A stretch of DNA of 32,000 nucleotides. Source: Chitinophaga jiangningensis (GTDB taxonomy: Bacteria > Bacteroidota > Bacteroidia > Chitinophagales > Chitinophagaceae). The translations under genes and the position numbers were made by a program. How positions within the stretch are numbered: position 1 is the stretch's first letter; every line of letters starts with the position of its first letter. The notes under the pieces were generated by a model, which was not told the origin of the DNA, searched no databases, and saw only the letters and a program-made list of their open reading frames with translations. Positions 1 to 32,000 of this stretch are shown one piece after another. The stretch spans positions 633,836 through 665,835 of the forward strand of contig NZ_FRBL01000001.1 of the NCBI RefSeq assembly GCF_900142605.1, read 5' to 3'.

Positions 1-117
1 AGCATCTACGGCGTTACTCACCAGCTCACGGATAAAGATTTCGTGATCGGAATACAGGAATTTTTTGATGATCGGAAAGATATTTTCCGTTTGTACACGT
101 ATAGCGCCTTTTTGCAT
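1..117 (-). CDS. htpG: Molecular chaperone HtpG (Hsp90 family), first 39 codons only; gene runs off the left edge
   Basis: Absent from the ORF track because it is short. The reverse complement of 1-117 starts with ATG (117-115) and reads [39 protein letters not shown]. This is the conserved HtpG N-terminus, ending in the E-L-x-S-N-A-x-D-A ATP-binding motif. Confidence 0.8.
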
Positions 118-204
118 GGGAAAAGTAAATTTTAGATTTCGGGGAGATGAGAGTCAAAGGTTGTGCCAGCGCCGTGGTGGCTGACAAGATGACGCGAGGC
201 GGGA

Positions 205-311
205 TTTTTTCACGCAAAGCTTTGCTGGCGGCGTAAGGGGCAAAGGATTGGTGCGATCTTTTTTTCTCGCAGAGCAGCATAAGAGGCATAAGCAGCAAAG
301 GATTGTGTTTT
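205..311 (+). repeat. Tandem pair of a ~50-bp dispersed repeat (T-run, CnCGCAnAG, GCATAAG/CAGC sub-repeats, AAGGATTnTG): degenerate copy 205-253, good copy 259-311
   Basis: 259-311 (tttttttctcgcagagcagcataagaggcataagcagcaaaggattgtgtttt) aligns by eye with 20903-20955 (tttttttcacgcaaagcagcataagcagctaagcagctaaggattatgtttt). It also aligns with the reverse complement of 21476-21515. Confidence 0.75.
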
Positions 312-317
312 ATTTTG

Positions 318-536
318 CTGGCAATATGCCGGTAATCTGCTGGCAACCTGCTGATAATTTGCTGGAAATCTGCTGGTATCCGCGGGGAATACGCTGGCTA
401 TCTACCGGCAACCTGCTGGTACCCTGCTGGCAATACACTGGCAATACGCTGGCAATACGCTGGCAATACGCTGGCAATACGCTGGCAATACGCTGGCAAT
501 ACGCTGGCAATACGCTGGCAATACGCTGGCGCCGCG
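318..536. repeat. 11-bp tandem array: about 10 degenerate units (318-426), one variant unit (427-437), 8 perfect CTGGCAATACG units (438-525), then a truncated unit
   Basis: Counted base by base. Perfect units start at 438, 449, 460, 471, 482, 493, 504 and 515. Upstream units (ctggcaatatg, ccggtaatctg, ctggcaacctg, ctgataatttg, ctggaaatctg and so on) keep the 11-nt phase and diverge progressively. Confidence 0.95.
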
Positions 537-578
537 CGCAGCGCGGCACTCCCCAATCGCCACCGAAGGTGGCGATTG
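531..578. other. Two GC-rich stem-loops abutting the array: gccgcgc-gca-gcgcggc (531-547) and caatcgccacc-gaa-ggtggcgattg (554-578)
   Basis: Perfect 7-bp and 11-bp inverted repeats with 3-nt loops, read directly from the sequence. No T-run follows. Confidence 0.5.
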
Positions 579-706
579 CCTCCCAACTGGTTCAGCACCA
601 GAACCCTAAATAATATATAACAAGCTATAAATCAATTAATAACCCAAAAAAGAAAGAATATTCCATAATAAAACCCGGTTATCTCCTAAAATTGGGAATA
701 GTTCTT

Positions 707-714
707 TATCTTTG
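707..714 (+). promoter_or_regulatory. Candidate Bacteroidota -7 box (TAnnTTTG) for rpsF-rpsR-rplI
   Basis: tatctttg at 707-714, 43 nt upstream of the rpsF ATG. I found no convincing -33 TTTG at canonical spacing. Confidence 0.35.
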
Positions 715-757
715 CGGTCCGAATTTTTTTATTAAACCTAACAAAAAACAGGGAATT

Positions 758-1108
758 ATGAACTACGAATTGATGGTGATCTTTACCCCTGTGCTTTCTG
801 AAGACGACTACAAAGCGGCTCAGAAAAAATTCGTCGATATCATTAAAGATAACGGCGGAGAAATCACGCACGAAAATCCCTGGGGATTAAGATCACTGGC
901 GTATCCTATCCGGAAAAAGACTACAGGAATGTACCTGGTTCTGGAATATACTGCGCCAACCGACCTCAATGAGAAGCTGAAAATCCAGCTGAACCGCGAT
1001 GAAAATGTATTACGTCACATGGTGACTGCGCTTGACAAATACGCTGTAGCGTACAACAACCGCAAGAACTACGGTGCGAATGCTGAATCTAAAACCACTG
1101 AAGCTTAA
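758..1108 (+). CDS. rpsF: 30S ribosomal protein S6
   Basis: ORF 692-1108 trimmed to the internal ATG at 758. The product begins [18 protein letters not shown]...[25 protein letters not shown], a typical S6, and is followed by S18 and L9. Confidence 0.95.
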
Positions 1109-1112
1109 AATT

Positions 1113-1385
1113 ATGGCAGTTAAACCTAAACAAGAGATCAAATACTTAACAGCCGTAAAAACTGAAAAACGTCAGAAGAAATACTGCCGTTTTAAGAAAA
1201 TGGGCATCAAGTATGTAGATTACAAAGACGCGGAGTTTTTGAAGAAATTTCTGAACGATCAGGGCAAAATGTTGCCACGTCGTATTACAGGTAACTCCCT
1301 GAAATTTCAGCGTAAAGTAGCCCAGGCTATTAAGAAAGCTCGTCAAATGGCTTTATTGCCTTATGTTACTGACCTTTTAAAGTAA
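1113..1385 (+). CDS. rpsR: 30S ribosomal protein S18
   Basis: ORF 1074-1385 trimmed to the ATG at 1113, just after the rpsF stop. Contains [15 protein letters not shown]...[31 protein letters not shown], an S18 signature. Confidence 0.95.
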
Positions 1386-1391
1386 GAAGTT

Positions 1392-1838
1392 ATGCAAGTT
1401 ATTTTAATACAAGACGTAGACAACCTGGGTCAGAAGAATGAACTGGTTTCCGTAAAGAATGGTTACGCCAGAAATTTCCTGATCCCGCAGAAGTTTGCGG
1501 TAGAAGCTAGTCCTTCTAACCTGAAACAACTGCAGGAGCGCCTGAAAGTACAGAAAGTGAAAGAAGAGAAACTGCTGGCGGAAATCGCTAAAGTAGTGGA
1601 AGTTCTGAAAGCTTCTCCTGTTAAAATCGGCGCTAAAACCGGTACTTCCGGTAAAATCTTCGGTAGCGTTACCGGTGTTCAGATTGCCCGCGCAATTAAA
1701 GAACAGAAAGGTTACGAAATCGACCGTCGCCGCATCCACATCCTGGATGATGTGAAAGAATTAGGTACTTACAAAGCTCGCCTGGACTTCGGTAAAGGCA
1801 ACGATACCGAAATGGAATTCGAAGTGGTAGCTGAGTAA
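1392..1838 (+). CDS. rplI: 50S ribosomal protein L9
   Basis: MQVILIQDVDNLGQKNELVSVKNGYARNFLIPQKFA is a canonical L9 N-terminal domain. The gene is third in the S6-S18-L9 operon. Confidence 0.95.
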   Translation: MQVILIQDVDNLGQKNELVSVKNGYARNFLIPQKFAVEASPSNLKQLQERLKVQKVKEEKLLAEIAKVVEVLKASPVKIGAKTGTSGKIFGSVTGVQIARAIKEQKGYEIDRRRIHILDDVKELGTYKARLDFGKGNDTEMEFEVVAE

Positions 1839-1857
1839 TATATAACTCTTGAATAGT

Positions 1858-1896
1858 AAAGCACCCGTGCCGCCTGGTACGGGTGCTTTATTTTTT
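1858..1896 (+). terminator. Rho-independent terminator of the rpsF operon
   Basis: Stem gcacccgt (1861-1868) pairs with acgggtgc (1879-1886), followed by tttatttttt. Confidence 0.85.
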
Positions 1897-1910
1897 GTAA
1901 CTTCCCTCCC

Positions 1911-2774
1911 ATGATAAAGTATCTCCTTGCCCTCGCTTTACCAGTGCTGCTGACAGCCTGTTCTTCCCACCGCGGGAAGCTCAATACGCCACGCCTGCAG
2001 GCCATCACTATCCATGGAGAAAACAACCCCTGGATAAGTTTCAGGTATAATAAAGACGGGCAGATGACCACCCTCACAAAACATCCCAACGCAAACGATA
2101 CCAATACCATCCATTTTGAATATGACCAACAGCACCGTCTCACCGGCATGCGCTGCGAACTCAATACCCACAACCAGGTAAAGGTGACTAAATCAGCCAC
2201 CGTTAAGGACTGGGATCTGCGCGGCAACATCAAAGAAGTGGATTTCTTCGACGGGGATAAACAACACGTACGTACTGCACGTATCCAATGGCAAAACGAC
2301 CTGCCCCTGTCACTCAAATACACCGACCTCCAACAGGCCACCAGCTGGGATTACATAGAAGGCAACCCCACCTGGAAAAATATCGCCAAAGATCGACGGG
2401 AGGATACCACCATCTACTTTACCAAAGCCAGCTGCGACTGGGATAACTCCTATAACCCACTCGCGCGCCTGGCCAACCAGCTCATTCTGGCAGATACCAT
2501 TCCGCAGGGCCATGCCAGCGAGCCCCTGCCCGACCTGGCCAACCTCCTCTTACATATCAGCTTTAACAATCCCAGCAGAATCCAGCTGGACGAAAAGCTG
2601 GAAACAGTCACCCAACAGGGTGTGATGGCTTTATCCAGATCCACCACCGTGCAGTATATGTATGCCTGTAACGGGAATGGTTATCCCAGAAGCGCTAACG
2701 TCTACCTACATACAAAAGGTTATACACAATTCAATAATACCTGCAATACGGTGGTAGATTACAGTTACGAATAA
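1911..2774 (+). CDS. Hypothetical lipoprotein
   Basis: Signal peptide with lipobox MIKYLLALALPVLLTAC-SS. Weak YD-like motifs (FRYNKDGQMTTL, FEYDQQHRLTGM). I recognise no family with confidence. Confidence 0.7.
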   Translation: MIKYLLALALPVLLTACSSHRGKLNTPRLQAITIHGENNPWISFRYNKDGQMTTLTKHPNANDTNTIHFEYDQQHRLTGMRCELNTHNQVKVTKSATVKDWDLRGNIKEVDFFDGDKQHVRTARIQWQNDLPLSLKYTDLQQATSWDYIEGNPTWKNIAKDRREDTTIYFTKASCDWDNSYNPLARLANQLILADTIPQGHASEPLPDLANLLLHISFNNPSRIQLDEKLETVTQQGVMALSRSTTVQYMYACNGNGYPRSANVYLHTKGYTQFNNTCNTVVDYSYE

Positions 2775-2820
2775 CTGACACTCAATATTTTATTTCACGA
2801 TTTTTCGTAACTTATCGTGA

Positions 2821-3444
2821 ATGCAAATATTAAAACGCCTGTATAATGCACCAGTAACCCTTTCACTGATAGCAGTGAATACAGTCATCTTTTGCATAAT
2901 GGCGATCAGTGGGCATGAACTGTGGTGGGGCAATGCGGATGACCTACTACTCCGGGGCGCCAACTACTGGCCCCTTACGGTAGTGCAACACCAATACTGG
3001 CGTTTATTTACCAGTATGTTTCTGCATGCTGGCCTCTGGCATTTGTTTACCAATATGCTGGGATTACTCATCGCCGGCATATTCCTGGAACCCATTTTAA
3101 AAGGACCTAAATTTTGCCTCGTGTACCTGGTTACAGGCCTGGTGGCTGATTATGCCAGCATATGGTTCCATCCCGATGCCGTAGGCGTAGGCGCATCAGG
3201 GGCCATATTCGGCATTTATGGTGCCTTTCTGGCGCTGCTAACCACCCCCCTGTTTAAACGGTCCGTAAAAATGCCTTTCCTCATTTTTATAGCCTTATTT
3301 GTATGTTTAAATATCATCGTGGCATGCTTTACCGTAGGCATAGATAATATTGCGCACCTTACCGGCTTTGGCTGCGGCATACTCACCGGCTATTTACTAT
3401 ACTTTACTTTATCCAAAGCAGATGCAAGCCGGTTGCCAAACTAA
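2821..3444 (+). CDS. Rhomboid family intramembrane serine protease
   Basis: Polytopic protein with the rhomboid motifs WRLFTSMFLHAGLWHLFTNM, GASGAIFG (catalytic Ser) and AHLTGFGCG (catalytic His). Confidence 0.9.
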   Translation: MQILKRLYNAPVTLSLIAVNTVIFCIMAISGHELWWGNADDLLLRGANYWPLTVVQHQYWRLFTSMFLHAGLWHLFTNMLGLLIAGIFLEPILKGPKFCLVYLVTGLVADYASIWFHPDAVGVGASGAIFGIYGAFLALLTTPLFKRSVKMPFLIFIALFVCLNIIVACFTVGIDNIAHLTGFGCGILTGYLLYFTLSKADASRLPN

Positions 3445-3468
3445 TCGCAAGACGAAAACTTAAATACT

Positions 3469-3476
3469 TACTTTTG
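3469..3476 (+). promoter_or_regulatory. Candidate -7 box (TAnnTTTG) for the 3492 lipoprotein gene
   Basis: tacttttg at 3469-3476, 15 nt before the ATG at 3492. No clear -33 element. Confidence 0.3.
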
Positions 3477-3491
3477 CAGATCAGCAACTTA

Positions 3492-4244
3492 ATGAAGAAT
3501 ATGTACAAAAACCTGTTTAACCTGGCAGCACTGGCAGTAATGCTCTGGAGCTGCGGACAGCAGAAAACACAAAAAACACCACCAACGGATGCTGCCGGCT
3601 CACAAATGGCAGACGTACCGGCACTTTCTGACACGCCAATCGACACCATGGAGCTGGCAGGAAAAACTTACCTGATCTATACCATCGATTCTACCGTATT
3701 TGAAAACTTCAAAGTACAACCGCAGGATACCAGCGAAGCCCAGGCACTTGCAAAAGATTCTACTGTAAAAAGAACAGGTAACAGCTTACAGTTTAAACTA
3801 CAAAATGGTAAAATTGCCACCCTCACGGACAAAGACAGCGATGCCGAAAATGAAGGCGACTTCGTGCATTTCTCTTATGTGAGCAATTACCCGGAAATCA
3901 ACCGCAAAGGTATCATCGCATATTATTACGAATCGCAGGATTTCCTGCTGCTGGACACCCGCACGGGCGATACCCTGCACATCTGGACTGAACCCATCTT
4001 CTCCCCGGATAAAAAACATATCCTCTGCGCCAGCATGGACCTGGTGGCAGCGTTTATGCCAAACGGTTTCCAACTGTATAATATCGAAAAAGACAGTATC
4101 CGCTACATGGGCGAGACCAACCTGGAAACCTGGGGACCCACAGAAACAAAATGGGTGGATGCTAAAACGATCCTCTGTCGCTATATCAGTATCGACGACG
4201 AAGGAACCACCCAATCCACACATGTAAAATTGGTGATGCAATAG
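3492..4244 (+). CDS. Hypothetical lipoprotein
   Basis: ORF 3474-4244 begins at TTG. The first ATG at 3492 gives MKNMYKNLFNLAALAVMLWSC-GQQ, a signal peptide with a lipobox Cys. No family recognised. Confidence 0.7.
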   Translation: MKNMYKNLFNLAALAVMLWSCGQQKTQKTPPTDAAGSQMADVPALSDTPIDTMELAGKTYLIYTIDSTVFENFKVQPQDTSEAQALAKDSTVKRTGNSLQFKLQNGKIATLTDKDSDAENEGDFVHFSYVSNYPEINRKGIIAYYYESQDFLLLDTRTGDTLHIWTEPIFSPDKKHILCASMDLVAAFMPNGFQLYNIEKDSIRYMGETNLETWGPTETKWVDAKTILCRYISIDDEGTTQSTHVKLVMQ

Positions 4245-4280
4245 CAAATTATCCGTAACTTAAAGATAAATCCGTCATAT

Positions 4281-4658
4281 ATGAAACAGCTGGCTACTAC
4301 CTTGCTCCTGCTCATTTTCGGTGTTTTCTTTATGCAAACGCAGGCGCAAAATCCAACTATCAACATAGAAGGTACTTCCGCCTCTATTGTCAGCAAACTG
4401 GGTAAGTCACTGGTGCTCACCGATCAGCAACAACCTAAGTTACTTACCCTTGTCACCAATTATCTGCAACAAAAATCGAATATACAGGCACTCAAAGGCA
4501 GCAATGAAAAGGCTTACCAGACAAAGCTCAACAGCATGCAGAATGGCCTTAACAACAAACTAAAAGCACTGCTGGGCACTGAACAGTTTAATAACTATCT
4601 CAGTTTAAAGCCGGCAGCCCCGGATGCAACCAACGTGCTCACCTACCTGTACTATTAG
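4281..4658 (+). CDS. Hypothetical secreted protein
   Basis: Cleavable-looking signal peptide MKQLATTLLLLIFGVFFMQTQAQ. The remainder is Q/N/K/L-rich and probably helical. A terminator follows. Confidence 0.65.
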   Translation: MKQLATTLLLLIFGVFFMQTQAQNPTINIEGTSASIVSKLGKSLVLTDQQQPKLLTLVTNYLQQKSNIQALKGSNEKAYQTKLNSMQNGLNNKLKALLGTEQFNNYLSLKPAAPDATNVLTYLYY

Positions 4659-4683
4659 ATGTCACGATAATTAAGTATTTTCA

Positions 4684-4719
4684 GGCGCTTCACTTAGCAA
4701 TAGGTGAGGCGCTTTTTTT
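4684..4719 (+). terminator. Rho-independent terminator
   Basis: ggcgcttcac (4684-4693) pairs with gtgaggcgc (4704-4712) with one G-U pair, followed by ttttttt. Confidence 0.75.
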
Positions 4720-4740
4720 ACCAGTGAACAATTATGAACA

Positions 4741-7098
4741 ATGCAATTGCTTAAGTTAACATCTGCTGTATTTGCGGCGGCCACCATCCTGTCCGCCCAT
4801 CCCGTGGCAGCCCAGCAAAATACTGACTCTGCACAGCTGGCAGCCATAGTAAAAGCCCTGCCGCCGCTGGCACCTGTTAAAGTCGGACAAACTGCAATTC
4901 CACTGCCAACAGCACCAGCAGGCTATAACCTGCTGCTGAAAGGCTCCGACAGAATGCCGGTCATCAACCTGGATGGCCACGTTACCACTCCGCTTACGGA
5001 TGCTACCGTAAACCTTTACTTTGTATTGCAACGGCAGTCGGATGGTGCTGAAACGGATGTACCCATGTCTGTTGCTGTTTCAGGGAGATATGGAGCGCCG
5101 CAGGCGGATCAGCCATTCGTAATTCCGGCACTCCGGGAATGGCATGGCTATACAGGCCATTACACGCTGACACCTAAGGCAAGAGTGATCATTGACCCGG
5201 CCTATGCTGCACAGCTGGAAAGCGTGGCACAGCGGCTCACCGCTGATATCGCGGCTACCACATCTACCTGTAAAATAACTTACAAAACCGGCAAACCTGC
5301 CGCCGGTGATATATTTCTGACATTAGCCGGCGCAGATGCCAACCTTGGCAAGGAAGGTTACCAGCTGGATATCAACAGCGCAGTAACGGTAACGGCTACA
5401 CACCCTACCGGCGTTTTGTGGGGCGCGCAAACCATCCTGCAGTTGCTGCAGCAGTCGCCTGCCCGCAACACCCTGCCCAAGGGCATCACGCGGGATTACC
5501 CTAAATACGCAGTGCGTGGCTTTGTGCTTGATGCCGGCAGAAAATTTTTCAGCATGGAATTTCTACGTAACTATGTGAAATTCATGTCTTACTATAAAAT
5601 GAATGATTTCCATGTACACCTGAATGACAACGGATTTGCGAAGTTTTTCGGGGATAACTGGGATAGCACCTATTCCGCCTTCCGGCTGGAAAACAGCACC
5701 TATCCCGGGCTGACAGCCAAAGACGGCTCCTACTCCAAAAAAGAATTTATTGCCCTGCAAAAAATGGCGGACAGCTTTGGAGTACGGATCATCCCGGAAA
5801 TAGATGTACCGGCGCATTCACTCGCGCTCAGCAAAGCCCTGCCAGCGGTAGCCAGCGATAAATACGGCCGGGACCATCTCAACCTGGAACCTGTTTCCTG
5901 GCAAATGGTGGATAATATTTTCAAAGAATACCTGGAAGGCCCGCAACCGGTGTTTATCGGCGACGAAGTACACATCGGTACCGATGAATATGATAAAAAA
6001 GAGTCCGAAAAATTCAGGGCTTTCACCGATCACCTGATAAAATATGTGGAAGGTTACGGCAAGAAAGTAAGGATGTGGGGCTCACTCACACATGCCAAAG
6101 GAACTACTCCCGTGAAATCAACCGGTGTTACCATGAATGCCTGGTACAACGGTTATGCGGAGCCGCGCGATATGATTAAGCTGGGTTATGACCTCATCAG
6201 CACACCAGACGGCTGGCTGTATATAGTGCCCGCTGCCGGTTATTATTACGACTACCTCAACATCTCCCGTATATATAACAAATGGGAGCCGAATATGATA
6301 GGGAAGGAAGTATTTCCGTTTGGGCATCCGAAAATTAAAGGCGGCGCATTTGCAGTATGGAATGATCATCCCGGCAATGGCATAACCGCCGAAGATGTAC
6401 ATGACCGCGCCTTTCCGGCCATGCAGGTATTAGCGGAGAAAATGTGGACCGGCTACAACGCCCATCAGCCGTATAAAACCTACCTCAGTAAAAGTAAATA
6501 TCTCCCTGAAGGACCAGGGTTAAACTTACAACACAAATTATATAGTAAGGATTCCATATTAATAGCATACGATTTTAAAAGTAAAAAAGATATCAGTGGC
6601 AATAAGCACGACGCCACTACACTGGTAAACGGTACTATTGCTAACAGCCTAAAGCTGAATGGCGGCAGGAGCTATTTACAAACACCGGTGGATGCCATCG
6701 GTTACGGATATACGATTTCATTTGACATCAAGCCGGATAAAAACAATCCGGCCAATGCAGTATTATTTTCCGGCCCTACCGGCGCTGTAAAATTACTCCA
6801 GCAGCAAACTGGTAAACTGGGCTTCAGCAGAGAGGGATATGATTATTATTTCAACTACAGTGTTCCGGCTGAAACCTGGACACATATTGAGATTTCAGGA
6901 GATAACAAAGGCACATTGCTATTTGTAAATGGCGTGCTAACAGAGCGACTGGAAGGTGCGAAAATTTCTTTTACCAATACGAAAGATAAAATTGCAAAAG
7001 TGCAGACGCTGGTGTTTCCGTTTAAGTATATCGGGGATACAGCGAATGCTTTTGTGGGTGAGTTGAAGCATATCAGGGTGACCAGTATCAAAAAATAA
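4741..7098 (+). CDS. Glycoside hydrolase family 20 beta-N-acetylhexosaminidase with a C-terminal LamG/concanavalin-like domain
   Basis: Signal peptide present. GH20 catalytic-domain motifs are RGFVLDAGRKF, NDFHVHLNDN, IPEIDVPAHS and HIGTDEY (D-E catalytic pair). The C-terminal ~200 aa look lectin-like (LKLNGG...FVGELKHIRV). Confidence 0.85.
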   Translation: MQLLKLTSAVFAAATILSAHPVAAQQNTDSAQLAAIVKALPPLAPVKVGQTAIPLPTAPAGYNLLLKGSDRMPVINLDGHVTTPLTDATVNLYFVLQRQSDGAETDVPMSVAVSGRYGAPQADQPFVIPALREWHGYTGHYTLTPKARVIIDPAYAAQLESVAQRLTADIAATTSTCKITYKTGKPAAGDIFLTLAGADANLGKEGYQLDINSAVTVTATHPTGVLWGAQTILQLLQQSPARNTLPKGITRDYPKYAVRGFVLDAGRKFFSMEFLRNYVKFMSYYKMNDFHVHLNDNGFAKFFGDNWDSTYSAFRLENSTYPGLTAKDGSYSKKEFIALQKMADSFGVRIIPEIDVPAHSLALSKALPAVASDKYGRDHLNLEPVSWQMVDNIFKEYLEGPQPVFIGDEVHIGTDEYDKKESEKFRAFTDHLIKYVEGYGKKVRMWGSLTHAKGTTPVKSTGVTMNAWYNGYAEPRDMIKLGYDLISTPDGWLYIVPAAGYYYDYLNISRIYNKWEPNMIGKEVFPFGHPKIKGGAFAVWNDHPGNGITAEDVHDRAFPAMQVLAEKMWTGYNAHQPYKTYLSKSKYLPEGPGLNLQHKLYSKDSILIAYDFKSKKDISGNKHDATTLVNGTIANSLKLNGGRSYLQTPVDAIGYGYTISFDIKPDKNNPANAVLFSGPTGAVKLLQQQTGKLGFSREGYDYYFNYSVPAETWTHIEISGDNKGTLLFVNGVLTERLEGAKISFTNTKDKIAKVQTLVFPFKYIGDTANAFVGELKHIRVTSIKK

Positions 7099-7101
7099 TT
7101 T

Positions 7102-7175
7102 GCAGTATTCACCATCGCTTTCGGCGATGGTGAATACTGCGTGAGAAGCAACGCTGACGGCGTTGCTTCTCACGC
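7102..7175. terminator. Two back-to-back perfect hairpins between convergent genes (bidirectional terminator region)
   Basis: gcagtattcaccatcgc (7102-7118) pairs with gcgatggtgaatactgc (7124-7140). gcgtgagaagcaacgc (7139-7154) pairs with gcgttgcttctcacgc (7160-7175). Confidence 0.7.
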
Positions 7176-7177
7176 AA

Positions 7178-8380
7178 TTACTTAAACACCCCATCATCAT
7201 AAGCAGCGGCATACTCCTTAAAATCATCCTGCACCTGCTCCGCATAAGAAGCAGCATATTCATACAGCCTGTCTTTCCAGTTATCCACACTGCCGCCAAA
7301 ATCAATCAGTTCATCCGCAATTGCAGAGCCCTGGCGGCCTCCCGAGCGAAGGCAATCCCAGCCAAGGATCTGCCCCATCGTCGTCAAAATCTCTTCCAGC
7401 TGCGGAATATTACCGGCAAACAATTCAAAGTTCAATTTATCGGAGCTGGGTTGCAGTTGCTTTAATACGAATTGTTCCCCCGCCACATTAACAGCATGCA
7501 ACAGCGCAGGATAGGCTGCCTGCACACGTTTCTGTACCTCCGTGATACGATGCGCCTCGTCTGTCCATACAGGCTGGGGGAAGTGATGGTATTTTAAAAT
7601 GCAGGAAGGGTTAGCTCTTTTCAGGTCCAGCAGGTGATATTCACCCGGTGCTTTATCGTAGGTCACCAACAGTACATAGCGTTCAATACCCAAACTACCG
7701 GTACCGGCTATACGATACGCAGCATCCACTACGTTGTAACCTTTTAAAGCAGGACGTTTGGCTGCCCAGCTGTTCACCGCCGCCTTTACCAGGTCCCGCT
7801 CTTCCTTCGGTGTTTTGATGGTTTTCAGGTCATCGATGAGCAGTCGGGGTTTATCCTCTTTTATATACATTCTTTTTGCGAGGAATGGCTTTAACTTCCG
7901 GTTACGCACCGTATCCAGAAACAGGCGGATAGTTCCGGTAGCGGCCTGTTTTTCCAGGGAACGGATATATCCGGCCGTAAGCGTATCAGCATACGATTTA
8001 ATAAAAATACCGGCGAGCTTTTTCGCCTCTTTGGCATTCACATCCAGCACATCGGAGGTAAGGAAGATACTGCATAGCAATCGTGCAGGGTCCAGCAGGC
8101 AGGGCGCCAGCACTGCTTCGTCAAAATCGTTGATATCGAAATAAGGGATATGGTTATCGGCTTTGTAGCTACCGAAATTTTCGAGGTGGAGATCTCCGCA
8201 GATCCAGCTACGTGGGGATTTCAGTAGTTCGTTCCCTGCAGGCAAATCTTCGTAAAACAAATGGCAGGAGCCTCTGAAAAAGCGGAGTGGATTGCGGCGC
8301 ATGGCTGCATACTTCATGGAAAGCAAGGCAGGAATGCGGCCTTCGTTGAAATGGATAATCCTGTCAGAAATCTGCTGCAT
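7178..8380 (-). CDS. DUF2252 domain-containing protein (uncharacterised)
   Basis: RRNPLRFFRGSCHLFYEDL...WICGDLHLENFGSY...YFDINDFDEAVLAPCLLDPARL matches my memory of the DUF2252 N-terminal signature. ATG at 8380. Confidence 0.8.
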   Translation of the reverse strand: MQQISDRIIHFNEGRIPALLSMKYAAMRRNPLRFFRGSCHLFYEDLPAGNELLKSPRSWICGDLHLENFGSYKADNHIPYFDINDFDEAVLAPCLLDPARLLCSIFLTSDVLDVNAKEAKKLAGIFIKSYADTLTAGYIRSLEKQAATGTIRLFLDTVRNRKLKPFLAKRMYIKEDKPRLLIDDLKTIKTPKEERDLVKAAVNSWAAKRPALKGYNVVDAAYRIAGTGSLGIERYVLLVTYDKAPGEYHLLDLKRANPSCILKYHHFPQPVWTDEAHRITEVQKRVQAAYPALLHAVNVAGEQFVLKQLQPSSDKLNFELFAGNIPQLEEILTTMGQILGWDCLRSGGRQGSAIADELIDFGGSVDNWKDRLYEYAASYAEQVQDDFKEYAAAYDDGVFK

Positions 8381-8382
8381 AT

Positions 8383-8424
8383 GGTATCTTTATATAGCGC
8401 TTACCTGCGTTATATAAAGATACC
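8383..8424. other. Perfect 14-bp AT-rich stem with a 14-nt loop, 2 nt upstream of the DUF2252 start and 13 nt downstream of the D-TA gene stop
   Basis: ggtatctttatata (8383-8396) pairs with tatataaagatacc (8411-8424). Confidence 0.6.
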
Positions 8425-8437
8425 AAATTCCGGCCGC

Positions 8438-9538
8438 TTACACGATGATCTGGCGGTCGCGCGCAATCACCTTCCAGGTGGCAGTTACATCGTTATTTTC
8501 TGCTACATAAGCCTTTTCAAACAAGGCTACGGTAGGGCAAATATGTAAAGGTACTCCGTAGGCAACAGTACCTACGGGATATTGCGCAGCTGATTCCACT
8601 TTCATCACCAGGTGCTCTTCACTCTGGGAGATAATAGTGCCGGGAATGTTCAGGAATTCCACACGTGGCTGCGGGTTTTCGGCCGCTACGGACTTATGCC
8701 CGAGGTCCAGGCAGATCAGCTGATCATCGATGTGAGAAATGACCCGGCTGAGTACCAACGCTGCGTAATGAAATGGTTGTTCCGGCAGATTTTTGGCATA
8801 ACCAAAATCCCAGAATACAAAAGTACCCGGACTACATTCTTCGCGGCGGCGTTGTGCATGAATCGGGAAAGTGGGTGTGCCACCTGCCACTACCAACGGC
8901 ACCGGTAAACCGGTTGCCACCACATCTGCCACCAGGTTTATAACAGGCTCATAAGCCTGATCACATTTTTGTTTTCGTATAGCCAGGTCCGTGTCGTGCA
9001 GGTGGCCATCATATACATGGAATCCTACCGGCAGCAGGTTTTCCAGCGAATGTATGTACTGATATAATGCCAGCGCGGTTTGATCCGGCTTAATGCCGGT
9101 GCGGTTCATACCTACGTTGATATCCATGTATACATGCACGTGGCGGCCGCTTTGCTGCGCCAGCGACTGTAAATAGTCAGCTGACTCCCTGTTATCTACC
9201 AGGCAGGAGAAACTGGTGCCCGGATATTTCTGTATCAACTCCAGGAAACGCACTGCCTTTGGACCTACCGGCTGATAGGCCAGCAGTACATCCCCCGCGC
9301 CGGCCAAACCGGTCATCTCCGCTTCCGCGATGGTAGCGCATTTGAATTTATTGATACCCGCGTCCATCATCAGTTGCACCACTTCCGTCATTTTATTCGT
9401 TTTTACGTGTGGGCGTAACCGTGATACGTTATCAATCATTCCCTTTACGGTGTTGATATTTTCAATCACCCTGTTTTTATAGATGATGAGTGCAGGTGAA
9501 TCTACCTGGGCTGCATTCCTGAGTTCAAACCAATTCAT
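8438..9538 (-). CDS. D-TA family PLP-dependent enzyme (D-threonine aldolase / DSD1-type D-serine dehydratase-like, alanine racemase N-terminal fold)
   Basis: The ORF 8438-9556 start is TTG. The first ATG at 9538 gives MNWFELRNAAQVDSPALIIYKNR... with LRPHVKTNKMTEV (PLP lysine region) and C-terminal LDLGHKSVAAE. This start leaves a 10-nt gap after the GntP stop rather than an overlap. Confidence 0.75.
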   Translation of the reverse strand: MNWFELRNAAQVDSPALIIYKNRVIENINTVKGMIDNVSRLRPHVKTNKMTEVVQLMMDAGINKFKCATIAEAEMTGLAGAGDVLLAYQPVGPKAVRFLELIQKYPGTSFSCLVDNRESADYLQSLAQQSGRHVHVYMDINVGMNRTGIKPDQTALALYQYIHSLENLLPVGFHVYDGHLHDTDLAIRKQKCDQAYEPVINLVADVVATGLPVPLVVAGGTPTFPIHAQRRREECSPGTFVFWDFGYAKNLPEQPFHYAALVLSRVISHIDDQLICLDLGHKSVAAENPQPRVEFLNIPGTIISQSEEHLVMKVESAAQYPVGTVAYGVPLHICPTVALFEKAYVAENNDVTATWKVIARDRQIIV

Positions 9539-9548
9539 TACAAATTTT

Positions 9549-10862
9549 TTATACAAACAAACTAAGCAACAAAGTGCCTGCCAGTCCGGTTACGGATACG
9601 ATCGTTTCCATCACGGACCATGTTTTGATGGTGTCTTTCACTGTCAAGTTAAAGTATTCTTTAAACATCCAGAAACCGGCATCATTTACGTGGGAGAACA
9701 TGAGGCTGCCGGCACCTGTGGCCAGCACCATCAGGTTGGGATTCACGCCCGAAGCCGGTATCAGCGGGGCCACTATGGCAGCGGTAGTGAGTCCTGCTAC
9801 GGTAGCGGAACCAATGCACACACGTATGATTGCGGCAATACCCCATGCCAGCACCAGCGGGTGCAGGTGCAGCTGCTGCAGGCTATCGGCGATATAGGAG
9901 CTTACTTTGCTATCGTTCAGCAATTGTGTAAGTGCGCCGGAGCCGCCAATTACCAGAATAATTACAGCTACATCCTTTACTGCCTCATCCATCAGGCCCA
10001 TAACTTTTTTCATGGGTGTTTTCCTGCGTAATCCCAGCAGGTACATACCGTTGAGCACGGCCAGCAGCATTACGATCAGCGGATCGCCCAGCCAGCTGGC
10101 CACCTTATATCCGAAACTGTGTTCTGGTATCCAGAGCTTTGCCACGGCAGTAAATGCCAGCAGCAGCACTGGCAGCATGGCGGCGAACAGGCTGGCGCCC
10201 ATTCCCGGAATTTCGTTTTCCGGCAGTTCTTTCGTCGTAAATATCTGGGATGGCGGGTTGGTGTAGCTTTTAAGAAATCTGCTGAATACGGGCCCCGCAA
10301 GGATGATTGCGGGCACTGCCACCAGGATGCCGTACAACAACGTAAGGCCCATACTGGCATGAAAGGTTTGTACCAGCGCGGTAGGTGAAGGATGTGGGGG
10401 GAGATAGCCATGGGTTACTGATAGGGAAGCCAGCATGGGAATCCCCAGGTACACAGCAGGTAAGCCTGTACGCCCGGCTACCATAAATATCAGCGGTACC
10501 ATCAGCACAAACCCGATATTATAAAACAAGGGAATACCTACTACAAACCCGGTGATCATGAGGGACCACTGCACATATTTTGGCCCCAGCAGTTTCATGA
10601 GTCCGCCCGCAATACGTTGTCCGGCGCCACTTTCAGCCACCAGCTTACCCAGCATGCTACCGGCTACTATCACCACGATCAGCGATCCCAGCGTTTTACC
10701 AATACCGATTTGGATCGACTGTGTAATGGCTGAAATATCCATACCCAGGGCCAGTCCCATCAGCAGGGATACTATCAGGAAACTGAGAAAGGTATTTAGT
10801 TTGAGCCAGGCCACCAGGATCACAAGGAGGATGATGGCACCAATCACAATAAGTAAAGGCAT
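9549..10862 (-). CDS. GntP family permease (gluconate:H+ symporter family)
   Basis: 437-aa polytopic protein. The N-terminus MPLLIVIGAIILLVILVAWLKLNTFLSFLIVSLLMGLALGM and overall architecture are typical of GntP. Confidence 0.9.
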   Translation of the reverse strand: MPLLIVIGAIILLVILVAWLKLNTFLSFLIVSLLMGLALGMDISAITQSIQIGIGKTLGSLIVVIVAGSMLGKLVAESGAGQRIAGGLMKLLGPKYVQWSLMITGFVVGIPLFYNIGFVLMVPLIFMVAGRTGLPAVYLGIPMLASLSVTHGYLPPHPSPTALVQTFHASMGLTLLYGILVAVPAIILAGPVFSRFLKSYTNPPSQIFTTKELPENEIPGMGASLFAAMLPVLLLAFTAVAKLWIPEHSFGYKVASWLGDPLIVMLLAVLNGMYLLGLRRKTPMKKVMGLMDEAVKDVAVIILVIGGSGALTQLLNDSKVSSYIADSLQQLHLHPLVLAWGIAAIIRVCIGSATVAGLTTAAIVAPLIPASGVNPNLMVLATGAGSLMFSHVNDAGFWMFKEYFNLTVKDTIKTWSVMETIVSVTGLAGTLLLSLFV

Positions 10863-10921
10863 GCTTGTTCGATTTTGGTATCGGACAAGATATAAAAAAA
10901 GAAGTAGTAAACGGAAGATTG

Positions 10922-12199
10922 TTATTCGTACCGCAGGGCGATAATCGGATCCAGTTTGGAGGCTTTATAAGCCGGGTAGATGCCGGAGATCAGGCCCACG
11001 ATGGCGCAGAGACTTACACCGATAAAGATCCATAGCCATGGGATGATAAATGGAGAACCTAACAGTAACGACACTACGTTGCCGAAGAGCATGCCTACCA
11101 ATACACCGATCACCCCACCCATCACACTGATGATAATGGCTTCGTACAGGAACTGCTGGCGCACCACTTTACTGGTGGCTCCCAGGGCCTTGGTGACGCC
11201 GATTTCGCGGGTACGTTCGGCCACCGATACAAGCATGATGTTCATGAGTCCGATAGCGGAGCCAAACAAGGTGATAAAGGCAATGGCTACTGCGAAGAGA
11301 TTTACTTTACTGAGACTGGAAAACAGCATTTCTGCGATACTATCGCTTTTGCTGATCACGAAGTTGTCAGCCTCGTTTACAGCAAGACCACGGATAATAC
11401 GGAAAAGCCCGATAGCTTCCCCTTGTGCGGGCTCCATCTGGCTGATATCTTTTACGGCGATGCCTATCTGGTAGGAGGCATTAGGCCGGTTAAAAATTCT
11501 TCGTGTATTGTTGACCGTAGTCAGTACTACGTTGTCCTGGCTCATCATGGCACTACTTCCTTTGGAGGCGAGCACGCCGATTACCCGGTAGCGCACATCT
11601 CCCACCCGCACGGTATTATTCACTACGTTCTTCAGCTTTTTGCCAAAAAGTTTTTCCGCCACGTCTTTTCCCAGGATGGCTACATTTCGGCCGGATTCCA
11701 CATCGAGGGTGTTAAAGTTCCTTCCCTCGGCCACTTCGTAACTGGCCACCTTGAGATAGTTTTCATCCCCGCCAATGACGGTCACGTTGGGATTTGTTTT
11801 CTTATCATCTTTATAAACAGTGGCAATGCCGGAGGCCCTGAAGTTGATGCTCACCTCAGCGGGGAAGTGGTAACGTTCCTTAAAACGTACGGCATCCTGG
11901 TAGGATATCACCTTGTTACTGTTTGATTTTTTTACTTTTTTCTGGTTTTTGTTCCCTTTTGAGGCTTTTTCACTGTCGTCGCCCATGCGTACCTGGATAT
12001 CGCGGTTGCGGATACTGAAGCTGTTGGCGCCCATCATGGCGAAACTGCTGTAAATACTGTTCTTCATGCTGTCGATAGCAGTAAGAATGCCCACCAGCAC
12101 AGTAATACCCAGTGCGATGATTGCTACAGTGAGCCCGGTTCGGAGTTTATTACCGGTAACGGAACGATATGCCAGTGAAAATATATCTCGGGATTGCAT
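10922..12199 (-). CDS. ABC transporter permease, FtsX/MacB type
   Basis: N-terminal TM helix, a large periplasmic domain, and a C-terminal FtsX domain (ERTREIGVTKALGA...GIYPAYKASKLDPIIALRYE). Confidence 0.85.
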   Translation of the reverse strand: MQSRDIFSLAYRSVTGNKLRTGLTVAIIALGITVLVGILTAIDSMKNSIYSSFAMMGANSFSIRNRDIQVRMGDDSEKASKGNKNQKKVKKSNSNKVISYQDAVRFKERYHFPAEVSINFRASGIATVYKDDKKTNPNVTVIGGDENYLKVASYEVAEGRNFNTLDVESGRNVAILGKDVAEKLFGKKLKNVVNNTVRVGDVRYRVIGVLASKGSSAMMSQDNVVLTTVNNTRRIFNRPNASYQIGIAVKDISQMEPAQGEAIGLFRIIRGLAVNEADNFVISKSDSIAEMLFSSLSKVNLFAVAIAFITLFGSAIGLMNIMLVSVAERTREIGVTKALGATSKVVRQQFLYEAIIISVMGGVIGVLVGMLFGNVVSLLLGSPFIIPWLWIFIGVSLCAIVGLISGIYPAYKASKLDPIIALRYE

Positions 12200-12276
12200 A
12201 AATACGGGTTAATAGTAAAGTTAATATAATAATGCATTCGATCCGAGGTTATTTGGGATTAGTGGTTGATCGGTAT

Positions 12277-12348
12277 AAAAAAAGGAAGACTGGTGCCTTC
12301 GGCACCAGTCTTCCTTTTTAGTATCATCGCAAAACCGGGGGTTTTGCG
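12277..12348 (-). terminator. nuo operon terminator region: hairpin cgcaaaacc/ggttttgcg (12328-12348), then a strong hairpin aaggaagactggtgcc/ggcaccagtcttcctt with flanking A/T runs (12277-12321)
   Basis: Read directly from the sequence. On the minus strand the second hairpin is followed by a T-run. Confidence 0.85.
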
Positions 12349-12363
12349 GTAGTAATATTTGAA

Positions 12364-13734
12364 TTACAGCCAGCAGAGCAGCAGGTTCGGGAATAAACCG
12401 AGTGCCAGCACGAGGATCACGGTGAAGATCAGACCGGCTTTGAAGCCACCGGAAACCGGCTCTACCTGAGGCTCGCCCTGTTTGAAGTACATGGCTATGA
12501 TCACTCTGAAGTAATAGTATACGCTGATGGCAGCGCAAAGTACCGCCAGGATCACCAGCCAGAGCAGGTGGCCCTGCTGGATAGCTGCAGCCAGTACGAA
12601 GTATTTAGCGAAGAAGCCGGCCGTAACCGGGATACCTGCCAGTGAAAACAGGAATACTGTTACCGCAAAAGCCAGCACTGGTTCTTTCTTAGCCAGGCCG
12701 TTGAATCCTTCGAAGGTATAATCTTTTAAACGCAGCAGTACCGCGAAGATACCGATGGTAGCGATGCTATAGGCAGCAGCATACAGCACAATACCCTGGG
12801 CCGCTGCGAGGTTCATTGCAATTACCGCAAACATCATGAAACCTGCCTGTGCGATAGAGGAGTAAGCGAGCATGCGCTTCACACTCTGCTGGAACACAGC
12901 AGTAAAGTTACCCAATACGAGGGTCAGCGCGGTAATGATGGCCAGTAACAGCATCCAGTGGCTGCTGATTTCTCCGCCGCCGAAGCCAACGTGAAACAGG
13001 CGAACAAACGCGATGAAACCACCGGCTTTTACCACCGTAGCCATAAAGGAGGTGAAAACGGTAGGTGAACCATCGTATACATCTGGTGTCCAGAAGTGGA
13101 AAGGAACAGCGGATACTTTAAATGCCAGTGCAAAAGCAACCAGTATGGTACCGCACAGTGCCAGCGGTGAAACGTTTTCAGCGCCGAGGCCCAGTGAAGC
13201 AATCTCGAAAGTACCGGCAGAACCATAGATCAGCGTGATACCCATCAGCAATACACCGGTAGAAAAACATCCCATCAGGAAGTATTTCAGTGCAGCTTCG
13301 TTGCTCTTCAGGTTCTTTTTATCGCTACCAGCAAGGATATACTGTGGTATCGACATAATCTCAATGGCCAGAAACAACATCAGCAGGTTGCTGAAAGTGG
13401 CTGCCAGTGAAATACCGGCGAGGATAAAGAACACCAGTGCGAAATAATCCGCCACGTGCTCTCCCACCTTTTCAAACTCGCTACCCGACAACAGGAAATA
13501 CAACAGCGTGGACCCAATAGCTACTGCATTGAATATTATGCTGAATTTAGTCACTTCAATCATGCCAAACATAGTATAGCCGCCCAGCTCCACAGATGGA
13601 TACTGTGCCAGGTTAGCTATAAAAGCTATAATAATGGCCGCTATGGCAAAAAATTTAATGTGCTGCTTACGTGCAAATAAACCAACGAACATCAGTACAA
13701 CGCCCGATAAAGCAGTAGAAATTAGTGCATTCAT
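12364..13734 (-). CDS. nuoN: NADH-quinone oxidoreductase subunit N
   Basis: 456-aa antiporter-like polytopic protein, last gene of the nuo cluster. ATG at 13734. Confidence 0.9.
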   Translation of the reverse strand: MNALISTALSGVVLMFVGLFARKQHIKFFAIAAIIIAFIANLAQYPSVELGGYTMFGMIEVTKFSIIFNAVAIGSTLLYFLLSGSEFEKVGEHVADYFALVFFILAGISLAATFSNLLMLFLAIEIMSIPQYILAGSDKKNLKSNEAALKYFLMGCFSTGVLLMGITLIYGSAGTFEIASLGLGAENVSPLALCGTILVAFALAFKVSAVPFHFWTPDVYDGSPTVFTSFMATVVKAGGFIAFVRLFHVGFGGGEISSHWMLLLAIITALTLVLGNFTAVFQQSVKRMLAYSSIAQAGFMMFAVIAMNLAAAQGIVLYAAAYSIATIGIFAVLLRLKDYTFEGFNGLAKKEPVLAFAVTVFLFSLAGIPVTAGFFAKYFVLAAAIQQGHLLWLVILAVLCAAISVYYYFRVIIAMYFKQGEPQVEPVSGGFKAGLIFTVILVLALGLFPNLLLCWL

Positions 13735-13757
13735 ATTTTTGCGTTACAAAACCCCGA

Positions 13758-15191
13758 TTAAAATTTAAGAACTACAGCAGTTGTGTTGCTTACCAGGTCC
13801 AGGATTGGTTTTGGATAAACACCCAGGATCAGGATGATAGCAACCACCAGGCTCAAAGCCAGCACTTCTGCAGGCTGTAAGTCGGTTGTAGTTTCTGTTA
13901 ATGCATTCGCGTTACCGAACATTACCTTCTGGATCATGTTCAGTGTATACACCGCAGCCAGGATGATACCCAGTCCGGCCACTGCCATAAACCAGTGATT
14001 ATATTGGAACAGACCGCTGAACATCAGGAACTCACCTACGAAACCGTTGGTCAGTGGTAAGCCGATGTTTGCCAGGCTGATAATAACCAGGAAGATGGCC
14101 ATACGCGGAGCTTTCTGCGCAATGCCTCCCAGCTCGTCCATATTTTTGATGTTGAAACGCTGCTGGATGATCTCAACGATAATCCACAAGCCGATGATGT
14201 TGATACCGTGGTTAAACATCTGGAGCAGCACACCCTGCATACCCTGTTCGGTATGGGAGAAGATAGCTGCACTCATCAGGCCGATGTGGGCGATGGAAGA
14301 GTAAGCGATCAGGCGCTTCAGGTCCGATTGTACCATAGCAATGCAGGAAGCATAGATGATACCGATGATGGAAAGCACGATGGCTACATCTGCCCACATG
14401 TGAACGCCTTCAGGCAGTACCGGCACCAGCCAGCGGATTACACCAAACAGCCCCATTTTCACCATAATACCGGAAAGGATCATGGTTACAGGAGTAGGCG
14501 ACTGCTCATAAGTATCCGGCTGCCAGGTATGGAAAGGGAACACCGGCATCTTGATGGCAAAGGCTACAAAGAAGAGCCAGAACAGCCAGTTCTGCTGATC
14601 TGCACCGAGGTGCAGGTTGGTGAAGGATTCCCAGCTGAAGGAGTGATCAGGGTTCTGTGTATACAGGTAGATGATACCTACCAGCATCAGCAGTGACCCG
14701 AGGAATGTATAAACAAAGAATTTAAACGTAACGGCTATACGCTTATCACCTCCCCACAGTGAGCAGAGGAAATAAACAGGAATCAGCGCCAGCTCCCAGA
14801 AGATATAGAACTGCAGGGCATCATAAGCGGTAAATACGCCGGTAAGGCCCGCCTGTGAAAGCAGCAGGAGTCCATAAAAACTGTTGGAAGATTCGTAGTT
14901 GCGGTTATAGATGGCAATAAAAACAAGCAGAAAAGCGATGGCTGTTAATAAGCACAGCATCATGCCCATTCCGTCTAAACCTACCCTGAATTGACTTCCC
15001 AGCTGAGGGATCCAGTTGGCTGTGAAGCTCAAACTGTCGGGTGCAGTACCTAAGCGGCACCATGCACCAATTGCTGTTGCCACCGTTGCCAGGGATGAAA
15101 TCACCGCCAGCACTTTAGGCCCGGACCCCTTCAGGCCAAATGCGATAAGGCCCGCGATGAAAGGAATCAATATTAATAAAACTGTCAACAT
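13758..15191 (-). CDS. nuoM: NADH-quinone oxidoreductase subunit M
   Basis: 477-aa antiporter-like subunit (...FPFHTWQPDTYEQSPTPVT...) in the position between nuoL and nuoN. Confidence 0.92.
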   Translation of the reverse strand: MLTVLLILIPFIAGLIAFGLKGSGPKVLAVISSLATVATAIGAWCRLGTAPDSLSFTANWIPQLGSQFRVGLDGMGMMLCLLTAIAFLLVFIAIYNRNYESSNSFYGLLLLSQAGLTGVFTAYDALQFYIFWELALIPVYFLCSLWGGDKRIAVTFKFFVYTFLGSLLMLVGIIYLYTQNPDHSFSWESFTNLHLGADQQNWLFWLFFVAFAIKMPVFPFHTWQPDTYEQSPTPVTMILSGIMVKMGLFGVIRWLVPVLPEGVHMWADVAIVLSIIGIIYASCIAMVQSDLKRLIAYSSIAHIGLMSAAIFSHTEQGMQGVLLQMFNHGINIIGLWIIVEIIQQRFNIKNMDELGGIAQKAPRMAIFLVIISLANIGLPLTNGFVGEFLMFSGLFQYNHWFMAVAGLGIILAAVYTLNMIQKVMFGNANALTETTTDLQPAEVLALSLVVAIILILGVYPKPILDLVSNTTAVVLKF

Positions 15192-15224
15192 AATTTATCT
15201 GCGCTTGTAACTTCTGCTATTGGT

Positions 15225-17123
15225 TTATAATAAGAATCCGATCACAAATAATACGATCATACTGATCACCATGGCAAAGATGTAGAAACCTACATTACCG
15301 GTTTGTACTAACCGGAGCTGCTGGCTACCCCATTTTACACCGCGACCTACACCGTTCACCAGCCTGTCGATACCAGCTTTTTCAACCGTATCACGGAAGA
15401 AGCGGCTCAGTTCATACAGTGGTTTAACGATCACTGCGTCATAGAGTTCATCTATATACCATTTGTTTTCAAGTACTTTAGCGAGGCCGGTATTTTCAGC
15501 ACCGGTATCCTGGTAGTTCACGAATTTCTGACGTGCCAGCAGTATCATTACAATCACCAGTACAGAACTCAGTCCCATCAGCAGCCATTCAGTGCTGTGC
15601 GACAGATGGTGCGTAACCGCGAAAGGCGCACTCGGCGCAAAAATCGGTGCCAGGTATTCGGCCAGGAAGTTTTTGGTTCCAAATACTTCAGGCATACCTA
15701 CATAACCACCTACCACAGATAAGATAGCCAGCACAATCAGAGGAACTGTCATGGCAGCAGGACTTTCATGCAGGTGATGCTCCTGTTCATGTGTACCGCG
15801 GAATTGTCCGCAGAAAGTGATGTAGTACAGGCGGAACATATAAAAAGCCGTCATCAGTGCACCAATCAAGCCTATCACGTAATAGGAGATGTTTACACCA
15901 AATGCATGGGCCAGAATTTCATCTTTGGAGAAGAAGCCGGAAAATCCGGGGATACCAGCGATAGCGATACAACCAATCAGGAAAGTCCAGTTGGTGGTAG
16001 GCATATACTTTTTAAGGCCACCCATTTTACGGATATCCTGTTCGCCACCCATTGCATGGATCACGGAACCGGAACCGAGGAACAACAGCGCTTTAAAGAA
16101 TGCGTGCGTCATCACGTGGAAAACGGCTGCTCCATAGGCACCTACGCCGAGGGCCAGGAACATATAACCCAGCTGACTCACGGTGGAGTAAGCCAATACT
16201 TTCTTAATATCGTTTTGTTTCAGTGCAATAGAAGCTGCAAACACCGCAGTAGCCAAACCAATGATGGCCACTACTGTCTGAATGCATGGTGCCAGCGTAT
16301 AGATCACGTTGCTGCGTGCAATCATGTAGATACCGGCGGTAACCATGGTAGCAGCGTGGATCAGGGCAGATACCGGGGTAGGACCCGCCATCGCATCCGG
16401 CAACCAGGTATACAGCGGAATTTGCGCTGATTTACCCATGGCACCTACAAACAGCAGCATGGCAATGGCACCCAGCACAGGACTGTTCATGCCCAGCGGC
16501 GCTGCTTTGCTGAATACTTCAGGGAATGTTACGGTACCAAACTGCATGATCATGAAGAGGATACCCAGCAGGAAGCCGAGGTCACCGATACGGTTCATGA
16601 TAAATGCTTTTTTGGCAGCATTATTATAACTGGTGTTTTTAAACCAGAATCCGATCAGGAGATAAGAACAAAGACCTACACCTTCCCATCCGATGAACAT
16701 CATCACATAATTGGCGCCCAGCACCAGGATCAGCATGGAGAACACGAAGAGGTTGAGGTAAGCAAAATATCTTGCGAAGCTCTCATTGCTCTCATCGTGC
16801 ATGTAGGAAGTGGAATAGATATGGATCAAAGTACCAACACCGGTAATGATCAGCAGGAAGAGGGCACTGAGCTGATCTACCTGAAATGCGAAAGGAATAT
16901 GCAGGGAACCAACGGAGATGAAATCGAACAGGTTCACTACCTGTGCGGTAAATCCATCAGCTTTCACCTGGAAAAAGATCATTAAGCTCACCACAAAGGC
17001 AGCCAACACCGTACTACTTCCAACAAACCCTACGAGGGACTTGGATAAAAATCTGCGTCCCAATCCATTCACCAGGAAACCTAATAATGGTAAAAATGGT
17101 ACCAGCCAAACTAGATTAATCAT
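15225..17123 (-). CDS. nuoL: NADH-quinone oxidoreductase subunit L
   Basis: 632 aa with WEGVGLCSYLLIGFW and PLYTWLPDAMAGPTPVSALIHAATMV motifs and a long C-terminal extension typical of NuoL. Confidence 0.95.
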   Translation of the reverse strand: MINLVWLVPFLPLLGFLVNGLGRRFLSKSLVGFVGSSTVLAAFVVSLMIFFQVKADGFTAQVVNLFDFISVGSLHIPFAFQVDQLSALFLLIITGVGTLIHIYSTSYMHDESNESFARYFAYLNLFVFSMLILVLGANYVMMFIGWEGVGLCSYLLIGFWFKNTSYNNAAKKAFIMNRIGDLGFLLGILFMIMQFGTVTFPEVFSKAAPLGMNSPVLGAIAMLLFVGAMGKSAQIPLYTWLPDAMAGPTPVSALIHAATMVTAGIYMIARSNVIYTLAPCIQTVVAIIGLATAVFAASIALKQNDIKKVLAYSTVSQLGYMFLALGVGAYGAAVFHVMTHAFFKALLFLGSGSVIHAMGGEQDIRKMGGLKKYMPTTNWTFLIGCIAIAGIPGFSGFFSKDEILAHAFGVNISYYVIGLIGALMTAFYMFRLYYITFCGQFRGTHEQEHHLHESPAAMTVPLIVLAILSVVGGYVGMPEVFGTKNFLAEYLAPIFAPSAPFAVTHHLSHSTEWLLMGLSSVLVIVMILLARQKFVNYQDTGAENTGLAKVLENKWYIDELYDAVIVKPLYELSRFFRDTVEKAGIDRLVNGVGRGVKWGSQQLRLVQTGNVGFYIFAMVISMIVLFVIGFLL

Positions 17124-17179
17124 TTATCAATTCTATTTACGACGTCGAAATAATTAATAATTATGAAGGAGGAGAATTA

Positions 17180-17497
17180 TTAATTTTTCAGCCTGTTAAG
17201 AATGTTTATATCTACGGAGTGTGTATTTCTGTAGACCATTGTAATAATGGCCAGACCAACTGCTACTTCAGCAGCGGCTACCACCATGATAAAAAACACG
17301 AACAACTGCGCTGAACCGGCATCTACTTTTCCGGCATCTGCCCACATTTTGGAGAAGGCTACCAGCAGCAGGTTTACCGCGTTTAACATCAGCTCTATGC
17401 ACATAAAGATGATGATGGCGTTTCTGCGCATCAGCACTCCCATCACACCAATACAAAACAGGGCGATACTCAGGAATATGTAATATTGAACAGGCAT
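17180..17497 (-). CDS. nuoK: NADH-quinone oxidoreductase subunit K
   Basis: 105 aa with 3 TM helices and a conserved mid-membrane Glu ([11 protein letters not shown]...[11 protein letters not shown]). Confidence 0.93.
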
Positions 17498-17539
17498 AAA
17501 AATGAATTACGTTTTACGAATTATGCTGACCTGGTAAGA

Positions 17540-18040
17540 TCAGTCTTTTTTACCAATAACTACTGCACCTACCATTGCACTCAGGAACAGGATGCTGCTA
17601 ATCTCAAATGGTACTACATACTGTGTAAACAGTAGTTTTCCCAGGTTGTGAATCAGTCCTATTTCCACGGATGACTCACTGAGTGCCGGCATGCTGGCGT
17701 CGCGCAGGGCGGCTACCAGTACTACCAGTAAAGCACCTCCGCTCACAGCTCCGGCATATTTCAGCCAGTTGCGTTTCTGCGGTTCAATGTCTGCATCCAG
17801 GTTCATCAGCATCATTACATAAAGGAACAATACCATGATGGCTCCCGCGTACACGATGATATGTACTACGGCCAGGAACTGAGCATTGAGCATGATATAA
17901 TGTCCGGCAATAGCGAAGAATGTCACAATCAGACATAATACGCTTGATACAGGATTTTTGCTCAATACCACGCCCAGCGCCGATACCAGCGCTACTAACG
18001 ACAGCACCATGAAAATTATTTGTTGTATACTCATTCCCAT
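17540..18040 (-). CDS. nuoJ: NADH-quinone oxidoreductase subunit J
   Basis: 166-aa membrane protein between nuoI and nuoK, NuoJ-like (VVHIIVYAGAIMVLFLYVMM). Confidence 0.9.
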   Translation of the reverse strand: MGMSIQQIIFMVLSLVALVSALGVVLSKNPVSSVLCLIVTFFAIAGHYIMLNAQFLAVVHIIVYAGAIMVLFLYVMMLMNLDADIEPQKRNWLKYAGAVSGGALLVVLVAALRDASMPALSESSVEIGLIHNLGKLLFTQYVVPFEISSILFLSAMVGAVVIGKKD

Positions 18041-18080
18041 CTCTGCTATGTTTGACTATTGTATTTTTTTTGGACGAAAA

Positions 18081-18590
18081 TTATTTACCGGAAGATGTCT
18101 TTGGATTCGGAATCAGCAGATCCTGCTTACCGTAGATAAAGCCTTTACGCTCGTACATGGCAGGCGCAAAAGTTTCTGACATATAAACGGCATCTTTCGG
18201 GCAGGCTTCTTCACAGAAACCGCAGAAGATGCAACGCAACATGTTGATCTCATAACGGGCAGCATATTTCTCTTCACGATACAGGTGCTCTTCTCCCGGT
18301 TTTCTTTCCGCCGCTTCCATGGTTATAGCTTCGGCAGGACAAGCAACCGCACAAAGGCCGCAGGCAGTGCATCTTTCACGCCCCTCTTCATCTCTGTTCA
18401 ATACATGTAATCCGCGGAATACAGGGCTGAACTGACGTTTCTTCTCTGGAAAGCTAACGGTAGCCTTACGTTGAAAAAGGTGTTTCAGGGTGATACCCAT
18501 TCCTTTTGCAATCGCAGGGATATACATCTTCTCCATGAAAGTCATGGGTCTGCGATCTACCGGTTTTGCCCTATTGGTTAAAGTTTGCAT
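18081..18590 (-). CDS. nuoI: NADH-quinone oxidoreductase subunit I (2x[4Fe-4S] ferredoxin-like)
   Basis: Two CxxCxxCxxxCP motifs: CTACGLCAVACP and CIFCGFCEEACP. Confidence 0.95.
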   Translation of the reverse strand: MQTLTNRAKPVDRRPMTFMEKMYIPAIAKGMGITLKHLFQRKATVSFPEKKRQFSPVFRGLHVLNRDEEGRERCTACGLCAVACPAEAITMEAAERKPGEEHLYREEKYAARYEINMLRCIFCGFCEEACPKDAVYMSETFAPAMYERKGFIYGKQDLLIPNPKTSSGK

Positions 18591-18641
18591 AATGAATGCT
18601 ATTTAAGTCCTGCCGCTGTTACACGGCAGGCAAATATTTAA

Positions 18642-19685
18642 TTAATGATGACGTAATAATTCAACTGCTCCGGTGATCAGCATGTTAGCCAATGCCAGCG
18701 GAATCAGTACTCTCCAGCCCAGGCGCATCAGCTGATCATAACGGAATCTCGGAATAGTCCAGCGCACCCACATAAAGAAGAAAATAAACAGGAGGGTTTT
18801 GATGAACAGTGCCAGGAAACCGGTCAGTGCCAGCATGTTTTCGCTCAGGCCCAGTTTATCCATTCCTGGATAAGCATAACCACCGAAGTACAGGGTTGCC
18901 ATCAGGGCGGAGCTGATAAACATGTTGATATATTCAGCGAACAGGAAGAAGCCGAGTTTCATGGAAGAATATTCCAGGTGGTAACCACCATTCAGCTCGT
19001 TCTCTGCTTCCGGAAGGTCGAAAGGAGTACGGTTACACTCTGCAAAAGCACAGATCAGGAAGATCAGGAAGCCCAGGGGCTGATATACTACGTTCCAGAG
19101 TCCGGCACGTTGTTGTTCCACGATTTCCTTCAGGCTCAGAGTGCCGGTCAGCATCAGCAGCGCGATCAGCGCCAGGCCCATAGGCAACTCGTAGGAGATG
19201 ATCTGGGAGGCAGCACGTACAGATGCCAGGAGAGAGAATTTGTTGTTAGATGCCCAACCACCAATCATAATACCGTAAACACCCATACTCACCACGCCGA
19301 AAATGAACAGGATACCGATGTTTACATCTGCTACCTGCAGGGAGATCTGACGGCCGGCGATGGTAATGGTATCGGCCCATGGAATAACGGCGCTGGTCAT
19401 ACAGGCCACCAACATAGCGATGGACGGGCCGAGGATGAACAGGAACCTGTTGGAATTGGTAGGAATGATTTCTTCTTTAAAGAAAAGTTTACCTCCATCT
19501 GCCAGTGGTTGCAGTAACCCCATAGGACCCGCACGGTTAGGACCAAGGCGATCCTGGATCCAGGCAGCTACCTTTCTTTCGCCCCAGGTAGAGTACATTG
19601 CCACTACCAGCGAAAGGACCAATACTCCTGAGATAAGGAGAATCTTTTCAATTAAGAAAAACCAGTCTATACTTAATAACGTCAT
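18642..19685 (-). CDS. nuoH: NADH-quinone oxidoreductase subunit H
   Basis: The ORF 18642-19691 start is TTG; the ATG is at 19685. Contains ERKVAAWIQDRLGPNR and FAECNRTPFDLPEAENELNGGYHLEYS, which are NuoH/ND1 signatures. Confidence 0.95.
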   Translation of the reverse strand: MTLLSIDWFFLIEKILLISGVLVLSLVVAMYSTWGERKVAAWIQDRLGPNRAGPMGLLQPLADGGKLFFKEEIIPTNSNRFLFILGPSIAMLVACMTSAVIPWADTITIAGRQISLQVADVNIGILFIFGVVSMGVYGIMIGGWASNNKFSLLASVRAASQIISYELPMGLALIALLMLTGTLSLKEIVEQQRAGLWNVVYQPLGFLIFLICAFAECNRTPFDLPEAENELNGGYHLEYSSMKLGFFLFAEYINMFISSALMATLYFGGYAYPGMDKLGLSENMLALTGFLALFIKTLLFIFFFMWVRWTIPRFRYDQLMRLGWRVLIPLALANMLITGAVELLRHH

Positions 19686-19711
19686 TTCCAAATACGATTA
19701 CGAATTACAAA

Positions 19712-20809
19712 TTACGATTGAGATTTATTGAAATCGTCAGAGTGTGCCGGTCCGTCGATCTTCGACAGGTCGATGGTAGGCCTGTTTACCTCACTCTGCG
19801 TATGGATATCGAACAGCAGTTTTGGCTGGCGGCCATCCAGTACTTCTACAAGCGGGTCTTTCGGTTTCACGGTATTTACATAGTGACCCTGAGAGATAAC
19901 GCTGTGGCGGTCAATCTTACGAGGTCCTTCTATGGTCCAATCTTTTACGTCTTTCTTTTCGAAGCGGCAGGTATCACAGATCCAGTTTTCCACTTCACCG
20001 TATTGGTCTTTGCGGGCGGTTACGCGGAATACTTCATCACCACGCATCCAGAGTGCCACTTTACCGCAGCATTTAGGATTATCGCAATTGCGGTGAGCAT
20101 CCACAGGTTTGAGGAACCATACACGGTTTTTGAAACGTGCCGTTTTATCGGTGAGCGCACCTACCGGACAAACATCGATTACGTTACCGATGAAATCATT
20201 GTCCAGGTTATTCTGGATATAAGTGCTGATCTGGGAGTGATCACCTCTGTCGAGTACACCGTGCTCACGTGATGCTGTCAGCTGATCCGCTGTGAATACG
20301 CAACGGTAGCAGAGGATACAGCGGGTCATGTGCAGCTGGATATGATCACCGAGATCTATTTTATCAAATGTTCTGCGTTTAAATTCGTAGCGGGTACCTT
20401 CAGCGCCGTGTTCGTAGCTGAGGTCCTGCAGGTCGCACTCACCAGCCTGGTCACACACCGGGCAATCCAGCGGGTGGTTGATGAGCAGGAATTCCACGAT
20501 GCCTTTGCGGGCTTCCAGTACTTCCGGAGAGGTGATATTGGCTACTTCCATACCATCCATTACAGTAGTACGGCAGCTGGCTACCAGTTTAGGCATAGGG
20601 CGCGGATCCGCTTCTGAACCTTTCGTCACTTTTACCAGGCAGGTACGGCATTTACCACCACTACCCTGCAGTTTGGAATAGTAACACATAGCCGGTGGCA
20701 CTACATCTCCTCCAATACCACGTGCTGCATTCAAAATGGTAGTACCTGGTTCGACCTCCACGGAGATGTTATCGATCTTAACCTTGAATAATTTTTTTTC
20801 CTCCGCCAT
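19712..20809 (-). CDS. nuoG: NADH-quinone oxidoreductase subunit G, short form (Fe-S N-terminal part only, 365 aa)
   Basis: [2Fe-2S] cysteines (MCYY...KCRTC...ASC), HPLDCPVCDQAGEC (N5-type) and CILCYRC...CPVGA (N4-type), then a cysteine-containing remnant (CDNPKCC...CDTC). There is no long molybdopterin-oxidoreductase-like domain. Confidence 0.9.
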   Translation of the reverse strand: MAEEKKLFKVKIDNISVEVEPGTTILNAARGIGGDVVPPAMCYYSKLQGSGGKCRTCLVKVTKGSEADPRPMPKLVASCRTTVMDGMEVANITSPEVLEARKGIVEFLLINHPLDCPVCDQAGECDLQDLSYEHGAEGTRYEFKRRTFDKIDLGDHIQLHMTRCILCYRCVFTADQLTASREHGVLDRGDHSQISTYIQNNLDNDFIGNVIDVCPVGALTDKTARFKNRVWFLKPVDAHRNCDNPKCCGKVALWMRGDEVFRVTARKDQYGEVENWICDTCRFEKKDVKDWTIEGPRKIDRHSVISQGHYVNTVKPKDPLVEVLDGRQPKLLFDIHTQSEVNRPTIDLSKIDGPAHSDDFNKSQS

Positions 20810-20850
20810 TGTTTTGATTTTTATACTCGCAGTGCGAGCGCTTCCTTTTA

Positions 20851-20955
20851 TTTTTTTCTCGCAGATAGCTTATTGGGCCAGGAGCGAGGATTGTGTTTTG
20901 TCTTTTTTTCACGCAAAGCAGCATAAGCAGCTAAGCAGCTAAGGATTATGTTTTG
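20851..20955 (+). repeat. Tandem pair of the ~50-bp repeat: degenerate copy 20851-20899 and good copy 20903-20955 (left arm of the cassette)
   Basis: tttttttctcgcagatagcttattgggccaggagcgaggattgtgttttg followed by tttttttcacgcaaagcagcataagcagctaagcagctaaggattatgttttg. This is the same architecture as 205-311. Confidence 0.75.
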
Positions 20956-20972
20956 TTGATTAAGTTCCGATT

Positions 20973-21001
20973 ATAGAGATAAAAACGAATTTTATCTCTA
21001 T
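20973..21001 (-). other. 12-bp perfect hairpin downstream of the GxxExxY stop, with no U-tract
   Basis: atagagataaaa (20973-20984) pairs with ttttatctctat (20990-21001), with a 5-nt loop. Confidence 0.55.
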
Positions 21002-21042
21002 TCTTTTGTTGTTAAACCATTGAACTTTTCCTTAGTGTTATA

Positions 21043-21420
21043 TTACAAATTGCACACGACACGGTGTATCCCATCTTTTATCAGCTTAACATTGAAATTC
21101 ACTAATAATCCGAGTTTTATCTCAGATAATTTGAGATATGTATAGAGCTGTTTGAAATGAACCTCTTCCAATGCTTTTAAGCTTTTAATTTCAACAATAA
21201 CTTTATTGTTAATTATAATATCCGCTTTGAAAGCATTTTCAATAATGATTTCATCATGTTCAATATCGACTCCCACTTCTGTCCTGACAAAGAAACCATT
21301 CCTTTCGAGTTCATATACAAGTAATCGATGGTAAACCGATTCAAACAAACCAGGTCCATACCGCTGGTGCAAATGAAAACAAAGATCTACAATCTCTTTC
21401 GAGATTTCATTTTCAGTCAT
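21043..21420 (-). CDS. GxxExxY protein (PDDEXK_3 / PD-(D/E)XK nuclease-fold family, function unknown)
   Basis: 125 aa. GLFESVY matches the GxxExxY motif, and ADIIINNKVIVEIKS gives D...ExK. ATG at 21420, TAA at 21043-21045. The gene is markedly AT-rich relative to its neighbours. Confidence 0.85.
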   Translation of the reverse strand: MTENEISKEIVDLCFHLHQRYGPGLFESVYHRLLVYELERNGFFVRTEVGVDIEHDEIIIENAFKADIIINNKVIVEIKSLKALEEVHFKQLYTYLKLSEIKLGLLVNFNVKLIKDGIHRVVCNL

Positions 21421-21475
21421 GGATGAATAATTAAAAGGTTAACAAATTCTGAAAACAAACAAATTTCTTATCAAA

Positions 21476-21516
21476 CTCCTTTGCTGCTTATGCTGCTTTG
21501 CGAGCAAAAAAGATCT
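21476..21516 (-). repeat. Inverted copy of the ~50-bp repeat (right arm of the cassette)
   Basis: The reverse complement reads gatcttttttgctcgcaaagcagcataagcagcaaaggag. The core 21483-21502 is the exact reverse complement of 20912-20931. Confidence 0.85.
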
Positions 21517-21526
21517 ACTCCATTTC

Positions 21527-22885
21527 CTAAACTGTAGCCGCAACCGGCAACGGATCAGCATAATGCGCTAAACCGAAGTTGCGGCGCTGCGCTTCTTCCG
21601 GATTTTTCACATGCCATTCAAACTCGTCACGGAAGTGGCGGATAGCTGCTGCCACCGGCCATGCTGCCGCATCTCCCAGCGGGCAGATGGTGTTACCTTC
21701 GATCTTGCGCTGGATGTCCCAGAGCAGGTCGATATCACTCATCTTACCTTTACCTGTTTCTATATTTTTCAGCACTTTTTCCATCCAGCCGGTACCTTCA
21801 CGGCAAGGGCTACACTGACCACAGCTTTCGTGGTGATAGAAGCGTGCGAAAGTGAGCGTGTTTTTAACGATACACTGGTCTTCGTCCATCACGATGAAAC
21901 CGCCGGAACCCAACATGGAGCCGGTTGCGAAACCGCCATCAGCCAGGCTTTCATAGGTCATCATCCTGGTTTCACCCTTCGCTGTTTTCAGCAGCAGGTT
22001 GGCAGGCAGCACCGGTACGGAAGAACCACCCGGGATACATGCTTTCAGACGTTTACCGTTTCTGATACCACCGCAGTATTCATCAGAGAAGATGAATTCT
22101 TCCACAGAGATATTCATTTCGATTTCGTATACCCCTGGTTTGTTGATATTACCGCAGGCAGAAATCAGTTTGGTACCGGTAGATTTACCTGTACCGAGTT
22201 TAATATATTCATCGCCGCCGTACTTAATGATTGGTACTACTGCTGCGAGGGTTTCAACGTTGTTTACCACTGTAGGGCACTGCCAGAGGCCTTTTACAGC
22301 CGGGAACGGAGGTTTGATACGTGGGTTACCGCGTTTACCTTCCAGGGATTCGATGAGCGCAGTTTCTTCACCGCAGATGTAAGCACCGGCACCGCGTTGT
22401 ACATATATTTCCAGGTCAAAACCGGTACCCTGAATGTTTTTACCCAGCCAGCCATTATTTTTCGCTTCGGCGATGGCTTGTTCCAGGATATCAGGAATCC
22501 AGGCGTATTCGCCGCGGATATAGATGTAGCAAGCGTTTGCTCCGAGGGTGAAGCTGGAGATCAGCAGCCCTTCGATCAGCAGGTGTGGGATAAATTCCAT
22601 GAGGTAGCGGTCTTTAAAAGTACCGGGCTCAGATTCATCCGCATTACAAACGAGGTAACGGGGAACACCTTCAGGCTTGGCAATGAAGCTCCATTTCATA
22701 CCGGTAGGGAAGCCGGCACCACCACGACCTCTGAGGCCACTCTTTTTCACTTCTTCCAGAACAGCTTCAGGCCCCATGCTTTTCAGCGCTTTTTCAGCTG
22801 CAGCATAACCGCCGTTTCTCCGGTAAGTATCGTAATACCGGATGCCTTCAATATGTGCGTTTTCTAAAAGTAATTTGCGTCCCAT
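21527..22885 (-). CDS. nuoF: NADH-quinone oxidoreductase subunit F (FMN and NADH binding, N3 cluster)
   Basis: GLRGRGGAGFPTGMKWSF (FMN/NADH site) and ESCGQCSPCREG ([4Fe-4S] N3). Confidence 0.96.
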   Translation of the reverse strand: MGRKLLLENAHIEGIRYYDTYRRNGGYAAAEKALKSMGPEAVLEEVKKSGLRGRGGAGFPTGMKWSFIAKPEGVPRYLVCNADESEPGTFKDRYLMEFIPHLLIEGLLISSFTLGANACYIYIRGEYAWIPDILEQAIAEAKNNGWLGKNIQGTGFDLEIYVQRGAGAYICGEETALIESLEGKRGNPRIKPPFPAVKGLWQCPTVVNNVETLAAVVPIIKYGGDEYIKLGTGKSTGTKLISACGNINKPGVYEIEMNISVEEFIFSDEYCGGIRNGKRLKACIPGGSSVPVLPANLLLKTAKGETRMMTYESLADGGFATGSMLGSGGFIVMDEDQCIVKNTLTFARFYHHESCGQCSPCREGTGWMEKVLKNIETGKGKMSDIDLLWDIQRKIEGNTICPLGDAAAWPVAAAIRHFRDEFEWHVKNPEEAQRRNFGLAHYADPLPVAATV

Positions 22886-22952
22886 TTTCTTCCTTATAGA
22901 TTGATAACAACAGCTGCTGTCATCAACAGATTTTAGTATAGATTAAAGACCA

Positions 22953-23144
22953 TCAGGCTCTGCTGGCTCCCCGCTTTGCGATGCGGTTGCCAAGGCGGTA
23001 CAACAGGTATCCGGCGCTAACGCCGAAAACAAAGGAAACAAAAGCATTCTCAATTCTCCACAAAGCTGTGAATAACCCCATCAGCAATATGGTTTCGATA
23101 ATGAAGAACTTATTTTGCAGTAGTAAACCTGTCAATAACCTCAT
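22953..23144 (-). CDS. Candidate 63-aa two-helix membrane micro-protein in the nuoE-nuoF gap
   Basis: Same strand as the operon. The ATG lies 21 nt after the nuoE stop, and the stop lies 67 nt before the nuoF ATG. Two hydrophobic segments (LLTGLLLQNKFFIIETILLMGLFTALW and AFVSFVFGVSAGYLLY) precede a basic tail. No family recognised. Confidence 0.4.
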   Translation of the reverse strand: MRLLTGLLLQNKFFIIETILLMGLFTALWRIENAFVSFVFGVSAGYLLYRLGNRIAKRGASRA

Positions 23145-23165
23145 GGGTATTTTTTTAAACTGGAA

Positions 23166-23657
23166 TTAGTTCGCCTTTGCTCTGCACTCAGCGATGATTT
23201 CATCCACTTTCGCAGGCGTCAGGTGTTCCCGGTAATGCTTACCCAGCTGCATCATCGGAGCATAACCGCAGGCGCCGAGGCATTCCACCAGTTTCAGTGT
23301 AAACATGCCATCAGGGGTGGTTTCACCAACACCAATACCCAGTTTGGATTTGATGTACTCAATGATGTTATCGGAACCGCTCACCATGCAGGGACCAGTC
23401 TGACAAACTTCAAACAGGTATTTCCCAACAGGCGTCAGGTTAAACATGCTGTAGAACGTTGCTACTTCATATACTTCGATAGGTTTGATCTGCAGCAGCG
23501 AGGCTACATAGTCCATCGTTTCTGCGCTCAACCACCCACCAAATGATTCCTGTGCCAGGTGAAGCACTGGTATCAGCGCACTTTTCTGCTTTCCTTCCGG
23601 ATAGCGTGCGATGATCTCTTTTACTTTATTCAGTTTCTCTTCAGAAAATTGAACCAC
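23166..23657 (-). CDS. nuoE: NADH-quinone oxidoreductase subunit E ([2Fe-2S] N1a)
   Basis: Thioredoxin-like [2Fe-2S] pattern: CQTGPC...CLGACGYAPMM. Confidence 0.94.
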   Translation of the reverse strand: MVQFSEEKLNKVKEIIARYPEGKQKSALIPVLHLAQESFGGWLSAETMDYVASLLQIKPIEVYEVATFYSMFNLTPVGKYLFEVCQTGPCMVSGSDNIIEYIKSKLGIGVGETTPDGMFTLKLVECLGACGYAPMMQLGKHYREHLTPAKVDEIIAECRAKAN

Positions 23658-23705
23658 AGCTATTGATAATTTATAATTGAATAAACTTGTCGTCTTTCTT
23701 TTTTA

Positions 23706-23740
23706 GGGAGATGTAAATGCAGCTGCAGCTAATATCTCCC
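23706..23740 (-). other. Stem-loop in the 132-nt nuoD-nuoE spacer
   Basis: gggagat (23706-23712) pairs with atctccc (23734-23740). The loop contains the self-complementary gcagctgc. Confidence 0.4.
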
Positions 23741-23789
23741 GACATATGAAACAACAAGACTAAAGAACTTTTAAACAGACTTCGTATCA

Positions 23790-25010
23790 CTACGCATCCA
23801 GCTCACCTGCAATCAGGTTGAGGCTACTCATACAAATGATCGCATCTGAGATCATAGCGCCTTGTACCAGTTCGGCATATGCCTGGTAGTAAATGAAGCA
23901 TGGACGGCGGAAGTGCAGGCGGTAAGGGCTGCGGCCACCATCACTGATGAGGTAGAAGCCTAATTCACCGTTGGCACCTTCTACAGAGCTGTATACTTCT
24001 CCAGGTACAATATCGGTTTCACCCATCACAATTTTAAAGTGATAGATGAGCGCTTCCATTTTCGTATATACGTCCTGTTTAGGAGGCAGGTAAAACTCAG
24101 GTACTTTTGCATGGTATACATCATCCGGCAGGTCTTTCAGTTTTTCCACTGCCTGGCGGATAATGCTGATACTCTCCCACATTTCGGCGTTACGGACGAG
24201 GTAGCGGTCGTAACAGTCTCCGGTGGTACCTACCGGCACGGTGAAGTCGAAATCCTGATAAGAGCAGTACGGTGTAGCCACGCGTACATCGTAATCCACA
24301 CCTGCCGCGCGTAAGTTAGGACCGGTAAAGCCGTAGCTCATGGCGCGTTTAGCGTCGATTCCACCTACCCCTTGCGTACGTTCGATGAAGATACGGTTGC
24401 GGGTGAGGAGGGTTTCGAATTCTTTCAGTGCTTTTGGATATTCTTCCAGGAAGCGGTGAATTTTCTCCCATGCCACAGGGGTAAAGTTTCTTTCGAAACC
24501 ACCTACACGGCCGATATTGGTAGTGAGTCGGGAGCCACAGATCTCTTCATAAATTTCATAGATCAACTCGCGGTAGGTCATCAGGTATACGAACCCGGTG
24601 AGTGCACCTGTATCCACGCCCATTACCGCATTACAGATCAGGTGATCGGCGATGCGGGCCAGTTCCATGATAATTACGCGGAGGTAATCAACACGTTTAG
24701 GGACTTCGATACCAAGGAGTTTTTCTACGGTCAGATGCCAGCCCATGTTATTAATGGGGGAAGAGCAGTAGTTGAGGCGATCTGTGAGTGGAGTGATCTG
24801 GTAGTAAGGGCGGCGTTCAGCGATTTTTTCGAAAGCGCGGTGGATATAACCCACTGTAGATTCGGCGCTAACGATACGTTCACCGTCGATTTCCAGAATA
24901 TTTTGGAACACACCGTGTGTAGCCGGGTGGGTAGGACCCAGGTTCAGTGTGGTAGTTGTTTTTTCTATGGAGCCTTGCGGCAGGTTTACGTGTTGTTTCT
25001 GGTCTAGCAT
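23790..25010 (-). CDS. nuoD: NADH-quinone oxidoreductase subunit D
   Basis: 406 aa. [12 protein letters not shown]...[10 protein letters not shown]...RPCFIYYQ is typical of NuoD / 49-kDa subunits. Confidence 0.96.
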
Positions 25011-25021
25011 ATCCTTAAGTA

Positions 25022-25537
25022 TTAAATGTTTCCGCCGCGACCAAACATCTCATCGTCTTTGTCGATACGCATGGAGTCTTCGAGCGGGAATTCCTTACGC
25101 ATGGGGAAATAAGTCATTTCGTCCACGTTTAGGATACGTTTCAGATTAGGGTGACCAACGAAGTCGATCCCGAAAAAGTCATATGTTTCGCGCTCCATCC
25201 AGTTTGCAGAGAGAAACAGGCTGGTAGCGGTGTATACTTTAGGTGCAGCAACCGGTGCAAAAACTTTCATGCGGATACGTACGTTGTCCACGAAGTTGTG
25301 CAGGTGGTAGATTACGGCCAGTTCTTCATTTTTCCTTTCCGGATAGTGAACGGCAGTGATATCTGTCAAAAACTGAAAACGCAATTCCTCATCATCAAAC
25401 AGGAATTGCATTACTTTCAGATTGGATTCGCGTTGTGCAGTGAAGGTGAGCATGCCATACGGCTCTTCGTAGCCGGTGACCACATCTCCAAACTTCTCCG
25501 TAAGGCGTTGCTGTATGCGTTCGTTTGTTAAAGACAT
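25022..25537 (-). CDS. nuoC: NADH-quinone oxidoreductase subunit C
   Basis: The ORF 25022-25543 start is TTG; the ATG is at 25537. Contains [27 protein letters not shown], the NuoC / 30-kDa signature. Confidence 0.93.
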
Positions 25538-25578
25538 TAACAAGAATAATTTACGTTAACGATTTACCTGTTCTTCGG

Positions 25579-26142
25579 TTATTTGATACCGTATGATTCC
25601 ATCAGTTCACGGTATTTCTCTGAGTTACGGCGGCGGAGGCCTTCGTTATGCACGAGGTCCTGGATACGCATAAACCCATCGATAATACCTTCTGGTCTTG
25701 GAGGGCATCCTGGCACGTAAACGTCCACCGGGATCACCTGGTCAATACCCTGAAGAACGGAGTAAGTATCGAAAATACCACCACTGGAGGCACAGGCACC
25801 TACTGCCATTACCCAACGGGGTTCAGCCATTTGCAGGTATACCTGGCGTACGATCGGACCCATTTTTTTTGAAATGGTACCCATCACCATCAGCAGGTCG
25901 CACTGGCGTGGTGTAAACGCCATACGTTCAGCACCAAAACGCGCCATGTCGTATGTTGCTGCCATGGTTGCCATGAATTCAATTCCACAGCAGGAAGTGG
26001 CAAAAGGCAGCGGCCAGATGGAATTTTTACGGGCCAGACCTATGACTTTATCAAAAGATGTGGCGTAAAATCCTTCACCGGAATATCCCTCAGGGATTTC
26101 CACCATCTTCACATTAGTATTATATTGAACCGGACGAGGCAT
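25579..26142 (-). CDS. nuoB: NADH-quinone oxidoreductase subunit B (N2 cluster)
   Basis: SCCGIEFMA, GACASSGGIF and VPGCPPRPE cysteine motifs. Confidence 0.96.
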   Translation of the reverse strand: MPRPVQYNTNVKMVEIPEGYSGEGFYATSFDKVIGLARKNSIWPLPFATSCCGIEFMATMAATYDMARFGAERMAFTPRQCDLLMVMGTISKKMGPIVRQVYLQMAEPRWVMAVGACASSGGIFDTYSVLQGIDQVIPVDVYVPGCPPRPEGIIDGFMRIQDLVHNEGLRRRNSEKYRELMESYGIK

Positions 26143-26166
26143 GGTATTAATTTTAATGATTTAAGA

Positions 26167-26559
26167 TTAGTCTTCCCATTTAAGAGCACCCTTCTTCACG
26201 ATATAAATAAATCCGCAGAGGAAAAATCCGACAAACATCAATACGGCAGTAAATCCTTCCCAACCAAGATCTCTGAAATTAACAGCGTAGGGATAAAAAA
26301 AGATTACTTCCACATCAAATAGCACAAAGAGGATGGCTGTAAGAAAGTATTTGATGGCTACCGGCTGGCGGGCATTTCCTTTTTGCTCGATTCCGCTCTC
26401 AAAGTTAATGAGCTTATCCTCCGTTTTACGTTTTGGCCCCAAAAAATGGGTGGCGAGCATGGTTATTCCAACGAAACCTAGAGCAGCAAGTAATTGCAGT
26501 ACAATAGGGAAATAGCTGAAGGGCGTCGTTGCTGACAAAAGTTCAGTTTCTGTATACAT
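26167..26559 (-). CDS. nuoA: NADH-quinone oxidoreductase subunit A
   Basis: ORF 26167-26655 trimmed to the ATG at 26559 (130 aa, normal NuoA size). Contains YFLTAILFVLFDVEVIFFYPYA, the NuoA/ND3 signature. A promoter-like element lies inside the discarded N-terminal extension. Confidence 0.88.
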   Translation of the reverse strand: MYTETELLSATTPFSYFPIVLQLLAALGFVGITMLATHFLGPKRKTEDKLINFESGIEQKGNARQPVAIKYFLTAILFVLFDVEVIFFYPYAVNFRDLGWEGFTAVLMFVGFFLCGFIYIVKKGALKWED

Positions 26560-26591
26560 AAGCTTCCCGATAAAAATATTGACCGAATGCG

Positions 26592-26622
26592 CAAAAATAC
26601 TGTAACTAAACCAAATATCAAA
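26592..26622 (-). promoter_or_regulatory. Candidate Bacteroidota sigma-A promoter of the nuo operon (TTTG-N19-TAnnTTTG)
   Basis: On the minus strand, TTTG sits at 26622-26619, followed by a 19-nt spacer and TATTTTTG at 26599-26592. This is 32 nt upstream of the nuoA ATG. Confidence 0.45.
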
Positions 26623-26666
26623 TGAATAAACTTTTAAAATATTAGATTTTTTCATTAACCAGCAAC

Positions 26667-26699
26667 AAAAAAACCCTCTGAAGTTCAGAGGGTTTTTTG
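26667..26699 (-). terminator. Rho-independent, bidirectional-looking terminator after the TPR gene
   Basis: aaaaaaa-ccctctgaa-g-ttcagaggg-tttttt, with the stem at 26674-26692. Confidence 0.85.
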
Positions 26700-26719
26700 T
26701 TTATAACAAGATAAGTTAA

Positions 26720-28477
26720 TTACTTGTTGCTGGCTGCTGTTTTGGCACCATTACCTGCTGGTTTGGCAGGTTTTTCGCGTGCAGCCATGTTTTCTTTGAT
26801 TTCTTTTACGGTTACGCTGTTAGGATCTACAGACAGGAGTTTATCAGCGAATGTGTTGATATTCTCTTTGTCTTCTTTATTGTAGTAATACAGCAGCATG
26901 TAAGTGTAAGCGTTGATCAGGTTAGTTTTGTATTTGGCCGGATCAGCACCTGCGGTTTCGATGTATTTCTCGAAGTAAGGTTTAGCAACACCGCTCTGAC
27001 CCTGCTGGTCTTTAGCGTAGTTAGCCATACCTCTGTAGTAGTAACCAGCGACATAGTCTGGTTTAGCTTCGATCATTTTACCATACAGCTCATCTGATTT
27101 GTTCAGCAGTGTAGTATCGATTGGTTTTGCAGTAGCACCAGCGTAATAGTACATCTGAGCCGGCAGGTAGAAATCAATTGCCTGCAGGGTTTCTTTGTTA
27201 GCTACGCGCAGATCATTTGCTTTTACGTACCAATCACCTGCTTTATCGTATTTGCGGGCAGATTTGTAAGCTTCAGCAACAGCGTTGTAAGCTTCCACAT
27301 CTTTGGTGGTATCCATAGATGCGAACTTCTCCAGGTAGTTCAGACCTTTATCTGTGTAACCGGCCTGGGTAGCAGAATCCGCATCTTTCAGACGCAGGTA
27401 GATGGTGCTCATCAGTTTATAATCCTGAACAGTCAGTTTGCCCTCACCAGCTTTAGTAGCATAGGCATCCATTACTTTCTTAGCGTTCAGGGAATCACCC
27501 TTCTGCAGGTAAGCATCACCTACGAGGAGGTTCAGTTTATCAGCAGTTTCTTCGTTAGCGGTAGCGAGCGCTGCGTTACCTTTAGTGATCGCTGCGTCGT
27601 AATCTTTTTTGAAGAAGGCCACTGAAGCATCCAGGTACTGCAGTTTGGCTTTATCCGCAGGGTCAGCTACTTCCATATATTTCTGCAGGTAACCGGCAGC
27701 TCTATCCCAATCTAATTGTTTCTTTTTAGGAGTGGTATAGAATAAGAACAACTCATAATATGCTGGTGCATATTTGGGGTCCATATTTGTTGCTTTGGTC
27801 CAATCTGCTACTGCTTCTTCTAAGAGGCGGGCATTGTAATTAACCAGACCTTGTTTCAGTACCGCTTCTGCATTGTTAGGATCCAGCTCCAGCGCTTTTT
27901 CGTATGTGGTAATCGCTTTACCACCATTTTCTCCACCGAGGAAGCGGTAAGCATCACCCAGTTCGATATAGTCGGCAGGGGTTGGATTATATACTTCTTT
28001 TTTCTTGCGGCCTTCATTGTTCAGTAATTTTTCCATTACTGACAGTGCATAGGCGCGGTCACCACCTTTAATTTCGCTGCTGGCATCGGCGATTGCACGA
28101 GCAACGTCACCATCTCTACCCTGGGTAGCAGCGCTTGCAGCTTCAAATTTTTGTTTGGCAGCAGCAGCATCTCCTTTGATCAGGTCAATACGGCCCATAC
28201 CCACCTGCAGTAAAGCAGAGGTAGGAACAGCCTGCAAACCTTTCTGGAAAGTGGCCGCAGCACCAGCCTCATCACCCATGGCCAGTTGTGCTATACCCAT
28301 GTAATAATAGGCTTTGTCTTCTGTTGGCTTCGCACCAATTACTTTTTCAAAATTCTGTTTTGCGGACAGATTTTTGCCGTAGTACAGGTCTTTCAATCCA
28401 TCTTCAACAGATTGAGCCATCACGCTGCTGGATGCAGCGCAAAGCATTGCTACGAGTAAACTTTTCCGTCTGTTCAT
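26720..28477 (-). CDS. Tetratricopeptide (TPR) repeat protein, secreted
   Basis: The ORF start at 28483 is TTG. The ATG at 28477 gives MNRRKSLLVAMLCAASSSVMAQ, a signal peptide. There are many TPR-like A..Y...G.A....GD...A units. Confidence 0.85.
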   Translation of the reverse strand: MNRRKSLLVAMLCAASSSVMAQSVEDGLKDLYYGKNLSAKQNFEKVIGAKPTEDKAYYYMGIAQLAMGDEAGAAATFQKGLQAVPTSALLQVGMGRIDLIKGDAAAAKQKFEAASAATQGRDGDVARAIADASSEIKGGDRAYALSVMEKLLNNEGRKKKEVYNPTPADYIELGDAYRFLGGENGGKAITTYEKALELDPNNAEAVLKQGLVNYNARLLEEAVADWTKATNMDPKYAPAYYELFLFYTTPKKKQLDWDRAAGYLQKYMEVADPADKAKLQYLDASVAFFKKDYDAAITKGNAALATANEETADKLNLLVGDAYLQKGDSLNAKKVMDAYATKAGEGKLTVQDYKLMSTIYLRLKDADSATQAGYTDKGLNYLEKFASMDTTKDVEAYNAVAEAYKSARKYDKAGDWYVKANDLRVANKETLQAIDFYLPAQMYYYAGATAKPIDTTLLNKSDELYGKMIEAKPDYVAGYYYRGMANYAKDQQGQSGVAKPYFEKYIETAGADPAKYKTNLINAYTYMLLYYYNKEDKENINTFADKLLSVDPNSVTVKEIKENMAAREKPAKPAGNGAKTAASNK

Positions 28478-28513
28478 TTGCAATCTGATTTTTTAATTTT
28501 TAGTTGTGTTTTT

Positions 28514-29431
28514 CTACTTCAGGTTGGCCTCTCGAAATACTACATTCAATCTGGCCGGAAATAACCGGAACTGCTTAATCACCAGCTGTCCCTCGTAACT
28601 TCCTAAAAATGTGGCAAACCCCGAACCCAATCCATTGTACGGTTCCTTCAGGCAATAAAAGAATCCACGTTTAAGCGGATAACTGCCTGTTGCTATGTAA
28701 GCCTGGTGAGGCCTCACAAATTCGGAGTAGCCATCTGCACGTAACTTGGCTACGCTTACATCATTGGTAAAGGCCAGAGAAAGGGAATCGTTTGGATCAG
28801 CAATCCAGCTAACACCTATTACTCCCATGGCATCTTTATTTTTTGTCACATAATCCACCACTTCCGGGTTAGTTTTAGCCGCCATGGTGTTGGCCGGTAA
28901 AGCTTTTCCTTTGTTTATGGAGTCTCTGATATAGCGTACGGTGCTTGAGTTGGCATTATCAAACACCAGTTGCCACTTTCTGTCGGTTGCCGAACCATCC
29001 ATTATCGCTCTTACCTGGTCCATTGTGAGGATGGAATCCGGATTACTATGATTCACAATTAATGCCAAAGCATCCCAGGCGAGGAGTAAACTACGAGGTT
29101 TTATGTTAATTTTCTGAAAATAATCTTTCTCTTCCTGATTAAATTCCCTCGTAACAATGATCAGTCTTGCACTATCATTCAGCAAATCTTTAAAACATTC
29201 CGCTTCGGGCTTGTATTCAGCAATCACTTTTGCCTTTGGATACAATGACTCGAAAACCTTTATTTCCGCTTCAATCAGAGGTTGATACGACTCATCCACC
29301 GTAATGTGAATGGTTCCCTCAGTTGGTGTATCCAGTTTCTTTTTGTTTGGATTACTGTTGCAGGCAGAGAATACAAGTGCACCCATTGCCAGGCCCAGGG
29401 CCATGGTCTTAGTAACATTGAAAAATCTCAT
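28514..29431 (-). CDS. PstS-family (PBP-like) substrate-binding lipoprotein
   Basis: ORF 28514-29521 trimmed to the ATG at 29431, giving MRFFNVTKTMALGLAMGALVFSAC-N (lipobox). GTIHITVDESYQPLIEAEIKVFESLYPKAKV is typical of phosphate-binding-protein-like domains. Confidence 0.7.
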   Translation of the reverse strand: MRFFNVTKTMALGLAMGALVFSACNSNPNKKKLDTPTEGTIHITVDESYQPLIEAEIKVFESLYPKAKVIAEYKPEAECFKDLLNDSARLIIVTREFNQEEKDYFQKINIKPRSLLLAWDALALIVNHSNPDSILTMDQVRAIMDGSATDRKWQLVFDNANSSTVRYIRDSINKGKALPANTMAAKTNPEVVDYVTKNKDAMGVIGVSWIADPNDSLSLAFTNDVSVAKLRADGYSEFVRPHQAYIATGSYPLKRGFFYCLKEPYNGLGSGFATFLGSYEGQLVIKQFRLFPARLNVVFREANLK

Positions 29432-29462
29432 AAAACAAACCTCCTTTCGCTTATATTTTGTT

Positions 29463-29687
29463 TTAAAATAATTTTCTTGCGCCATTAATAACTCTAAAGA
29501 GACCGTAAATACAGAGTACAACTCCTAATATAGTCATCCACTGCGGTGATAAACGGAACTCTCCTAAGCCTAACTGTCGCGCGAAAATCGCGAAAAGACC
29601 GAAGAGAATAAAAAATAACCCTCTAACTAATTCGCCTATAGGTCTATACCTGTTATCCGTGCGTTTGTTTTGTTCGTCCTGCATCAT
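29463..29687 (-). CDS. Hypothetical 74-aa membrane protein (two TM helices)
   Basis: ATGATG start at 29687. Hydrophobic segments are GLFFILFGLFAIFA and WMTILGVVLCIYGLF. The stop is 31 nt upstream of the PstS-like gene on the same strand. Confidence 0.5.
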   Translation of the reverse strand: MMQDEQNKRTDNRYRPIGELVRGLFFILFGLFAIFARQLGLGEFRLSPQWMTILGVVLCIYGLFRVINGARKLF

Positions 29688-29911
29688 CTATGGTTGCGAT
29701 TTACAATTATACAAAAAAATATTTTTTAATCCGGCATATGATCTTTTAGAAGTTTGTTAAAAAAACCTGCTAAATAACCGCGCAATTGTACATCCAGCGG
29801 CAATTTGAGTCATTTTTTCAACAATTCGTATTTTTTATTGAGAAATTTCGTCCATTATACCAGATTTCTTTTATATAGATGCAAATCAATGCAGGTTTCC
29901 ATAATATCTTG

Positions 29912-29919
29912 TAGGTTTG
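29912..29919 (+). promoter_or_regulatory. Candidate -7 box (TAnnTTTG) for the phosphatase-hisS unit
   Basis: taggtttg at 29912-29919, 25 nt before the ATG at 29945. Confidence 0.35.
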
Positions 29920-29944
29920 CGGCCAGAATTTCAATTTCTTTAAC

Positions 29945-30385
29945 ATGAAAATTTTAATGGTCTGCCTTGGAAATATTTGTCGCTCCCCCCTTGCGGAGGG
30001 CGTGATGCGCCATTTGGCTGCCAGCAGTAAACATACCCACTGGGAAATCGACTCCGCCGGTACCGGCAACTGGCACATAGGCGACGCGCCGGATAAGCGC
30101 TCTACCCTCATTGCCAAAAGGAATGGTATCGACATTTCCAGCCACAGAGGCCAGCAGTTCTCTACCAGCGACTTTGACCGCTTCGACCGCATCTACGTCA
30201 TGGACCGCAGCAATTATAACAACGTAATAAACAAAGCACGCCATGAAGCCGATCGCCAGAAAGTCCATTTTCTCCTGGAAGACGAACAGGAAGTACCAGA
30301 CCCCTACTTTGACGATAAAATGTTTGCACCAGTATATGAATTGATTTTCAAGGCCTGCGAACGAATCATAAATAAAGAACAATAA
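29945..30385 (+). CDS. Low-molecular-weight protein-tyrosine phosphatase
   Basis: MKILMVCLGNICRSP contains the CX5R(S/T) P-loop, and the C-terminal DPYF provides the general-acid Asp. Confidence 0.9.
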   Translation: MKILMVCLGNICRSPLAEGVMRHLAASSKHTHWEIDSAGTGNWHIGDAPDKRSTLIAKRNGIDISSHRGQQFSTSDFDRFDRIYVMDRSNYNNVINKARHEADRQKVHFLLEDEQEVPDPYFDDKMFAPVYELIFKACERIINKEQ

Positions 30386-30402
30386 CACTCAACTTTCTAT
30401 AA

Positions 30403-31752
30403 ATGAGCAAACCCAGCATTCCCAAAGGTACCCGCGACTTCGGCCCGGTGATCGTAAGAAAGCGAAACTATATTTTCCAGACGATCCGCCAGGTATTTGA
30501 ACTGTACGGATTTCAGCCCCTGGAAACACCTGCCATGGAAAACTTATCCACACTGACAGGTAAATACGGCGATGAAGGTGATCAACTGATGTTTAAAGTA
30601 TTAAACAACGGTAACATCTTCGAAAAAGCCGAAAAAGCCACAAACACAAGGGAACTCGTAGCCGCTGTCAGCGAAAAAGCCCTGCGTTACGACCTTACCA
30701 TCCCGTTTGCCCGGTTCGTAGTGATGAACCAGAATGATATTGCGCTGCCCTTCAAACGCTATCAGATGCAGCCGGTATGGCGCGCCGATAACCCACAGCG
30801 GGGCCGCTACCGCGAGTTTTACCAATGCGATGCGGACGTGGTAGGCAGCAATTCCCTCGTAAACGAAGTAGAACTCCTGCTCATCTACGATGCAGTATTC
30901 ACCAGCCTCGGTCTGGCCGGTGTGGAACTGCGCGTCAATAACCGTAAAATCCTTTCCGGCCTGGCAGAAGTAATCGGGAAACAGGAACTCCTGACAGACA
31001 TTACCATTTCCATCGATAAACTTGATAAAATTGGTGCAGAAGGGGTACGTAAAGAGCTGAGCGACCGCGGATTAAGCGATGCCGATATTAATACAATCGA
31101 AAAGTTCCTTACAATAGGTGGTACCAACGAAGAAAAATTAAATCAACTGGCTGAATTGCTGCAAAGCAGCGCCACTGGCCTTAAAGGAATTGAAGAATTA
31201 AAATTTGTCCTCAACTCCGGCCTCACCACCTTTAATAACGAGCCCATCATTGATGTTACCCTCGCCCGGGGCCTGAACTACTACACGGGTATGATCGTGG
31301 AGGTCAAAGCACCAGCCACCGTAAAAATGGGTAGTATAGGTGGCGGCGGCCGATACGACGACCTCACCGGCCTCTTCGGCCTCAAAGGTATCTCCGGCGT
31401 TGGCATCTCCTTCGGCGTAGACCGTATCTACGACGTGCTGGAAGAACTGAATCTCTTCCCTGAAACTGCCCAGCAATCTACCAAGGTAATTTTCCTCAAT
31501 CTCGGTGAAGCAAATGCGGTAGCCGCCTTTAAACATGTACAGGCGCTGCGCGCCAAAGGCATCGCTGCTGAGATATATCCGGAATCTGCCAAAATGGATA
31601 AACAGATGAAATATGCCAATAAAAGGGGTATTCCTTATGTAGCCATTATCGGCGAATCAGAACTGCTGGAGAATAATGTGAGTGTGAAAAACCTGACCAC
31701 AGGTCAGCAGGAGAAGGTGGCAGGAGCAGATGTAGTAAACTACAATTTCTAA
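30403..31752 (+). CDS. hisS: Histidine--tRNA ligase
   Basis: Class II motifs: GRYREFYQCDADVVG (motif 2) and GGGGRYDDL (motif 3 region), with a C-terminal anticodon-binding domain. Confidence 0.95.
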   Translation: MSKPSIPKGTRDFGPVIVRKRNYIFQTIRQVFELYGFQPLETPAMENLSTLTGKYGDEGDQLMFKVLNNGNIFEKAEKATNTRELVAAVSEKALRYDLTIPFARFVVMNQNDIALPFKRYQMQPVWRADNPQRGRYREFYQCDADVVGSNSLVNEVELLLIYDAVFTSLGLAGVELRVNNRKILSGLAEVIGKQELLTDITISIDKLDKIGAEGVRKELSDRGLSDADINTIEKFLTIGGTNEEKLNQLAELLQSSATGLKGIEELKFVLNSGLTTFNNEPIIDVTLARGLNYYTGMIVEVKAPATVKMGSIGGGGRYDDLTGLFGLKGISGVGISFGVDRIYDVLEELNLFPETAQQSTKVIFLNLGEANAVAAFKHVQALRAKGIAAEIYPESAKMDKQMKYANKRGIPYVAIIGESELLENNVSVKNLTTGQQEKVAGADVVNYNF

Positions 31753-31795
31753 ATTAACTGGCGGTTTCGCCGCAACCGACACCAGCGTGTCGTAT

Positions 31796-31832
31796 AAAAA
31801 TAAAGCCGGCCACGTGGCCGGCTTTATTTTTT
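31796..31832. terminator. Bidirectional rho-independent terminator between hisS and the convergent gene
   Basis: Palindrome aaagccggccac/gtggccggcttt (31802-31825), flanked by an A-run and a T-run. Confidence 0.85.
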
Positions 31833-31833
31833 A

Positions 31834-32000
31834 TTATTTATTTCGATTCGCAAATTCCGCTTTTGCAGCTTCCAGATACTGCACAAATGCATCCACATCT
31901 TCCTTCGGATCATAACCATAACCTTTCATTGCCAACGGCTTACCTGTGAGGTCAACCGGGATATAATAAGGCTGGGAGTTCCTGTTGAATTTAGACGCTT
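31834..32000 (-). CDS. C-terminal end of a thioredoxin-fold / DsbD-like protein (partial; runs off the right edge)
   Basis: The reverse-complement translation reads ...ASKFNRNSQPYYIPVDLTGKPLAMKGYGYDPKEDVDAFVQYLEAAKAEFANRNK*. The stop codon occupies 31834-31836. It resembles the C-termini of Bacteroidota thioredoxin-family proteins, from memory only. Confidence 0.45.
   Translation of the reverse strand, partial: ASKFNRNSQPYYIPVDLTGKPLAMKGYGYDPKEDVDAFVQYLEAAKAEFANRNK

Follow-up and report, generated by a model that had tools for sequence, protein, structure and literature searches.

An intergenic repeat of Chitinophaga jiangningensis and its possible partnership with a GxxExxY nuclease

The window analysed here, a 32,000-nt stretch of Chitinophaga jiangningensis contig NZ_FRBL01000001.1, carries copies of one repeat at two loci. 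Locus A (205-311) sits in the 640-nt spacer between the divergent genes htpG (start 117, minus strand) and rpsF (start 758). The second locus lies in the nuo operon on the minus strand, where a gene for a GxxExxY / PDDEXK_3 nuclease of 125 aa (21043..21420, minus strand) is placed between nuoF (21527-22885) and nuoG (19712-20809). The repeat unit is about 55 nt long and runs from a T-run through the head C(A/T)CGCA(A/G)AG and two to six sub-repeats of 8-9 nt (CAGCAAAG or CAGCATAAG) to the tail GATTRTGTTTTG, which took the form GATTRTGTTTTGTTG when the window copies were aligned with 60 others. Copy A1 (205..253, plus strand) is degenerate and has kept the T-run, the head TTTTTTCACGCAAAG and the GGCAAAGGATTG tail. 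Copy A2 (255..315, plus strand) is a good solo copy composed of GATC, T-run, CTCGCAGAG, the sub-repeats CAGCATAAG/AGGCATAAG/CAGCAAAG and the tail GATTGTGTTTTATTTTG. In the nuo operon, the degenerate B1 (20851..20899, plus strand) is followed by B2 (20903..20960, plus strand), the arm that separates the stop codon of GxxExxY from nuoG; copy C, the right arm (21455..21515, minus strand), lies after the stop codon of nuoF and before the start codon of GxxExxY and is inverted with respect to B2.

When scored with an nhmmer profile built from 63 copies of related genomes, A2 (259-315; 50.3 bits, E 6.2e-15), B2 (58.4 bits, E 1.8e-17) and C (21455-21511, minus strand; 48.9 bits, E 1.7e-14) were matched along the unit, and A1 and B1 were matched at the head alone (205-220, E 0.044, and 20851-20865, E 0.75, respectively). 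The degenerate copies are therefore weak by themselves and credible only in context. They are backed by their tandem position and a start-to-start spacing of 52-55 nt, and A1 is further backed by its head, which is the head of the lone copy in the sister strain Chitinophaga sp. sic0106. The head pattern TTTTTTCWCGCARAG, with at most 2 mismatches, occurred 5 times in the window (205, 260, 20852 and 20904 on the plus strand; 21496-21510 on the minus strand), compared with a shuffle mean of 0.43, and 0/100 shuffles reached 5. The tail pattern GCAGCWAAGGATTRTGTTTT was found 2 times (292-311 and 20935-20954) when 0.01 was expected. B2 forms an inverted repeat of 38 nt with the right arm (21476-21513; 89% complementary), and further inverted repeats pair 255-288 with 21482-21515 (34 nt, 88%) and 281-307 with 21472-21498 (27 nt, 85%). 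The last of these covers the 17-mer gcataagcagcaaagga that the earlier note had reported in A2 as identical to the reverse complement of the right arm. The five copies that it listed, with a common architecture, likewise agree with the sequence and coordinates, and the head and tail counts are above those of shuffles. GATC and a T-run, which it had placed before A2, B2 and the right arm, precede A2 and the right arm but not B2; they also precede a copy at a third locus (L065 of sic0106). In the stretch 205-311, an intergenic repeat is present once in good form (A2) and once in decayed form (A1). As had been noted, an inverted partner and a real ORF are lacking there; the ORFs 26-346 (minus strand) and 248-613 (plus strand), which run through the repeats, match no family and are translation artefacts.

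An 11-bp tandem array (GCTGGCAATAC, about 19.6 copies, 316..530, plus strand) grows from the TTGCTGG tail of A2. The last ~100 nt of this array are near-perfect, and a Logan assembly contig breaks off within it. The TTGCTGG motif also follows copies in C. dinghuensis. When the orthologous htpG-rpsF spacers were compared, the repeat was present only in the window, in sic0106 and, as a G-rich variant in the same place, in L070; the spacers of Hz27, L066 and L072 held no repeat. The window and sic0106, between which dS was 0.04 in the GxxExxY gene and protein identity 99%, differ at locus A by two clean indels in register, one of 73 nt and one of ~197 nt. The 73-nt indel spans, in register, the stretch between the head of A1 and the body of A2, and sic0106 therefore carries one fused copy. 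The ~197-nt indel contains 11-mers, with ~20 units in the window versus 2 in sic0106. These indels and the presence pattern mark locus A as a hypervariable half element specific to this lineage; its partner arm may have been lost or may never have been present. Judged from this comparison, the copy number at locus A appears to shift by unequal recombination or slippage on the strain time-scale. The earlier note had offered a transposition footprint as one explanation of this locus; recombination and slippage seem instead to have reshaped a half element there. At 531-579 lie a GC-rich hairpin GCCGCGCGCAGCGCGGC and a second one, CAATCGCCACC-GAAG-GTGGCGATTG; in sic0106 the stem of the second is unchanged and its loop differs (TTCGT), apparently flipped. 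Upstream of htpG, at ~159-175 on the minus strand, a sigma-54-like -24/-12 motif (TGGCAC-N5-TTGA) sits within a block that is conserved in every one of the orthologous htpG-rpsF spacers (L066-L075).

The nuclease gene in the nuo operon matched the profiles TIGR04256 (122.9 bits versus a cut-off of 35, E 8e-36) and PF13366 (119.7 bits versus a cut-off of 22, E 1e-34). It was located between nuoF and nuoG in 6/6 relatives (sic0106, Hz27, Cy-1792, C. dinghuensis, C. oryzae and Lacibacter luteus) and was flanked by inverted arms in the window and in all six. The gene was intact, with a dN/dS of 0.06-0.09 where dS was measurable. On these sequence comparisons, it is an old, vertically inherited resident under purifying selection and no recent insertion; recent mobility of a cargo element at nuoF/nuoG, as proposed earlier, does not agree with its synteny and purifying selection across the Chitinophagaceae. 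Between the window and Hz27/Cy-1792, the arms were nearly invariant over ~30 nt and dS in the gene was saturated (>2). B1 was present in sic0106 and absent from Hz27 and Cy-1792. The arms of C. oryzae and Lacibacter kept the head and an 8-nt periodicity (NNGCNAAG), and their bodies differed. A search of 654 kb of repeat-rich DNA from the clade (~10% of these genomes) gave no other GxxExxY paralogue, and the exact sequence of the GxxExxY protein of the window had no database record. Between B1 and the nuoG start, a mini-palindrome (CTCGCAGTGCGAG, 20826..20838) consists of two repeat heads set head-to-head without a body; Hz27 and Cy-1792 have an unrelated GC hairpin at this site.

D67, E77 and K79, which make up the D...E.K catalytic core, are conserved in the GxxExxY protein. 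The AF2 model (pLDDT 96.8) had a Cas4/lambda-exonuclease-like core, and its best structural neighbours were Cas4 SSO0001 (4ic1, E 4e-4, TM 0.5) and LHK-Exo or lambda exonuclease. Profile matches of the protein to Cas4 were weak, and a PDB sequence search with it returned no relative. Given the conserved D67/E77/K79, the low dN/dS and the confidently predicted fold, the nuclease looks functional. Its predicted fold is like that of the Cas4 and lambda-exonuclease PD-(D/E)XK nucleases, but the protein is a minimal 125-aa core; unlike Cas4, it is without an Fe-S cluster module or CRISPR context.

The repeat is not confined to the two loci of the window. When one genome per species was scanned for the exact 20-mer CGCARAGCAGCATAAGMRGC, ~40 Chitinophagaceae loci were found, with ~22 in C. 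dinghuensis, ~12 in Hz27 and 2 in sic0106. With only 2 exact matches in sic0106, the window lineage seems copy-poor. The 20-mer was also present in vietnamensis, silvatica, MAGs, Pinibacter soli and others. Single matches in unrelated taxa numbered ~17 when ~9 were expected by chance according to our own estimate, and these look like chance. One 408-nt contig labelled Herbaspirillum sp. ASV7 (L053, JAELUH010000242.1) consists of three Chitinophaga repeat copies and is probably contamination or a misassigned contig. The earlier note had suggested a profile search of related genomes; further copies were indeed found, regular in orientation and pairing. The retrieved loci contained 135 copies, and almost all of these are intergenic, with 128 outside long ORFs. 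The profile and 20-mer searches together upheld a family that is dispersed within a Chitinophaga clade and has gene-less and gene-bearing forms.

All two-copy groups (22/22) were arranged '+-', that is, convergent, with the T-run and head pointing outward and the tail inward; in mixed-orientation groups, + copies stood ahead of - copies in all but one. When folded, doublets reached z values of -12 to -16 and formed a near-perfect 35-45-bp hairpin around a variable core. By contrast, single arms folded no better than shuffles (z -0.8 to +1.3 for A1, A2, B2 and C; -2.0 for B1). The cores between paired arms were 20-330 nt long and mutually unrelated, often with a terminator-like hairpin. The arms were also multiplied in tandem, with nine copies at a period of 58 in L013 and similar cases in L047, L027 and L028; arms multiply and collapse in tandem via recombination or slippage, and it is in this respect that locus A of the window differs from that of sic0106. 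Intergenic regions holding copies were 10 convergent, 18 tandem and 2 divergent, and 3' ends were favoured, the median distance of the outer arm being 29 nt to a stop codon and 86 nt to a start codon. By inspection for target-site duplications, one possible 9-nt direct repeat was seen at L041 and none at L009, L011, L052 or L064. The similarity of arm tails was 0.52 within pairs versus 0.51 between loci, and co-evolution of paired arms in Chitinophaga was dropped as an explanation because these two values did not differ appreciably.

Several familiar elements were rejected for the repeat. Scans for sigma-70 promoters and terminators at both loci gave nothing above shuffles. Bacteroidetes -7/-33 motifs were sought by eye in the unit, and a promoter was rejected because no proper match was seen. 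An intrinsic terminator was rejected as well: the T-run is 5' of the arm, an A-run comes after the doublet, and the terminator scan found none at locus A. A phage origin was rejected because the only two matches in a 20-mer scan of viral contigs were due to chance and lay inside coding sequence. A rut site, an Hfq ARN motif, an integron attC site and a CRISPR array were ruled out on anatomy.

The link with the GxxExxY gene, which had been proposed from the nuo locus, is no local coincidence and holds across the whole protein family, which comprises 12,478 clusters at 50% identity and was sampled here as 80 diverse loci from metagenomes, retrieved with 13 sequences. When the 200-nt flanks of the genes were aligned in inverted orientation, 47/74 loci scored at least 30, compared with 2/74 after shuffling. 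The arms were arrays like TTTCACGCAAAGACGCAAAGATAACCGCAAAGAACGCAAAG, or variants on CGCAGAG, CACAGAG or CGCAAGG. Arrays, defined by regex as three or more CGCAAAG-type units, had a density of 5.35 per kb up to 150 nt away from the gene versus 0.117 per kb elsewhere, a 46-fold enrichment, and none lay inside the GxxExxY genes of the 80 loci. An array was present within 150 nt of the gene at 65/80 loci; by the same regex, 15/80 had none. The layout was '+ gene -' at 25 loci, '- gene +' at 8 and '- gene -' at 8, and in a further layout the gene stood between two complete hairpin doublets (L103, L146). Gene-less arrays on the same contig shared the arm variant of the gene in L119 (CACCGCAGAG), L142 (CACCACAGAG) and L122 (AAACGCAAAG), and also in L100. 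The cargo-bearing form described earlier is therefore a general hallmark of the GxxExxY gene family, and the Chitinophaga 55-mer is the local version of inverted arrays that bracket GxxExxY genes in many bacteria. At three loci (L115, L119, L121) the GxxExxY frame was disrupted (best ORF 30-47 aa) and the bracketing inverted arrays were intact; arms can therefore outlive the gene. At L122 (2416-3262), '+' and '-' arrays of the same variant as in the neighbouring GxxExxY arms bracket an ORF that, on our reading of the sequence, we take to be urease-beta-like; arrays can therefore occupy consecutive intergenic spacers around a host gene.

In three reports (PMC3337134, PMC3733652, bioRxiv 10.1101/2022.05.22.493013), REPIN/RAYT systems (Pseudomonas, Enterobacteria) are described as short extragenic repeats, mostly at gene 3' ends, in which the inverted hairpin doublet is the functional unit, with dozens of copies per genome, a genome-specific variant and an enzyme gene flanked by inverted repeat copies. 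The Chitinophaga repeats are similarly extragenic (128/135) and biased to 3' ends, with multi-copy inverted doublets predominating (22/22), and their enzyme gene is likewise vertically inherited, apparently single-copy and flanked by inverted repeats of a genome-specific variant. However, the RAYT is an IS200/IS605-like Y1 HUH transposase, and the enzyme flanked here is a 125-aa PD-(D/E)XK nuclease. The repeats differ as well. A REP is an imperfect palindrome of 20-40 nt, whereas the single Chitinophaga arm is no palindrome and only doublets fold; the arm carries no GTAG or CGTC tag and has instead a T-run and C(A/T)CGCA(A/G)AG as its head; and arms are arrays of iterated 7-9-nt units, variable in number. 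Unlike that of a REPIN, the spacer between the arms is long and unrelated from copy to copy.

With the association seen at the sampled loci and the mechanism deduced by analogy, we favour, at slightly less than even chance, a REPIN/RAYT-like partnership in which the GxxExxY nuclease would have its cognate DNA sites in the arrays. It would bind the iterated units, as duplex or extruded hairpin, and then cut nearby; repair or recombination templated by other copies would spread, homogenise and resize the arms, whether or not the gene goes along. Solo arms and gene-less doublets would not be autonomous and would rely on the vertically inherited, apparently single-copy nuclease gene, in the way that REPINs rely on RAYTs. 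PD-(D/E)XK enzymes perform no strand transfer, so that, as we conjecture, spread must use host repair. Several findings count against the arrays as nuclease sites: the cores of gene-less doublets are unrelated, no consistent target-site duplication was seen with them, the window lineage seems copy-poor, and the gene has stayed fixed at one site for very long; moreover, the layouts are mixed, 15/80 loci are array-free and arm tails are no more alike within pairs. Among the options of the earlier note, a REP-like family acted on by the nuclease nevertheless fits the evidence best; the REP-like family stands, and the action of the nuclease on it is what we infer. A broader and more doubtful proposal is that GxxExxY proteins, as small PD-(D/E)XK nucleases, may be repeat-associated enzymes of a second class, analogous to RAYTs and independent of them. 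They would recognise iterated CGCAAAG-type units in inverted arrays and maintain or propagate genome-specific populations of intergenic hairpin repeats, and in some lineages, e.g., at the nuo copy of the Chitinophagaceae, they would have been domesticated and passed on vertically over long periods.

It is possible, although we consider it unlikely, that the element works at the RNA level, the transcript stem of the inverted arms being processed (e.g., by RNase III) or insulating or silencing the ORF, with the nuclease as a passenger and the gene-less doublets as 3'-UTR stabilisers or attenuators. A ~40-bp arm stem around the ORF appeared in both the minimum-free-energy and the centroid folds of the nuo transcript (z -7.3), the GxxExxY gene reads in the same direction as nuo, copies lie preferentially at the 3' ends of genes, often starting a few nt from the stop codon, and the arms are complementary in '+ gene -' and '- gene +' layouts alike. 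The predicted arrangement resembles the ORF-carrying intervening sequences of rRNA, in which a long stem of flanking inverted repeats, inside an essential transcript, carries a small ORF in its loop; unlike in these, the host here is an mRNA operon or intergenic DNA, and the arm motif, not pairing alone, is conserved. Pairing alone does not account for a CGCAAAG-type unit kept across distant lineages. Further, arm mismatches had no G-U-tolerant bias (transitions: 36 compatible versus 54 incompatible; transversions: 113). Doublets are also found in places that may be untranscribed, namely between separate terminators and between divergent promoters. The T-run precedes the stem and the elements are not intrinsic terminators, and the Rfam covariance-model scan of the window gave 0 matches at gathering score.

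Also improbable in our view is that the hairpin repeats belong to the host, spread and resize on their own through slippage and recombination, and served as landing pads for selfish, homing-type GxxExxY genes, the association then being one of target choice. Some insertion sequences target REP hairpins. In Chitinophaga, copies without the gene are far more numerous than those with it and have differing cores, copy number alters by in-register indels, and some genes stand between two complete hairpin units (L103, L146), all of which would suit such insertion. However, very similar heptamer arrays would need to have pre-existed in many unrelated hosts, and arrays are rare away from the gene flanks (0.117 per kb). 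The nuo gene, with its long vertical residence and purifying selection, likewise has no pattern of invasion and decay.

We rate as very unlikely that the repeats are ordinary MITEs moved by an unrelated transposase, with their flanking of the nuo GxxExxY gene a coincidence. Inverted terminal arms, small size and intergenic location would fit, and the elements resemble Correia/CREE, ERIC and RUP in being small, non-coding and intergenic with hairpin-forming terminal inverted repeats. Unlike in these, one arm is often multiplied in tandem, the interior is not conserved, there is no uniform length and no consistent target-site duplication, and no transposase-bearing parent IS was found in ~650 kb of retrieved loci, where the sole gene-bearing form carries GxxExxY. 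The GxxExxY association is also family-wide. The same unrelated cores (20-330 nt) and the lack of a consistent target-site duplication speak against the suggestion in the earlier note that these are MITE-like copies of a master element. A chance resemblance among low-complexity sequences, to which the weakness of A1 and B1 alone (E 0.044 and 0.75) might point, is refuted by the E-values of the strong copies (1e-14 to 1e-17), the clean shuffle controls and the dozens of near-identical copies in related genomes.

The main weight of this analysis lies on the family-wide link between repeat and nuclease, and less on locus A. GxxExxY/PDDEXK_3 is among the larger protein families without known function; the searchable literature gave nothing on its function, mentions of the name not addressing it, and no paper with these array sequences or a description of a repeat-nuclease link. 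The arrays offer a testable substrate, and a family-wide DNA partner leads to a concrete biochemical hypothesis, namely that the nuclease binds and cleaves its own flanking arrays. Such a link would account for a class of intergenic repeats at which short-read assemblies break, spurious calls of lysine/alanine/glutamine-rich ORFs, and rapid strain-level length variation in promoter-proximal spacers such as htpG-rpsF. If the analogy with RAYTs is true, lasting partnerships between a repeat and an enzyme would have arisen more than once in evolution, and on catalytic folds that are unrelated.

Further features were observed elsewhere in the window. A hydrophobic ORF of 63 aa lies between nuoE and nuoF (22953-23144, minus strand), and small genes were also called at this position in sic0106, C. 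oryzae and Lacibacter (63, 62 and 68 aa, respectively), with no Pfam match; the ORF may encode a conserved small membrane protein of the nuo operon. Two minus-strand genes are separated by a 22-nt inverted repeat (8379-8428) that is 91% complementary. At the downstream end of the operon, a perfect 19-nt inverted repeat (AAAAAGGAAGACTGGTGCC / GGCACCAGTCTTCCTTTTT, 12279-12319) looks like a bidirectional terminator.

Follow-up and report, generated by a model that had tools for sequence, protein, structure and literature searches.

A predicted GxxExxY nuclease gene nested in inverted motif arrays between nuoF and nuoG of Chitinophaga jiangningensis is one copy of a widespread hairpin cassette

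The nuo operon of Chitinophaga jiangningensis (GCF_900142605.1) raises the question of what occupies the 717 bp between the end of nuoF (21527) and the start of nuoG (20809), both on the minus strand, when 10 of the other 12 nuo junctions measure 11-56 bp. The locus was analysed within a 32,000-nt stretch of the genome, referred to as the window. An earlier reading of the sequence alone had proposed a compact cassette bounded by inverted repeats and carrying a nuclease-fold gene, and its account of the junction lengths agrees with the ORF table, in which the other long junctions are nuoD-nuoE (132 bp) and nuoE-nuoF (280 bp). Between 20901 and 21513 lies one copy of a widespread hairpin cassette, in which a GxxExxY gene is nested in inverted motif arrays. 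The features of the locus are given in Table 1.

Table 1. Features of the nuoF-nuoG junction, its flanking genes and the solo arm copies in the window
Feature	Position	Strand	Remarks
Solo pair of direct arm copies (…CTCGCAGAGCAGCATAAGAGGCATAAGCAGCAAAGGATT…)	205..310	+	Other intergenic region; same lineage-specific variant
nuoG	19712..20809	-	Flanking host gene
Spacer, downstream arm to nuoG ATG	20810..20900	-	Lineage-specific; two small G+C hairpins; not kept in other Chitinophaga
Direct repeat AGGATTRTGTTTTGT	20887-20901 and 20942-20956 (span 20887..20956)		Brackets downstream arm
Downstream arm, nuoG side	20901..20938		Reverse complement of upstream arm; core 20912-20931; period-8 tandem 20916-20943
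A+T-rich perfect hairpin, 12 bp	20973..21001		Directly 3' of ORF; no T-run after; in minimum-free-energy and centroid folds
GxxExxY / PDDEXK_3 gene, 125 aa	21043..21420	-	PF13366 and TIGR04256; predicted minimal Cas4/RecB-like PD-(D/E)XK nuclease
5' leader/spacer, 55 nt, upstream arm to ATG	21421..21475	-	Part (TTTTCAGAATTTGTTAACC...CATCC ATG) found again in other Chitinophaga species
Upstream arm, nuoF side	21476..21513		T-run, then GCTCGCAAAG, then GCAGCATAAG and GCAGCAAAG units; core 21483-21502
nuoF	21527..22885	-	Flanking host gene

The 125-aa ORF, assigned from the sequence alone to the GxxExxY proteins, matches both family profiles well above their cut-offs, namely PF13366 PDDEXK_3 (E 1.2e-34, 119.7 bits against a cut-off of 22, model positions 2-117 of 117) and TIGR04256 GxxExxY (E 8.4e-36, 122.9 bits against a cut-off of 35, full length). 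The residues E27 (within G24-L-F-E27-S-V-Y30), D67, E77-I-K79 and Q91-L-Y-T-Y95 are invariant in 25 homologues. A PDB sequence search with the window protein gave no match, so a predicted model (AlphaFold, AF2; pLDDT 89) and a fold search were used. The best fold match was Cas4 SSO0001 (PDB 4ic1, E 9e-4, 29-31% identity over about 104 columns), followed by LHK-Exo, RecE and lambda exonuclease, and Cas4 profiles also match weakly (E 3e-4). The protein is thus predicted to be Cas4/RecB-like in fold, and it has the E, D, ExK and QxxxY motifs of the Cas4/RecB nucleases (SSO0001, lambda exonuclease). Unlike Cas4, it is about half the size and has only two cysteines, the four-cysteine Fe-S cluster being absent, and it is not filed as a Cas4 member. 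No transposase fold was found by profile or fold search, and a comparison with defence-system models gave no match above noise and no partner gene. No cas genes are evident in the window.

The two arms contain the perfect 20-nt inverted repeat that had been noticed from the sequence, the core of one being the exact reverse complement of the other, and the repeat extends to 38 nt at 89% identity (Table 1). In 100 shuffles of the window the 20-mer had no match. The arms are not unique sequence but tandem arrays of period 8, each consisting of a T-run followed by 3 to 4 tandem units of about 8 nt (nCGCAAAG / nnGCnAAG type), and Tandem Repeats Finder reports 3.4 copies of the period in the downstream arm. 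Comparison among loci shows the 'perfect 20-bp repeat' to be the form that a motif array kept across phyla takes in this lineage. The locus of Chitinophaga sp. sic0106 (GCA_019219075.1), which has the same gene order and a protein 99% identical to the window ORF, was used as a close reference for the window cassette, and its upstream arm has one additional 8-nt unit. The solo region in the window includes a third copy of the arm variant (268-287) with GCAGCATAAG units and no adjacent GxxExxY gene, and has a lineage-specific 9-nt unit in common with the cassette arms; the AAGGATTGTGTTTT part of the direct repeat that brackets the downstream arm also follows the solo arm copy, at 296-314. In Lacibacter the arms directly adjoin the start and stop codons, and compact cassettes of this type are without the 55-nt leader part, the arm stopping 3 nt ahead of the ATG. 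An Rfam scan of the junction returned, for the spacer before nuoG, only a sub-threshold GP20-a match (25.7 bits against a gathering score of 47.2), and GP20-a was rejected as an explanation. No target-site duplication was seen around the cassette, as in the sequence-only reading, and no direct repeat is visible outside the arms.

A search with the window protein against one genome per species recovered 80 loci with 50-72% identity from Bacteroidota, Ignavibacteriota, Acidobacteriota and Verrucomicrobiota. Each upstream flank was compared with its downstream counterpart in reverse complement, and nearly all 80 GxxExxY genes proved to be bracketed by inverted arrays of the motif seen in the window. 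The arm consensus TTTCACGCAAAG-nCGCAAAG-nCGCAAAG was recovered at almost every locus, and the general arm pattern is a T-run and C-A/T-CGCAAAG, then 2 to 3 additional nnGCnAAG units. The commonest layouts were arm-gene-arm and hairpin-gene-hairpin, and in four other genomes the orthologous gene again lies between inverted arrays that differ in sequence while the unit is equal. In a 1.19 Mb sample centred on GxxExxY genes, 153 of the 186 arrays of at least three units (82%) are no more than 300 nt from a GxxExxY ORF, and 7.3% of the sample falls in this zone, which corresponds to an enrichment of about 60-fold. These counts support the earlier treatment of ORF and inverted repeat as one unit, and the enrichment of the repeats beside GxxExxY genes that had been named as a check is present in this sample. 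Gene-less array copies were found at 205-310 in the window and at seven further loci (L080, L029, L046, L035, L101, L106 and L131).

The order nuoF-GxxExxY-nuoG was identified by tblastn with the window nuo proteins in 22 of the 80 loci, giving 23 genomes with the window included, and the hosts are Chitinophaga, Lacibacter, Ferruginibacter, Flavitalea, Edaphocola and MAGs. The other 58 loci are in different operons, spread over the four phyla named above. At 55 of 69 loci the gene points the same way as both of its neighbours. The GxxExxY family is very large (12,478 clusters at 50% identity, E ≤ 0.001), several copies are often present per genome inside housekeeping operons, and paralogues within one locus are merely 32-42% identical. 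Phage genomes and PHROGs gave zero GxxExxY matches, and 5 of 72,556 plasmids carry the gene. The arm pattern had 13 matches in viral contigs, of which about 10 are chance occurrences in coding sequence, and three are arm-like arrays with no GxxExxY gene close by. Literature searches on the family, its accessions and the repeat found no functional study of GxxExxY proteins, and no description of the cassette architecture was found in the searchable literature, whose coverage is incomplete. A compact GxxExxY cassette settling in gaps between operon genes is apparently undescribed.

The nuoF-nuoG junction was then compared among relatives by a metagenome scan anchored on the NuoF C-terminus, which gave 73 informative junctions with NuoF 77-89% identical. 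The junction is bare in 27 of these (gap 6-60 bp). A GxxExxY gene is present in 11, one of them without nuoG in the contig, and a TIGR02436 four-helix-bundle gene (23S-rRNA-IVS-protein family) in another 11, two of them fragments. An AriA/AbiL-like ATPase with a partner gene occupies four junctions, and gene-less CGCAAAG arms are found at three to five (L101, L106 and L131, with degenerate remnants at L144 and L179). The rest have other hairpin types or single unrelated genes. The nuoF/nuoG junction is an insertion hotspot that alternative small cassettes also use, and the empty sites that were proposed as a check on the cassette exist, together with arms-only and differently occupied ones. 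None of the three outcomes that the earlier reading had listed as refuting it was observed. Motif type tracks the gene family of the occupant at this site. CGCAAAG-type arrays were found by strict pattern at 6 of 10 GxxExxY-occupied junctions, the other four having GCAGCG/GCAACG variants, and at none of the 11 four-helix-bundle or 27 bare junctions, whereas TCAAAAG arrays were found at 8 of the 11 four-helix-bundle junctions and in no other junction class. The architecture thus recurs, with another motif, in an unrelated gene family that encodes no nuclease, and so does not depend on one.

Occupancy also varies, in the same bacterial family, in an operon for pyrimidine catabolism. The junction that holds the gene differs from genome to genome, its orthologues in other genomes have only a hairpin or are bare, and one copy of the gene is a pseudogene. 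In strains with identical proteins a complete hairpin of 109 nt adjoins the gene in a tandem array, with 2, 3 or at least 5 copies. One identical protein (P0112) was checked in many samples and had the same context every time. No near-identical cassette was found at a second site and there is no target-site duplication, so recent movement is not demonstrated. A neighbour-joining tree of 81 proteins mixes the nuo-context and pyrimidine-operon copies, and this was not counted as evidence for copying between loci because 125 residues resolve too weakly.

The cassette at nuoF/nuoG is old and mostly vertically inherited in Chitinophagaceae. The dN/dS of the cassette gene is 0.05-0.13 for nuo-context pairs with unsaturated dS, and between species synonymous sites are saturated. 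In the pair L024/L032 the dS values are 0.43 for nuoF, 0.35 for nuoG and 0.53 for the cassette gene, while the flanks (about 145 nt) have 2 to 3 differing positions (about 2% divergence); in L023/L030, with a dS of 1.26-1.40, the flanks retain about 91% identity (9% diverged). The flanks therefore change far more slowly than synonymous sites, which indicates strong constraint on arms and leaders, and protein and arms are both under strong purifying selection. In one nuo-context pair the cassette protein is under more constraint than NuoG. The unit and the arms of the proposed inverted-repeat-bounded cassette are upheld, but a recent arrival is not, given 23 syntenic genomes and the strong purifying selection. 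A conserved gene-plus-arms unit that is old at nuoF-nuoG and lies in an insertion hotspot is well supported. Cassette and host divergence are loosely coupled (r = 0.48), and the window protein is 58-62% identical to other Chitinophaga copies, no closer than to those of other genera, which points to fast evolution or replacement of the cassette in the window lineage.

The gap is AT-rich, as had been counted by hand, and the G+C content falls to 0.30-0.35 across the ORF compared with about 0.5 in nuoF and nuoG. This is a trait of the family, the G+C of the ORF being about 9 points under that of its locus at 80 of 81 loci and following host G+C (r = 0.89). A family-wide offset that tracks the host makes low G+C no sign of recent import, and it was ruled out as a mark of recent transfer.

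Pairing of the arms was assessed by folding and by comparison of cognate arms. The 717-nt junction RNA is predicted to form a long-range stem, which the minimum-free-energy and centroid folds share (z = -4.4). No terminator was detected in a scan of the operon strand, the promoter and terminator scan being not above shuffle expectation and the sigma-70 consensus not applying to Bacteroidota. Cognate arms have a local-alignment score of 20.6 compared with 13.0 for non-cognate arms, both optimised (p = 2e-12), and changes are present on both sides in 32 of 38 arm pairs. Paired cells amount to 79.7% in 33 arm pairs, compared with 63.9% in shuffles and 38-50% in slid controls, and because the arm pairs of this test were chosen by alignment, the 79.7% figure leans towards pairing. 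Variable positions co-vary between the two arms, which could come from lineage-wide homogenisation instead of selection for pairing, and the core C-G-C-n-n-A-G is invariant. The invariant CGC..AG core indicates that a sequence-specific reader acts besides pairing.

The cassette was compared with several known systems. It is like the REP/REPIN elements and their RAYT enzymes (PMC3116915, Bertels and Rainey 2011; PMC3733652; PMC5581495) in having a small chromosomal nuclease-type gene between inverted short repeats, in repeats that are also present elsewhere as gene-less hairpins and form lineage-specific variants, and in vertical, long-lived inheritance with the gene largely missing from plasmids and phages. 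It differs in that the protein has a predicted PD-(D/E)XK Cas4-like fold whereas RAYT is an HUH/Y1 (IS200/IS605-like) transposase, the arm is made of 3 to 4 tandem 8-nt units whereas REP is a short palindrome, and the gene is often in several diverged copies per genome whereas RAYT is typically single-copy. The cassette repeats are also mostly beside the gene, in a gene-centred sample, whereas REP sequences are dispersed in hundreds of copies. The 23S rRNA intervening sequence (IVS) includes an ORF and is closed by a terminal stem of 28 bp, at which RNase III cuts (PMC4990558). Those with an S23p/four-helix-bundle ORF (Coxiella, Leptospira; PMC4990558) resemble the cassette in a size of about 430-600 nt with an ORF of about 120 aa, in terminal inverted repeats with a predicted stem of 20-38 bp, in a position inside an essential, highly transcribed unit, in G+C below that of the genome, in being acquired once and thereafter inherited vertically, and in that the same protein family sits at nuoF-nuoG in relatives with the same architecture. 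Unlike the IVS, the cassette lies between protein-coding genes, at an mRNA junction and not in an rRNA helix, and its ORF encodes a predicted nuclease and not a four-helix bundle. As the cassette has no HUH transposase and is not in rRNA, it lacks defining features of REPIN/RAYT and of the 23S IVS and is not filed as a member of either. Free-standing homing endonuclease genes likewise place a nuclease gene between conserved genes, with occupied and empty alleles at a fixed site (here 11 and 27 of 73) and with an AT-rich composition relative to the flanks, but the flanking repeat arrays have no counterpart there and the cassette stably occupies its site across a whole bacterial family. The cassette is unlike insertion sequences and MITEs in having neither a target-site duplication nor multiple near-identical copies.

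The explanation preferred here, to which an even chance is given, is a long-lived hairpin cassette, similar to REPIN/RAYT and the 23S IVS, with a Cas4-like nuclease that reads its own arms. The two arms would pair in single-stranded nucleic acid to form a stem of 20-38 bp, which the U/A runs would lengthen and whose loop would hold the gene. Such a terminator-free stem in the nuo transcript would let the insert be tolerated in the operon without polarity, would probably also limit or gate translation of the nuclease, and may be an RNase III site by analogy with the 23S rRNA intervening sequences. We infer that the protein recognises or cleaves the repeat; the substrate would be its own motif arrays in DNA, probably in hairpin or single-stranded form. 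The nuclease-array partnership would maintain the element and occasionally spread it, possibly when break-induced copying places the gene in an arms-only hairpin, the arms supplying homology, and possibly also by hairpin amplification. Such a partnership would resemble REPIN/RAYT, with a hydrolytic nuclease taking the place of the HUH transposase.

The main rival is a purely RNA-level role of the arms, in which they serve solely to give the nuo mRNA a double-stranded stem, the insert is excised or gated by RNase III, and the nuclease ignores the arms and has an unrelated role such as DNA repair. The stem predicted in both folds, the compensatory-type changes between cognate arms and the co-orientation of the gene with a terminator-free operon all fit this rival, as does the 23S IVS precedent of a 28-bp stem cut by RNase III, whose ORF family is also at nuoF-nuoG in relatives (PMC4990558). 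Pairing alone does not explain the invariant CGC..AG core across four phyla, however, and the conserved imperfect pairing in L023/L030, the strict match of motif type and gene family at one site, the loci with a complete hairpin on either side of the gene and the solo copies outside operons are all left unexplained, which makes a role in RNA only rather unlikely. A domesticated defence or addiction module, in which the nuclease acts against foreign DNA or as a toxin, the arrays control its expression and its loss is costly, is less probable still. The weak Cas4 profile matches (E 3e-4) and the strong purifying selection are in its favour, and the AriA/AbiL-like pairs in four relatives show that the junction does accept defence-type genes. 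Set against this, the cassette has no partner gene and no defence-system model match above noise, phage records lack the gene and plasmids hardly ever carry it, and it is often multi-copy and in housekeeping operons, not in defence islands.

Two further alternatives are very improbable. Terminal inverted repeats, low G+C and a position within an operon would suit a recently inserted, active transposon or MITE-like element, but the same site is occupied in 23 genomes of several genera with synonymous sites saturated between species, the low G+C is a family-wide offset that follows the host, and there is no transposase fold, target-site duplication or identical second copy; synteny, G+C tracking and fold together largely refute it. 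That the protein is a complex I accessory factor, a true member of the nuo operon with a respiratory function, would agree with its position and co-orientation between nuoF and nuoG across Chitinophagaceae and with the one pair in which constraint on it exceeds that on NuoG. Homologues just as close (50-62% identity) are nevertheless found in unrelated operons and phyla, and 27 of 73 junctions in relatives are bare while others have unrelated genes, and the accessory role was rejected on the bare junctions and the homologues in other operons.

Several points count against the preferred hairpin cassette with a nuclease that reads its arms. A gene of benefit to the host would account just as well for the long vertical persistence and the strong constraint, and the four-helix-bundle cassettes share the layout, so that the architecture may owe nothing to nuclease activity. 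Hydrolytic PD-(D/E)XK enzymes do not catalyse strand transfer alone. The viral contigs with arm-like arrays and no neighbouring GxxExxY gene are a further observation of this kind.

A broader proposal, possible but doubtful, is that GxxExxY with CGCAAAG and the four-helix-bundle (S23p/Avd-like) family with TCAAAAG belong, as two branches, to a single class of hairpin cassettes that is ancient, semi-autonomous and undescribed. Each protein would read its own tandem-octamer arms, and the class would colonise intergenic hairpin loops in operons, as well as 23S rRNA helices in the case of the four-helix-bundle branch, and would spread by copying into arms-only hairpins. We know of no description of IVS stems as octamer arrays. 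If true, the proposal would account for what two very large orphan families do and for how the 23S rRNA intervening sequences arose.

GxxExxY/PDDEXK_3 is itself a very large orphan family, for which the conserved, selected and family-specific array is a concrete candidate substrate, as DNA or RNA. The presence of the four-helix-bundle 23S rRNA IVS protein family at the same junction ties the decades-old puzzle of the rRNA intervening sequences to broader operon-dwelling cassettes, and the idea of a long-lived partnership of repeat and enzyme, as in REPIN/RAYT, would be extended to another fold and to four phyla, Bacteroidota, Acidobacteriota, Verrucomicrobiota and Ignavibacteriota. In genome annotation it matters that, in these phyla, an oversized junction within a conserved operon is often an insertion hotspot and not a regulatory region.

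The arm motif that flanks GxxExxY genes (PDDEXK_3 nuclease family) as tandem units of about 8 nt, typically CGCAAAG, was not uniform across the loci and contigs drawn from other genomes or metagenomes (L-numbers), and may co-vary with the GxxExxY protein subfamily. The units flanking the second subfamily (L044 and L045, the latter copy containing an in-frame stop) are CACAAAG rather than CGCAAAG, and GCAGCG/GCAACG units are used by the junction copies in L158, L166 and L177. Two tandem GxxExxY domains were found in family proteins of 272-295 aa, among them P0123, P0124, P0126 and P0142. The arrays also vary in copy number: the complete 109-nt hairpin element of L181-L184 is present in 2, 3 or at least 5 tandem copies and differs in count between strains despite an identical GxxExxY protein, and in L088 and L069 the arm is repeated 7-10 times in tandem at a spacing of 34-42 nt.

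Locations of octamer arrays, other repeats and small genes (window coordinates, or contig coordinates for L-numbers)
Feature	Location	Strand	Remarks
Second GxxExxY subfamily copies	L044:6868-7248; L045:8203-8433		About 42% identical
Tandem 109-nt hairpins	L181-L184, about 3380-3960		Downstream of GxxExxY gene
Two direct arm-motif copies	Window 205-310		Intergenic, upstream of rpsF (692-1108)
11-nt tandem repeat TGCTGGCAATC, 19.6 copies	Window 316-530		After direct arm copies, upstream of rpsF
Hairpins of other octamer units	L045:4840-4960; L116 junction; L010:3160-3225
Arm-like CGCAAAG/CGCGAAG arrays	L012:1815-2935; L010:3226-3260; L018:906-945		Phage-like viral contigs
Hydrophobic ORF, 63 aa	Window 22953-23144	-	Inside 280-bp nuoE-nuoF gap

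The nuoF-nuoG junction is occupied by other genes in several relatives. Four-helix-bundle genes of TIGR02436, the 23S rRNA IVS protein family, lie there in L107, L108, L123, L130, L138, L149, L175 and L178, with inverted arrays of a distinct octamer, GTCAAAAG/TTCAAAAG, on both sides. In L120, L147, L168 and L171 the junction gap is 1.6-2.3 kb and holds a two-gene insert within the complex I operon, consisting of an AriA/AbiL/GajA-like AAA ATPase and a partner of about 187 aa with a weak match to AriB; this is a defence-type pair.

Arm-motif arrays also occur without a neighbouring GxxExxY gene. The direct arm copies and 11-nt repeat upstream of rpsF are without an associated gene, and no GxxExxY gene was found within the sequenced stretches examined of the three viral contigs, where some of the arm-like arrays lie immediately upstream of ribosome-binding sites. 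Tandem units of about 8 nt of other types (ACGGATGA, GACAGTTG) form further intergenic hairpins, suggesting that hairpins made of octamer arrays are a broader class.

Two further features of the nuo operon were recorded. Immediately upstream of nuoG on the minus strand (window 20794-20892), Rfam GP20-a gave a sub-threshold match of 25.7 bits (gathering score 47.2, E 0.054); this region is not conserved in other Chitinophaga. The small nuoE-nuoF ORF gave no match in a Pfam search; the equivalent position in sic0106 (a closely related Chitinophaga assembly), C. oryzae and Lacibacter holds a predicted gene of 62-68 aa, and the ORF may encode a small membrane protein of the nuo operon.
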